Below, piece after piece: positions 1 to 50,004 of a DNA stretch of 50,004 nt; the stretch's first letter is position 1, and each line of letters opens with the position of its first letter. Source of the DNA: a virus (taxonomy: Duplodnaviria; Caudoviricetes); IMG/VR virus record IMGVR_UViG_3300036857_000138, positions 1-50,004 of that record; one strand, written 5' to 3'. The position numbers were made by a program, and so were the translations under genes. The notes under the pieces were generated by a model that saw nothing but the letters and a program-made list of their open reading frames with translations, was not told where the DNA came from and made no database searches.

Positions 1-151
1 TCGCACCCCGTCGCAGGCCGCCGGGACGATCGGCTCGCCGAGGCCCGTCGCCCGGATCACGCGGGTCGTCTTGATCACGTCGCCGCCGTCGAGGGTGACG
101 CTCGACGAGTCGCAGGCCGTGACCCGGCGGCCGACGAGGACCTTCGCCGTC
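1..151. repeat. Terminal direct repeat, left copy (circular assembly overlap)
   Basis: 1..151 matches 49854..50004 except at positions 127 and 142. Confidence 0.97.
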
Positions 152-666
152 ATCATCAGCGTCGCCCGGATCGAGAACGCGAGCGCCGAGTTCGGCTGAT
201 ACTCGTCGCCGCTCAAGTCGGCCGGTTGCACGACCGCCCCCGGCAGGACGTTCAAGGACTCGGCCCGCCCCGGTATCCCGAGGCCGCCCGGCCGGTTGCG
301 CGAGTTCAAGTAGAAGGTCGCCGAGCGGCTCGTCGCCAGCGCCCCCCCGACCCGATCGGTGGCCTCGATCACGAGCGGTTTCGGGTATCCCATCTTGGCC
401 CGAACCGCGCAGTAGATCGCCGCGTGCAGGCCGCCGCCTACGACGATTTCCGGGGCCGTCCTCGGGACCGTCGTCTCGGCCCAGCAGCGGTCAAGCTCGC
501 GGTCGAATCGCTCGGTGGCGACCGGGTCGATGGCGATCCCGGCGAGCTTCGCCGCGAGCGGCGTCTCGAACTCGGTCGCCCGCTCGGTCATCGCCTCGAC
601 GCTCGGCCGCTGGCTCAACGATGCGAGGACCGGACGCATCCGGTCGGGGGGTCTATTCTCTGACAT
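1..666 (-). CDS. FAD/NAD(P)-dependent oxidoreductase (class B flavoprotein monooxygenase-like), N-terminal half; continues across the junction into 49853..49167 (450 aa total)
   Basis: ATG at 666 after ACGGAAGGAA; translation gives EIVVGGGLHAAIY (FAD Rossmann motif), LVIEATDRVGG and VIRATG; in frame with the ORF at the right end; missed by the ORF track because it runs off the edge. Confidence 0.8.
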   Translation of the reverse strand, partial: MSENRPPDRMRPVLASLSQRPSVEAMTERATEFETPLAAKLAGIAIDPVATERFDRELDRCWAETTVPRTAPEIVVGGGLHAAIYCAVRAKMGYPKPLVIEATDRVGGALATSRSATFYLNSRNRPGGLGIPGRAESLNVLPGAVVQPADLSGDEYQPNSALAFSIRATLMMTAKVLVGRRVTACDSSSVTLDGGDVIKTTRVIRATGLGEPIVPAACDGVR

Positions 667-772
667 GGCACTCGTTCCTTCCGTGGGTTCGTGGGTGCAG
701 CGAGGGGGTTAGGGCGGTCCGGCCCGGCCCCCTCTTCGGTTTCCGATCGCAAACTAACACGTTGCCGACCGT

Positions 773-1147
773 TCATGTTGGGCGTTCGCCTCGACTCTCG
801 AACCGCCATTGCGAGACGAGGTTCTCGTCCTTGACCTCGTGGGCGTGCAAGACGAACTCGTGGACGTTGACCCACCACGACTTCGGCGGGATCGGCAGGC
901 AGAACGGGACGCCCGGACGTAGCTCGTGAATGACCTCGGCGAAGACTGCCCACGGCGGCAGGTGCGTCTCGTTCGAGACTGAGACGTGCCAGCGCTCGTC
1001 GGGCACGTCGCGCTCGGCGGCGATGTTCTCGCGGTTGACGATCGCCCGGTACGTCTCACCGTCGATTTTCAACTCCCAGCAGCGGGCCTCGGGCATCGCC
1101 GCCCGGATGATCTCCGGCAGGGCCGCCGGACGCTTTCGCTGGATCAC
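773..1147 (-). CDS. Hypothetical phage protein (WHVSVS...PW...VNVHxxxLH motif)
   Basis: Coupled by GTGA overlap; His-containing motif pattern typical of small phage proteins. Confidence 0.7.
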   Translation of the reverse strand: MIQRKRPAALPEIIRAAMPEARCWELKIDGETYRAIVNRENIAAERDVPDERWHVSVSNETHLPPWAVFAEVIHELRPGVPFCLPIPPKSWWVNVHEFVLHAHEVKDENLVSQWRFESRGERPT

Positions 1148-1359
1148 TCGAACTCGCCCCTCACGTTGCCGACGAGCTTCGCCAGGTCACGGCCGAGGCC
1201 GTCCTCGTCGGATGACAGGACGATCGACTCGACCCGCGTCACGACCGCCAGCGCCCCTTCGGCGAAGGCCTCGCGCTCAAGCCTTGCGATGTTCGTCGCG
1301 GCCTGCGAGCGGCGGCGGCGCTGCTCGATCAATCGCCGGGTCTTCGGGTCCTCGTTCAT
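1144..1359 (-). CDS. Hypothetical protein
   Basis: ATGA overlap with upstream stop; shares AFxxGALAV motif with 8921..9127. Confidence 0.65.
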   Translation of the reverse strand: MNEDPKTRRLIEQRRRRSQAATNIARLEREAFAEGALAVVTRVESIVLSSDEDGLGRDLAKLVGNVRGEFE

Positions 1360-1649
1360 GCCGACGTGATCTCGACGTTGAACGCCGTCAGCGGCCGGTT
1401 CGGCTTGCCGTCCCACGGCCGCCGAGGCTGGGTCTTCGAGACGAGCCGCCAGGTCCGATGCCAGGACTCGAACGAGTAGCGGGTCGCCTCGGCCTCGAAC
1501 GGCGTCGTGATCAGGTGGATACGGTGCGGCCCGAGCCGCTCGACGAGCAGGTCGCCGTCCGGCCGGTACTCGACGACGTACTCGCCGTCGAACGGGGTCG
1601 GCTGGCCGTTGGCGAAGCCGACGATTTTGGCGATCACCGGCCCGGTCAT
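1356..1649 (-). CDS. Hypothetical protein
   Basis: 4-bp overlaps at both ends; protein-like composition. Confidence 0.7.
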   Translation of the reverse strand: MTGPVIAKIVGFANGQPTPFDGEYVVEYRPDGDLLVERLGPHRIHLITTPFEAEATRYSFESWHRTWRLVSKTQPRRPWDGKPNRPLTAFNVEITSA

Positions 1650-1867
1650 ATCCGTCGCCGCACGATCTCGACCGAGGCCGCCTCGCCTTTGCGGGTCAGC
1701 GCCGCGCAGTAGCCGCCGTCGCCATCGGGCGTAACGCGGCTGGCGAGGCCCCGGTTCCGCAGGCCGACGAGGGTCGCCTTGTACTCGGCCCGGACGATCC
1801 CGTCAGGATGCGCGTCGGCGAGGGCATCGACCATTCGGACCGATAGATGCTTGCCGCCGACGTTCAT
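1646..1867 (-). CDS. Hypothetical protein, possible winged helix
   Basis: ATLVGLRNRGLA...ALTRKG pattern; coupled overlaps. Confidence 0.6.
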   Translation of the reverse strand: MNVGGKHLSVRMVDALADAHPDGIVRAEYKATLVGLRNRGLASRVTPDGDGGYCAALTRKGEAASVEIVRRRI

Positions 1868-2160
1868 ACGCCGCGCTCGGTTCTCGCCTCGCGGACGGCG
1901 CGGTCGGCCCGCTCGCGGCGTTCGGCTTTATGCTCGCGGTCGATCCGCCGCTGCTCGGCGTGGAACGCGGCCCAGTCGAACCCGGCATCGTCGAGAATCG
2001 CCCGGCCTTCGGCGACGAGCGTCGATCTGATCCGGGTCGTGTAGGTCGTCGGCTTGGCCGGTGGCCCGCCAGGCCCCAGCAGCGCGTCCAGCGCCCAGCG
2101 TGCGAGCCGTTCTTCGGTCTTCCGGCCCCAGACCTGCCCCGGCGTCCCCTCGGCGCTCAC
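1864..2160 (-). CDS. Hypothetical protein
   Basis: 4-bp coupled overlaps at both ends. Confidence 0.65.
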   Translation of the reverse strand: MSAEGTPGQVWGRKTEERLARWALDALLGPGGPPAKPTTYTTRIRSTLVAEGRAILDDAGFDWAAFHAEQRRIDREHKAERRERADRAVREARTERGV

Positions 2161-2792
2161 GGTAGCTCACACGCCTCGACGACGGCCTCTCTCGCCTCGT
2201 CGCGGACCTGCTCGGACCAGTCGGCGACGGCCTGCTCGTAGGCCTCGATGGCGGCGTCTTCGTCGTCCTCGTCCTCGAACTCGTCACGCTCCGGCGGGTC
2301 GGTGTAGGACGGTTCCCACGATTCAATATCGTCGGCCTGCCCTTCGATCGTTTCGCCTTTCTCGACCAGTTCTTCGGACTGATAGGTCGCGTTGCCGAAC
2401 CCCTCTTCGATGTTCTGGCCCGATTCGGTGTAGCCCTCGCCCGCCTCGCGGACGCCCTCGGCGGCCTGCTGGACGATCGCCGTGATCTCGTCGGCGAAGG
2501 TGTCCGCCGTCTCGACCTTGAACTCGGCGGCGTCGAGTTCGGCCAGGACCGTTTCTTCGGTCATCATCATCGCCTGAATATGGGGCGAGGTCGTCTGGTA
2601 CTCCCACGGCTTCGGAGCGCACCCCGGCTTCGTGCAGCGGTTGCGCCGGAATGACATGCGGCCCTGTTTGTTGGCCCACCAGATGTAGGGATCGCCCGGC
2701 TTGATCTTGTCGCCGCACGAGCCGCAGGTGAGGTTGCCGTCCTCGGTCTTCGAGGTCCCCCGGAACGAGGCGACGCGGTTGAGGCGAGCCAT
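2157..2792 (-). CDS. Zinc-finger protein with acidic helical C-terminus
   Basis: CGSC...IKPGDPYIWW...CTKPGC followed by an Asp/Glu-rich region. Confidence 0.75.
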   Translation of the reverse strand: MARLNRVASFRGTSKTEDGNLTCGSCGDKIKPGDPYIWWANKQGRMSFRRNRCTKPGCAPKPWEYQTTSPHIQAMMMTEETVLAELDAAEFKVETADTFADEITAIVQQAAEGVREAGEGYTESGQNIEEGFGNATYQSEELVEKGETIEGQADDIESWEPSYTDPPERDEFEDEDDEDAAIEAYEQAVADWSEQVRDEAREAVVEACELP

Positions 2793-3409
2793 CAGGCCCG
2801 CCCCCCCGCATCGACCTCGACCGTCCCGATCGGGGCCGGGTCAACCTCGGCCCGGACCTGCTCGGCCGCCTCGTCATCGGCGGCCTGCCGCTCGGTCGCG
2901 TCTGAGATCGCGTCGCTGACGGCCCCTTTGAGGCCGTAGCGGTCGATCGCCCACTCGTCTTCGAGCGCTTTCTGCTCCGAGTAGAGGGCCGACTGCTGCT
3001 CTTTCAGCGAGGTCATCTTGTCGAAGGCCTCGTCCGGCGTCTCCGGCTTGAAGGCGTCGGTCCGCCGCTCGATCTGCTCGGCCTGCTCGCGGCCGCGCCG
3101 GATCACTCGGGCCAGGACCGCGCCGGTCCCGGCGTGTATGCCGGTGGCGACCCCGTAGCTGCCGTCGCGGAGCCTGAACGGGACCTCGACCTTGACCTTG
3201 CGCTTCGCCAGGACGGTACGCGCCCGGCTCTTCGCCTCGTCGAGGGTGCCCTCGGCGGCGTAGCCGAGCCGCTCCGGTTCCCGGCGGCCGCCCTCTTGCG
3301 AGGTCGTGATTTCCCACGCCCCGCGAGCGTTCGCCAGGATTTCGACCTCGACCCCGGCGATCGTGTCGGTGCCGACGATCTGCATCTTGTTCGTTCCAGT
3401 CCTGCTCAT
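2792..3409 (-). CDS. Hypothetical protein
   Basis: GAGGAAGGG SD upstream; TGATG overlap downstream. Confidence 0.75.
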   Translation of the reverse strand: MSRTGTNKMQIVGTDTIAGVEVEILANARGAWEITTSQEGGRREPERLGYAAEGTLDEAKSRARTVLAKRKVKVEVPFRLRDGSYGVATGIHAGTGAVLARVIRRGREQAEQIERRTDAFKPETPDEAFDKMTSLKEQQSALYSEQKALEDEWAIDRYGLKGAVSDAISDATERQAADDEAAEQVRAEVDPAPIGTVEVDAGGRA

Positions 3410-3434
3410 TGATCAATCACCCCTTCCTCGTTGC

Positions 3435-4373
3435 TTATGCCGCCAGCGGAGCCGCATCGCCGAAGGCGACCGCTTCGCTGGCCCGTTCTGCCTCGATCTC
3501 CGCTTCGGCTTCGGCCTGATCGGCGAAGGCCCGCCGGACGGCCTCTTCAAGCCGCCCGGCAAGCTCGTCGATTTTGCCGAGGTCGTGACGGAGGGTTTCG
3601 AGGCCCTTGTCATCCTTCGCCCATCCGGCGATGTACGGCAGGCTCGCCGCGCCGGTGTCGAAGCCGAAGGCGTCGAGCGCGACCGTCGTAGCGGCCTCGA
3701 CGATGACCTCGGCCCGCTCGCGGCCGAACTCGGCGTAGCCGACTCCGAGCGCGTGGGCGATCTCGTGGGTCAGGACCCGGACCTGCTCGTCGGCGCTGAC
3801 CTCCGAGCCGACGACGATCAGCTTGCGAGTCGGGTCGCAGTAGCCGCCGCAGGCCCGCTCGGAGAGGTCCTCGAACCGGACCTCGAACCCGATTTCGTCG
3901 GCGAGGCGAAGCAGTCCGGCCTTGCAGCCCTCGTGATCCTCACCGGCGATCGACCCCTGCTCGGGGGCCTCGGGAAGGGCCTCGCCCTCGGTCTGGGAAA
4001 CGTCGAAGACGCGGACGATCTTGAAGAAAATCCGATACTTCTCGTTGCCCTGCTCGTCGAGCTTGACCTTGCCGTCGTCGTCGCGGTCCTTGACCTTGAT
4101 CGGGGCGAAGATCGCAATGCCTTCGGCACCCTTGACGACCTGCCGGTCGAGCTTTTTCTGCCAGGTCTTGTACCCGGCGACCTGCGTCGCGTACTCGGCC
4201 GTCCGCTCGCCGTTGACTTTCGGCGGCTGGAACGCGATCAGGATTTGATTGTTGATCGAGTAGTCGTGGAACGCCTTGCGGGTACGGACCCAGCGGGCGA
4301 AGCCCTCGGTGTCCATGATCTCGCGGGTCGCGTTCTCTAGCTCTTCGATCTGCTGCTTGCGCTTCTCGGTCAT
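3435..4373 (-). CDS. ardC: ArdC-like ssDNA-binding / zincin metallopeptidase antirestriction protein
   Basis: FHDYSINNQILI, VAGYKTW..LDRQVVKG, VFDVSQTEG (ArdC N-domain) and HEIAH...E (zincin); start moved to the ATG after AAAGGGA. Confidence 0.85.
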   Translation of the reverse strand: MTEKRKQQIEELENATREIMDTEGFARWVRTRKAFHDYSINNQILIAFQPPKVNGERTAEYATQVAGYKTWQKKLDRQVVKGAEGIAIFAPIKVKDRDDDGKVKLDEQGNEKYRIFFKIVRVFDVSQTEGEALPEAPEQGSIAGEDHEGCKAGLLRLADEIGFEVRFEDLSERACGGYCDPTRKLIVVGSEVSADEQVRVLTHEIAHALGVGYAEFGRERAEVIVEAATTVALDAFGFDTGAASLPYIAGWAKDDKGLETLRHDLGKIDELAGRLEEAVRRAFADQAEAEAEIEAERASEAVAFGDAAPLAA

Positions 4374-4395
4374 TTCGGTCCCCTTTCGGGAGTCG

Positions 4396-4444
4396 GGATC
4401 AATCACTTCGAGAAGAGTAGCAGATTCAGTTGCCGATCGGCAAC
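4396..4444 (-). promoter_or_regulatory. Early promoter/operator, copy A
   Basis: Palindrome GTTGCCGATCGGCAAC 4429-4444; TTGCCG-N18-TACTCT; 7 nt; GTGATTGATCC. Confidence 0.85.
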
Positions 4445-4486
4445 CCGAGGCCCCGCCGGTTGGCGAGGCCCCGAGCCGTCGATATT

Positions 4487-4924
4487 TCAGTCGCCCCGGC
4501 CACCGTGATAGTGGCCCGGCGTGACCGACCAGTAGTAGTAGCCGTATTCGTACGGCGACGGCCAGACCGTCACGTAGCCCCAGCCCGAGCAGCAGTCGGT
4601 CGCCCAGAAATACTCGTAGCGATACCGGCTGCCGATCCGCCTCTTGAAATCGAGGCTCTTGTAGTCGGCGTAGTTCCAATGACCGCCCTCGTAGCGGTGC
4701 AACGCCCGAGAGGCGATCCGTTTCATGTAGCCGTTCCCGCCGGACGCGGTCGCGGTCGCCGCCGACGAGCTTGCGCCGCCGACTGCCTTGTTGTCGCCGA
4801 CCCCGACGCCGCCGTTGCCGTGGCGATGCGGGTGCCGGTGATGATGGCCCGCCAGCGCCGCCGCCGGGACCGCCAGGGCCACGGTGACGACGAGCGCGAG
4901 CAGGACTGCTTTGATCGTGTTCAT
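4487..4924 (-). CDS. Secreted protein with signal peptide and His-rich segment
   Basis: MNTIKAVLLALVVTVALAVPAAALA then GHHHRHPHRHG; strong SD ACGGAAGGAAG. Confidence 0.75.
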   Translation of the reverse strand: MNTIKAVLLALVVTVALAVPAAALAGHHHRHPHRHGNGGVGVGDNKAVGGASSSAATATASGGNGYMKRIASRALHRYEGGHWNYADYKSLDFKRRIGSRYRYEYFWATDCCSGWGYVTVWPSPYEYGYYYWSVTPGHYHGGRGD

Positions 4925-4972
4925 GCTGCTTCCTTCCGTTGTTGGATCAGTCGTGATCGGTGGGTTGAAGAT

Positions 4973-5161
4973 TCAGCCTCGGCCGGTGCCGAGGACGAAG
5001 ACCGAGGTCGGGATCGGCCGGACCTTGATCCGGCTGACCCGCCGAGCTTCGAGGATGCGGGCGACCGCTTCGGCCACGTCGCCCGCGTCCCCTTCGACGT
5101 ACTCGGTCAGCGAGGCCGCCGCCGGTAGGTCGATCTGGATTTCGTAGTGGCGACCGTTCAC
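4973..5161 (-). CDS. Small hypothetical protein
   Basis: GTGA overlap with upstream stop at 5158. Confidence 0.55.
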   Translation of the reverse strand: MNGRHYEIQIDLPAAASLTEYVEGDAGDVAEAVARILEARRVSRIKVRPIPTSVFVLGTGRG

Positions 5162-6138
5162 TCGGCCGCCACCTTCGGGGTCAGGACCGACGATTTTGTC
5201 GGCCGCTTGAAGAACCCGAACGCCTCGTCGTCGTCGGAGCGCTCGACCCGGCACGCGAACGTGACGATCGAGCCGACCGCCTCGTAGGCCTCGACGAGTT
5301 GAACGTCCTCGGCCCGGTAGGCCGCGTCGGCGGTGGAGACGATCGCTTCGCCGCCGTCCGGGTAGCGGAGCTTGACGCCGGGGTCGAGGATCGCGTCGGG
5401 GCAGGTGCCCCAGACCTTGAACCCGCGCTCGTCGCGGACGACCATCTTGTAGCTGCCGCCGAACTGCGAGTCGCGCCACTTGACCGAGAGGACCTCGCCC
5501 TTGATCACGGCGCGGTCGTTGAGGACCTCGGCCGGGATCGGTGAAGCAGCGGCGTCTTCCTCGGCCCGCTTCGCCTCGAACTCGGCCTGCCGGGCGATGA
5601 TCTTCTCGACGGCCGCCGTCTGCTTCTCGGTCAGGTAGCCGTAGCGGATCATCTTCGCCCGCAGGTCGAGCAGGAAGTCGGCGGTCCGGCCGACGTTGAT
5701 CTCGCCTTCGTACACGCCCTCAAGGAACGCGACGACCTTCGGGTTCGCGGCGGTGTATTCCTCGACGATCCGGCGGGTCGCTTCGGCTTCGCGCTCGGCC
5801 CGGACCCGCTTCGCGGCGAGCATCGCCTGCCGCGTCTCGAACGTCGCCTTTTCGGCGCAGTCGATGCCGAGGACGATGACCTCGCCGGTCGCCTCGTGCA
5901 GGTAGAAGTAGCGGTGGCGAAGCGGACGGTGCCCGCACATATCGCAACCGCCGGGGTGAATCTCGTTGACCCGGTCGGTCGGGACCGGGGCCTCGCCCTC
6001 GTCGAGTCGGCGGAACATCGGGCCGTCCGAGAGGGGCGGAACTGCGGAGTCGCCGTCGTCGGTGTAGCCGACCCAGCGGTAGTCGGCCGGGTTGAACTCG
6101 CTCGGCCGGTGAACGTCGGTGCGCGTCTGCTGCTGCAT
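5158..6138 (-). CDS. Zn-ribbon plus OB-fold-like nucleic-acid-binding protein
   Basis: CDMCGH...H...GIDCA; C-terminal IKGEVLSVKWRDSQFGGSYKMVV beta-strand pattern. Confidence 0.7.
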   Translation of the reverse strand: MQQQTRTDVHRPSEFNPADYRWVGYTDDGDSAVPPLSDGPMFRRLDEGEAPVPTDRVNEIHPGGCDMCGHRPLRHRYFYLHEATGEVIVLGIDCAEKATFETRQAMLAAKRVRAEREAEATRRIVEEYTAANPKVVAFLEGVYEGEINVGRTADFLLDLRAKMIRYGYLTEKQTAAVEKIIARQAEFEAKRAEEDAAASPIPAEVLNDRAVIKGEVLSVKWRDSQFGGSYKMVVRDERGFKVWGTCPDAILDPGVKLRYPDGGEAIVSTADAAYRAEDVQLVEAYEAVGSIVTFACRVERSDDDEAFGFFKRPTKSSVLTPKVAAE

Positions 6139-6157
6139 AGCTGCCTCTTTCTTCGTG

Positions 6158-6206
6158 GGATCAATCACTACGGGAAATGTAGCAGAAACGGTTGCCGATC
6201 GGCAAC
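6158..6206 (-). promoter_or_regulatory. Early promoter/operator, copy B
   Basis: Palindrome 6191-6206; TTGCCG-N18-TACATT; 7 nt; GTGATTGATCC. Confidence 0.85.
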
Positions 6207-6343
6207 TCGGGGGGCGAGGCGGCTCGGGGAAACCCCGGCGATCAACCCGGCGTCGTGCCCTGTTTTCGCCGCCCGCGATCGCTGCTCAAGCCGACCGCGT
6301 TTCGCCCTCCACCTATACCGGCACCGGATCGGGCCGGACTGGC

Positions 6344-6844
6344 TCAGAGGGCGGTCAGTTCGACGATCGCCCGCTCGGCTTCGCCCGGCAGGCCGAACCG
6401 CTTGACCCCGAGCCAGGAGACGACGCGGGCGTCATTCGTCACGGCGACGCCGGTGATCCCGTCCCAAATTGCGCGGTCGAGCTTGTCGCCATCGGCCCGG
6501 AATATCGGATAGCGCGGTGCCCCCTTACGGGGTGTCCGGCCATCGACCTTGAGTTCGGAGTCGTGGCGGGCGAAGACGTAGATCACGGCGAGGAAGACGG
6601 GGCCGTCGATCGGCTCGGTCAGCCAGTCCGGCAGTTGCTCGCGGGCCTGATCGGCGACGGCTTTGCGCCAGCGCCGGAGCGCGGTCGCGTTCGAGGCCTT
6701 CACTTTCGCCCGGCCGTCGCGGCGGTCGATGAACGGCACCATCGACCCCTGCGGTTCGGGGTGCCCGAGGACCTCGAACCGCCAGGTCGGGCCGCAGGTG
6801 ATCTCGCCGGGGTCCGGCGTCTCTAAGAGGGCGGTCTGCATCAT
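6344..6844 (-). CDS. rusA: RusA family Holliday junction resolvase
   Basis: GHPEPQGS, DGDKLDRAIWDGITG, NDARV motifs. Confidence 0.9.
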   Translation of the reverse strand: MMQTALLETPDPGEITCGPTWRFEVLGHPEPQGSMVPFIDRRDGRAKVKASNATALRRWRKAVADQAREQLPDWLTEPIDGPVFLAVIYVFARHDSELKVDGRTPRKGAPRYPIFRADGDKLDRAIWDGITGVAVTNDARVVSWLGVKRFGLPGEAERAIVELTAL

Positions 6845-6882
6845 CGCCAGGATGACGCGCCGACCGGCGGCAAACCGGACGG

Positions 6883-7089
6883 CTACAGGGGATTCGCATC
6901 TACGGCGACGATTACCCCTTCGCTCGTCTCGTCCAAACCGACCAGCGGCCCGCCGCGCTCGGTCCAGTCGGCGGGCAGGGTCAGGACCCCGGCTTTCGTC
7001 CATTTTCCACCGCCGTTCTCGGTGGCGAAGACCTCGGCGAACGCGAGGTCGTTGTTGCGGCCTTCGAGCCGCAGTTTCAAGAGCCTCAC
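6883..7089 (-). CDS. Hypothetical protein
   Basis: GTGA overlap. Confidence 0.55.
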   Translation of the reverse strand: MRLLKLRLEGRNNDLAFAEVFATENGGGKWTKAGVLTLPADWTERGGPLVGLDETSEGVIVAVDANPL

Positions 7090-7397
7090 GATGCCGGGTT
7101 CTCGCCGCTCGGCTCGGCCGCGCCGGGACCCTCGCGGGCGACCTCCCAGATTCGCATCGTCTTCGCCTTGAGCGATCGCATCTGCCAGTAGGAGACGGGG
7201 ACGGCGACGAGGGTCAGGGTGTCGCCGGGGATCGTGTCGGCGGCCTGCTCGACGGCGTCGTTCGGGTTGCCCGCCTCGAAGTCGCCGACCACGTCGTAGG
7301 TCATCCGTTGATCGCCCTCGCCGAAGGCCTCGGCGCTCGGCGGGATCGGCCGCAGGACCCGGTAGATCGTCGGTTTCTTCGTCGATTTTTCAGCCAT
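7086..7397 (-). CDS. Hypothetical protein
   Basis: SD ACGGAAGGGAG before ATG 7397. Confidence 0.7.
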   Translation of the reverse strand: MAEKSTKKPTIYRVLRPIPPSAEAFGEGDQRMTYDVVGDFEAGNPNDAVEQAADTIPGDTLTLVAVPVSYWQMRSLKAKTMRIWEVAREGPGAAEPSGENPAS

Positions 7398-7680
7398 TGC
7401 TAGGACTCCCTTCCGTGGGGTAGAGGCCATCGGTGACGGCCCTGATCGCCGCCCGAGTCTCGGGGTCGCCGAGGTCGATCGGTTTGCGCTTGCGGGGGAT
7501 CGCCCCCCGCTCGACGAGTTTCAGTTCCTCCATGCAGCCATTGCAGACGACGACGCCGGTCCGCTGGCGCAGGGCGATCGTGTTCGTGCCGCCCTGCTCG
7601 CGGTCCTGATCCCAGCCCCGGACCCGGTGCCAGGCCGTCTTCGGGTAGAGGATCGGCTCGCTGCATCGGTCGCACTTCAC
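7390..7680 (-). CDS. Small zinc-finger protein
   Basis: CDRC...CNGC; GTGA overlap with the exonuclease stop. Confidence 0.65.
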   Translation of the reverse strand: MKCDRCSEPILYPKTAWHRVRGWDQDREQGGTNTIALRQRTGVVVCNGCMEELKLVERGAIPRKRKPIDLGDPETRAAIRAVTDGLYPTEGSPSNG

Positions 7681-8924
7681 TTCGGGCCGACCTTCACTTT
7701 CTCGAAGCCGACCCCCTCGGTCCGCTTGTAGAAGTCGGCGGGGTTGACCTCGTCGCCGCCGAGCTTGGCCGCCTCGATCGCCTCGAAGAGGCCGGTCTTG
7801 TCGAGTTCCTCGCGCTGGGTCGGGACGAAGACGTAGGCGAGGTCGCGGCCGATCCGCACGCCCTTCTCGCCGTCGCCGAGGTCGAGGGCCTCGGGGTCGG
7901 ACTCGGCCAGCCGTTCGGCGGCTTTCTTGACTCGGCGTTTCAGGACTTTCGCCCGCTCGCCCATGAACCACGCCGACGCGGCCGCCCGCTCAAGGGCCTC
8001 GATCGAGTCAAGCTGGGCATGTTGGGCCTCGGGCCGCAGGATGCGCGGCAACGGGCAGGCGAACTCGGCCGGGCATTCGCGGCAATGCGATCCCGGCGTC
8101 GGTTGCCACTTGCCTTCGCCGAGGTTCACGTCGGTCAGCCGTTGCAGTTGCGATTCGAGGTCGAGCTTGAAGTCGAGCAGTTGCGCTCGGGTGATCACCG
8201 CGACCCGGTCGAGCAGCGACCCGGCCCGTAGGTGCCGAGGGAACGCGAGCCGGAGCTTGAACCGCTCGAAGCCGTCGCCGAGGGTCATCCCATCGGGGAA
8301 GGTCCCGAAGGCGACGAGCAGGGCGTATATCTGGGTCTGAAAGTTCCCGGCGAAGAACGGGCGGCCCTCGGGGTCGAAGGCCTGCGTCTTGAAATCGTCG
8401 GGCGGGGCGAACGAGGTTTTGTAGTCGGTGATCTCGATCGTGCCGCCGCCCACGTCCTCGGCCCGGTCGGGATGGCCTTCGATCACGTAGCCCCCGACCT
8501 CTAGCGAGATCGGCGTCTCGATGGCGATCACGGCCTCGGGGTCGAAATACTCGCCGACCGCCCAGTTGCTCACCATGTAGCGGCAGGCGTCGCGCTCGGC
8601 GGCGCTCAGTTGAAGGTTCGGGTGTTCGCGCAGGTAGTCGAGTAGCTCGTCCTTTGCGATCTCGGGCGAGTCGAGCCGCCCTTCGCCATGCTCGACCGCG
8701 AGCCGGGTCAGCCGGGCGATGACCTCGTGAACGATCGCCCCCCGGTTTAGCTCGTGGGACCCGGCCCCGGCGGCGTAGTTCAAGTAGAGCATCGCCGCCC
8801 GGTCGCATCGGTCGTGGGTCCGTAGGAACGTCTGGCTCGGTTGCCATCCCGGCGTGATCAGCGGCCGTTCGGCCTCGTCCACCGGCGGCAGGTCGCGCCA
8901 GTCGATCGTCGTCGTCTCGGTCAT
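7677..8924 (-). CDS. PD-(D/E)XK exonuclease, RecB/Cas4-like
   Basis: C...GAIVH, IEGHPDR, ITDYKT, QxxxY, PTPGSHCRECP...CP Fe-S cysteines; close to the RecT-like gene. Confidence 0.88.
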   Translation of the reverse strand: MTETTTIDWRDLPPVDEAERPLITPGWQPSQTFLRTHDRCDRAAMLYLNYAAGAGSHELNRGAIVHEVIARLTRLAVEHGEGRLDSPEIAKDELLDYLREHPNLQLSAAERDACRYMVSNWAVGEYFDPEAVIAIETPISLEVGGYVIEGHPDRAEDVGGGTIEITDYKTSFAPPDDFKTQAFDPEGRPFFAGNFQTQIYALLVAFGTFPDGMTLGDGFERFKLRLAFPRHLRAGSLLDRVAVITRAQLLDFKLDLESQLQRLTDVNLGEGKWQPTPGSHCRECPAEFACPLPRILRPEAQHAQLDSIEALERAAASAWFMGERAKVLKRRVKKAAERLAESDPEALDLGDGEKGVRIGRDLAYVFVPTQREELDKTGLFEAIEAAKLGGDEVNPADFYKRTEGVGFEKVKVGPK

Positions 8925-9127
8925 CGTGTCTCGATCCCCTCTCGCAGTCGCTCTTCGACTAGCTGGCCCTTGACGATGGCGATCGCGTTGAGCGGTGGCA
9001 CGCCGTCTGAGATCGCCGCCTCGACCGTCTCGATCACCGCCAGCGCCCCGCGCTCGAACGCCGCCGCCTCGACTTCGTGAATCGTCGCCATCAGGCCCCG
9101 GTACACCTTCGCCCTATTCGCTTTCAT
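8921..9127 (-). CDS. Hypothetical protein
   Basis: Coupled overlap; motif shared with 1144..1359. Confidence 0.6.
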   Translation of the reverse strand: MKANRAKVYRGLMATIHEVEAAAFERGALAVIETVEAAISDGVPPLNAIAIVKGQLVEERLREGIETR

Positions 9128-9305
9128 GCTCGTCCTCTCGCTCGAACTCGACCTCGACGCCGTCGCGCCTCGCGGCCGCGACCCAGTCGTCGGGTAGCCA
9201 GATACCCCCTGCGAAGGCCCAGCGCTTCCCGGCCGGGTAGGTGACGATCAGGTGATGCCCTCGGGGCGGCACTTCGACCCGGAGCCGGAGCCTAGCCGCC
9301 GCCAT
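9114..9305 (-). CDS. Hypothetical protein
   Basis: Fills the operon gap with short overlaps. Confidence 0.55.
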   Translation of the reverse strand: MAAARLRLRVEVPPRGHHLIVTYPAGKRWAFAGGIWLPDDWVAAARRDGVEVEFEREDEHESE

Positions 9306-9519
9306 GCTGGGCCTCGCGCTCGGCCATCCGGGCCTCTAGTTCCTGCGCGATCGCCTCGGCCATCTGCCGCAGGGCGAAGCCCGCCTGCCGTCCGGTGAAG
9401 ACGTGATCGGCCTGTTCCTCGAAGGCCGACGCGCAGGACTCGATAGCGATCTTGACCGAGTCGAGGGCGATCTCGAAGACCGTCTCGTCGCGGCCGCCGT
9501 TACTCGGCTGGCTCGGCAT
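9292..9519 (-). CDS. Hypothetical protein
   Basis: GAGG before ATG; resembles 37990..38178. Confidence 0.6.
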   Translation of the reverse strand: MPSQPSNGGRDETVFEIALDSVKIAIESCASAFEEQADHVFTGRQAGFALRQMAEAIAQELEARMAEREAQHGGG

Positions 9520-10495
9520 CCTCGTCACCCCCCTCGTCCTCGCCGGTGGCGGCCTCGAAGTCGCCGATCATGCCGGAGTAGAACTCGATCCGCTCACGGT
9601 TCGACGTGAACCGCTCACCCCGCGCCACCGTCGATTTGAGATCGGCCTCGTCGAGGCGTTCGGCGAGTTCACCTTCAAGCTCGACGACCCGGCGCTCGGA
9701 CCGGAGCAGGTCGGTCATCGACGCGAGGACCGAGCGAAGGTTCGCGTGCGAGTGTTCGGCCTCCCTGATCCGGGTTTCGAGCAGCGGCCGGGCCATCCGT
9801 TTACCGCGCTTGATCACCGGGTCGAGGCCGTTGAGTTCCTCGAAGACGACCCTGATCCGCTCGCGCAGTTGCTCGGCCTCGTCGTCGGTCAACGGCGAGG
9901 GTTTGGGACCGGCGACGGCTTCGCGGAGTTCGCTCGGCTCGAACTCGGCCTCGGTGTAGAGAGGCTGCCCGACGAGAATCTCGGGGAAGTGAATGCGGGT
10001 TCCCTCGACGAGCGCCCGCCAGGTCAACATCTCGCGGGGGAACTTGACCCAGTTGTCCTTGCCGGTCAGGCCCGCCCGTTTCGCGTCCTCGATCGTCCAG
10101 TCGATCACCGGCTCAAGATCGACGCCGTCGCGGACGAAGGTGATCGACACCTTCTCGGGGGTCCGCTCGTCGATCCGGTAGTCGTAGCCGTCGCGGGATT
10201 TGATCAGCGCCGCGAGCAGCTTGCCTTCGATCACGAAGACGGTCCGCGCCCCTTCGTTGAAGGCGTGAATCCCGAGCAGGCTCGCGGTCGGCGAGAGGCC
10301 GAGGTCCATCCCGACCATCACGCGGACGGCGGCCTGCGCCGGGTCGCGGGCGTCCTCGAAGTAGCCGGAGCGGGCGAGTACGTGGCCTAGCTCGATCGCC
10401 TGCACGTAGTTCCGGCTCGGCTGGACACCGGGGGGCAGGGCTACGTCGGCCTCGGCCGGGATCGTGGCGACCTCGGCCGCCGGTGGCTCGGTCAT
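9500..10495 (-). CDS. RecT-like ssDNA annealing recombinase
   Basis: GMDLGLSP, WTIEDAKRAGL.GKDNWVKFPREML.WRA...R..FPE motif; near the exonuclease. Confidence 0.78.
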   Translation of the reverse strand: MTEPPAAEVATIPAEADVALPPGVQPSRNYVQAIELGHVLARSGYFEDARDPAQAAVRVMVGMDLGLSPTASLLGIHAFNEGARTVFVIEGKLLAALIKSRDGYDYRIDERTPEKVSITFVRDGVDLEPVIDWTIEDAKRAGLTGKDNWVKFPREMLTWRALVEGTRIHFPEILVGQPLYTEAEFEPSELREAVAGPKPSPLTDDEAEQLRERIRVVFEELNGLDPVIKRGKRMARPLLETRIREAEHSHANLRSVLASMTDLLRSERRVVELEGELAERLDEADLKSTVARGERFTSNRERIEFYSGMIGDFEAATGEDEGGDEDAEPAE

Positions 10496-10559
10496 ATCGA
10501 CTCCATTCAGTTGCGGATCAGAACTCCAACGGGGCGAGCCTATCGGCTCGGCCGGACGG

Positions 10560-10700
10560 CTACCCGACCGCGATGATCGCCGCGATCGTCAGGAAGACCG
10601 AGAGGATCGCCAGGGCGACGAGGGTCACGACGATCGCCGTCACCCCGACCCGGAAGGCCAGCCGGTAGAAGTCGCCGTCACGCTCGTCGTCTGGGATCAC
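10560..10700 (-). CDS. Small membrane protein
   Basis: Long hydrophobic stretch; GTGA overlap. Confidence 0.55.
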   Translation of the reverse strand: MIPDDERDGDFYRLAFRVGVTAIVVTLVALAILSVFLTIAAIIAVG

Positions 10701-10771
10701 CGGCCCCGCCATGCCGCCCAGACTATGTAACCGAGGACGAAGGTCAACGCCGCCAGCAGGACCCAGACCAC
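10697..10771 (-). CDS. 24-aa membrane peptide
   Basis: VVWVLLAALTFVLGYIVWAAWRGR; TAGTG and GTGA coupling at its two ends. Confidence 0.45.
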   Translation of the reverse strand: MVWVLLAALTFVLGYIVWAAWRGR

Positions 10772-11244
10772 TAACGGCCCTTGCCGTTCCGACGTTTCTT
10801 GAACAGGGCCGGGTCGCGCCAGCCATCGGTGAACTCGCGCTTGAACGTCCGCCGGGTCAGGTGGGCGGCCTGCCGACTGCCGCGAGGGGCGGCTTTGGCG
10901 ACGAGGTCGGTGACGCGGACCCGCTGGGACTCGCTCAAGTCGGCGAGGGTCTGCTGCACCCCTTTCGCCAGCGCCCGGCCGAGGACGAGGTCGGTCCCGG
11001 TCGGGTTGAGCCGCCAGTACAACTGCCCCTCGAAAACGCCTTTTTCGACGAGGCCGTAGCGGTAGGACCACGCGCACCGCGAGCCGACGCATTGATTTGC
11101 GAAGGCGTCGGCCGTCTCAACGTCGAGGCCGATCTGCTTGGCGATCTCTTCCGAGGTCGCCCAGCCGTCGTCGTCACCGGCGTCGTTCATCGCGTGCAGG
11201 AACTCGAAGTCGCTCATAGATTCGAGCGTCACGTTCGACGGCAT
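10771..11244 (-). CDS. Winged-helix DNA-binding protein
   Basis: ATSEEIAKQIGL...YGLVEK...YWRLNPTG. Confidence 0.65.
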   Translation of the reverse strand: MPSNVTLESMSDFEFLHAMNDAGDDDGWATSEEIAKQIGLDVETADAFANQCVGSRCAWSYRYGLVEKGVFEGQLYWRLNPTGTDLVLGRALAKGVQQTLADLSESQRVRVTDLVAKAAPRGSRQAAHLTRRTFKREFTDGWRDPALFKKRRNGKGR

Positions 11245-11672
11245 CAGGACGCCTCGACGGCCCGGTAGTAGTTCGCCTGCCCGCGTTTGCCGACGAGCCG
11301 GACCTCGCCCGTCTCACGTAGCCGGACGATCGCTTTGTTGGCGGTCGCTTCGGCGACCCCCATCGCCTCGCGCAAGTCGGCGTTGCGGAACTCGTCGTCG
11401 CGCAGGGCCGGGGTCGTCTCGATCGCCTCGCGTGCGCGGTCGAGCATTTCCTCGCTGATCGAGCCGGGGTCTTTCCCGGTCCTCGGCTTCGAGCCGTTCG
11501 TCTTCGCCTCGGGCCGCTCGATCAGGCCGCCGTCGATCAGCAGCTTCTCGACGATTTTGCGCTCTTGCTTCGCCTCGGCGAGTTCCTCTTCGAGGTCGGA
11601 GACGATGCCGTCCATCTTCTCTTTCTCGTCGAGCAGCGGTTGCAGGGTTCGGCGGATCAGGTCCGTCGTCAT
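11244..11672 (-). CDS. Coiled-coil plus winged-helix DNA-binding protein
   Basis: N-terminal coiled coil; DLREAMGVAEATANKAIVRLRETGEV; GGAGG SD. Confidence 0.72.
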   Translation of the reverse strand: MTTDLIRRTLQPLLDEKEKMDGIVSDLEEELAEAKQERKIVEKLLIDGGLIERPEAKTNGSKPRTGKDPGSISEEMLDRAREAIETTPALRDDEFRNADLREAMGVAEATANKAIVRLRETGEVRLVGKRGQANYYRAVEAS

Positions 11673-11694
11673 TTTCTAGCCTCCATATTTCGGA

Positions 11695-12162
11695 TCAGAT
11701 ACCAACGTGCAGCAGACTACCTTTTCGTTGCCGGTCGTCACCCCCTGCCTCGCTCGGGAACCGATCGTCTAGCTGGGACTCTAAGCCCCAGTCCCCGGCC
11801 CACTCGACCGCCGAGGCCGGGGCCAGGTGGCGGGGGATGACCAGCGAGGGCGTCAGGTGCCGGTCAAATCGTCGGTGATGGCCCTCGCATCCGGGGATCG
11901 CCAGCCGGGGGTCCCACGCCGCGAGGTCGAGTAGCTCGTCGTCACGGTCCGGCAGCAGGGCATAGAGGGCGTTGCGGACCCGCTGCTCGTTGACCGCGTG
12001 ACAGATTTCGAGCCGCCCCTCGCAGGGCCGCCGGAGCGGGTCGTAGCGGCCCAGCCAGCAGGCCGAGCCGCGCCGCCCGACATGTTGCGCCCGTTCGATC
12101 CCAGCGGCGTAGAACGAGGCGTAGAGGTCGGTCAGCCAGACGACCCGCGAGCGCCGCGTCAC
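11695..12162 (-). CDS. HNH-like (NinG-type) Cys/His protein
   Basis: CW...CEGRLEICH...WDPRLAIPGCEGHHRRFD. Confidence 0.6.
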   Translation of the reverse strand: MTRRSRVVWLTDLYASFYAAGIERAQHVGRRGSACWLGRYDPLRRPCEGRLEICHAVNEQRVRNALYALLPDRDDELLDLAAWDPRLAIPGCEGHHRRFDRHLTPSLVIPRHLAPASAVEWAGDWGLESQLDDRFPSEAGGDDRQRKGSLLHVGI

Positions 12163-12202
12163 CGCCGGAACCCCGGCCGCAGGACGTGCAGCAGGAACCG
12201 GG

Positions 12203-12298
12203 TCACGGACACCGGCCACCGATCACGAGCGAGCCGATCAGGATGCCGGGGGCGACTCCGAAGAGGAACCCGAGGGCGAAGAGTTCCGCCGTCCTCAA
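12203..12298 (-). CDS. 31-aa membrane peptide
   Basis: TTGA overlap; LFALGFLFGVAPGILIGSLVIGG. Confidence 0.45.
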   Translation of the reverse strand: MRTAELFALGFLFGVAPGILIGSLVIGGRCP

Positions 12299-12579
12299 GG
12301 CCCGGCCCCGAGGTCGGTCCCGGTCCGGGCCGCGAAGGCCCGCGCCGCCGCGAGGAAGAGGTCGAGGCTCGTCTCGGCGATCACGTAGCGGGGCGAGCCG
12401 CCGACCGTCCCGAGGTCGAGGCCGATCGCTATCGAGGCCTTGCCCGACTGCATCCCGCCCTCGACGAGGGCGACCTTGATCGGCGGGGCGTCGGCCCCCA
12501 GATGGATCAGGTCCTTGCCCTCGACCTCGTCGGTGAAGGCCCGGTCCGGCTCAAGGACGATCGTCATCACCGGGGTCAT
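12295..12579 (-). CDS. Hypothetical protein
   Basis: ATGA overlap; protein-like composition. Confidence 0.7.
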   Translation of the reverse strand: MTPVMTIVLEPDRAFTDEVEGKDLIHLGADAPPIKVALVEGGMQSGKASIAIGLDLGTVGGSPRYVIAETSLDLFLAAARAFAARTGTDLGAGP

Positions 12580-12833
12580 CCGTCTTCGCCCTCGATCGGG
12601 ACGTGACGGCGCGGGACCTTGCCGCCCGTATGCTCGGCCTCGATCACTTCGATCTGTGGGTTGATCTCGCCGATCACTTCGCAGACCTCGCGGATCGCCC
12701 GCCGGGTGTCGGTCACGTCGCGGTGAGACTCGCCCGAGGCGATGATCGCGCCGTTGCGAGCCTTGAGTCGCCAGCGCCAGGGTTCGCCGCTGCCGGACTC
12801 GTCGTTGTAGATGACGAACTTGCCCCTCACCAT
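12576..12833 (-). CDS. YegP/DUF1508 family protein
   Basis: KFVIY...WRWRLKARNGAIIASGESH. Confidence 0.85.
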   Translation of the reverse strand: MVRGKFVIYNDESGSGEPWRWRLKARNGAIIASGESHRDVTDTRRAIREVCEVIGEINPQIEVIEAEHTGGKVPRRHVPIEGEDG

Positions 12834-13027
12834 GTCACCGCCTCGGGGACGGTCTGGGCCTCGGCCTCGACGACCTCCCAGTTCTCGCCGGGGATCGCGC
12901 TGACCCGTTCCGCCGAGGCCCGAGCGATGACGATCGCTTCGCTCGCGTCGAGCGCGAGGATTTCGTCGTAGCTCAGTTTGAGCGCGGCGTGTCGGAGTCG
13001 GACCCGGAAGAGTTGCCGGTCGGTCAT
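12827..13027 (-). CDS. Hypothetical protein
   Basis: ATGA overlap after GGGAGG. Confidence 0.6.
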   Translation of the reverse strand: MTDRQLFRVRLRHAALKLSYDEILALDASEAIVIARASAERVSAIPGENWEVVEAEAQTVPEAVTW

Positions 13028-13287
13028 CGGCCCATCCTCCCGGCGTAGTGATCCTCGTCCTGCTCGGTGCCCCAGCCGACTTCGTCGCCGTACTGGTCGT
13101 ACTCGACGCAGGTGCAGCCCTCTTCGTGGCATTCGGACTCGTGCAGGGTGACGCCGGGGCCGGGCATCGCCTCGTCGTCTTGGTAGTGCTGATCGGCTTC
13201 GTGGCCGCAGTTGCCGCACGACGGGTAGCCGACGATCTCCGGCTCGTTGCCCGTAACGCCGGGCGGGTAGTTGCTTAGACCTGCCAT
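13024..13287 (-). CDS. Small acidic zinc-binding protein
   Basis: CGNCGHEADQH...CHEEGCTC; AGGAGG SD. Confidence 0.75.
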   Translation of the reverse strand: MAGLSNYPPGVTGNEPEIVGYPSCGNCGHEADQHYQDDEAMPGPGVTLHESECHEEGCTCVEYDQYGDEVGWGTEQDEDHYAGRMGR

Positions 13288-13308
13288 CTGCTTTGCCTCC
13301 TAGTTCGT

Positions 13309-13358
13309 GGGTCAATCACCGGCCGAGAGTATAGACGACCGAGTTGCCGTTGAGCAAC
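13309..13358 (-). promoter_or_regulatory. Early promoter/operator, copy C
   Basis: GTTGCcgttgaGCAAC 13343-13358; TTGCTC-N18-TATACT; 8 nt; GTGATTGACCC. Confidence 0.8.
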
Positions 13359-13381
13359 CCGGCCGCCTACCTTGCGATCCG

Positions 13382-13699
13382 CTACTGCCCGGCCGACTCT
13401 AGCGCGGCGAAGCAGGCCCGGAAGATCGAGCCTCGCCCCTGATAGTGCCGCCAGCGGTCGTCGTCGGGGGCGAACCGCCGGGCCAGCGCTTCGGCGGCCT
13501 GCCAGCCGTTGAAGAGCCGCTCGGCCGGGTCGGCTTGCAGGTGCCCGCCGAGGCCTCGGGCCTTGATCATCCCGACGATTTCCTCGGGCGTATGGGTCAG
13601 GACTCCGCTCGTGTCGAACTCGCACTCGTCGAGCATCTTCGCGTCGTAGATGCCGTGTGAGTCGAGGTCGATCAGGAACGCGGTCGGTTGCTTATACAT
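13382..13699 (-). CDS. Hypothetical protein
   Basis: AAAGGTGA SD. Confidence 0.7.
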   Translation of the reverse strand: MYKQPTAFLIDLDSHGIYDAKMLDECEFDTSGVLTHTPEEIVGMIKARGLGGHLQADPAERLFNGWQAAEALARRFAPDDDRWRHYQGRGSIFRACFAALESAGQ

Positions 13700-13868
13700 G
13701 GTCAGTCACCTTTCGTTCGAGTCGGGCGGCGGCCTTCGCCGCCCCCGCCTTCGACCGGTACCCGTACTGGACGCACCGATCGAAAGTCTGGCCGGGTCGC
13801 CGCTGGCGGTCGCAGACGACCCAGTAGTTCATCGCCTCTAGGTAGTGGGGGTAGAACCGGCCGGTCAC
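13692..13868 (-). CDS. Hypothetical protein
   Basis: GGAGGG SD and GTGA overlap. Confidence 0.55.
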   Translation of the reverse strand: MTGRFYPHYLEAMNYWVVCDRQRRPGQTFDRCVQYGYRSKAGAAKAAARLERKVTDHV

Positions 13869-14092
13869 GCGGCCGCCCTCCGACTCCGCTGTTGCGCTCC
13901 GAGCAGACGCCGAGCGCAGGCCGTCAGGTCTGGGTCGCGGACGGGTTCGTCGTCGCGGTAGAACCTCCACCGGCCGAGTCGGTAGTACACCCCGACCTCT
14001 TCGTCGAGGTCACGGTCGAGGACGCGGGCGAGTCTGTACCCGCGCTGTTCTACACGGACGCCGCGATAGCGCTGCTGCTTCCTGCGTTTCAT
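13865..14092 (-). CDS. Basic hypothetical protein
   Basis: ACGGAAGGTGA SD; first gene after promoter copy D. Confidence 0.65.
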   Translation of the reverse strand: MKRRKQQRYRGVRVEQRGYRLARVLDRDLDEEVGVYYRLGRWRFYRDDEPVRDPDLTACARRLLGAQQRSRRAAA

Positions 14093-14110
14093 ACTGTTTC
14101 ACCTTCCGTT

Positions 14111-14221
14111 GGATCAATCACTTCACACTTCACACTTACACACACATTCTATCGAACGGGTCAAACCGGACTTGCCGATCGGCAACCCGTCAGGCACGAA
14201 CTACGAAAAGTGAAGTGTGTG
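14111..14221 (-). promoter_or_regulatory. Early promoter/operator, copy D, with AAGTGTG repeats
   Basis: Palindrome 14171-14186 (15/16 match); TAGAAT at 14151-14146; leader motif 14121-14111; CACACTT repeats 14119-14145 and an inverted copy 14210-14221. Confidence 0.7.
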
Positions 14222-14258
14222 TTTTGCGGGGAGTTCGTTCTTAACAATTCCCCGAAAA
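14222..14258. terminator. Hairpin ending the late operon
   Basis: TTTTgCGGGGA...TCCCCGAAAA directly after the holin stop. Confidence 0.55.
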
Positions 14259-14265
14259 CGTACTG

Positions 14266-14463
14266 TCAGCTTTTCGGCTTGTGAAGACCCCGTCCGGCCC
14301 CGTTGCGGGCAACGCCGAGGACGCCGGACCCACCGGCCACCGCGCCGAGTGCGACGAGCGCTTGGTCGATCGTCAGCGCCCCGGTGATCAGCGAGACGAC
14401 GATGCAGATGATCCCGGCGATCGTCGTCAGGGTCGCCATCGGTACTTCGTCGAGGATGCCCAT
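14266..14463 (-). CDS. Holin
   Basis: 65 aa, two hydrophobic helices, basic C-terminus, directly after the lytic enzymes. Confidence 0.7.
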   Translation of the reverse strand: MGILDEVPMATLTTIAGIICIVVSLITGALTIDQALVALGAVAGGSGVLGVARNGAGRGLHKPKS

Positions 14464-14473
14464 CTTGTCTCTC

Positions 14474-14926
14474 CTAGCTGGCGACGCGGCGAGCCTCTAG
14501 TTCGCCGAGGGTGTTCGGTCGCCGGTCGTGCTGAATATCGTCGAGGACCTGCTCAAGAACGGTGTCGCGGCCCGGCGCGTCCTCGTGGCCGGTGCCCCAG
14601 TCGGATTCGATGATCGCGTCGAGAGTCGCCCACGCCGGAGCGTTGAGACGAAGCCGCCGTCTGATCTTCGGGTAGCCGTGAGCGTTTTCCTTGAGGGTGC
14701 GGATCGTCGCGGTGACGCCGTCGTCGATCGAGCGGTACTCCTGCACCCCGGCGATATTGCCGGGCAGGGTCCGCGAGTTCGGCATATGCAGCGTCGTATT
14801 GAGCGGGTTGAAGTCGGCCGAGCCGCCCTCGGCTTGAAGCCAGGCCTGCATCGCCCGGCGAGTATGGGTCGTCAGCGGCGCTCCGATCCCTTCGAGGACT
14901 CGTTTAGCGAACTCGCCCCGCGTCAT
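14474..14926 (-). CDS. Lysozyme-fold peptidoglycan hydrolase (endolysin component)
   Basis: AWLQAEGG..FNPLNTT...GVQEYRS..DGV.AT..TL...Y..I motif; located in the lysis cassette. Confidence 0.65.
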   Translation of the reverse strand: MTRGEFAKRVLEGIGAPLTTHTRRAMQAWLQAEGGSADFNPLNTTLHMPNSRTLPGNIAGVQEYRSIDDGVTATIRTLKENAHGYPKIRRRLRLNAPAWATLDAIIESDWGTGHEDAPGRDTVLEQVLDDIQHDRRPNTLGELEARRVAS

Positions 14927-15765
14927 CCGTCGTAGATGTAGCAGGTGTAGTCGCCGTCACCGAAGAGGTTGATCACCCCGAAGTCAACCGGCGGCGAGCC
15001 GTGTCCGGCGGTGCGATCGCCGGGGCCGATATAGGCCTCGGTGTGATGGCCGACGCCGCCGCCGTACACGACGTAGCCCCAGCCGACCTTCTTCATATGC
15101 TCGACCGAGACTCGTTTCCAGGGTCCGGCCGCCGTCTTGAGGGTGCCGGTGAACCCGGCCCGGAAGTCTTCGCCGTTGGGGTCCGGCAGGTCGGCCGAGT
15201 AGGCGAGGCCGGTGACGTAGGAAGAGCAGTCGGAGCGCTCGCCGTAGCTCGGCCCCGGCTCGATCTCGTGGAATACGTCCCACGATCCGTACTGCGAGTA
15301 GAAGTTGCGCCGGTGTCCGTTCGAGCAGTTGGCGACCGAGGCCAGGGCGGCCGCCCGCCAGCGCTGCTCGGGCGTCCCGCCGACGACCTTGTTGCCCTGA
15401 ATCGTCGGGCCGTGTTCTCGGAGCCATTTCTGCAACTCGTGTTCGACCTCGTCCTTGCGGACCGAGAGCCGATGTTGGTCGGCCTTGAGTTTCTTGATCC
15501 GGCCCCGCCAGTAGATCGCCTTGTCGTGCGAGCGGTCGGCGCGATGCTGGCAACGGGCGGCCTTGTTGTCGTGGCGACCGGCCTTGAACGGTTCGTCGTG
15601 TTTGCGAGCGGCGTCGGCCTTTTTCTCGTGTTCGATCTGTTCCTCGTGATTGCGGACGGTCCGCTCGTGGAACTTCTTGTAGCGCTTCACCGCTTTGCGG
15701 GTCGCGGCCTCGGTCCGGCCGATCCGGGCGTTGAGGCGGTCGAGAAGATGGCGCAGTTTGCCCAC
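14923..15765 (-). CDS. NlpC/P60-like peptidase endolysin with N-terminal coiled coil
   Basis: FYSQ...DCSS...FTGT...HHTE catalytic Cys/His pattern. Confidence 0.75.
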   Translation of the reverse strand: MGKLRHLLDRLNARIGRTEAATRKAVKRYKKFHERTVRNHEEQIEHEKKADAARKHDEPFKAGRHDNKAARCQHRADRSHDKAIYWRGRIKKLKADQHRLSVRKDEVEHELQKWLREHGPTIQGNKVVGGTPEQRWRAAALASVANCSNGHRRNFYSQYGSWDVFHEIEPGPSYGERSDCSSYVTGLAYSADLPDPNGEDFRAGFTGTLKTAAGPWKRVSVEHMKKVGWGYVVYGGGVGHHTEAYIGPGDRTAGHGSPPVDFGVINLFGDGDYTCYIYDG

Positions 15766-15771
15766 GGCTCG

Positions 15772-15797
15772 AACCTACGCCGAGCGGCAACCCCCCC
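15772..15797 (-). promoter_or_regulatory. Late promoter (leaderless)
   Basis: GGGGGGGT-N12-TAGGTT-N6-GTG. Confidence 0.75.
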
Positions 15798-16126
15798 TAG
15801 CAGACCGGACCGTCGATCAATTCCTCGACCCGCTGGATCGTCGCTTTGTTGCCGACCGCCAGCGCCGCGATCGCCTCACGGTTGCGGTTGACGCCGTCGC
15901 AGAGTTCGTCGCGGGCTTCGCCGCCGGATGCGACCCGAGAGGCGTCGAGGGCGAGGACGATCAGCAGCAGGCCCCCCACGGCGATCAGGGCGATCACCGC
16001 CAGCCGTTCGCCCTCGGGCACTTTCTGCAAGAACCCGATCAGCGAGACGCCGACCCCGAGCAGGGCGACGGCCGAAATGATCAGGCCTAGAACCTCGATT
16101 GTCCCCGCTCCGAGCGGCGCATACGT
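15797..16126 (-). CDS. Membrane protein of the lysis region (start uncertain)
   Basis: Two hydrophobic helices followed by a short coil with two Cys; no canonical in-frame start near the promoter. Confidence 0.55.
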   Translation of the reverse strand, partial: TYAPLGAGTIEVLGLIISAVALLGVGVSLIGFLQKVPEGERLAVIALIAVGGLLLIVLALDASRVASGGEARDELCDGVNRNREAIAALAVGNKATIQRVEELIDGPVC

Positions 16127-16131
16127 GACCG

Positions 16132-16155
16132 AGGGTATTGCCGGGCGGAACCCCC
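16132..16155 (-). promoter_or_regulatory. Late promoter overlapping a divergent promoter
   Basis: GGGGGT-N12-TACCCT on minus; TTGCCG-N18-CAGAAT-N6-GTG on plus (16138-16176). Confidence 0.65.
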
Positions 16156-16173
16156 GCCGGGCAGAATCGGGCC

Positions 16174-16572
16174 GTGTTCGCCAGCGAGGGCCTCGACCGC
16201 CTACTCGCCCGTCTCGACGAGTCTGAGCCGGGCGGCCGTAGGGTCGCCGACGAAGTCGTCCGGCTGACCTTGCAGGGCGGCAAGCGGCGCGGCTGGCCCT
16301 TCGACGAGGCATGGCGATCGGCCCGCGAGCGGTTGCAGCCGCCGAACCGCAACGGCCTCTCGGTCAACGACGCCTTGACCCGCGACCTGCTTGAGCAGCG
16401 AGCGCTACTCGACGAGCTTGAACCGGCGTTCCGGGCGGCCTACGAAGACCGGCCGCTGACCCCGATCGACCGCGAGCGTCTCGCCTTCCTCGCCGCCCCC
16501 CGACTGACCGGCGAGTTCCGCATCCCGACGACCCTGCCGCCGGTCGCCGAACCCGAGCCGATCGCCGCTTAG
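16174..16572 (+). CDS. Hypothetical protein on the opposite strand, leaderless
   Basis: Fills the gap between tail and lysis genes; GTG 6 nt after CAGAAT; KRRGWPFDEAW...FRAAY helical pattern. Confidence 0.7.
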   Translation: MFASEGLDRLLARLDESEPGGRRVADEVVRLTLQGGKRRGWPFDEAWRSARERLQPPNRNGLSVNDALTRDLLEQRALLDELEPAFRAAYEDRPLTPIDRERLAFLAAPRLTGEFRIPTTLPPVAEPEPIAA

Positions 16573-17207
16573 GGTTCGTGTATCCGCAGTTCTTTCCAAG
16601 TCGTGAAGTTTTCCCGCGCTTTGAGCCAGGTCGGCGATGACGGCGTCGAGGACGTGCGGACTTCGAGCCAGGTCCAGACCGACCGTTTGTTGAAGAACAA
16701 GACGATCCCGATCGGCTTTTGTTCGCGTCGCAGGGCGTCTTCGATCGCCGCCTGATCCGGCGTCTCGCCGCTGATCGTTTCGATCCGCAGTCGCCAGGGG
16801 AACCCGCCGTAGCGTTCGGTGATGATCACCGTCTGAGTCCCGGTCAGGTAGCGCTTGACGAGGGCTTCGATCGCCCCCACGGTGCCCCGTAGGAACGCCT
16901 CGGGGGCCGCTATCGCCGCCCGCTGCTGTTCGACGGTCATCCCCGGCGTGAACCGAGCGCCGACGTACTGGGCCAGGTAGGGCAGGCAGACGGCCGGGCA
17001 GTTGAGCGGGTCGAAGAGGACCTGCCAGGGCACCCCGTCTTCGTCCTCGGTCGTGACGAGTTCGTGGATCAGGTCGAGGTCGGCGGCGACGAGGGCCTCG
17101 CAGAACCGGAGCGCCGCCCATTCGTTGTCGTCGTCGTACTGGGTGAACGCCGGTTCGAGTGCCTCGTAGAGTTCGAGCGCCGCCTCGCTGGCTTCGGGTT
17201 TCAGCAT
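16569..17207 (-). CDS. Baseplate wedge / P2 gpI-like tail protein
   Basis: DPLNCPAVCLPYLAQYVG...RGTVGAI...KPIG; follows baseplate J. Confidence 0.85.
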   Translation of the reverse strand: MLKPEASEAALELYEALEPAFTQYDDDNEWAALRFCEALVAADLDLIHELVTTEDEDGVPWQVLFDPLNCPAVCLPYLAQYVGARFTPGMTVEQQRAAIAAPEAFLRGTVGAIEALVKRYLTGTQTVIITERYGGFPWRLRIETISGETPDQAAIEDALRREQKPIGIVLFFNKRSVWTWLEVRTSSTPSSPTWLKARENFTTWKELRIHEP

Positions 17208-17211
17208 CGGC

Positions 17212-18387
17212 CTACGGTGCCGTGATCGTCATCGTCCCCGGTTCGACCAGCGGGGCCGGGCCTTCGAGGGTTATGTCCGCCGTCCCGAAGCTGCCGCCCG
17301 ATTTCCGCATTTCGAGTTTCGAGGCGTAGTTGACACCCTGCACGTTGTTGACCGCCGTCACGAGGTCTTGGTAGCGGAGTTTCGTGAAGCTGGCAATGTC
17401 CCAGCTAGTGTCATCGCCGGGCGGTGACTGCCCCCAGTTCGCCGGTGAGAGGAACGCTTCGACCGCCGCTTTCACCGCCGCCGCCACCGTCGCTTTGTCG
17501 AAGCCAGCGTTGGGTACGAGTTCGGCCGTTACGTCGATTTTGTTGTACTTGTATTTCGCCTTATTCGTGATGACGTAGAAGTTGAAGTTGACCTCGCGGC
17601 GGGCTTTGAGAACGGCCAGGATTTCTTCCGCGACTTTGGCCGTCACCGGCTGCCCGGACGAGTCGAGCGGGTACACCGAGAGGGTCTTTTCGAGGCTGCC
17701 GGTTTCGGTTTCGCCGTTGTAGTTGTCGAGGACCCCGACCCGCTGGACCCCGGCGATATTGCGGACGAGGATCGCCACGTCTTCGGCGGTGACTGGACGC
17801 GGTGCCAGGGTCCGCATCGTGTCGGCCAGACGGTCGAGGTAGTCGGCCGGTTCCTCGGCGGTCGAGCCGCCGGACGGGGTGCCTTCGAGTTCGACCGAGG
17901 TCACGTAGGAGATCGCATCGACGAGCGAGGCCGGGCCGGGGATGCCGTTCGCCTCTTCGCCCTCTTCGATCGCTTCGAGCAGGACTTCTTTCGCTTCGCT
18001 CGAACCTTCGGCGACCGGCGCGGCGCTGACGACGACGAAGCCGAGCGATTCATCGCCGCTGACCGCTACGTCAACCTGCGTCCCGGCGGGGATCGTATAG
18101 CCCGCCGTGTCCTGCACTTTCCATTTCGATTTGACGGTCGCGGCGAGCGCCGGATGCGGGGGGACGTTGACGATCAGTTCGCCGAAGCGGGCGAAGGCTT
18201 CCTCGCCCATTTCCGCCGCGAGTTCGGCCAGCGGCACGATCAGCCGGACGGCGATCGCCCGGATCAGCCACGTCTCGGGGTTGCCCGCCCTCGGTTCCCA
18301 GCCGGGAAACTGGGCGACCATGTCGTCGAAGGTTTCTTCGATCAGGGCCTCGGCGTTGATCTCGATCGGTAGCTCGACGAAGCTCAC
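17212..18387 (-). CDS. Baseplate J/gp47 family protein
   Basis: IPAGTQV, AIEEGEEAN, GGSTAE...YLDRL, RPVTAED, VQGV. Confidence 0.9.
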   Translation of the reverse strand: MSFVELPIEINAEALIEETFDDMVAQFPGWEPRAGNPETWLIRAIAVRLIVPLAELAAEMGEEAFARFGELIVNVPPHPALAATVKSKWKVQDTAGYTIPAGTQVDVAVSGDESLGFVVVSAAPVAEGSSEAKEVLLEAIEEGEEANGIPGPASLVDAISYVTSVELEGTPSGGSTAEEPADYLDRLADTMRTLAPRPVTAEDVAILVRNIAGVQRVGVLDNYNGETETGSLEKTLSVYPLDSSGQPVTAKVAEEILAVLKARREVNFNFYVITNKAKYKYNKIDVTAELVPNAGFDKATVAAAVKAAVEAFLSPANWGQSPPGDDTSWDIASFTKLRYQDLVTAVNNVQGVNYASKLEMRKSGGSFGTADITLEGPAPLVEPGTMTITAP

Positions 18388-18686
18388 GGTGTTTCGATCA
18401 CCCCGATCTTGATCAGTTCGGCTTCAAGGTCCTGCGCCGTCACGACTTCGGCTCGCGGCTCGAACTGGTCGATCTGGGCGAGCCATTCGTCGAGGTCGAG
18501 CGGCAGGGCCTCGAAAGTCGGGTCCTCGACGCCGTAGTCGGGTTCCTCGATTCGGCTGCCGCGTTCGGTAGCGATCAGCGCGTACACGCAGGCCGCGATC
18601 TCGTCGTCGGAGTCCTGCTCGACGGCCCGCAGGCCGAACGTGCCGAACTCGATCGGGACACGAAGTTTGGGCGTCGTCAGGGCCAC
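18384..18686 (-). CDS. Baseplate wedge gp25/GpW-like protein
   Basis: TERGSRIEEPDYG...FEPRA. Confidence 0.88.
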   Translation of the reverse strand: MALTTPKLRVPIEFGTFGLRAVEQDSDDEIAACVYALIATERGSRIEEPDYGVEDPTFEALPLDLDEWLAQIDQFEPRAEVVTAQDLEAELIKIGVIETP

Positions 18687-18692
18687 GAGGTC

Positions 18693-18716
18693 AGCCTACG
18701 GTCGGCGCTCACCCCC
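18693..18716 (-). promoter_or_regulatory. Late promoter (leaderless)
   Basis: GGGGGT-N12-TAGGCT-N6-GTG. Confidence 0.75.
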
Positions 18717-19852
18717 TAGCCGACCCTCACCGGATCGACGATCAGGCGACGCCGGATGAACGCCATCGTGATCGCGTTCGATTCGGACCTGATCTTCTCT
18801 TCGATTAGCTCGCTCGCCGCCCGCCCGGTCTGCCGCATCATGCAAGAGACATTCGCGGAAACGCGAATCGGGGACGTTCCGGCTTCGTCGAAGATCATCA
18901 CCGCCGCCCATTCGTTATTCGCGGCGGTCGCCCCCATCGTGTAGGAAATCCGCCCGACCGCCTGATTCGCCTGCGTCGCACCGGACCCGACCGATGCCTC
19001 GATCCGAATGTCATAGTCACCTTTGAGCGGCAGGGTGATTTTCAGCGGTTCGGTCGGCGAGACGTAGGCTTCGCTCGCGGTCGTCCGTTCGACGTTGGAC
19101 TGCTGCAAAAGGGCCGGGCCGCCGATCTTCGCCCACGGATACGTTTCTTCGCCGGTATAGACGAGGTCCCAGTACACCCCCGCCGCCGCTTTGTAGGTGC
19201 AACGGTCACCGATCGCCGGGGCCGGGGAGGTCGGTAGCGCTTCGACGACGCCGTAGTCCTTGCCGCCCCATTTCACCCCCGACGCCGAGCCGGAGTCCGC
19301 GACGAGCCGGGCGAAGTTCCCACCGACCCCGAGCCGCGCCGGTGTCGATGCAGCGGTCGCGGCGATCAGGTCGCCCTTCGTCGTCAGCAGCGCTTTGAGG
19401 ATCGCCAGCGATTCGAGTTCGGCTTTCGAGACTTCACCTGCCGGACCTTTCGGGCCTTCGGGTCCGGCCCCGGACATGACGACGACGGTGTACTGATTCG
19501 TCGTCGGCGCTTCGTCGAAGGTGAGTTTGATCTGACTAGTCGAGATCGCTTCGTGATCGAAGCCGCCCCATACCTGCTGATACGGCGAGGCGGCCTGCCG
19601 GACGCCGACGAAGACCGCTCGGGTCCCGAGTTTGTGTTCGATCGTGAACGTCGTCGTCGTGCCGTCGCCGATCGTCTGAGTGAACGCCCCGCCGATCGTC
19701 GGTTCGCCGCCCCCTTTGGCGCTGACCCATTCGGTCCCGTTCCAGAAGTAGAGGGTGTTCGTCGCGGTGTCGTAGTGAAGCTGGCCCGCGACCGGCGAGG
19801 CGGGTTTCCCCGAGGACTTCGGTGCGACGAACTTGCCGAGTTGCTCGGCCAT
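18716..19852 (-). CDS. Tail fiber / minor tail protein
   Basis: AGQLHYDTATNTLYFWNGTEW, HKLGT, short collagen-like GPEGPKGPAG, TTKGDLIAATA. Confidence 0.75.
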   Translation of the reverse strand: MAEQLGKFVAPKSSGKPASPVAGQLHYDTATNTLYFWNGTEWVSAKGGGEPTIGGAFTQTIGDGTTTTFTIEHKLGTRAVFVGVRQAASPYQQVWGGFDHEAISTSQIKLTFDEAPTTNQYTVVVMSGAGPEGPKGPAGEVSKAELESLAILKALLTTKGDLIAATAASTPARLGVGGNFARLVADSGSASGVKWGGKDYGVVEALPTSPAPAIGDRCTYKAAAGVYWDLVYTGEETYPWAKIGGPALLQQSNVERTTASEAYVSPTEPLKITLPLKGDYDIRIEASVGSGATQANQAVGRISYTMGATAANNEWAAVMIFDEAGTSPIRVSANVSCMMRQTGRAASELIEEKIRSESNAITMAFIRRRLIVDPVRVG

Positions 19853-21058
19853 CTAGGACCTGACGATCACTCGGTACTGTTCGGTCGTCGGCGCGACGTT
19901 GAACCGGAGCGTGACCGCGTTCACACTCGTCCGCTCGACGGTCGGCTCGACGGTGTCCCACGGCGTCGAGTTGCGATAGACCTCGACGATCACGTCGCGG
20001 GTCCCGAGGTTGTGGGTGACTTCGATCGCGGTCAGCGAGCCGTTACCGATGTTCTGGGTGAACTTCCCGGTCCGTTCTTCGACGAAGGCTTTGGTCGCAA
20101 TGACCGCCGTATTGACGCTGAGGCCGTCGCCTTCCTGCGTCAGCCCGGTCCCCGCTTCGACGAAGAGGGTGCTACCGGCGAGGCCGATCCCGCCCCCAGC
20201 GGTGAGTCCCGCCGCGCCGGTGAACTGAGTCCAAGTGTTCGCCGTGACGCCGACCGTGACGGGGCCGGTCGGTTCGGAAATGACCCAGCCGGTGTCGGCG
20301 TTGGTACCGCCCGCCTCGACGAAGGTGAACGATCCGCCCGAGAGGTCGAAGGGTGCGGATTCGGCGTCAGCGTCGGCAGTCCGTTTCAGTTTGTATTTTT
20401 CCGCCCCGCCGCCTTTCGAGAGAACTTCGTAGATGCCGTTTTTGATCCCGAGCGGCTCGTTCTTGACGAGGACGCGATCGCCCACGGTGAGGGCCTGCCC
20501 GTCGATTTTCAGTTCGCCGACCGCTTCGCCGACGAGTTCTTTTCCGCTGACGGTGCTAGTCGGTGAGAGGGCCGCCGCCGTGGCGAACCTGACCGAGTTC
20601 TTCACGTCCAGCCCTTGAGCGACGGCGTCGGCGTAGCCGGTCGTGGCGAGCTTCGTCCCGGTGCCTTCGGTCTGCGGGGTCAGTACGTCGCCGACGATTT
20701 TGAGGAAGGTGCCATCGACGTTCACCTTCAAGGCTTCGGCCCCGCCGCCGCCCAACCCTTCACCGGCCGCCGCCGCCGCGATCCTGATCAGGTCCGAGAC
20801 GACCTCTAGGCCCGTCCCCGGCGCAACGTCGAGGGTGTCCCCGGTACGGGTCAGGGCGTTCCCGGCGATGATCTGCGACGAGTCGGTCGGGACCCATGCC
20901 GTCCCGTTGTAGAAGTAGAGACGGTTCGCGGTCGTGTCGTAGTACAACTGCCCGGCGACCGGCGAGCCGGGGGCCGAGGCGAGCTTGTGGACGAGGGCGT
21001 TCTGCAACTCCGACGACTTGCCGAAGTCAAGGTGGGTAAGGATTTTGCGTTCGGCCAT
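19853..21058 (-). CDS. Virion fiber / minor tail protein
   Basis: AGQLYYDTTANRLYFYNGTAW, QGLDVKNSVR.AT, GDRVLVKN...NGIY, HNLGTRD. Confidence 0.75.
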   Translation of the reverse strand: MAERKILTHLDFGKSSELQNALVHKLASAPGSPVAGQLYYDTTANRLYFYNGTAWVPTDSSQIIAGNALTRTGDTLDVAPGTGLEVVSDLIRIAAAAAGEGLGGGGAEALKVNVDGTFLKIVGDVLTPQTEGTGTKLATTGYADAVAQGLDVKNSVRFATAAALSPTSTVSGKELVGEAVGELKIDGQALTVGDRVLVKNEPLGIKNGIYEVLSKGGGAEKYKLKRTADADAESAPFDLSGGSFTFVEAGGTNADTGWVISEPTGPVTVGVTANTWTQFTGAAGLTAGGGIGLAGSTLFVEAGTGLTQEGDGLSVNTAVIATKAFVEERTGKFTQNIGNGSLTAIEVTHNLGTRDVIVEVYRNSTPWDTVEPTVERTSVNAVTLRFNVAPTTEQYRVIVRS

Positions 21059-21571
21059 TTAGTTCATCACCGCTTTCCCCGACGATTCGGCGTTGAAGAG
21101 CAGTTTGAGTTCGTTCGAGTTGAGGACTTCGACCTGCGGCTCGATCTGCCGCCCGAGGCCGTCGAAGGCGATCACGCAGGGGGTCTTGCCGAGATTGTGT
21201 TTCACCGTCCAGGCTTTCGCCGCGACGCCCTGTTCGTGCAGGTAGGTCTTGTCGCCGGTGCCTTCGCCGCCTTTGATCGGGGTGTCACCCCCGGCGGGCC
21301 ACCACGCCGCGACCCACGGCTCTTGTTGGTCATCGACGACGACGAGGACCTCGTCACCGACCGCCGGGATCGTCGTCGCCCGCGACTGCCAGCGGCGAAT
21401 CTCGTAGGCGTGCATTTCGGCAGGCCGGGCCGAGTCCTGCTGATCGTCGAACTCGGGGACGACGACTTGGAACGGTTGGCCGAGCGCGGCCGGGGCCTTC
21501 GAGACGAAGCCGTGGCGGGCCTCGCGGGTCGGCGAGGTCGGGGCGACCGGCGATCGGGCAAGCTCGGTCAT
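21059..21571 (-). CDS. Baseplate spike/gpV-like protein with HNLG domain
   Basis: VVVPEF...PAVGDEVLVVVD...PWV; ATGA overlap. Confidence 0.7.
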   Translation of the reverse strand: MTELARSPVAPTSPTREARHGFVSKAPAALGQPFQVVVPEFDDQQDSARPAEMHAYEIRRWQSRATTIPAVGDEVLVVVDDQQEPWVAAWWPAGGDTPIKGGEGTGDKTYLHEQGVAAKAWTVKHNLGKTPCVIAFDGLGRQIEPQVEVLNSNELKLLFNAESSGKAVMN

Positions 21572-23454
21572 AGGCCGTGGGGGTGTCGAGTGACGAAGCC
21601 GGAGTGCGAGCGCCCCGAGGACCAGCCGCCACCGCCGGGGTTCGAGCCTTGACTGCCCCCGGCTTGGAACGTGCGCCAGCCCGAGGCGGTGCGGATCACG
21701 CCGAAGACGTGTTCGACGTTCGAGTAGATCGTGACCCACTCGCCGGGTCCCGAGTCGCCGAAGCTCATAAGCGCCGGTGAGGCCTCCGGGGTCGAGAGGT
21801 AGCCGCCCGCGTGCAGTACCGACGAGACGAAGCCGGAGCAGTCGCAGGGCGTACTCGGCGAGGCGAACGTCGAGCCGTGGCCGCCGCCCCAGTCGTAGGG
21901 GTTGTTGGCCTTGTCGAAGGCTTCGATCATCGAGATCATCGCCTCGACCGGACGCGGAGCGTTGCCGTCCGCACCGAACTTCGAGGCCCCCGCTTTCGGG
22001 CGGCCGGTCGAGGATTTCACCGCCTTCGGGGCAGGCTCGGGCAACGGTTCGGTCGGCCGCTTGAGGGTGATCGTCACGACCGAGTCGCGTTTCGCCAGCG
22101 GCGCGGAAATCGTCGAGACGATGTAGCTGCCGTCCGCCGGGCCGTGATTGTTGACCCACGCCCGCGAGCCGGGCGGCGCGGCCCACGACTTCGCCAGCGC
22201 CGAGACGGTGACGGTCTGGACTTCCTTGCCGAGGTCGTAGTCGAAGCTCGTGTCGAGGACCCCCGGCGTCGAGTCCGAGATCGTCATCCGCCGCATCGAC
22301 CGGAGCAGGTCCGACTCGGCGATGAAATAGACCCAGCCCGCCGACTCGAAGAATCGCCAGTTGACCTCTTTCCCGAGCCGCGAGCCGCAGGCCCAGCCGT
22401 CTTCTTTCGCTTTCTGCTCGAAGGCGTAGCGCTGGAACCGGGTCGGGCCTTCGCCGCCGCCTTCGATTTCGCCGCCGCCGAACGATTCGACCCATTCGAG
22501 CGCTTCGGATTCGACCGCCCCGTAGTTGGCGCGGCCGTGGGACGAGAGGCCCGCCCCCGAGGCCTGCACGTCCTGCGCGATTTCGTACGGTTTCGCGTTC
22601 GGGTGGCGGGCGAAGTTGCCGAGCGCCCCGCCCTTCTCGGTCGTCCAGTTCTTGCCGGTCAGGAACCCGACGATTTGCTCGACGTGATCGAGGCCCGCGA
22701 GCGGGGTGCCGGGCAGGCCTTGCAGAATGTTCGAGGAAAGCTCGCCGAGGTTCGACTCGACGAGCAGGGCCTCCATCAGCGCCACCATCACGCGGGTCGG
22801 GGCCTTGTGCGACTCGGCGATGCGAAGGGCGAGGTCGCCGAGCTTGCGTTGCGCGGGGGACGCCTCGCCGCCTTCCTTCTCCGGCAGGTGTGAATCCCCG
22901 TCTAGACCCTTCCCACGCCGTAGGTTCGCGTCTGAGCGCGTCTCGTGGGCCTGTACGGCCGATTTGATCGGCTGGATCGTTTCCAGTTGCGGGCAGACGA
23001 ACCGGATCGGCGGACCCTGCGCGGCGCGAATGATCCGCAGGACGAACTCGGCCCGCGTCACCTTGTCGCGGAACGCCTTGCGCGGACCCTTGACGGCCCG
23101 GATCAAGGCGACGACTTCCGGCTCGTACACGAGGGTCAGCGGCGCTTCGCTCGACTGCTGGCTGACCTTCGTGAAGAGGAAGTTGATCCCGTCGAGCGTG
23201 ACCCGGTGCCGTTCGAGCAGCAGCGGCGATTGCAGCAGGTGCCGGTTCGGGTCGAGGATCGAGAGGTTGAGGGTCGAGGCCCCGGCGATCGTCCGTTCGA
23301 GGGTGCCTTCGATCAGGGCGTCGCCGATGATCGCTTTCATCGAATCGCCCCGCAGGAAGAGATCGTCGAGATCGGACGTGATCCCCTGCAAGCGGGTAAA
23401 GAGCCGGTTCTTTTTCGAGTCGGCCCGGATGCGATTTTGCAGCTTCGTCGTCAT
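21568..23454 (-). CDS. Baseplate hub with C-terminal NlpC/P60 peptidoglycan hydrolase
   Basis: Follows the LysM gene; PYDWGGGHG...DCSGFVS...HVF. Confidence 0.8.
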   Translation of the reverse strand: MTTKLQNRIRADSKKNRLFTRLQGITSDLDDLFLRGDSMKAIIGDALIEGTLERTIAGASTLNLSILDPNRHLLQSPLLLERHRVTLDGINFLFTKVSQQSSEAPLTLVYEPEVVALIRAVKGPRKAFRDKVTRAEFVLRIIRAAQGPPIRFVCPQLETIQPIKSAVQAHETRSDANLRRGKGLDGDSHLPEKEGGEASPAQRKLGDLALRIAESHKAPTRVMVALMEALLVESNLGELSSNILQGLPGTPLAGLDHVEQIVGFLTGKNWTTEKGGALGNFARHPNAKPYEIAQDVQASGAGLSSHGRANYGAVESEALEWVESFGGGEIEGGGEGPTRFQRYAFEQKAKEDGWACGSRLGKEVNWRFFESAGWVYFIAESDLLRSMRRMTISDSTPGVLDTSFDYDLGKEVQTVTVSALAKSWAAPPGSRAWVNNHGPADGSYIVSTISAPLAKRDSVVTITLKRPTEPLPEPAPKAVKSSTGRPKAGASKFGADGNAPRPVEAMISMIEAFDKANNPYDWGGGHGSTFASPSTPCDCSGFVSSVLHAGGYLSTPEASPALMSFGDSGPGEWVTIYSNVEHVFGVIRTASGWRTFQAGGSQGSNPGGGGWSSGRSHSGFVTRHPHGL

Positions 23455-24089
23455 CGCGGCAGGCTCAGTCGGCGGCCCGCTTGCAGCTTGCGCCGGGTGT
23501 CGTTGATCCCGTTCAACTTGGCAATCTCTCCGGCCCGATTCGGGTTGCCGTACATGCGGGTCGAGACGCGCAGGAGCGTTTCGCCGTCGTGCAGGACCGT
23601 CGTCTGCACCGGCTTCCCCTTGCCGACCCCCATCCGATTTATCCGCCGGAACCGAACCGTGTCGGGGTCGATGAACTGCAAGAGCTTGAGGGTCAGTTCT
23701 TGGCGGACGAGTTCGCCGCCCCGGCCCCGGAACGGTGCCGAGCGAAGGCCGTCGCCCCACTCCGGCAGTTCCATCACGAACCGCGTCCCCGAGTAGGGGA
23801 TCGGCCCCGAGGCCGTGAAGTCGGGCGGCCGCTGGCCCTCGCGGCCCCGGCAGAGCTTGAGTATCTGTTCGACCTCGTCCTCGACCGAGTCGTGCGGCCA
23901 GCCGTCGAGCAGGACCGGCACGTCAACCCGGATCAAGGTCTGGCCCCGGTAGTCGGTCATCGCTACCCGGTTCGAGCGGGCGACTTCTTCCCAGTTCGGC
24001 GAGCCGCCCGAGAGGACCGCCGGACCGGCACCGAGGGGAACGGTGAAATCGAACTTGCCCCGCGAGAAGAGTCGGACCTCGGGTTTCAT
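23451..24089 (-). CDS. Tail tube initiator with LysM domain
   Basis: GETLLRVSTRMYGNP...IAKLNGI...L.AG..L.LP. Confidence 0.85.
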   Translation of the reverse strand: MKPEVRLFSRGKFDFTVPLGAGPAVLSGGSPNWEEVARSNRVAMTDYRGQTLIRVDVPVLLDGWPHDSVEDEVEQILKLCRGREGQRPPDFTASGPIPYSGTRFVMELPEWGDGLRSAPFRGRGGELVRQELTLKLLQFIDPDTVRFRRINRMGVGKGKPVQTTVLHDGETLLRVSTRMYGNPNRAGEIAKLNGINDTRRKLQAGRRLSLPR

Positions 24090-25855
24090 TGCCTCGCGTC
24101 CGCGTCGTCTTGGATAGCGATCACCGTCTCGGTCAGGACCCGGCCGTCGAGGTTCAACTGCACCGGCTGCCTGATCTCACGGCGCGGCCGCCGGAACTGT
24201 TCACCGCCGAAGACGACCCGCTTCGACTCGCGGTTGGGGATCACGTCGGTTCCTCGGGGTAGGGAAACAAGCTCGGGTCCGGCCTCGCCGACGACCGCCA
24301 GGCCACCGGGAAAGCTCCGAATACCGTGTTGCCCGCCGGGGATCAGGCTGCCCGCGAACCCCGCCACGTCGCCCGCCGCGCCGAGGACCTTGCCGACGAC
24401 GCCGCCGGTGAGCTTGTCCTTGACTTCGTTGATCTTGTCGATGACCGCCTTCACCTTTTCCCATGCCCAGATGAACGGCGCGGCGATTTTCTTACCGACT
24501 CCGGCGAGCGCCCCGGCGATCTTGCCCGGCAGGCCCTTGAAGAACCCGACGACGGCGTTGAAGGCCCCGACGATCGCATCCTTCATTGCGAAGACGACGC
24601 CCTTGATCCGGCCGACGTTGGCCTTGATCACTTTGTAGATCGTGATCCAGACGACGAGGATCGGCGAGATCGGGATGATCAAGACCTGCCAGTTCTTCTT
24701 GACGAACGAGAAGATCGCATCGACCCCGTTGCGGAACCACTTGATCTTTTTGTAGGCGATGAAGAACGCGACCCCGAGGGCGATCACCGCGAGCATGATC
24801 AGGGTCACCGGTGAGGCCGCGATCGCCAGCGCCGTAGTCGCCACGGTGAGCGCGGTCGTCGCCACCGTCCAAGCGACGTAGGCCGCGACGACGGCCTCGA
24901 TCACTTCGGGGTGTTTGACGAGCCAGACGACGACGTTCTTGATCGCCTCGGCGAGCGGCTTGAGGGCCTGAAACACGTCGTGAATCGGGCCTTTGCCTTT
25001 GCGCCATTCCCTGATCCAGCGGCCGACGATATTGATCCCTTTCAGCAGCCAGGGCACGACCTTTTCCGAGAAGACGATCTGGAACCCGATCATCGCCAGT
25101 TCCATTCGGCGCTGGGCGGTGACGAAGTCGCCCATGTTTTTCGCCCCGGTCGCGGTCAGGACGGCACCGAACGATTTGGCTTCGGCGATGTTTTCGTGCA
25201 GCGCTTGCCGCCCTTCGCGGAAGAGCGGGAAGACCTGCGCGTAGCCTTTGCCGAACAGTTTTGACGCGAGGGCCTGCCGGGTCGTGCCTTTGGCGGTGTT
25301 CTCGAACCCTTCGGATATGTCGCCGAGCAACTGCCCGAAGTGATGCGACCCGACTTCGACCTCTTTCTGACTGATCCCGAGCTTGCGGAACGCACCCTCG
25401 GCAGTCGTCGATCCGGTCGCCGCCGCTTTCGCTTGTTTGGCGATCGTGTTCATCGCCATCCCGAACTTCGTCGCGTCGGCCCCGCGCACTTTCGCCAGCG
25501 AGAGCAGCGCCGATCCCTGTTCGACCCCGAGGCCGAGGTTTTCCCGCAGGCCGATCGTCGCCTTCGCCAGGTCGGCGGTGTTCGAGATCGCGTGTTTGCC
25601 CCAGATGCCGACCGCGATCGCACCCCCGGCGAGGCCGACTGCCGCGACTTTGGCGATCCGTTTGATCCCCGACCAGGCCCCCCGGAGTTTCGACGTGATC
25701 CCGGCCATCCGGCCGCCCGCCGCCCGCGACGCGGCGCTCGCCTCGACGCTGGCGGTGCCGACCCCTTTGATCTCGGTCGAGACGAGTTTCGCTTCGGCGG
25801 CCGCCTCTTTCCCGCCGGATAGCCGGATGCGGATCGAGACGATCTCGTCAGCCAC
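24086..25855 (-). CDS. Tape measure protein
   Basis: Ala/Gly-rich helical protein with aromatic repeats and VVGEAGPELV; follows the tail chaperones. Confidence 0.9.
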   Translation of the reverse strand: MADEIVSIRIRLSGGKEAAAEAKLVSTEIKGVGTASVEASAASRAAGGRMAGITSKLRGAWSGIKRIAKVAAVGLAGGAIAVGIWGKHAISNTADLAKATIGLRENLGLGVEQGSALLSLAKVRGADATKFGMAMNTIAKQAKAAATGSTTAEGAFRKLGISQKEVEVGSHHFGQLLGDISEGFENTAKGTTRQALASKLFGKGYAQVFPLFREGRQALHENIAEAKSFGAVLTATGAKNMGDFVTAQRRMELAMIGFQIVFSEKVVPWLLKGINIVGRWIREWRKGKGPIHDVFQALKPLAEAIKNVVVWLVKHPEVIEAVVAAYVAWTVATTALTVATTALAIAASPVTLIMLAVIALGVAFFIAYKKIKWFRNGVDAIFSFVKKNWQVLIIPISPILVVWITIYKVIKANVGRIKGVVFAMKDAIVGAFNAVVGFFKGLPGKIAGALAGVGKKIAAPFIWAWEKVKAVIDKINEVKDKLTGGVVGKVLGAAGDVAGFAGSLIPGGQHGIRSFPGGLAVVGEAGPELVSLPRGTDVIPNRESKRVVFGGEQFRRPRREIRQPVQLNLDGRVLTETVIAIQDDADARQ

Positions 25856-25864
25856 GAGGCCCCC

Positions 25865-26083
25865 TTATTTGATCCGGCTCGCTACCTCGTTGGCGATGTA
25901 GATCGCCAGCCGCCGCAGTCGGTCGTCGGTGATCTCGTCGATCTCGGCCGCCAGCGCGAGCATGATCCCGACCTCGTCCGGCCAGCGGGTGTCGAGGAAC
26001 GCCGGGCCGAGTCCGGCCAGGGCAAGGACGGCGAGCGGCCGTAGCTGCCCGTCCTCGCGCAGGGCGGCTAGGTAGGAGGGACC
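25865..26083 (-). CDS. Tail assembly chaperone GT extension (-1 frame)
   Basis: Open -1 frame overlapping the chaperone end (GTC CCT CCT ACC TAG) and ending just before the tape measure gene. Confidence 0.6.
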   Translation of the reverse strand, partial: GPSYLAALREDGQLRPLAVLALAGLGPAFLDTRWPDEVGIMLALAAEIDEITDDRLRRLAIYIANEVASRIK

Positions 26084-26667
26084 GCACCCTCTTCCTCGTC
26101 GTCGGACGCGATGGCCTCTTTCAGCCAGCCGTCGAGGGTGACGAAGTGATCGTTGAGCGCCGCCGGGTTCTTGAAGACGAGACGGCATATCGACTGGGCG
26201 GTGCCGGGGATCGGGTCGAGGCCGACCGCCTGCGCCAGCCGGTCGTCGTAGCGGACCGGCTCACCGCCGCGCCAGGCCGGATTCGTCTCGGCCATCGGCA
26301 TAAGCTCGGACGAGTCGCTCGGGCGGTAGAGGATCGTCTCGCAACATTGCACGATCGTCGCCGCCGCGAACTGCAACTCGGCCTCTTCGTTGCCGCCCCG
26401 GCGGAACGCCCGCTCGGCCCGCTTGCGGTAGTCGGCCCACGGCCCCGGCTTGTAGCGGGCGGCGAGGTTGCCCGAGAACCGGCCGGGGGCGATGGCGATC
26501 GTGATCCGGCGTTCCTCGGTCGCCTCTTGGTAGGCCTCGCGTAGCTCGTCGAAGACCGACGCTGGCTCGACCGGTGACTCGTCGGTCGGGTGTTCAAGCG
26601 TCGGGTCCTCGGGGACCTCTTCGAGCGTCGGGTCCTCGTGCAGGTCTGCCCCCGTATCCGGGTTCAT
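26068..26667 (-). CDS. Tail assembly chaperone G
   Basis: Lies between tube and tape measure; strong SD. Confidence 0.75.
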   Translation of the reverse strand: MNPDTGADLHEDPTLEEVPEDPTLEHPTDESPVEPASVFDELREAYQEATEERRITIAIAPGRFSGNLAARYKPGPWADYRKRAERAFRRGGNEEAELQFAAATIVQCCETILYRPSDSSELMPMAETNPAWRGGEPVRYDDRLAQAVGLDPIPGTAQSICRLVFKNPAALNDHFVTLDGWLKEAIASDDEEEGAVPPT

Positions 26668-26705
26668 AGTGACTCCCTTCCGTTCGTGATCGAGGCCGAG
26701 CGTGC

Positions 26706-27128
26706 CTACGTGATCGGCTCGTCGGCCGAGACTTCGAGCGCGACCATCTTCTTATCCGAAGAGTTCGAGTCGTGATCGGGATGGACGAAGCCGGTCAGCG
26801 TGCCGGTGAAAGTGAGCGGATCGCCGGTCGGCGACCGATCGGTTTTCAGCATCACGCGCTTCGCGGTCACGGTTCCGATCCCGACCATGCGGTCGAGTTT
26901 CTTCGCGTAGGGGTGATCTCGCTCTAGCTTGTAGAGGCGTTGCAGGGTGAAGTCGTCGCGGGACACCGGGCCGCCGAGCGATTCCTCGGGACCCATCCCG
27001 CCGGGGCGGTGCTTCGTTGACTCGGCTTTCGCCGCGCCGCCCTCGAACATGTCGAAGACGCCGAGCGCCAGCGTTTCGCCGTTCCCTTCGATCGTGACGG
27101 TGACTCTCTCTTGATCGGTGCGGCTCAT
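26706..27128 (-). CDS. Tail tube protein
   Basis: 140 aa, after the sheath; RPGGMG...LGG...TLQR...FTGTL. Confidence 0.8.
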   Translation of the reverse strand: MSRTDQERVTVTIEGNGETLALGVFDMFEGGAAKAESTKHRPGGMGPEESLGGPVSRDDFTLQRLYKLERDHPYAKKLDRMVGIGTVTAKRVMLKTDRSPTGDPLTFTGTLTGFVHPDHDSNSSDKKMVALEVSADEPIT

Positions 27129-28570
27129 TGCGCGATCGCTTCCGTTGTCGGGACCTTGACGATTTCGACGGTGAGGACTTCGCCGGTGCGCGAAGTTCGG
27201 ATGGCGATCTGGGCCTTGATTTCTTCGCGGGCGATGCTTTCCGGCGTGTTCACGTCAGGGCCGGTATTGACGTTGAAGGCTTCGTCGGGGGTCTGGCCGT
27301 AGAGGGCGTTCGCCATGTAGAACGGCAGGCAGGCCCGGCCCGAGAGGTCGGCTTCGAGGTCCTTGAAGATGTAGCCGTGGCCGTCGATCTGGGCGAAGTC
27401 GTAGTCCTCCATCACGAGGTCGGCGGCGGCCGCGACGGCCATCACGACCCGGCTCGCGGCGAAGCTCGCCCAGTCGCCATCGGTCGTCGGGTTGACGAGG
27501 GTCCGGTTGCCGTAGGTCATCGGTATCCCGCGCTTGAGGATCGCCACGGTGACGCCGGAGTTGTTGAGCGTTTCGCGTTCGGCGTCGGTGTACTGGACCG
27601 AGAGGTTGGTCGCGTAGCGACAGGCCCCGCGCTTACCGGCGGCGGCCTCGCCCGGCGAGTGCCCTTCGCCCTCCGAGCGAGCGATCAGGCCCATCTGGAT
27701 CGCCGACCAGGGGACCGTCCGGGTCGTGCCTTTGGTCAGCCCCGGTATCACCGCGTGAGCCGCCAGGAGAGCGCCGTAGCGGGCACCGGTGACGGATCGG
27801 AGGGCAACCCCTCGCGTCGTCAATTCGCCGCTCGCATCGGACGCGAGATCGAGCAGCGCCCGACGATTGTTTTCGTTGCAATGGGCGAGGATCGCTTTGT
27901 GCATCGCTTCGGTCTGGAACCCCGGCGCGGCGATCTGGCCGGGGCCGAGATCGCGGGTGAAGAGTTTGAGCGCGGCTTCGACCTGCGCTTGTTCGACTTT
28001 CGAGTTTTTGTCTTCGCCGCCGGTCAGTTCGACGGTCTGCGCTTTCGGGATCGCTTCCCCGGCTTCGCCGACTTCGGCGTTGACGTACTGCGAGGTCTGA
28101 TTCGCCCAGTTGACGATCTGTTCGATCGTCGTCAGTTCGGCAACCGACTCGACGACGACGCCGCTCAGTTCGACGATGATCGTCGCTTTGCCGCCCGCGA
28201 CTTCGACTTTGACTTTGAGTTTGTTGCCCCATTCACCGGCCGACTCGGCTTTCAATTTGACGACTTTTTTGCCGCCGGTGTCGGCGAGTTCGGCGGCCGC
28301 CTGTTTCGCCCCTTCCCCGATCGCCCGGCCGATGTAGATGCGCGAGGCCCCCTCGCGGAAGGCCGCATCGACGCAGTCGTAGAGCAGCGGGAACCCGGTC
28401 ACGCGCCCCCCGTACCGGGCCACGAAATCGGCCAGCGAGACGACCGCGAGCGCTTTGTTGGTCGGGCCTCGTTCGCTGACCCCGACTAGAAACCCGTTGG
28501 CGGTCGAGCCAGCCGAAGTCGGGGCGGCGGCTCGTTCGCCGATTAGTACGGTGTGGCCCGGCAGCGGCAT
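27125..28570 (-). CDS. Tail sheath protein
   Basis: LPG..., G.SERGP, AGEWGN.LKV, LTGG.D, YGNRTL, VNTPESI. Confidence 0.92.
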   Translation of the reverse strand: MPLPGHTVLIGERAAAPTSAGSTANGFLVGVSERGPTNKALAVVSLADFVARYGGRVTGFPLLYDCVDAAFREGASRIYIGRAIGEGAKQAAAELADTGGKKVVKLKAESAGEWGNKLKVKVEVAGGKATIIVELSGVVVESVAELTTIEQIVNWANQTSQYVNAEVGEAGEAIPKAQTVELTGGEDKNSKVEQAQVEAALKLFTRDLGPGQIAAPGFQTEAMHKAILAHCNENNRRALLDLASDASGELTTRGVALRSVTGARYGALLAAHAVIPGLTKGTTRTVPWSAIQMGLIARSEGEGHSPGEAAAGKRGACRYATNLSVQYTDAERETLNNSGVTVAILKRGIPMTYGNRTLVNPTTDGDWASFAASRVVMAVAAAADLVMEDYDFAQIDGHGYIFKDLEADLSGRACLPFYMANALYGQTPDEAFNVNTGPDVNTPESIAREEIKAQIAIRTSRTGEVLTVEIVKVPTTEAIAQ

Positions 28571-28578
28571 CTAGCGCC

Positions 28579-28604
28579 AGGCTACGCAGGTTCGGCACCC
28601 CCCC
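28579..28604 (-). promoter_or_regulatory. Late promoter (leaderless)
   Basis: GGGGGGGT-N12-TAGCCT-N8-ATG. Confidence 0.75.
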
Positions 28605-29233
28605 TAGCCGGGCAGGTCCTCGACGATCTCGACCGTGACCTCGCTCGATTTGACGGTGCCCCACGGCGGCTGTTCTTCGGTACTCGGCGCTTGCGGCCCT
28701 TCGTCCCGATCGAGGACGGCGGCGGCCTCGATCTCATAGGTCGCCGAGACGGCCATCAGGTTTCGCTCAACATCGACCCCCTGCACGACCGGGTAGTTGC
28801 GCTCGTCAACCCAGCGGGTCCCGAGCGCGAAGCCGCCGAGGTCTTCGTGCTGGACGATCGCCGCCTTCGCCGCCGAGGCATAGACCCGCGTCAGGGCCTT
28901 CGTGTTCGCCATCGTGTCGGCCCCGGCGATCGCCGCCAGGCCGACCGCGTATTTGGCGCTGACCTCGCCGTCGCCGTGATACTCGGGCGGTTCGGTCAGC
29001 CCCGGCGAGTAGGCGAGAATCATCGGGATTTGGTCTTCGGGCCACTTCTCTTCGGCGGCGTGGACGACGGTGAAGCTCCGCACCGGCTCGACCCCGTCCG
29101 GCCATAGCTCGCCGTCCGGGTCCTTTTGCCGGACGACCTCGGCGATGTAGGTCGGCAGCCAGAGTTCAAGGTGGGCGAGCAGGGCGGCCTCAACGTCGGC
29201 CGCGTCGAGGATCGGTCCGAAGCGGTTGGTCAC
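28604..29233 (-). CDS. Tail terminator / neck protein
   Basis: Position just before the sheath. Confidence 0.65.
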   Translation of the reverse strand: MTNRFGPILDAADVEAALLAHLELWLPTYIAEVVRQKDPDGELWPDGVEPVRSFTVVHAAEEKWPEDQIPMILAYSPGLTEPPEYHGDGEVSAKYAVGLAAIAGADTMANTKALTRVYASAAKAAIVQHEDLGGFALGTRWVDERNYPVVQGVDVERNLMAVSATYEIEAAAVLDRDEGPQAPSTEEQPPWGTVKSSEVTVEIVEDLPG

Positions 29234-29721
29234 GCGATCCCGCCGAACTCGGGGACCCCGAACATCGCCCGCTCTTGGGCGACCATGTAGCGCTGGACCT
29301 CCTTTGTGATCCGCCGCCGCAGGGACTCGTCAACGAGCAGCGGGTCGCGCTTCGGCATGAACCGGGTCCCGGTCTTGTGGAACTTCGCGTACTCGACCGA
29401 GGTCCCGAAGTAGAGGGTGTCGTCGGTGATGACCTCGAAGCCGCCGGAGCCGTGGCGGGTCAGAGATCGGAACATCGCTTCGGTCGCTTTCAGAATGTCG
29501 AGCGGCTGCCCGAGCGCCCGCTTGCGTTCGATCGTCGATTCTTTCAGCGGTGCCCATGCGTCCTCAGTCTCGAACAGTTTTAGCTCCGAGAGCCGGAGCA
29601 TGTCGGCGATCGCGTGCAGGACCGGACTCGCATCGTCGAGGCGGTCCCCCATGCCGAGCATCTTGTAGGCAACGTCGTCCTCACCGAACGCCTTGAAATC
29701 GACGGAGAACGGCACCGTCAA
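29230..29721 (-). CDS. Virion morphogenesis (Mu gpG-like) neck protein
   Basis: WAPLKESTI.RK...IL..T..M..SL...FGTSVEYAKFH.TGT..MP.R. Confidence 0.85.
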   Translation of the reverse strand: MTVPFSVDFKAFGEDDVAYKMLGMGDRLDDASPVLHAIADMLRLSELKLFETEDAWAPLKESTIERKRALGQPLDILKATEAMFRSLTRHGSGGFEVITDDTLYFGTSVEYAKFHKTGTRFMPKRDPLLVDESLRRRITKEVQRYMVAQERAMFGVPEFGGIA

Positions 29722-30194
29722 AGCTCTTTCGAGGACGGGCCGATCACTTCGCGGAGGTCGGTGTAGGCCGCCGGGGTGAGGATCGCTTTGCCGTCAGCGC
29801 CGCCCCCTTCGCCACCGGCCGCGCCCCCGCACTCGCGGGCGACTTCCTCGTCGAGGACTTTGATCTGGCCTTCCCACAGTTTCATCAGCGAGTTGAAGCT
29901 CGACCCCGTCGCCGTCGTCTGCTCGGGGAAGTAGGACTGCTCGATCAGCATCGCGGTATAGAGGGCCGCCGCCGCCCCGGCGTCTTCGCGTAGCTCTTCG
30001 GTGCAGGGGTCGCCGACCTGCGTCATCACGCGCCGGACGCCTTTCGAGATCAGCCGTTCGACCTCTTCGCCGGTCGGCCGGGTCGTCGCGTCGAAGGTGC
30101 CGACCTCTTTCCCCGCCGGGTTCTTCGTCCGCGCCCGGATATGGGCCGCTACGTCCTCGACGCTCGGGGTCCATTCGGGCGGTTCGGCGGGCAT
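29718..30194 (-). CDS. Head-tail adaptor
   Basis: Follows the capsid gene; helical, WTPSVEDVA...RPT..EV. Confidence 0.7.
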   Translation of the reverse strand: MPAEPPEWTPSVEDVAAHIRARTKNPAGKEVGTFDATTRPTGEEVERLISKGVRRVMTQVGDPCTEELREDAGAAAALYTAMLIEQSYFPEQTTATGSSFNSLMKLWEGQIKVLDEEVARECGGAAGGEGGGADGKAILTPAAYTDLREVIGPSSKEL

Positions 30195-30200
30195 GGACCC

Positions 30201-30226
30201 AGTCTCGCGGTCCCGCTCACCCCCCC
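30201..30226 (-). promoter_or_regulatory. Late promoter (leaderless)
   Basis: GGGGGGGT-N12-GAGACT-N6-ATG. Confidence 0.65.
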
Positions 30227-30235
30227 GTCAGCGGG

Positions 30236-31177
30236 CTATTCGTTGATCCCGGTTAGCTGCCAGACGGCGGCGGGTTCGTTGAGGACGACGACCGGCCGGA
30301 CCTCGATGATGTACACGTCGGTTTTGCGACGTGCGACCCGTTCCTGCTCTTGGCTGACCGGCTGCTCGAAGAGCAAGGCCCCGAGTTGACCGGCCTTGAC
30401 GAAGAGCGGCGCACCTTTGGTAGCGAGAACGGTGCGGACGATGTTCGTGATCCCGAAGTCACCGAGCATCGCTTTGACGCCGCCCGGCTGGGCCAGGCCG
30501 CCGACCGTCGAGTAGGTGACGATCAACGTCTGCCAGTCGTCGGGGTGAATGATCAGCGTGTCGGGGAAGACCCCGGCTTTGTCGGCGATGAACTTGTTTT
30601 CGATCCGGGCGAAGTCGGCGAAGGGAAGTTTGGTCGGGTCCGAGGCCTGAATCCCCGAGGCGTGAGCTTCGGTCCAGTTGATCGGCGAGTTGACGGTCCG
30701 CGACTGGGCGGTGACGAACGCCGCGAGGGCGGTGATCACGGTCGTCTGAATGTTGTTGGCGATCGTGTTCGCGGCGCGGGTGAACTGATTTGCGACGGCG
30801 ATCGCGTCGTTGCGAGCGCGGGCCTCGTCGGTGACCTCGATCGAGCCGGACCAGCTTTCGGGCCGCGAGACTGCCGGTTCGCCCCGTTCCGCACCGAGCC
30901 TCGGGGCCTCGGCACCGGGGGCACGAGGGGCGAGCGACTGATCGGCGGGCAGGAAGAGGTCGGTCGGTTTCAGGATTTCGTAGAGGACCGCCCCGCCCTG
31001 CACTTTGATACCGGGCGTCGAGAGAATCTGCTCGGCGAAGTAGCCCATGTTCGAGGCGACGAGGGCGGCGATCCGGGCCGGGATTTTCGTCGGCGGGTTG
31101 ACGTAGCTGTCAACGGTGACGAGGGTCCCCGATACGGTTGCCCCTCCAAGCGGTTGTGCGATCGGATTCTGCGGCAT
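30236..31177 (-). CDS. Major capsid protein
   Basis: 313 aa; APGAEAP, IEVTDEA..RN, PDTLIIHP, V.NEP.AV..LTGI. Confidence 0.88.
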   Translation of the reverse strand: MPQNPIAQPLGGATVSGTLVTVDSYVNPPTKIPARIAALVASNMGYFAEQILSTPGIKVQGGAVLYEILKPTDLFLPADQSLAPRAPGAEAPRLGAERGEPAVSRPESWSGSIEVTDEARARNDAIAVANQFTRAANTIANNIQTTVITALAAFVTAQSRTVNSPINWTEAHASGIQASDPTKLPFADFARIENKFIADKAGVFPDTLIIHPDDWQTLIVTYSTVGGLAQPGGVKAMLGDFGITNIVRTVLATKGAPLFVKAGQLGALLFEQPVSQEQERVARRKTDVYIIEVRPVVVLNEPAAVWQLTGINE

Positions 31178-31178
31178 A

Positions 31179-31631
31179 TCAGAGCCTTAGCTGGACCTCG
31201 ACGTAGTTTCCGGTTGTGGCCGTGGAGAGCGCGACGCCTAGCTCTTTCCCGGCTTCCGCTTTCATCGCCTGACCGTTGGCGGCGGCCATCACGGTTTCGC
31301 CGACTTTGATTTCTTCTTTCGCCTGCACGCGGGCGACGCCGCCGCCGGACATGACCTCGACGAGGCGATCGACCGAGGACGCGGGCGAGCCTTCCGAGGC
31401 CGACCGCTGGGTGACCCCGAGGACCGTGAACGGGGCGGCTTTTTCCCCGGCGTGTTCGACTTCGACGTTCCCGGCCGCCGTTCGGCCGACGATTTTGACG
31501 AAGCGACCGGCTTCGACCGAGGTTTTCGCGTAGGCCGTGAGGTTCTCGCCCGGCTTGTAGCGGCCGATCTGCTCGGCCATAAGGACCGCGAGGCCGAGGG
31601 CGAACCCGGCGCGTAGAAGGGTGCGGATCAC
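31179..31631 (-). CDS. Capsid decoration/cement protein (start 31631 or 31580)
   Basis: GRFVKI, LGV, I.VG..V....G.A, GVAL pattern; directly before the major capsid gene. Confidence 0.8.
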   Translation of the reverse strand: MIRTLLRAGFALGLAVLMAEQIGRYKPGENLTAYAKTSVEAGRFVKIVGRTAAGNVEVEHAGEKAAPFTVLGVTQRSASEGSPASSVDRLVEVMSGGGVARVQAKEEIKVGETVMAAANGQAMKAEAGKELGVALSTATTGNYVEVQLRL

Positions 31632-32230
31632 GATGACTCCCTCGGTCGGTAGGCGACGCCGAAGAGGTCCTGCATTTCCTGATCGGTGACGGCCGTCGCG
31701 GACATGTTCGCCGGGTCACGGCTTGAGCCGCGCTCGTCGAGCGGCACGAGGCCCGGCTCAAGGTCGTTGATCAACTGCTCGGTCCCCTCGGGGTCCGACT
31801 CGTGAAGCTGGCGGTAGTGCGCGGCCCGCGCCGGGGCGAACTTGCCGTCCTCGACCGCTTTGGCGATCAGCGCGTCGCGGCCCGCTTTCACCTGCTCGCG
31901 GCGGGCCTCGGCCCCCGCTTTCGCGTCGTTGCGGGTCTGCTGCCAAGTCTCGGCGTCAACGGTGACGGTGCCTTTCGCGGCCGCCCCCTCGCCCTCGGTG
32001 CCCTCGCCCTCGGCCGGAGTCTCGGTTTCTTCCTCGGATTCGGAAGGCTGCTCGCCCTCGGCCGGAGTGCCCTCGGCGGGCGTCTCACCGGACTCGCCGT
32101 TGCCGTTGCCCTCGGTACCCGTCTCGCCCTCTTCGTCGCCCTCGCGGGCGGCGAGCGCGGCTTTGACTTCGTCGTCGGATGCGCTCGCTTCGAGGCCGAG
32201 AACTTTGCGGAGTTCGGCTGCCGGGTCCAT
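31628..32230 (-). CDS. Nested scaffold protein (in-frame internal start, 200 aa)
   Basis: ATG 32230 (MDPAAELRKVLGL) lies 7 nt after an internal late-promoter motif. Confidence 0.7.
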   Translation of the reverse strand: MDPAAELRKVLGLEASASDDEVKAALAAREGDEEGETGTEGNGNGESGETPAEGTPAEGEQPSESEEETETPAEGEGTEGEGAAAKGTVTVDAETWQQTRNDAKAGAEARREQVKAGRDALIAKAVEDGKFAPARAAHYRQLHESDPEGTEQLINDLEPGLVPLDERGSSRDPANMSATAVTDQEMQDLFGVAYRPRESS

Positions 32231-33460
32231 CGCCGATTTTGTAGCGGAACTCCGCACCCCCCCCTTCGCGGTGATCGAGTCGGGGGGTTCCTCGCCGAGC
32301 GCTTTGTAGGCCGCACGTAGCTTTGCGGCCCCGGATTTCTTCGCCGCGTCGCAGGCCTGCACCGATCCGAACCGCCCGGCGGCGGCGTGGACGGCGTTGC
32401 GATTCAGTTCACCGTTCGGCTCTTTTATCGGCAGGCTGCACCGCTGTTTCGGGGCGAGGTCGCCTTCGCCGCAGAGTTTGCGGTCGATCACGCACGAGGC
32501 TTCGTACTGCTCGTCGGTGAACCGCGCCGGTGATCCGTCCCATGCCGCGTCGGAGATCGCCGCCGGGACCGGCCGGGCGGGTGACTCGGCGCGGTGTCCG
32601 AAGCGAACGGCCGGGGCCTCGCGGTAGCCGTCAACGAAGCGGGCGATCGCCGGTTCCGGCGCAGGCTCGAAGGTCTGCATCACCTGACGCGGCTCGCCGA
32701 ATGACACTTCCTGCTCGGAGTTCGAGTCGAACGGGATCGCCCAAAGGTTCCCCTCGTTATCGTCGGCGATGATCTCGTTCGGTTCGGTCCAGACCCCGGC
32801 GGGCCACCACCAGTAGCGATCGCCGGATGCGTACTCGGCGCAGAAGAGGTCGATGACGCGGTCAATGTCGGCCGAGGCTTTGATCGGTGGCACGCCCTCC
32901 GGTGTAGCCGAAGTCGTCACCCCCTCGCCCGAGGTCAGGAACCCTTCGAGGTCCTCAAGGTTGAGGATCGCCGGGCGGGCCACGCCGAGCAGCGAGACGG
33001 CGGTGATCACGAGCGAGTAGGTCTTGCCGCCGGGAGTGCGAACGTCCCACGTCCCCTTCGGTTCACCGGCGGGGCCGTCCTCGATCGAGTAGCTGCCCTC
33101 CATCGACCGGCTCGGGTAGGCCGAGGGCATCGCCTCGGCGAGCCAGGCCGGGACGTTGACGTAGTCGCCGACGAGGACCGCGCCGTCGTTGACGAGCCGC
33201 AGGTTGCGGACCTGACCGACCGCAGGCTCACCGTCGAACTCGGCCTCGAAGGGATCGTGATCGTTGCGATCCTCGGAGTTGAAGCGGGGGTCGGTATGGC
33301 CGATCTTGAGCCGGGGCGGCTGGACGTGGGGGTCTTCGTTCGCCGCCGTCACCGCGTCTTCAAGGTGTTCGAGCCGGATCGTGATCGGGCCGTTGGCGGT
33401 CGGCCACTCCATCCCGGCCGAGGCGATCTCGACGTTGGGAATCGTCAGGTACTCGGGCAC
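31628..33460 (-). CDS. Prohead protease-scaffold fusion
   Basis: LKIGH, PAVG.V.NL, YPSRSME, AVSLLG..RPA (Mu-type protease); acidic scaffold-like C-terminus with A..DGK..PA. Confidence 0.85.
   Translation of the reverse strand: MPEYLTIPNVEIASAGMEWPTANGPITIRLEHLEDAVTAANEDPHVQPPRLKIGHTDPRFNSEDRNDHDPFEAEFDGEPAVGQVRNLRLVNDGAVLVGDYVNVPAWLAEAMPSAYPSRSMEGSYSIEDGPAGEPKGTWDVRTPGGKTYSLVITAVSLLGVARPAILNLEDLEGFLTSGEGVTTSATPEGVPPIKASADIDRVIDLFCAEYASGDRYWWWPAGVWTEPNEIIADDNEGNLWAIPFDSNSEQEVSFGEPRQVMQTFEPAPEPAIARFVDGYREAPAVRFGHRAESPARPVPAAISDAAWDGSPARFTDEQYEASCVIDRKLCGEGDLAPKQRCSLPIKEPNGELNRNAVHAAAGRFGSVQACDAAKKSGAAKLRAAYKALGEEPPDSITAKGGVRSSATKSAMDPAAELRKVLGLEASASDDEVKAALAAREGDEEGETGTEGNGNGESGETPAEGTPAEGEQPSESEEETETPAEGEGTEGEGAAAKGTVTVDAETWQQTRNDAKAGAEARREQVKAGRDALIAKAVEDGKFAPARAAHYRQLHESDPEGTEQLINDLEPGLVPLDERGSSRDPANMSATAVTDQEMQDLFGVAYRPRESS
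32238..32264 (-). promoter_or_regulatory. Intragenic late promoter (leaderless)
   Basis: GGGGGGGGT-N12-TACAAA-N7-ATG. Confidence 0.7.
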
Positions 33461-33467
33461 GCCCCCG

Positions 33468-33491
33468 GTTCTACCGAGGCGCGTGACCCCC
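33468..33491 (-). promoter_or_regulatory. Late promoter (leaderless)
   Basis: GGGGGT-N12-TAGAAC-N7-GTG. Confidence 0.75.
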
Positions 33492-33730
33492 TACTTCGAC
33501 TCGGCCTCGGCCTCTTCCTCGGTGCCGGTTGCTTCGGCCTCGGCGATCGACTCGGGGCCTACCTGCGGCCGGTCGTGATCGAACGCTCGGCCCGACGCCT
33601 CACCCTGCACGTCGCCGAGCTTCGCCCCCGATTTGCCGATCTTGACCTCGACCGACTGCCCGGACTCAAGCTGGACCCGTTCGTCGCCTTCGTCGATGAC
33701 GGTTACGCCGCCCTCGTTTCTGATCTCCAT
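33491..33730 (-). CDS. Small acidic protein
   Basis: Leaderless ATG after the late promoter motif. Confidence 0.7.
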   Translation of the reverse strand: MEIRNEGGVTVIDEGDERVQLESGQSVEVKIGKSGAKLGDVQGEASGRAFDHDRPQVGPESIAEAEATGTEEEAEAESK

Positions 33731-33737
33731 GCCCGCC

Positions 33738-33761
33738 CTTCTACCCGATCGGGCGACCCCC
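33738..33761 (-). promoter_or_regulatory. Late promoter (leaderless)
   Basis: GGGGGT-N12-TAGAAG-N7-ATG. Confidence 0.72.
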
Positions 33762-33943
33762 TACAACGGGGCGGTCGTCGAGCCGTCGCGCTCGGTCCGC
33801 TCGAAAGCGACGAAGAGGCTCGCGTCCATCGGCGAATACCCGTACTGCTCGATCAGCTTTTGGGTGAACAGTTGAACGTCGATCGGGTCTTTCAAGGCCC
33901 GCGCTTCCTCGGCCAGTTTTTCGATCTCGGCGGTTTCCATCAC
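33761..33943 (-). CDS. Small hypothetical protein coupled to MuF-zincin
   Basis: GTGA overlap with the MuF stop. Confidence 0.6.
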   Translation of the reverse strand: MMETAEIEKLAEEARALKDPIDVQLFTQKLIEQYGYSPMDASLFVAFERTERDGSTTAPL

Positions 33944-35802
33944 TCGCCTTTCCAGATGCCATTCGCCTTCAAGAGCGCGACCATTTTCTCACGGATCGGT
34001 GCCCATTCCTCGTCGGTCCAGTTGTACATGCCGGGTTTGTGATTGCGGTGTACGGCGCGGACCCGTTCGAGGCCTAGCTCGCGGGCGATGAAATGCTCGA
34101 AGACGCGGGCGAACTGCTCGGAGCCTTCGAGCAGGTAGTTGCGGTAGCCCTGCGACCAGACCGCCGACCAGCCCTCATTGATCACCTTCGGCTGGGAGAG
34201 GAACCGGATCGGGGCCGAGTTGCCGACCTCGGCCATCAGGTCGGCCAACTCCGGCGAGGCCTGCGCGATCTTCGCCGGGTCACTCCACTCGGTCAGGAAG
34301 ACCTCGCCCGAGGGCCGGATCGTCGGGTGCTTGAGGGCGAGCAGATTGTCGAGCCGGTGGCCTAGCTCGTGACTGGTCGCCGTCCGCCAGTAGGCCGCGT
34401 CGGCGAGCGCTTCGTTCGCCGCCACGTCGTAGTAGAGGCGGGCGGCTCGCGTCTCGTTGCCAGCCCCGAGCGCGGCGACCGCCCCTTTTGCCTGACCGAG
34501 CGGCGGCGCATCCTCAAGCGCGACGACGCCCTCGTCGGCGGGGAAGGCGAGCAGCTTGTCCATATCCTCTAGGGCCTGTTCGGCCCCCGGCTTCGCGTAT
34601 TTGAGGCCGAACTCGCCGTGTATCCGATCGCTCGGGCGGATCGAGCGGGTCATTTCCTCCCAGCGCCGGACGTGACCGGCGACGGCGTCTTTCGCCACTT
34701 CGGCGGCGCTCGCGGTCGGCCCGGCCGGGACTGGCGGCTCGGGGATCGGGACCGGCGGTTGCGCCGGTGGCGGTGCCCCCGCCCGGCCGTACACGGCGAC
34801 GAGGGTGCCCCGGCACCGCAGGCCGCCTTCGCATTCGACGTAGCCCCCGGTCGGATAGTCCTCTTCGGCTTCGGCCAGGGTGTCGTATTCGGTTCCGTCA
34901 ATATCCGCGCAGGGGCCGCAGGTGTTTTCGTCCATGACCTCGCTCGCGTAGATCGCCATCCTCACCGCCCCGCCGGGGTCGGCGCGGGCGATGATCGGCT
35001 CGACCGGCGGTTCTTCCTGCGCCCGCATGAACGCCTTACGCCCGGCGTTGTAGGCCTGCATCGTCGCCCCCCCGAGTTGCAGTTCAAGCTCGGCGTCGGA
35101 GAGTTCGAGCAGGTAGGAACGGACGGCCTGACCGGCGGCGGTCGCTTCGAGGGTCGAGACGGCGGCGGCTTTTTTTGCGGCGGCGGTCGAGAGGCCGTTC
35201 GCCAGGTTGACGACGACGGCCCCGGCCCGCTCGTTGGCCTGTTCGTTGACGGCGCTCGGATCGACCTGCACCGGCTCGATATCGCCGATCTGCGATACGA
35301 ACTCCGACCGGGCCGAGGTCGCACCGGCGGCGGCCGCGTCCTGTAGGTGCCCGGCGACGAGCAGCGGTTCGACCGGCTGGACCGTGATCCGGGCCAGGTT
35401 GACGGCGTTCCCGGCGGCGGCTTCGGTGGCCTCGACCGCTTCCTCGATCTGGTCGAGTTGAGCGCGTTTGTAGTCGGCCAGCAGCGACGCCCGCTGGCGC
35501 TGATAGACCTGCTCCATGTCGGCGAAGTCAGCCCCCGAGGCGACCTCGTGATCGAGTAGCTCACGCCGGAGTTCGCGGTTCGGCAGTTGATGCCCGGCGG
35601 TCAGGGCGAGGGTGCCGTCAGGGTGCCGATGCAGGACCCCGGCGTCGAGCAGTTCGTCCCGAGCGCGGCGTGCAGTCCCGTTTTTCGGGTCGGTGCCAAT
35701 GGCGCGTGCCAACTGCGGCCAGGTCCGCCGCTGGCCCGCCGCCTCGGTTATCCGCGCCGCGACCTCCCGGCGGACTGAGCCGTCGCGGCTTGCACTTTTG
35801 GG
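33940..35802 (-). CDS. wHTH-MuF minor head protein with C-terminal zincin; probably translated as a -1 frameshift extension of portal
   Basis: MDENTCGPCADIDG...CEGGLRCRGTLV (MuF); HELGHRLD...EQFARVFE (zincin); frame open back to 35913 and the first start is a TTG at 35712 inside the HTH. Confidence 0.8.
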   Translation of the reverse strand, partial: PKSASRDGSVRREVAARITEAAGQRRTWPQLARAIGTDPKNGTARRARDELLDAGVLHRHPDGTLALTAGHQLPNRELRRELLDHEVASGADFADMEQVYQRQRASLLADYKRAQLDQIEEAVEATEAAAGNAVNLARITVQPVEPLLVAGHLQDAAAAGATSARSEFVSQIGDIEPVQVDPSAVNEQANERAGAVVVNLANGLSTAAAKKAAAVSTLEATAAGQAVRSYLLELSDAELELQLGGATMQAYNAGRKAFMRAQEEPPVEPIIARADPGGAVRMAIYASEVMDENTCGPCADIDGTEYDTLAEAEEDYPTGGYVECEGGLRCRGTLVAVYGRAGAPPPAQPPVPIPEPPVPAGPTASAAEVAKDAVAGHVRRWEEMTRSIRPSDRIHGEFGLKYAKPGAEQALEDMDKLLAFPADEGVVALEDAPPLGQAKGAVAALGAGNETRAARLYYDVAANEALADAAYWRTATSHELGHRLDNLLALKHPTIRPSGEVFLTEWSDPAKIAQASPELADLMAEVGNSAPIRFLSQPKVINEGWSAVWSQGYRNYLLEGSEQFARVFEHFIARELGLERVRAVHRNHKPGMYNWTDEEWAPIREKMVALLKANGIWKGE

Positions 35803-37259
35803 GGTGCGGTCGGCGGCGATCGTTCGTGTTCGCGGACCGGCACCCCTTCGGCGTTGGGATCGAGCGGCGGCGGCACCGCTGCTTCGCCTTCGCCTTCCGG
35901 GGCAGGTTCACCTTCGGCACTATCACCGCCCGGTTCACCGGAGGGCGGGGCAGGCGTTTCGTCCTCCGGCTCGGGCGGCCTCGGCACGCCGAACCGGTCG
36001 GCGAGCAGGACTCGAAGCTCGGGGGTCGCCGCGATCAGCCCCGATTCGACGGCGGTTTTGAGATCGGCGATCGAGAGGGCGGCGTCCTCGACGCGGGTGT
36101 AGGTCAGCCGGGGCGGCGTCTCGTCCGGCCCCCAGTTGAGTTCGACTTCGTCTTCGATCTGGTAGGCCTGCGTCGTCGCCGCGTACCAGTCTGCGATCGC
36201 CGTCTGGGCCTGCGAGTACCAGTCGATGAACTCCGAGCCGAGTGCCCGCGACCCCGTCTCGGTCGTGCCGAGGTTGAAGAACAAGAGCAGGAACGCCTTG
36301 CTCATCTGCTCGTCGTGATAGCGGACCGAGCCGATCGTGTCGGGCAGGATGCCTTCGACCCCGGCGATTCTGAGACGGCCCTGACCGGCCCCGCCGACGT
36401 ATTCCCCGGCCCTGATTTCGGCGGCGATTTTCGCTAGCTCTTGGACCTGTTTGTCGTTGCCGTCTTCGACCTCGAACCAGGGGATACCCATGCTGTTTCG
36501 CTCGTGCTTGGTCGCGTCGAGCCGCAGTAGCCGGTCCTTGATCGCCCAGTTCGGATGACAGGATCGGAGCATCGACCGGCCGACCCAGTCGGCGTCGTCC
36601 TCGGGTTCCCAGATGTAGCCGAGCAGCCGCTCGATCCCCAGCGTCCGGCCGGTCAGCGTCTCGACCCCGAGCGCCGAGCCGTTGCCGTTGCTCGACGGGG
36701 CACCGAGGACCTGCTGCTGGATCGCCCGGAGCGCCCCGTTGTCTTCGAGGACGAAGTTCGAGATCGTCCGGGGCGGGCGGGTGCCGAGCTTTTTCAGGTG
36801 GACGAGGCCGTCGTCGCCGATCTCGTACACCTGCTCGAAGTAGTAGTGGCCGTAGCCGAGGGCCTGTAGCGCGTGGGCCAGGTGGCGGTCGTGATTGAAC
36901 CGGCCCCGCTGGCGGATCGTCGTCTGGTCTTCGCCCCGGATCGGCAGGTTGAGCGAGGCCGCGACGTGTTTCGTGACCGAGGCTTTGGCCCCGTTCGGGT
37001 CGAGTTCCCAGCGGTAGCGGCGGATCGGCAACGTCGTCGCCAGCAGCAGCCCTTTGACCTGCGCGTCGGCCTGCATCCGGCGGTAGGTGTCCGACGATTT
37101 CGGCCAGGTGAGATCGGGGGCCGTCTCGCGCTCGTCGATGAACGTTGACCACGGCAGGACCGAGCCGAGGCCCGCGATCGGCGTGCCAATGTCCGCCGGT
37201 GCGCCGACCTCGCGGGTCGGGGCCTGCTCGCCGCTCGGTGCTTTGGCGGTGTCGGCCAT
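35748..37259 (-). CDS. Portal protein (Mu gp29/DUF935-like)
   Basis: YRRMQ.DAQV, ALGYG...FEQVY, GRSMLR, ERNSMGIP, GSRALG. Confidence 0.9.
   Translation of the reverse strand: MADTAKAPSGEQAPTREVGAPADIGTPIAGLGSVLPWSTFIDERETAPDLTWPKSSDTYRRMQADAQVKGLLLATTLPIRRYRWELDPNGAKASVTKHVAASLNLPIRGEDQTTIRQRGRFNHDRHLAHALQALGYGHYYFEQVYEIGDDGLVHLKKLGTRPPRTISNFVLEDNGALRAIQQQVLGAPSSNGNGSALGVETLTGRTLGIERLLGYIWEPEDDADWVGRSMLRSCHPNWAIKDRLLRLDATKHERNSMGIPWFEVEDGNDKQVQELAKIAAEIRAGEYVGGAGQGRLRIAGVEGILPDTIGSVRYHDEQMSKAFLLLFFNLGTTETGSRALGSEFIDWYSQAQTAIADWYAATTQAYQIEDEVELNWGPDETPPRLTYTRVEDAALSIADLKTAVESGLIAATPELRVLLADRFGVPRPPEPEDETPAPPSGEPGGDSAEGEPAPEGEGEAAVPPPLDPNAEGVPVREHERSPPTAPPKVQAATAQSAGRSRRG
35756..35802 (-). other. 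Programmed -1 frameshift signal
   Basis: C CCA AAA (35802-35796) in the portal frame; 6-nt spacer; 8-bp stem GCCGCGAC/GTCGCGGC. Confidence 0.7.
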
Positions 37260-37263
37260 CGGC

Positions 37264-37980
37264 TTACGGCGCAGACTCGCGGGTCCAGGCCGTGAGCCGC
37301 CGTTCCTTGATCGTCACCGTCTGCCCGGCTTCCTTGATCATCAGCCGGACCCCGATTTCGTATTCGCCTTCGGCCAGGCCCCGGATGCAAAGGACGCCGC
37401 CTCGGCCCGCTTCGTCGGCTTTGCCGCGTTCGTTGCCGACGCTGAACGCGAACCGTTCGCCCGCCGCCCGGCCGACCGGCTGCTGATGGACCCCGCTCGC
37501 CATCCCGGTAGTGACGGTCGTCTGATCGCCGGACCCGGCGTACATGCCGATCAGCCCGGTCGCGGGGTCGGTGATCAACGGCGTCCATTTCCCGGCGGTG
37601 CCAGCGGGGATCGCCGCGCCGATGTTCTGCGGTGCGCCCCCGGCGGCCGCCGTGACCGCCGCTTTCAGTTGATTCGCGCCGATGAATATCGCCGCCCGCC
37701 CGGCGTCGAGCGCCGACTCTTTCCAAAGCGCTTCGTAGTGGACGAAGATCAGGCCGCCCGCGAGGACTTTGAGTTTGCCGAGCTTGTCGGCGGTTTCTTG
37801 ATAGGTGCCCGCGCCGGTCGAGATCGCCTGTTCACCGGTGTTCTGTTTCTGTAGTAGCTGGCCCCCTCGTAGGAGGAACTTCTCGACCAGTTCGTCGAGC
37901 GCTTTGATCTGCGCCGGGGCGTTCGGCGCGTCGGCATCGACGGGGTACGGGAGTTTGAGCCGAGTAGTTTCGCCGGGCAC
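37264..37980 (-). CDS. Minor tail/fiber-like virion protein located between terminase and portal
   Basis: N-terminus TTRLKLPYP...D....QIKAL...V resembles actinophage tail-fiber anchors. Confidence 0.6.
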   Translation of the reverse strand: MPGETTRLKLPYPVDADAPNAPAQIKALDELVEKFLLRGGQLLQKQNTGEQAISTGAGTYQETADKLGKLKVLAGGLIFVHYEALWKESALDAGRAAIFIGANQLKAAVTAAAGGAPQNIGAAIPAGTAGKWTPLITDPATGLIGMYAGSGDQTTVTTGMASGVHQQPVGRAAGERFAFSVGNERGKADEAGRGGVLCIRGLAEGEYEIGVRLMIKEAGQTVTIKERRLTAWTRESAP

Positions 37981-37986
37981 GAGACG

Positions 37987-38011
37987 AGCCTAGCTAGCGC
38001 GTCGGCCCCCC
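37987..38011 (-). promoter_or_regulatory. Late promoter (leaderless)
   Basis: GGGGGGC-N12-TAGGCT-N6-GTG. Confidence 0.65.
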
Positions 38012-38178
38012 TGTTCGATCTCCGAGCGGACGGTCGCCGCGACCTCGTAAAGCATCCGAGTTATCTCGGCGCAGGTGAACTCGGCGTCGGGATCGGCCTC
38101 CGAGAACGTCGCCGCGACCCCCCGTATCGCCCGCTCGGCGATCTTCGCCGCGAACTCGATCCGGTCGTCGTCGGTCAT
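37990..38178 (-). CDS. Hypothetical protein
   Basis: Resembles 9292..9519. Confidence 0.6.
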   Translation of the reverse strand: MTDDDRIEFAAKIAERAIRGVAATFSEADPDAEFTCAEITRMLYEVAATVRSEIEQGGRRAS

Positions 38179-38223
38179 AGGTGCGAGCGACGGACGGAAG
38201 GGACCGCCGCCCGCCCGCCGAAC

Positions 38224-38358
38224 CTAGCCAGGGCGAGGACCCCCCACGTTGGCCGCCAGGACGAGCAGGGCGAGGACGAGGAAGAGCAGCGCCGCGAAGC
38301 GGAACCCGAGCAGGGCGAGGACGAGCGCCCCGAGCAGCAGGATCGCCGCAGGCCTCAA
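38224..38358 (-). CDS. Small membrane protein
   Basis: TTGA overlap with the terminase stop; very hydrophobic 44 aa. Confidence 0.55.
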   Translation of the reverse strand: MRPAAILLLGALVLALLGFRFAALLFLVLALLVLAANVGGPRPG

Positions 38359-39743
38359 AGCTCGCGGTCGAGCAGGTCGGACGTGATCCCGGTCCCCGGC
38401 TGGCTGATCACGACGGGGCGGACGGCGGCGTCGATCAGCAGGTCGGTGAAACTCCAAACGAGGGCGTCGAGCCGATTCGGCGAGGCTTCGCCGGTGCCGG
38501 GCACGTAGGTCGTCAACTCGGACTCAAGCTCGGCGAACGCGCCGACGTGATGGACCCTGCCCTTCTCGTAGAGAGCGGCCACCGGCTCGGCCCGGACCTG
38601 CTTGCCCCGGCTCGCCCAGACCGATTTGTAGGGCACGTTCGGATCGACCTGCCGCAGGACCGACTCGACCATGTCGCCGCCGAAGTTGCGCTCGCCGACG
38701 ATCCGGTCAGCCCCGAGTTCGCGGTACAACTCGATCGCCGCCGTCGCCCAGCCGGTCGGGGTGTAGTTGCCGGAACGGTCGGCCAGGACGTAGCCCTCGC
38801 CGGTGTGATCGGTTGACGCGGCAACTATCCCCGTCTCGTCGCCTTCGACCGAACCGGCGGGGTCGATCGCCACCACGACCCGGCGCTCGATCCGCTCGGG
38901 GTCGGCCTCGACCCGGTTGCGCTCGATCAGGTCGAGCGTCCATAGGGCACCGGCCACGTCTTCGAGGATCACCCCGCCTAGCTCTTGCAGTCCGAGCCGC
39001 GTCCCGCCCCAGCGCCGTTCCCAGTCCTCGACGACGGCAGGCTCAAGGTTGGCGCGGTTCGCTTCGAGCGTCGGATGCGTGAAGCAGACCCGGCCCGCCG
39101 GTTCTTCGAGCAGGATCGCCACGACGCCTTTGCGCCCCTTCGGCGTGCCGGTGGCGATGATCAGCGCCGGGGCCTCGCGGACCGCGAACTCGATCGACTC
39201 GATCCAGGCTTTGACCCCGCCGGTCGGTTCGCCCTGCTTGCCGAGCTTGACCCCGCGCCATAGCCCGACCTCGTCGCACCACGCCCCCTTGAGTTCTTTC
39301 CCCTGAATCCGCTCGCCGCCTTCGTTCGCACCGTCCGCGAATATCGTCGCGCCGTTCGAGACGTGAAGCTCGCCGATCGAGCGGTTCCAGTTGAGGACGG
39401 CAGGCCCGAGGACTTTGAGCAGACCCGAGCGGCGATGCTCGACCATCGTGTCGCGGGCGTCGCCGTAGGTCGGGCCGACGACGGCCCAGTCGCCCGGCGG
39501 GTTGGTCAGGACAAGCTCGGCGAGCGTCTCTGCGCCGGTGCGCGTCTTGCCCGAGCCTCGCGCCCCCTGCACGAACCAGACGCGCCGCCAGCGGCCCGAG
39601 GGCGGCGTCTGGCCGGGGTTAGCGCCGCGCCGCCAGCGATCGCCTTCAAGCCTGCCCAGCAGCCGCAGACGATCCGTTACCGGCCACGTCCGCCAGTTGC
39701 GAGGCAAGCCGATCGACTTCCCCGAGTGCGGAGTCGAGGGCAT
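38355..39743 (-). CDS. terL: Terminase large subunit
   Basis: GARGSGKT (Walker A), AWCDE (Walker B), TGTP, AIDPA, SPNRLDA. Confidence 0.95.
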   Translation of the reverse strand: MPSTPHSGKSIGLPRNWRTWPVTDRLRLLGRLEGDRWRRGANPGQTPPSGRWRRVWFVQGARGSGKTRTGAETLAELVLTNPPGDWAVVGPTYGDARDTMVEHRRSGLLKVLGPAVLNWNRSIGELHVSNGATIFADGANEGGERIQGKELKGAWCDEVGLWRGVKLGKQGEPTGGVKAWIESIEFAVREAPALIIATGTPKGRKGVVAILLEEPAGRVCFTHPTLEANRANLEPAVVEDWERRWGGTRLGLQELGGVILEDVAGALWTLDLIERNRVEADPERIERRVVVAIDPAGSVEGDETGIVAASTDHTGEGYVLADRSGNYTPTGWATAAIELYRELGADRIVGERNFGGDMVESVLRQVDPNVPYKSVWASRGKQVRAEPVAALYEKGRVHHVGAFAELESELTTYVPGTGEASPNRLDALVWSFTDLLIDAAVRPVVISQPGTGITSDLLDREL

Positions 39744-40092
39744 CGTTGATCCCTTGCTCGTGCGAGTGCGTCACCGTCCCGCCGTGTTCGACGTACTGCG
39801 ATTCTCGATAGACCTCCGGCCGCCGAGCCTTGAGCAGGAAGATCACGAGCGTCGTGTCGCCGTCGCGTGCCCGCTTGTAGGCGACCTGCTCAAGTTCCTC
39901 GGTTGACCACTCTTCGACCTCGGCCCAGCGGGCGGCGAAGTCTTCGTCCTCGGCCCGGTGTCGGTACACCGTCGCCTTCGACACCCCGGCCGCCTTCGCT
40001 GCCTCGGTGACGATGCCGGAGTCCTCGAAGACCTTGAGAAACCGATCGTGCCAGGCGTCTTTTTTTCGCGTCTCGGTCGGCTCGGCGGTCAC
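39646..40092 (-). CDS. terS: Terminase small subunit
   Basis: FL......G.VT.AAKAAGVSKATVY.HR..D..F...W; LLKARRPEVY; directly before TerL. Confidence 0.88.
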   Translation of the reverse strand: MTAEPTETRKKDAWHDRFLKVFEDSGIVTEAAKAAGVSKATVYRHRAEDEDFAARWAEVEEWSTEELEQVAYKRARDGDTTLVIFLLKARRPEVYRESQYVEHGGTVTHSHEQGINDALDSALGEVDRLASQLADVAGNGSSAAAGQA

Positions 40093-40667
40093 GCCTTGAT
40101 CCTACGGCGGCGTTTCACCCCCGGCCGGTTGAGGTCGGCGAGATTCGCGCTCGGTGCGCGGGTCGGCAGACCGGCCGCTTCGAGCGCCGCGTTCCAGGTG
40201 CCGAAGACTCGCGTCACCGTTCGAGCGGGCGGGCGATGCTTCTCCCAGTTCCGAGCGCTGGGCGGCTCACCCCTTCGCCTCGTAGCGTCCCGTAGGGCCG
40301 CGATGATCGCCCTCTTCGTCCAGACCGGAACCGCAATGCCTCCCCCGTCTGCGGATAGGTCACGTTGCAGGCCTCGGTAGTGATCGCTGGAAAGCGGGGC
40401 GTCGGGATAGCGGCCTCGGTACTCGGCCGCCGTGACGCCGTGGCGAAGTTCAAGGTGCCGACCGGCGACGACATGCAGGGCCGCCCCGCAGATTCGGCAG
40501 GCGACCGTCCCGCTCGCCGGTGCGCCGTAGGCCTCGCGGGCCGCCTCGTTGTTGCAGTCTCGACACCGATCTCGCCGACCGTCTGGGCGATACCGGTGAG
40601 GCCCGAACTCGTCGAGCGGTTTCCGTCTGCCGCAACGCGAGCAGCGTTTCAGTTTCCGATCAGCCAC
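40089..40667 (-). CDS. Multi-domain DNA-binding protein (Zn finger, MucR-like finger, homing-endonuclease-associated repeat)
   Basis: CSRC..CRDC; CRICG...HL..RHG.T..EYR; W....II.AL...P....VFGTWNAALEAAGL; leaderless GTG 6 nt after TACAAT. Confidence 0.75.
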   Translation of the reverse strand: MADRKLKRCSRCGRRKPLDEFGPHRYRPDGRRDRCRDCNNEAAREAYGAPASGTVACRICGAALHVVAGRHLELRHGVTAAEYRGRYPDAPLSSDHYRGLQRDLSADGGGIAVPVWTKRAIIAALRDATRRRGEPPSARNWEKHRPPARTVTRVFGTWNAALEAAGLPTRAPSANLADLNRPGVKRRRRIKA

Positions 40668-40707
40668 TCGGGCATTGTACGCCGCCGGGCCGGGTAGGTT
40701 GGGGGCC

Positions 40708-40821
40708 ATGATCCCCGTCGCCGCCTACGGCATCGTCGGCCTGCTGATCACGATCGTCGTCATCGTCCTCGTCGTCTATCTGATCATCGTCCTGCTCAAC
40801 GCCCTGCGGGGCGGGGCCTAG
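40708..40821 (+). CDS. 37-aa membrane peptide on the opposite strand
   Basis: MIPVAAYGIVGLLITIVVIVLVVYLIIVLLNALRGGA; ATG 7 nt after TAGGTT; hairpin follows the stop. Confidence 0.7.
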   Translation: MIPVAAYGIVGLLITIVVIVLVVYLIIVLLNALRGGA

Positions 40822-40827
40822 ATACAC

Positions 40828-40853
40828 GAAGGCCGCCTCGGTGGGCGGCCCTC
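40828..40853. terminator. Hairpin between convergent genes
   Basis: GGCCGCC...GGCGGCC stem. Confidence 0.55.
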
Positions 40854-40883
40854 GGGTTGCGGTGCGGTGATTCGGTCTGGCTC

Positions 40884-41522
40884 TTAGCGGGTGACGACTA
40901 GGACCTCGCCGATCGGCGCTTCGTCGCCCTCGTCGTCTTCGCGGTTGAGCGCGATCGACTGCCGATGGCCCGGCTTGGCGACCTTGCCGTCTTCGGCGGC
41001 GCTGGCGAGCGTCTCGAAGAGCGAGGCGAGGACTTCCTCGCGCTCGCCGGTGTACTCGATCTCGATCGTGATCGTCTCGGCCTTCGCCGGGTAGCTCGGG
41101 GCCTGCGCGGCGGCGGCCTTCGCCTCGTCCTCGGTCGCGTGATCGCTCAGAACCTCGAACGTCTGGTCGGGCCGGTTGCGCCGGACCTGCCAGGGCCGCG
41201 AGTCGTTTTCGCGGCTCGTGAGCCGGACGTAGGGATGGCCCTGACTGGCTCGCAGGGCCTCGGTCATTCCGTTGTCGTCGCCGCGCTCGAAGCGCCGTTC
41301 TTCCTCACCCTCGCGGACGAGGTCGGTGACGATGCCGTTCTGGGCGATCGCCAGCAGGACCGTTTCGGTTTCCTCGCGGCAGAGCCGGTAGCGGCCCTCG
41401 GTCAGTTCGCTATGACCCTTGAGCGCGTCGAGCATCTGCTCGTAGGTCGTCTCGGCCGGGAAGGCCATCGGAATATCGTCGGGCGTGTAGATGACGAACG
41501 GACTCGTCGGCTGCTGATTCAT
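40884..41522 (-). CDS. Acidic hypothetical protein
   Basis: GAGGGGGA SD; first gene after promoter copy E. Confidence 0.72.
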   Translation of the reverse strand: MNQQPTSPFVIYTPDDIPMAFPAETTYEQMLDALKGHSELTEGRYRLCREETETVLLAIAQNGIVTDLVREGEEERRFERGDDNGMTEALRASQGHPYVRLTSRENDSRPWQVRRNRPDQTFEVLSDHATEDEAKAAAAQAPSYPAKAETITIEIEYTGEREEVLASLFETLASAAEDGKVAKPGHRQSIALNREDDEGDEAPIGEVLVVTR

Positions 41523-41544
41523 GTCGTTCCCCCTCGGGGTCGTA

Positions 41545-41593
41545 GGATCAATCACGCCCCGTAGGTTAGCAGACTCGGTTGCTGATCGGCAAC
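41545..41593 (-). promoter_or_regulatory. Early promoter/operator, copy E
   Basis: Palindrome 41578-41593 (1 mismatch); TTGCCG-N18-TAACCT; 7 nt; GTGATTGATCC. Confidence 0.85.
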
Positions 41594-42510
41594 TAGGCCG
41601 GGGCCTGCAAGACGCCCAGTACCGAGAGCGCCTCGTCGGTGTAGGGCCAACCGTCGATCAGCGGCACCTTGCTCGGCGAGGACCCGCCCGCCCGCCAGTT
41701 GAACCGGGTCGGCGTCTCGCCCGCCCGCCAGGCGTTCCAGGCCAGGATGATGATCTGCATCGCCTCTTTCAGCGAGAGGTCATCCCGACGATTCTTCGAG
41801 GCGATCGAGCGCAAGAGCCGATCGCGTACGACGAGCCGGGGATCGCCCGTAGCTGGCGCGGCCTCGTCGTCGGTGCCGGTCGTCAAGACGGCGAGGAAGG
41901 CCCGAGCGTCGTCGTTGTCGATGTAGTTGAGGACGTAGGAGAGGGTGCAGGACTGCGACGGGGTCAGCGCCGGGACCTGTAGGGCGTGAGTGTGATCCTG
42001 CATCCCCGGATGGCGATCGAGAACGTCGGCGGCCTCGCGGTAGGTGAACTGCCGGGTCTGAGCGCCCATCCCCCCGGCGAGGATGCCCCGCGTCTCAAGA
42101 ATCCATATCGAGCGGGCCATCGCCGCGATCGACTTCGCGTTCGGGACCTCGTGCAGGTAGAAAATGTCGGCGATCGTCCGGTAGATGCCCCGATCCCCTA
42201 CGTCGCTGGCGACCGCCGGGACGCCCTCGACGATCAGGAACGGGACCGTCCGCCCGGACCGCAGGACGGCGGCGAGCCGGTGCTGCCCGTTGCGGAGCGT
42301 GCCCTCGTCGTCGATGGCGATCGCGTCCCAGCTAAGGTCCCAGCGCCCGGCGTCCATTTCGGCGGCGTAGGCCGCGACCTTGCTATCGCGTTGCGAGCGA
42401 TTCTCGGAGTTGCGCCGGAGCAACTCGGCGGCTTTCTTCGGCGTGACCTGCGCGATGCGGACCTTCGGCGCGGAGCCTTTTCGCCCGTTTCCTGCCGTAC
42501 CGTTTCCCAT
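41593..42510 (-). CDS. ParB/Srx-like N-terminal domain protein
   Basis: VTP..A.ELL..N..NR...V..YA.EM..G.W...I.ID..G.L.NGQHRL.A; AGGAGG SD. Confidence 0.8.
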   Translation of the reverse strand: MGNGTAGNGRKGSAPKVRIAQVTPKKAAELLRRNSENRSQRDSKVAAYAAEMDAGRWDLSWDAIAIDDEGTLRNGQHRLAAVLRSGRTVPFLIVEGVPAVASDVGDRGIYRTIADIFYLHEVPNAKSIAAMARSIWILETRGILAGGMGAQTRQFTYREAADVLDRHPGMQDHTHALQVPALTPSQSCTLSYVLNYIDNDDARAFLAVLTTGTDDEAAPATGDPRLVVRDRLLRSIASKNRRDDLSLKEAMQIIILAWNAWRAGETPTRFNWRAGGSSPSKVPLIDGWPYTDEALSVLGVLQAPA

Positions 42511-42611
42511 CGTTGACCTCCTATGTAGGTCTTCCGACCCCCGGCCGTTGGTGGCGGTGCGGGGGTCATTTTGTTTCCGCTCGGCATCCTAGCGCCGAGC
42601 GCGGCGGTTGG

Positions 42612-42863
42612 CTAGGCCGGTTCGCCGACCTCGGGTTCGACCCCGGCAGAATCGTCGGCTTTGGCCTCGGCCTCGGCTTTCTTCGGCCGCCCGCCGGGCC
42701 GCCGGTCGTTGCGTTCGTGCGCTTCAAGGTGCCGCCGCCGGTAGTCCTGCTGGCGCGGGTCGATCAGGATCGCCGCTCCGCATTGCTTGCAGATGACGAG
42801 GCCGACTCGCGCCCCCTCGGCGCTGAATGCGATCCCCGGCTCGAAGGCGTGTTCGAGGTTCAT
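42612..42863 (-). CDS. Small zinc-finger protein
   Basis: CKQCGA...H...H; strong SD. Confidence 0.65.
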   Translation of the reverse strand: MNLEHAFEPGIAFSAEGARVGLVICKQCGAAILIDPRQQDYRRRHLEAHERNDRRPGGRPKKAEAEAKADDSAGVEPEVGEPA

Positions 42864-42882
42864 CGTGACTCCCTTCCGTTGG

Positions 42883-43089
42883 CTATTGCTCGGACCCGGC
42901 CGCCTCGCGGATCGGTTTCCAATGCTCGGTCCGTTCGAGCTTTCGCAGGTAGGCGTCCGTCTGATCGCGGGGATCGACCGGCGTCTGATTTGCGACTTCC
43001 TGCTCGGCCCCCTCGGCTCGCGCTCGGTCCCGGCGTGCCAACTCGTCGGCGGCGGGGATCGAGGCGTTCGAGCGGTTCCGTTCGGTCAT
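42883..43089 (-). CDS. Hypothetical protein
   Basis: ATGA overlap. Confidence 0.5.
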   Translation of the reverse strand: MTERNRSNASIPAADELARRDRARAEGAEQEVANQTPVDPRDQTDAYLRKLERTEHWKPIREAAGSEQ

Positions 43090-43289
43090 CGGCCTACACG
43101 GTATTCGAGCCGCGCTCGTCGTGCCGGGGCCAGGTGGCCGGGGCACTCGTTGATCGAGAGGCCGATGATCGCCTCGGCGCTCAGTCCGCAGACTTCGCAG
43201 AACTGGGTCCGGGCATCGAACTCGTGCCGGTGTTCGGGCGTCCTCGTCGGCGGCTTCGGTGCCCGCTGCATCGCCCGACGAGTTCGCAT
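43086..43289 (-). CDS. Small Cys/His protein
   Basis: HEF...CEVCG...CPG. Confidence 0.55.
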   Translation of the reverse strand: MRTRRAMQRAPKPPTRTPEHRHEFDARTQFCEVCGLSAEAIIGLSINECPGHLAPARRARLEYRVGR

Positions 43290-43294
43290 TCGTC

Positions 43295-43771
43295 CTACCC
43301 CTCTAGCGACGCCGCCAGCCGTTCAAGGTGTTCGTCGAAGCCCTCGATCGCGCCGGTGATCACGGTCAGCCGGTCGAGGTCGGGGTTCTGGTCGGCGATC
43401 GCTTCGGCGATGGCGCGAGCGGTCGGCTCACCGTCCCAGAACGGCCAGGGTCCATGCTCGGCGCATATCTCGCGCACCCCCTCGAAGGTCACGGCGGCGA
43501 GCTTTCGTTCGACCGCGAGGTACTCGTTGAAGCCAGCCTCGGCCGCCGTCGCCGCGAGATCGACGAACGGCCTCGGAACGGTGTCAAGGGCGAAGCGGTG
43601 GGCAACCTCGGGCAGGCTGGCATCGACCGATGCGCCGTGATCGGCGGCGATCCGGTGCGGCCCGGCCTCGGCCGCGTAGAGGAACGTCCGCTCGGCGACC
43701 TTCGCCCCCTCGCGCTCGATTCGGGTGCCGCGACTGAGCCGGATGATCTGCGCGTGTAGATCGCCGGTCAC
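43295..43771 (-). CDS. Hypothetical protein
   Basis: GTGA overlap; protein-like composition. Confidence 0.65.
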   Translation of the reverse strand: MTGDLHAQIIRLSRGTRIEREGAKVAERTFLYAAEAGPHRIAADHGASVDASLPEVAHRFALDTVPRPFVDLAATAAEAGFNEYLAVERKLAAVTFEGVREICAEHGPWPFWDGEPTARAIAEAIADQNPDLDRLTVITGAIEGFDEHLERLAASLEG

Positions 43772-44007
43772 GACCCCGAGGCTACGCTCGGGTCCGACCC
43801 CCCGAGCAGGTCGGTTTGCTTGAGCGCGTAGCGCGGTGGCGACCCCCGCACGAGTTCGACATTCTCCGAGGCGATCAGCCGGGTCAGGCCCGAGATCGTC
43901 CGAGCGTAGGAGAGGCCCGAGGCCTGCATGATCTCGACGACCGCATGTTGGCCCCGGTGCAGGACCTTGACGATCGCTTCCTCGTCACCCTTGCTTGTCA
44001 CCGGCAT
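43768..44007 (-). CDS. Small winged-helix protein
   Basis: EIMQASGLSYARTISGLTRL...V.LV...RY. Confidence 0.6.
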   Translation of the reverse strand: MPVTSKGDEEAIVKVLHRGQHAVVEIMQASGLSYARTISGLTRLIASENVELVRGSPPRYALKQTDLLGGSDPSVASGS

Positions 44008-44296
44008 CGTCGTCTGCCTCCATGTCCGCCGCCAGTTGCCCGGCGGCGAGGACGTAGTCGCCGATATGGCTCTTGCAGCGCACGTCGAAATCGTCGTCGG
44101 ACTCGCCCGGCCCCGTTCGCACGACGACCGTAACGTCGTGGAACGGGTGCCCCGAAATCCCTTGCTTGCGCCGGTCCCGATCGCAGACCGAGCAGCGCCA
44201 GCCCGCCGCCCGCTTGATCCGGTAGTTCCGAATCCGGGCGTGCCGCAGGACTTCACGCCGCTCGGCCTCGATCTCGGCTTTCGTCTTCGCGCTCAG
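43985..44296 (-). CDS. Cys/His protein, HNH-like remnant (start uncertain, possibly CTG)
   Basis: RAAGWRCSVC...H...RCKSH. Confidence 0.5.
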   Translation of the reverse strand: MSAKTKAEIEAERREVLRHARIRNYRIKRAAGWRCSVCDRDRRKQGISGHPFHDVTVVVRTGPGESDDDFDVRCKSHIGDYVLAAGQLAADMEADDDAGDKQG

Positions 44297-44634
44297 ACGC
44301 CTAGTTTCTCGCGGACCCGGCCCTTGAACGTCCGCAGGGCGGGGATGCCGTGAGGACGGCGGCCGTTGCCGTTCGCGTGGCCGTTGCCGTTCGCGTGGCC
44401 GTTGACGGCGACCGGCGTCGGCTCGGACGGCGTCGGGTCCGTGATCGTGATCGGCGTCCCCGGCGGCTGCTGGGTCGGCGCATCGTGGGGGACCGGCTCG
44501 AACTGCGAGGGCGAGATTTCCTGCTGGCGCTCGCCGACGTACACGTTGCCGCAACCCGCCGAGTAGGCCGTCACGGTGACGACCTCGCCGGTCTGCTTGT
44601 GCCGGATGCGGTCGCCTACTTGAACCTGCTGCAT
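44293..44634 (-). CDS. Hypothetical protein with SH3-like N-terminus
   Basis: QVGDRIRHK.TGEV.TV; strong SD; 18-bp tandem repeat encoding NGHANG twice. Confidence 0.7.
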   Translation of the reverse strand: MQQVQVGDRIRHKQTGEVVTVTAYSAGCGNVYVGERQQEISPSQFEPVPHDAPTQQPPGTPITITDPTPSEPTPVAVNGHANGNGHANGNGRRPHGIPALRTFKGRVREKLGV

Positions 44635-44661
44635 ATCTGCTTCCTTCCGTTGATTTTTGGG

Positions 44662-44817
44662 TCAGTCGATCGCGTAGTCGAAGGGTCGGTGGCGGTAGCC
44701 GTTGCCGAAGCTCGGGAACCGCCAGGGCAGGGGCCAGGGGCGAAGCCAGGACGCCGGGGGGCGGGGCCGGAGCGCCCGGCGCTGATCGAGTTCGCCGGTG
44801 ACGGCCGCCCGCCCCAT
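44662..44817 (-). CDS. Small Pro/Trp-rich hypothetical protein
   Basis: 51-codon ORF filling the gap, ending RPFDYAID. Confidence 0.35.
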   Translation of the reverse strand: MGRAAVTGELDQRRALRPRPPASWLRPWPLPWRFPSFGNGYRHRPFDYAID

Positions 44818-44830
44818 ATGCGCCCACGTT

Positions 44831-45106
44831 CTAGGCATCCGGCAACCCGAGGGCGTCGGCGAGGGTCAGGACCTCTTCGAGCGCGGCGGCCCGCTCGGCC
44901 TCGTCGAGGGCCATCACCCCGGCGCTCGCCTGCCGCTCGACCTGCTCGCCGATCCGCCGCAGGGTACCGGCGAGGATCGTCTCGCCCTTGCCTTGCTCGG
45001 CGAGTTCGCGGGCGAAGCGGTTGACGGTGACGGCGGCGATATGGGCCTCGGCGATCGTCAGTTGCAACGGGATCGGTCGGTCAGCGAGATCACGCCGCTC
45101 AGTCAC
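44831..45106 (-). CDS. Hypothetical protein
   Basis: Short overlap with the HTH gene. Confidence 0.6.
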   Translation of the reverse strand: MTERRDLADRPIPLQLTIAEAHIAAVTVNRFARELAEQGKGETILAGTLRRIGEQVERQASAGVMALDEAERAAALEEVLTLADALGLPDA

Positions 45107-45299
45107 GCCGGGTTTCCCGGTAGCGGATCACGTCGGCACGTCGCCAGACGGGTTTCCGATCGTCGTCGTCGAGTACGTCGATCGGACGCGGGAAACCGGG
45201 CCGGTCCTCGATCTTGAAGACGGCCTGCTTGCTTACGTCCAGTAGCGATGCGATGCCCCGGCGGCTTACCAGCGTGCCGGGGCGGATCAGTTTCTTCAC
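45099..45299 (-). CDS. AlpA/excisionase-like HTH regulator
   Basis: IASLLDVSKQAV......PGFPRP......VWRRADV; leaderless GTG. Confidence 0.82.
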   Translation of the reverse strand: MKKLIRPGTLVSRRGIASLLDVSKQAVFKIEDRPGFPRPIDVLDDDDRKPVWRRADVIRYRETRRD

Positions 45300-45301
45300 G
45301 C

Positions 45302-45616
45302 CTACGAGGATACCTGATCGCGTTGCCGACCGTCAACTTGCTCGACCCCGAGGATCAGCAGCGCCCGTTGCCGGTCGGTCAGCCGTTCGACCCGAATCCC
45401 CATCTGAATCCCGGCGCGGGAAAAGAGTAGGCGAGTACGAGTCGGCCCCCATTGCGGCATCGCCTGCACGAGCGTCCCGACCGGCATCCTCGCCGCCCGC
45501 TCGTCCTTGAACGCTGCCCTGATCCCCAGCCCGGCTCGTAGCTCTTCCCGCAGGGCGTGATGCGCCGCCCTGACGCGGTTCGCTTTGCGTAGTGCTTCCT
45601 GCTGCTGGGTCGCCAT
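45302..45616 (-). CDS. mihF: Actinobacterial integration host factor (mIHF/sIHF)-like protein
   Basis: ALRKANRVR....L...L..G; MPV..L..A.P..G......L.....I......LTDRQRALL follows the mIHF H2TH pattern. Confidence 0.78.
   Translation of the reverse strand: MATQQQEALRKANRVRAAHHALREELRAGLGIRAAFKDERAARMPVGTLVQAMPQWGPTRTRLLFSRAGIQMGIRVERLTDRQRALLILGVEQVDGRQRDQVSS
45307..45337 (-). promoter_or_regulatory. Early-type promoter/operator, copy G, driving the HTH gene
   Basis: GTTGccgaccgtCAAC 45322-45337; TTGACG-N18-TATCCT-N7-GTG. Confidence 0.8.
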
Positions 45617-46130
45617 CCTTCGGTATCGGTGCGCGGTTGCAGAAATCCTCGAACTTGTCGGCCGACGCGAAGATCGACGACGGGTACCCACTCCAAGAGT
45701 CGTAGCGTTTCGTCGATCCGTTCTTCCGGGTCGTACTGTAGGGGTCGAACGCGGCCCCTGCTATCGCCCGCCGGATCATGTCCTCGCCGTACTGATCGTT
45801 TTCGAGGAACGGCAGCGCCGCCCAGAACCGATCGGCGGTGAAGGCCGAGCGCGGGTGCCCGGTCGCCGCCCGCCACTCGTAGAAGAGCGCCCGGACGCGG
45901 TCGAAGAGTGGGTGCCGCCGGGCCTCGGCGGCTTTGTCGCGCTTGAGGTTCTCGAACCGCAGATGCTCGGCCTTCACGTCGCGGGTCAGCCCGGCGATAA
46001 CGTCGTTGAGTTCCTGCACGACCGTCTCGAACTCGCCGACGACCTCGCCGCTCGGGCCGATCACTCGCAGGCCCGCAGTCGGCGGCGGATCGACCGGCCG
46101 CAGGTGGCGGGGTGCAGGCTCGGCGCTCAA
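45333..46130 (-). CDS. Replication-initiator C-terminal-like protein
   Basis: LFYEW....H....T..R...AI.G...DP...Y.....IF..A.K.E.F; TTGA overlap; its C-terminal tail overlaps the mIHF gene. Confidence 0.55.
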   Translation of the reverse strand: MSAEPAPRHLRPVDPPPTAGLRVIGPSGEVVGEFETVVQELNDVIAGLTRDVKAEHLRFENLKRDKAAEARRHPLFDRVRALFYEWRAATGHPRSAFTADRFWAALPFLENDQYGEDMIRRAIAGAAFDPYSTTRKNGSTKRYDSWSGYPSSIFASADKFEDFCNRAPIPKDGDPAAGSTTQSEPRQGGASRPAGRATSRAGDQGSVQGRAGGEDAGRDARAGDAAMGADSYSPTLFPRRDSDGDSGRTADRPATGAADPRGRAS

Positions 46131-46378
46131 TGCCAGTCCTCGGAGTCGGGGCAGGTCGCGTGATGCGGGACGAAGCGCGGGAACGGGTCGGCGAAGAGCG
46201 ACGCGGTCGGTGCCAGCGGCACGTAGCGGGCGAGCTTCACCGGGCGGCCTTCCTCGTCGGTCGCCTCGTCGAGGGTCCAGCGGCCTTCGGGGTGCGGTTT
46301 CACGTCGAACGGTTGCCGTCTGCCCTTCTCGGTGACGGCCCAGACGATCTCGGCCCCGCAGGATCGGCACGCGCTCAC
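46127..46378 (-). CDS. Zinc-binding protein (paralog 2)
   Basis: CRSCGA.I.W..T..G...P.D..P...G...HHATCP. Confidence 0.72.
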   Translation of the reverse strand: MSACRSCGAEIVWAVTEKGRRQPFDVKPHPEGRWTLDEATDEEGRPVKLARYVPLAPTASLFADPFPRFVPHHATCPDSEDWH

Positions 46379-46653
46379 GATGCCTTCGCCGCCTGCCGTC
46401 GTTTCCATTGCGCCCCGTAGCCGCCGGTGGCCGGGCAGGTGGCCGAGTGCGGTATGTAGCGGGGCCGAACATCGCGGCCGCGAATATCGTCGCGGGGCGG
46501 CGAGTAGCGGGCCTGTAGGAACCGCGTGCGAGCGCCGAGGTCGATCAGGACGAAGTCGCCTTCGGGGTCGGGCAGGGCGTCGAACCGCATCAGTTTCCCG
46601 GCCGCGTTGACGACGTAGATCGTCCGAGCGCCGCAGTCGAGGCAGACGGGCAT
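46375..46653 (-). CDS. Zinc-binding protein (paralog 1)
   Basis: CLDCGA......GK.M.FD..P.PEG...HSATCP. Confidence 0.72.
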   Translation of the reverse strand: MPVCLDCGARTIYVVNAAGKLMRFDALPDPEGDFVLIDLGARTRFLQARYSPPRDDIRGRDVRPRYIPHSATCPATGGYGAQWKRRQAAKAS

Positions 46654-46934
46654 CAGGCCGCCCTCGAAACCCAGACCCGCATGATCTGCCCGAGCCGGGA
46701 GAGGTCCGCCGTCCCCGATAGCGATTCGATGATCCCCTGCTGATCGTCGATCACGATCCGTTGCCGTTCGATCGTCCGCCGTTGATCCTCGATCCGCTCT
46801 TCGGCCTCGATCAATCGCATCCCGGCCTCGATCTCGTCGGCGTCGGATCGTTCGACGGCCTGCGCCAGCCGGTCGAGTTCGCGCCGGGCGAACCGGAGCC
46901 GAGTGCGGTGATCGTCGCGTTTTAGGAGACTCAC
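46653..46934 (-). CDS. Coiled-coil protein
   Basis: Heptad-rich; TGATG coupling. Confidence 0.65.
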   Translation of the reverse strand: MSLLKRDDHRTRLRFARRELDRLAQAVERSDADEIEAGMRLIEAEERIEDQRRTIERQRIVIDDQQGIIESLSGTADLSRLGQIMRVWVSRAA

Positions 46935-47169
46935 GCCCTACCCCGCCCGCTCGCGGTGGCGACGGCTCGGCGAGAGTCGCCTCGCCGATCGGAGCGGTTT
47001 CGGGTCAAGCCCGCACGCCCCCCTGATAGGTGCCCTCCGCTCAAAATGCTCGGCCCTCACTCCCAGACGCGCAGGCCCATCCGCCGCCAGGCCCCTTCAA
47101 GATCGTGCGTCGCTTGACCGGCCCCTCTAACGGGCGAGCGACCGGCCCTAGTGCGCGACATGTCATCGG

Positions 47170-47394
47170 TCAGCGCGGGTCGGCGGCGACGAGGTCTTCG
47201 TCGTCTTCCCCGGCTTCGACGACGCGCTCGTCGGCGTCATTCTTGACCGGCTGCATCGGCCCGATAGCGAGCCGCTGCTCAAGTTCGGATCGGCGGCGCG
47301 TGGCCTCGCGCTCGTGCGCTTTGCCCATGTCCTTGAGCCGACCTCGAAGATCATCCGGGCCGGTTCCGCCGCTTGTTTCGGTAGCCTTCGCCAT
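47170..47394 (-). CDS. Hypothetical protein
   Basis: ATG just after a perfect hairpin. Confidence 0.5.
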   Translation of the reverse strand: MAKATETSGGTGPDDLRGRLKDMGKAHEREATRRRSELEQRLAIGPMQPVKNDADERVVEAGEDDEDLVAADPR

Positions 47395-47469
47395 AGAACT
47401 ATTCGTCAAGTTCCAGACTAACGCCGGGGTCGCCACCCCGGCGTTTGTCGTTCCCGCTCTTTCCGCGAA

Positions 47470-47814
47470 CTACTGATCGACCCGCTCGACCCAGACGGGC
47501 CGAAGCAGGTGGCGGCGCTCGACTTCGACGACCTCGCCGGTCTTCGGGTCGTGCTTATCGACGAAGTGAACCTCGTCGCATCGGACGCGGACGGCCAGGT
47601 TGATCACCTGACCCTTGTCGTACTGGCCGACCGGGACCCGGATCGAGCCGCCGATCAGCTTCACCGTCGCCGCGTTCACCGGCGACCCCCCGCAGTCGAG
47701 CGTCAACTGCTGGCCGAGGCCCTCGACCTCGACGTGCGGAATGATCTCGGGTTGCTCGTCGGCAGCCTCGCCCGGATGATCGGCGACGGGCGGGTCCAAC
47801 GTTCCAGACTCCAT
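47470..47814 (-). CDS. Hypothetical protein
   Basis: GAGGAAGGGA SD. Confidence 0.7.
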   Translation of the reverse strand: MESGTLDPPVADHPGEAADEQPEIIPHVEVEGLGQQLTLDCGGSPVNAATVKLIGGSIRVPVGQYDKGQVINLAVRVRCDEVHFVDKHDPKTGEVVEVERRHLLRPVWVERVDQ

Positions 47815-48203
47815 ACGCTCTATCCCTTCCTCGGTAGAATCGGTTGCGGATCAGTCACCGTCCGCATCATCGCGGACCGCTCGGACGCCGCGCCTACTGC
47901 TTGCGCGGCGTTCGTCGTTGAGGGGATCGGGTAGAGGCAAGAGCCTCGGCAGTCCTGCGCCGATGCCCGGTCCCAGATACGCGAAGACCGCCTGCGCTGG
48001 GCGGTCCTCGCCGGGGCCGGGCGACACGGCATATAGCCGGGCCTTCCCCCCCGTTGCCTAGTGAGGGTCGTGAGCCGTCCGGCGGTTCTGACAGGATCGT
48101 CGGGCGGCGGTGACGATGACGCCTCGGCTCGAAGCGCCTCCCGAGCATCCCGAGTCGAGTCCGAAGCCGGTCCTACCGACCCGATCCGGGGACCGGCCTC
48201 TCG

Positions 48204-48386
48204 TCAGCGGGGATCGGGGTCGCCGCCGCGCCGCTCGTTCATATCGTCGGCGACGGCCTCGGCTTCGGCCTTCGTCTCGAAGACGTGGGGCAGCAGCGAG
48301 CAGCCGCCGTAGCGGTGGCGGGACCGGGGCCATTCGACCCCGATCCGCCAGCCGCCATCGAACCCTTGCCGGGCCGTGAACTTCAC
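48204..48386 (-). CDS. Hypothetical protein
   Basis: GTGA overlap; FETKAEAEA.A..MN motif. Confidence 0.6.
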   Translation of the reverse strand: MKFTARQGFDGGWRIGVEWPRSRHRYGGCSLLPHVFETKAEAEAVADDMNERRGGDPDPR

Positions 48387-48658
48387 TCGGCCCACCGATC
48401 CTTCGTCGTCTCGAAGTCGGCGACACCGGCAGCCCGGTAGTCGTCGCCTTCGCGGACCTCGATCACGATCCGGTACCGGCCATTCGTCGTCAGCCGGAGC
48501 AGGTCGTCGAGCTTGCGAGCGGCCCGGATCACGCGGGAGACGTGCGGGGCCGGATCGCGGCTCGTGCCGAGTTCGTTCCGAATGTCGGCCTTGATCCGCC
48601 GCCGGTCGGTCCGGCTCGCGGGCCTCGGCCCCTCGGTCTTGATCATCGCGCCGGTCAT
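48383..48658 (-). CDS. Hypothetical protein
   Basis: ATGA overlap. Confidence 0.6.
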   Translation of the reverse strand: MTGAMIKTEGPRPASRTDRRRIKADIRNELGTSRDPAPHVSRVIRAARKLDDLLRLTTNGRYRIVIEVREGDDYRAAGVADFETTKDRWAE

Positions 48659-48771
48659 CGGGCCAACGTCTTACGACGGCGAAGCTCGGCGGCCGCTTCG
48701 GCGGCGAGCTTCACGTTGCGGGACCGCACCGCCAGCATCAGCCGGTGAGCGGTCATCGTGCGGACGTTCAT
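48655..48771 (-). CDS. 38-aa basic peptide
   Basis: AGAAGGGAAG SD; first gene after promoter copy F. Confidence 0.6.
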   Translation of the reverse strand: MNVRTMTAHRLMLAVRSRNVKLAAEAAAELRRRKTLAR

Positions 48772-48790
48772 GCTGCTTCCCTTCTCTCGT

Positions 48791-48839
48791 GGATCAATCA
48801 CTTCGGGAAGAGTAGCAGGTCCGGTTGCCGACCGGCAAC
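48791..48839 (-). promoter_or_regulatory. Early promoter/operator, copy F
   Basis: Palindrome 48824-48839 (1 mismatch); TTGCCG-N18-TACTCT; 7 nt; GTGATTGATCC. Confidence 0.85.
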
Positions 48840-49090
48840 TAGAAGGGTGCCTCGTCGCCGAACTTCGAGCCGTCACCGGTGGCCTTGATCTTGGCCTTCG
48901 TCTGACGCCCTGAGAGGCCCATAGCGACGATGTAGGCCCGTTCGATGCTGCCGGTCACGATCACCGACCGATGGACGCCTACGACCTTGTAGTCGCCTCC
49001 CTTGAGGCGTTCGACGATCGCCCCGTTCTTGAACCGGCAGACGCCGTCGTGGCGGGCGAGTTCCTGCCGCAGCCCGACGATCTTCGCCAC
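48839..49090 (-). CDS. Hypothetical protein
   Basis: GTG start after a hairpin; ends DEAPF. Confidence 0.6.
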   Translation of the reverse strand: MAKIVGLRQELARHDGVCRFKNGAIVERLKGGDYKVVGVHRSVIVTGSIERAYIVAMGLSGRQTKAKIKATGDGSKFGDEAPF

Positions 49091-49104
49091 CGGGACCCCG
49101 CCGC

Positions 49105-49156
49105 CCCGCCGGGGCGTTCCCTCTTGCCCCGGCGGGTTGGCGGTAGTGATTGATCC
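49105..49156 (-). other. Inverted copy of the early leader motif next to an 11-bp GC hairpin
   Basis: GTGATTGATCC on the plus strand at 49146-49156; stem 49105-49115/49126-49136. Confidence 0.6.
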
Positions 49157-49166
49157 CCCCCGTTCC

Positions 49167-50004
49167 TCAGAACGGGAAGTCGTTGCGGATCGCGGCCTCG
49201 GTCCGGCGCGGCCTCGGCTTCGCCCTCGGGAGATCAAGCGAGGGCAGGTGCATCGCCAGCGCCGCCGTCCGGTCGGCGTAGCGGAAGACCGCCGCCGTGT
49301 TCTCGGGGACCGCTTCGGCGGCGACGAGGTTCTGCTCGTTCGCCGGTGCGAGTTGCGCCGCCGGGCCGACGTAGAGGACCCCCGACTCGCGCATCCGGGC
49401 GACCCCCCGGCCGCCGACCTCGTAGGTCGGTAGCTCGGCGATCCCTTCCTCGGGTTTGTAGCCGGTCGCCCAGATGACGCGGTCGTAGCGAGCGCCATCG
49501 ACGTAGGCCCCGTCGTAGCCGACCGCCGGGGCCGAGGCCCGCCGCGAGATCGGGTTGATCCGGCCCGCGCCGTTGCCGTTGCGGGGTAGCTCGCGGCCGA
49601 TCCCTTTGTAGCGCGAGCGGTTCGAGCTTTCCCAGTTGCCCGCCCCGAGGCAGGATTCGGGCACCCCGTACCAGTCGATCTTCGCCACGTAGTCGAGGCT
49701 CGTCGCCGTCCAGCCCATCGCCGGACCCTGACCGATCAGGGCCTCGACCGCCGTCTTGCCCGAGTCCCCGGCCCCGACGACCGCGACGCTCGTCAGGCCC
49801 CGGAGCGGGAACGGGTCGTCGAGCGAGGCGACGAACTGCTCGTAGTGCTGCATTCGCACCCCGTCGCAGGCCGCCGGGACGATCGGCTCGCCGAGGCCCG
49901 TCGCCCGGATCACGCGGGTCGTCTTGATCACGTCGCCGCCGTCGAGGGTGACGCTCGACGAGTCGCAGGCCGTGACCCGACGGCCGACGAGGACTTTCGC
50001 CGTC
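49167..50004 (-). CDS. FAD/NAD(P)-dependent oxidoreductase, C-terminal half (continuation of 666..1)
   Basis: VAVVGAGDSG (NAD(P)H Rossmann motif), DRVIWATGY. Confidence 0.8.
   Translation of the reverse strand, partial: TAKVLVGRRVTACDSSSVTLDGGDVIKTTRVIRATGLGEPIVPAACDGVRMQHYEQFVASLDDPFPLRGLTSVAVVGAGDSGKTAVEALIGQGPAMGWTATSLDYVAKIDWYGVPESCLGAGNWESSNRSRYKGIGRELPRNGNGAGRINPISRRASAPAVGYDGAYVDGARYDRVIWATGYKPEEGIAELPTYEVGGRGVARMRESGVLYVGPAAQLAPANEQNLVAAEAVPENTAAVFRYADRTAALAMHLPSLDLPRAKPRPRRTEAAIRNDFPF
49854..50004. repeat. Terminal direct repeat, right copy
   Basis: Matches 1..151 with two substitutions. Confidence 0.97.

What the first reader, a model, noticed from the sequence alone, without database searches (positions are those of the whole stretch)
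33940..37259. Programmed -1 frameshift would fuse portal to a wHTH-MuF-metallopeptidase
Seen: 15 codons before the portal stop the mRNA reads C CCA AAA (35802-35796), a canonical X XXY YYZ heptamer in the portal frame. Six nt later comes a perfect 8-bp stem (GCCGCGAC 35789-35782 / GTCGCGGC 35763-35756), and its 18-nt loop (UCCGCC) could also pair with a downstream GGCGG as a pseudoknot. The -1 frame is the MuF frame. It is open from 35913, has no ATG or GTG before a TTG at 35712 that lacks an SD, and that TTG falls inside an apparent winged helix (VRREVAARITEAAGQRRTWPQLARAIGTDPKNGTARRARDELLDAGVL). Established: heptamer plus a stem 5-9 nt downstream is the standard -1 frameshift signal; portals are dodecamers; MuF (SPP1 gp7-like) binds portal at low copy; hard portal-MuF gene fusions exist. 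Inference: a minority of portal subunits become a ~1106-aa (488+618) fusion, so recoding sets the dose of virion-delivered effector. I do not know of a described portal frameshift of this type.
Basis: partly seen in the sequence, partly recalled or inferred. Interest (0 to 1): 0.92.

Follow-up and report, generated by a model that had tools for sequence, protein, structure and literature searches.

The report
Frameshift joins phage portal to MuF
In this soil phage the portal gene and the next head gene lie one base out of register at a slippery sequence, where close relatives have one fused gene, so a fraction of ribosomes probably slip back one base and make a portal carrying an extra cargo protein.

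Summary
C CCA AAA (35802-35796) sits in the portal frame 15 codons before the portal stop. A 6-nt spacer and a perfect 8-bp stem follow. The -1 frame has no ATG or GTG, and no TTG before 35712.

Comparative evidence supports a programmed -1 frameshift:
- 45 of 57 homologues of the downstream protein are in-frame portal-wHTH-MuF fusions.
- One of them, P0150 (1115 aa), has the same domain order as the predicted 1106-aa product.
- P0150 aligns to the portal frame up to nt 35802 and to the -1 frame from nt 35772. The frame switch therefore falls on the heptamer.
- An AlphaFold model (pLDDT 92) places helix 1 and half of helix 2 of the winged helix upstream of the TTG.
- Contigs from four other soil studies keep the offset and show no listed change in the heptamer. 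Their changes just downstream are silent in the -1 frame only.

Weak points:
- The hairpin is no more stable than composition-matched shuffles.
- A start at the TTG is not excluded.
- "Metallopeptidase" rests only on an invariant HExxH motif.
- No RNA or protein data exist.

My three literature searches found no portal frameshift described.

The parts
35748..37259 (-). Portal gene, frame 0 (503 aa; stop TAA at 35750-35748)
   Evidence: Pfam Portal_Mu PF06074, E 1.1e-33, and PHROG 113 portal, E 1e-49. Against L001, 13 of 18 differences in the portal-only part fall at third codon positions.
35796..35802 (-). Slippery heptamer C CCA AAA in the portal frame (Pro487-Lys488)
   Evidence: Identical in L001. 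No listed change in contigs of 4 of 4 runs, one of which has a 12-nt deletion directly upstream. 'PPK' is kept in portal P0060. CCA is 1.9% of Pro codons.
35790..35795 (-). 6-nt spacer
   Evidence: The two variable sites 35794 and 35791 lie here. Both changes are silent in the -1 frame and change the residue in the portal frame.
35756..35789 (-). Hairpin: arms 35789-35782 and 35763-35756 (8 bp, perfect), 18-nt loop with an inner 3-bp helix
   Evidence: Minimum-free-energy fold, -22.2 kcal/mol for 51 nt. The 45-nt window is among the most stable 2.5% of windows on this strand. It is not better than shuffles, z = -0.69.
33940..35907 (-). -1 frame ORF (open from 35907; stop 33942-33940); read from AGT 35796 it adds 618 aa to portal residues 1-488
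   Evidence: Against L001, 45 of 68 differences fall at third positions of this frame.
35602..35787 (-). Winged helix-turn-helix: H1 35787-35740, H2 35721-35701, H3 35679-35644, wing 35634-35602
   Evidence: AlphaFold2 on a 55-sequence alignment, mean pLDDT 92.3. H1 overlaps the portal tail and lies upstream of any start codon. Conserved in fused and stand-alone relatives.
35710..35712 (-). TTG, first ATG/GTG/TTG of the -1 frame; residue 31, inside helix 2; possible secondary start
   Evidence: Six fused relatives have CTA, CTG, CTC (x2) or GCT (x2) at this codon. TTG is 5.5% of Leu codons and the anti-SD energy is -5.0 kcal/mol.
34783..35589 (-). MuF-like core, ending ...CEGGLRCRGTLVAVY
   Evidence: PHROG 595, E 1.8e-9. 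tblastn hits to Arthrobacter phage genes annotated 'MuF-like minor capsid protein'. 1060 relatives in the representative library. The Pfam Phage_Mu_F model is not matched.
33943..34782 (-). C-terminal helical domain with invariant HELGHRLD (HELGH = 34371-34357); LPD1-like
   Evidence: Invariant H, E, G, H, R, D columns. Atlas score 0.96 to LPD1 clusters. Pfam LPD1 in 4 of 7 aligned members, best E 1.7e-4, none for the window. AlphaFold pLDDT 69.7 and no fold match.
35763..35768 (-). GGGAGG, a strong Shine-Dalgarno-like hexamer in the hairpin loop, 11 nt before ATA 35751
   Evidence: Anti-SD duplex -11.5 kcal/mol, stronger than 43 of 44 gene starts. Role unknown.

Best explanation
The portal gene and the next gene form one recoded unit. 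Most ribosomes read the portal frame to TAA 35750 and make a 503-aa Mu-type portal. A minority slip back one base on C CCA AAA, with tRNA-Pro moving from CCA to CCC and tRNA-Lys from AAA to AAA. These ribosomes continue in the -1 frame and make a 1106-aa protein: portal residues 1-488, a short linker, a winged helix, a MuF-like head protein and a C-terminal HExxH (LPD1-like) domain. This is the architecture that close relatives encode as a single ORF. The lineage probably arose from such a fused gene by a 1-nt change in the C-run before an ancestral CCC AAA (Pro-Lys).

Shown: the signal, the offset in six assemblies, collinearity with single-ORF relatives, and constraint on the -1 frame upstream of any start codon.

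Inferred: that ribosomes slip here, how often they do, and that the result is a few cargo-bearing subunits per portal dodecamer. The TTG at 35712 may additionally give a free 590-aa form.
For: 1. FUSED RELATIVES
- 45 of 57 homologues of the -1 ORF carry a Mu-type portal domain in the same polypeptide.
- 107 of the 120 listed portal relatives are 666-835 aa.
- 33 of 67 fetched loci are fused in frame, including every locus with portal identity of 36% or more except the window's own relative (L001/L003).

2. A SINGLE-ORF EQUIVALENT
- P0150 (1115 aa) is a single ORF with portal (69% identity), wHTH-MuF (65%) and the HExxH domain.
- It aligns to window frame 0 up to nt 35802 and to frame -1 from nt 35772.

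3. HOMOLOGY STARTS AT THE HEPTAMER
- The -1 reading PKSASRDG... matches in-frame PKASEG.../PPKAAEG... of fused loci. There CCC AAA G holds the same phase relative to the wHTH frame, 31 codons before the conserved Leu/Ala against 30 here.
- Stand-alone relatives with their own ATG (P0006, P0154) start before helix 1.

4. STRUCTURE
- AlphaFold (pLDDT 92.3) puts H1 at residues 6-21 and H2 at 28-34. The TTG is residue 31.

5. THE OFFSET IS REAL
- L001 has the same junction.
- Contigs of runs X7, X8, X10 and X11 (four studies) bridge it with no net frame change.

6. CONSTRAINT SWITCHES FRAME AT THE HEPTAMER
- Changes at 35794 and 35791 give V>A and Q>P in the portal frame and are silent in -1.
- Portal P0060 (87% identity) ends PPKAPAATGRSAGRSRRG against PPKVQAATAQSAGRSRRG here. 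All 4 changes need a second-position change in frame 0, which is a silent third position in -1 (my deduction).
- Upstream, the changes at 35844 and 35856 are third positions of frame 0.

7. RARITY OF THE SIGNAL
- See the counts in the observation check.

8. NEITHER ORF IS A PSEUDOGENE
- Both ORFs show mainly third-position change against L001.
Against: - There is no RNA, ribosome-profiling or protein evidence.
- The downstream fold is not more stable than dinucleotide shuffles (z = -0.38 and -0.69; 64 and 37 of 200 shuffles fold as well).
- In E. coli the A_AA.A tetramer was the weakest of six effective motifs, and C_CCA was only 1.8-3.6 times background (passages of PMC4066793).
- The TTG replaces CTN/GCT of six fused relatives, is a rare Leu codon (5.5%) and has an average SD. 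A separate start there is plausible.
- I did not obtain DNA of the more diverged split-type members (P0003/P0060, P0004, P0005).
- Nucleotide-level conservation of the heptamer is shown only for variants up to about 8% diverged.
- One search left 31 difference rows unshown.
- The two silent changes shared by three runs may be one event.
- P0150 shows that an all-subunit fusion is viable, so a need to limit the dose is not shown.
Confidence: 0.72

Rival explanations
1. Two ordinary genes. A past 1-nt change split a fused portal-MuF gene. The downstream protein now starts on its own at TTG 35712 (or weakly at ATA 35751 behind the GGGAGG), without helix 1 of the winged helix. Nothing slips.
For: - TTG is the first ATG/GTG/TTG of the -1 frame.
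- It is a rare Leu codon (5.5%) at a site where six fused relatives use CTN or GCT.
- Its anti-SD energy (-5.0) is near the phage's median (-5.6), and the portal's own start is weaker (-2.5).
- Gene callers started P0002, P0003 and P0004 at this position.
- More distant phages have portal and MuF as adjacent separate genes.
- Stand-alone MuF proteins without a wHTH exist (P0157, P0167).
Against: - The start would fall inside helix 2 of a confidently predicted wHTH.
- Relatives with a true start begin before helix 1.
- The 90 nt between heptamer and TTG show no difference from L001, where about 2.6 are expected at the 2.9% overall rate.
- The changes seen in other variants are silent in the -1 frame only.
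- This view does not explain a rare-codon heptamer kept exactly where homology to single-ORF relatives changes frame.
Confidence: 0.17
2. The extra base is put in or left out during transcription (RNA polymerase slippage on the C5A4 run), not by the ribosome. A share of mRNAs then encodes the fusion in one frame.
For: The junction holds a C5 run followed by A4. The outcome, two products from one locus, would look the same in genome comparisons.
Against: From my own knowledge, productive transcriptional slippage in bacteria usually needs longer A or T runs. The motif is a textbook X XXY YYZ in the right phase with a spacer and stem, which polymerase slippage does not need. No RNA run was available to test it.
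Confidence: 0.05
3. Assembly or sequencing error, or mixed population: the real genomes carry an in-frame fused gene and a base was miscounted in the homopolymer run.
For: The site is a short homopolymer pair, and the nearest architecture in relatives is the in-frame fusion.
Against: The same offset stands in the window, in an IMG/VR contig 2.9% diverged, and in Logan contigs of four runs from four studies. No indel is listed between 35738 and 35802. The separately called proteins P0060 and P0003 come from a further contig.
Confidence: 0.03

Closest known systems
In-frame portal-MuF fusion genes of actinobacteriophages (Microbacterium clusters EA3, EA5, EA8, EB; passages of PMC7302621) and portal/MuF-effector fusions among 'polyvalent proteins' (passages of PMC5512222)
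   Same: Same domain order: Mu-type portal, linker, MuF, and sometimes a C-terminal effector-like domain.
   Different: Here the two parts are one base out of frame and joined only if the ribosome slips. A short and a long product are therefore expected, not one.
Tail assembly chaperone G/GT -1 frameshift of tailed phages (Xu, Hendrix and Duda 2004, seen only as cited in passages of PMC7302621, PMC7911831, PMC3556154 and PMC5506516)
   Same: An X XXY YYZ heptamer lies near the end of a structural gene. The minor product is the major one with a C-terminal extension from the -1 frame. Fixed-ratio expression from a single mRNA.
   Different: A different gene pair and role. The extension here is 618 aa with three domains, and relatives carry it as a hard fusion.
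MuF polymorphic toxins and SPP1 gp7 (passages of PMC5576092)
   Same: The muf gene lies directly downstream of the portal gene, with an N-terminal MuF module and a variable C-terminal domain. That paper reports that 20% of putative MuF toxins carry a metallopeptidase domain. [quoted passage not shown]
   Different: Pfam's MuF model is not matched here. There is an N-terminal winged helix. Attachment to the portal would be covalent, through translation.
IS3-family transposase and dnaX -1 frameshift signals (passages of PMC4066793)
   Same: Heptamer plus downstream stem-loop or pseudoknot in a bacterial system.
   Different: Those use A AAA AAG-type motifs. C CCA AAA ends in A_AAA, the weakest of the six effective tetramers in E. 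coli in that study.

Membership tests
Programmed -1 ribosomal frameshift site | X XXY YYZ heptamer in the upstream (0) frame | tested here: met
   C CCA AAA at 35802-35796, in phase with the portal frame. Only 3 such in-frame motifs with Y = A or T occur in 11,452 codons.
Programmed -1 ribosomal frameshift site | Stimulatory RNA structure 5-9 nt downstream | tested here: inconclusive
   A perfect 8-bp stem follows a 6-nt spacer and is the minimum-free-energy fold. It lies in the top 2.5% of windows on this strand. It is not better than shuffles, z = -0.38 and -0.69. The pseudoknot was not tested.
Programmed -1 ribosomal frameshift site | The -1 ORF overlaps the 0-frame ORF, has no start of its own before conserved coding sequence, and the trans-frame product matches single-ORF homologues | tested here: met
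   (frame 0 up to 35802, frame -1 from 35772).
Programmed -1 ribosomal frameshift site | Signal and offset conserved in diverged relatives | tested here: inconclusive
   Kept in L001 and in contigs of 4 of 4 runs, up to about 8% nucleotide divergence. 'PPK' and the tail length are kept in P0060. DNA of more diverged members was not obtained, and 31 rows were not shown.
Programmed -1 ribosomal frameshift site | Trans-frame protein made; efficiency depends on the heptamer | not testable with these tools
   No RNA-run holder was listed and no proteomics is available.
Mu-type portal (Pfam PF06074) | Match to the family model above its curated cut-off | tested here: met
   117.5 bits against a cut-off of 23.9, residues 57-410.
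MuF / SPP1 gp7 head morphogenesis protein (Pfam PF04233) | Match to the Pfam model | tested here: not met
   No Pfam family at E up to 0.1 for the window's protein. Only 2 of 7 aligned members match, at E 0.96.
MuF / SPP1 gp7 head morphogenesis protein (Pfam PF04233) | Gene directly downstream of the portal gene; similarity to phage proteins annotated as MuF-like | tested here: met
   Position. tblastn hits of 57-73% identity over about 56-68 residues to Arthrobacter phage 'MuF-like minor capsid protein' genes. PHROG 595, E 1.8e-9. The names are annotations, not tested functions.
Winged helix-turn-helix | Three helices followed by a beta-hairpin wing | tested here: met
   AlphaFold2: H 6-21, H 28-34, H 42-53, strands 57-59 and 64-67; block pLDDT 81-98 after the first 10 residues. 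Foldseek gives only weak hits to GntR/FadR/IclR regulators, best E 0.012. DNA binding was not tested.
Zinc metallopeptidase (HExxH) | HExxH motif conserved | tested here: met
   H, E, G, H, R and D are invariant in 4 of 4 and 7 of 7 aligned sequences. HELGH = 34371-34357.
Zinc metallopeptidase (HExxH) | Peptidase fold or family-model match | tested here: not met
   No Pfam hit for the window. The model has pLDDT 69.7 and no PDB match at E up to 0.001.
LPD1 (Pfam PF18796, unknown function) | Match to the family model | tested here: inconclusive
   Atlas feature score 0.96, with 25 of 30 hits in LPD1-bearing clusters, but only 11-14% of members of the top clusters carry the family. Pfam LPD1 in 4 of 7 aligned members, best E 1.7e-4, none for the window.

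The most novel reading that the evidence does not exclude
A programmed -1 frameshift at the end of a portal gene, not found in print by my searches. It would turn a hard portal-MuF-effector fusion into a two-product system, so that only a few of the twelve portal subunits carry a covalently tethered wHTH-MuF-HExxH cargo at the DNA exit channel.

The same solution may have arisen more than once:
- Portal P0061 (65% identity) ends ...LPPPPK followed by an Arg-rich tail that reads like helix 1 out of frame.
- P0005 (46% identity) is called from a Met inside the wing.
Probability: 0.6. Interest if true: 0.82.

Novelty: new variant of a known kind. Interest (0 to 1): 0.72.

Why it matters
Programmed frameshifts in tailed phages are textbook for tail chaperones and known for some capsid proteins. 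My searches found none described for a portal. The held 300,000 characters of the large recoding review PMC5009743 contain neither 'portal' nor 'MuF'.

If real, this site would matter in four ways:
- It gives a natural experiment on how many cargo-bearing subunits a portal ring tolerates. Sister phages encode all-fused, frameshifted and separate versions of the same proteins.
- It suggests a simple route by which a frameshift mutation in a fused gene becomes a regulated recoding site.
- Gene callers truncate the downstream protein inside its first domain: P0002-P0004 start in helix 2 and P0005 in the wing. Annotation pipelines are therefore likely to mis-start such genes.
- It offers a short, testable recoding signal for high-G+C hosts.

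Tried and rejected
DNA OF THE DIVERGED SPLIT-TYPE RELATIVES WAS NOT OBTAINED
- Viral-contig scans with P0061, P0006, P0005 and P0150 gave only known or fused loci, or nothing.
- The single metagenome scan gave two fused loci.
- The single genome scan gave nine distant loci.
- INPHARED phages hold no close relative. The best are Arthrobacter and Gordonia phages. Gordonia phage Matteo has ordinary adjacent genes.

OTHER DEAD ENDS
- No RNA holder was listed among sequencing runs, so expression could not be examined.
- Foldseek found no match at E up to 0.001 for either model.
- The pseudoknot was not evaluated. I treat it as unsupported.
- I looked for a tail-chaperone heptamer as a positive control in 25800-27300. 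I found only one GGGAAAG (25813), out of phase with the ORF I took for the chaperone. This was dropped.
- An in-frame A AAA AAA inside the MuF ORF (35176) would end after 28 codons in the -1 frame. I did not pursue it.
- A start at ATC 35820 has a weak SD (-2.9), and the region upstream of the heptamer varies by a 12-nt deletion and by non-silent changes. I consider it unlikely.
- Supplementary files of the papers were not opened. Supplementary tables of PMC4066793 and PMC5576092 may list motif efficiencies or architectures that bear on this.

Full report
WHAT IS THERE

The window is a virus record of 67.5% G+C. In my rough GC3-based map nearly all long high-GC3 ORFs lie on the minus strand. 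The head module reads as follows:
- large terminase, 39743-38355
- two small ORFs
- portal, 37259-35748
- the ORF in question, ending at 33940
- two small ORFs
- head maturation protease, 33460-31628
- scaffold, 31631-31179
- major head protein, 31177-30236

The portal is a Mu-type portal (PF06074, 117.5 bits).

THE OBSERVATION

- C CCA AAA at 35802-35796 in the portal frame
- 15 further sense codons, then TAA 35750-35748
- a 6-nt spacer
- a perfect 8-bp stem (35789-35782 with 35763-35756) with an 18-nt loop
- a -1 frame whose first ATG/GTG/TTG is TTG 35712

Two corrections apply. The -1 frame opens at 35907, not 35913. The TTG's anti-SD complementarity (-5.0 kcal/mol) is near the median of 44 rough gene starts of this phage (-5.6). 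The portal's own start scores -2.5, so 'no SD' is not an argument.

CHANCE

In 45 ORFs (11,452 codons) there are 8 in-frame X XXY YYZ motifs, 3 of them with Y = A or T. About 0.01 is therefore expected in the ~52 codons where a -1 shift would join the two ORFs. The heptamer needs CCA, which is only 13 of 668 Pro codons. Perfect 8-bp stems with 3-25-nt loops number 59 in 50,004 nt on this strand. The 45 nt after the spacer fold at -22.5 kcal/mol, and 2.5% of windows on this strand are as stable.

Against this, dinucleotide shuffles of the local sequence fold about as well. For 73 nt z is -0.38, with 64 of 200 shuffles as good. For 51 nt z is -0.69, with 37 of 200 as good. The structure is present but not special for its composition. 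I did not test the pseudoknot.

RELATIVES: THE DECISIVE EVIDENCE

I searched with the -1 ORF read from the heptamer (620 aa) and found 57 proteins. Of these, 45 carry a Mu-type portal domain in the same chain: they are in-frame portal + winged helix + MuF fusions of 613-841 aa that end at ...GGLRCRGTLVAVY.

Other counts agree:
- Of the 120 best portal relatives, 107 are 666-835 aa.
- Of 67 fetched loci, 33 are fused in frame and 14 lack one of the two matches.
- The remaining 20 are split. Two of these are one IMG/VR contig that is the window's close relative. The other 18 have portals only 31-35% identical, and in 16 of them a start codon lies within about 70 nt of the portal stop, so they are ordinary adjacent genes.
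- A search of longer proteins found P0150. It is 1115 aa in one ORF: portal (69% identical to the window's), linker, wHTH-MuF (65%) and the same kind of HExxH C-terminal domain.

P0150 is the in-frame counterpart of the predicted 1106-aa product. Aligned separately to the two frames, it matches frame 0 up to nt 35802 (EHTRQPPTVP against EHERSPPTAP). It matches frame -1 from nt 35772 (RSDLALALTEAA... against RREVAARITEAA...). The change of frame therefore lies within 35802-35772, where the heptamer is.

In fused loci L084 and L086 the nucleotides CCC AAA G encode Pro-Lys in the fused frame 31 codons before the conserved Leu/Ala of helix 2. Here CCC AAA A lies 30 codons before it in the same phase relative to the wHTH frame. 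This suggests that an ancestral fused gene suffered a 1-nt change in the C-run and that slippage at the resulting C CCA AAA restores the product. That scenario is my inference.

THE WINGED HELIX IS CUT BY THE TTG

AlphaFold2 on a 55-sequence alignment gave mean pLDDT 92.3. The model has helix 1 at residues 6-21, helix 2 at 28-34, helix 3 at 42-53 and wing strands at 57-67, counting from CCC 35802. The TTG is residue 31.

Helix 1 (35787-35740) overlaps the portal's last codons. Stand-alone relatives that have a true ATG (P0006, 883 aa; P0154, 315 aa) begin just before helix 1. Foldseek gave only weak hits to GntR/FadR/IclR regulators, best E 0.012.

NOT AN ASSEMBLY ERROR, AND UNDER SELECTION

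L001, an IMG/VR contig differing at 97 of about 3320 sites, has the identical junction. Logan contigs of four runs from four studies bridge it:
- X7: 35450-35871, no gaps
- X8: 35566-36150, only a 3-nt in-frame gap near 35880
- X10: 35627-35835
- X11: 35660-35804

No change is listed in 35796-35802, though 31 difference rows were not shown. X10 has a 12-nt deletion ending exactly at 35803 and keeps the heptamer.

The changes at 35794 and 35791 (X7, X10, X11) alter the portal residues (V>A, Q>P) and are silent in the -1 frame. Upstream, the changes at 35844 and 35856 are third positions of the portal frame.

Portal P0060 (87% identical) comes from the same 6147-nt contig as P0003. It ends ...PPKAPAATGRSAGRSRRG against ...PPKVQAATAQSAGRSRRG here. 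Each of the four replacements needs a second-position change in frame 0, which is a silent third position in frame -1 (deduced from proteins, two of the four confirmed at the DNA level).

Against L001, 13 of 18 portal-only differences and 45 of 68 downstream differences are third positions of their own frames. Neither ORF is decaying.

WHAT ARGUES THE OTHER WAY

- The TTG is a rare Leu codon (5.5%) where six fused relatives use CTA, CTG, CTC or GCT, and it has an average SD. A free 590-aa form may be made as well, or instead.
- In E. coli, A_AA.A was the weakest of six effective tetramers, and C_CCA was 1.8-3.6 times background (passages of PMC4066793). Efficiency may therefore be low, and the host here is unknown.
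- No RNA holder was listed.
- P0150 shows that all-subunit fusion is viable. The idea that recoding limits the dose is plausible but not shown. [quoted passage not shown]

THE C-TERMINAL DOMAIN

H-E-x-G-H-R-x-D is invariant. However, the window's protein has no Pfam hit, the model is poor (pLDDT 69.7) and no fold matches. The Atlas (0.96) and weak Pfam hits in 4 of 7 relatives point to LPD1. In the passages I read, LPD1 is one of 40 domains whose functions 'remain elusive' and is not listed among the potentially enzymatic ones. 'Metallopeptidase' is a guess from the motif.

MuF identity rests on gene position, PHROG 595 and similarity to genes annotated as MuF-like. It does not rest on Pfam's model.

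NOVELTY

Hard portal-MuF fusions are in print: Microbacterium clusters EA3/5/8 and EB (passages of PMC7302621) and portal/MuF-effector fusions (passages of PMC5512222).

Three full-text searches found no frameshift linking portal and MuF:
- 'portal protein' + MuF + frameshift
- 'portal gene' + programmed + frameshift + 'minor capsid protein'
- 'ribosomal frameshifting' + 'portal protein' + slippery + bacteriophage

I checked passages of six of the returned papers. The held part of the recoding review PMC5009743 contains neither word. These searches cover open-access text only.

VERDICT

A programmed -1 frameshift that makes a portal-wHTH-MuF-HExxH fusion beside the plain portal is the best-supported reading (about 0.72).
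- An independent start only: about 0.17.
- Transcriptional slippage: about 0.05.
- Artefact: about 0.03.

It is a new variant of known kinds, namely phage structural-gene frameshifting and portal-MuF fusion.

Noticed in passing
window 35763-35768 and 35749-35751 (minus strand): GGGAGG in the hairpin loop has the second-strongest anti-SD complementarity of the sites scored (-11.5 kcal/mol, stronger than 43 of 44 gene starts). ATA follows 11 nt later in the -1 frame and overlaps the portal TAA. It could be a weak internal start, a ribosome pause site or chance.
   Followed up: partly
proteins P0061, P0063 and P0005 (no DNA held): Unfused portals P0061 (65% identity) and P0063 end ...RWGLPPPPK. 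P0061 then has an Arg-rich tail (..GRRSRRG..) like the window's out-of-frame reading of helix 1. P0005 (46% identity) is called from a Met inside the wing of the wHTH. These may be further lineages with a frameshifted portal-MuF junction.
   Followed up: partly
L048 1510-6832; L025 1229-4358; L016 1453-4357: Some fused relatives are much longer single ORFs: 1774 aa (running to the locus end), 1043 aa and 968 aa. These are portal-MuF with large C-terminal extensions of a different kind from the window's, which looks like the 'polyvalent protein' pattern.
   Followed up: no
window 35170-35176 (minus strand): There is an in-frame A AAA AAA inside the MuF-like ORF (...AAKKAA...). A -1 shift there would stop after 28 codons.
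   Followed up: partly
whole window: Codon usage is uneven for a 67% G+C phage. AAA is 47% of Lys codons (217 of 458) while CCA is 1.9% of Pro codons. In a rough map, nearly all long high-GC3 ORFs lie on the minus strand.
   Followed up: no
protein P0006 (883 aa): This stand-alone relative with its own ATG carries about 260 extra residues between the MuF core and the HExxH domain. One member of alignment A3 gave a weak RelA_SpoT hit (E 0.0052); the output does not say which member, and I assume it is this one.
   Followed up: no
window 35860-35900: The acidic, Pro-rich portal linker upstream of the heptamer is the most variable part of the locus. It holds 11 differences from L001 spread over all codon positions, a 3-nt indel, and a 12-nt deletion in one run's contig.
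   Followed up: partly
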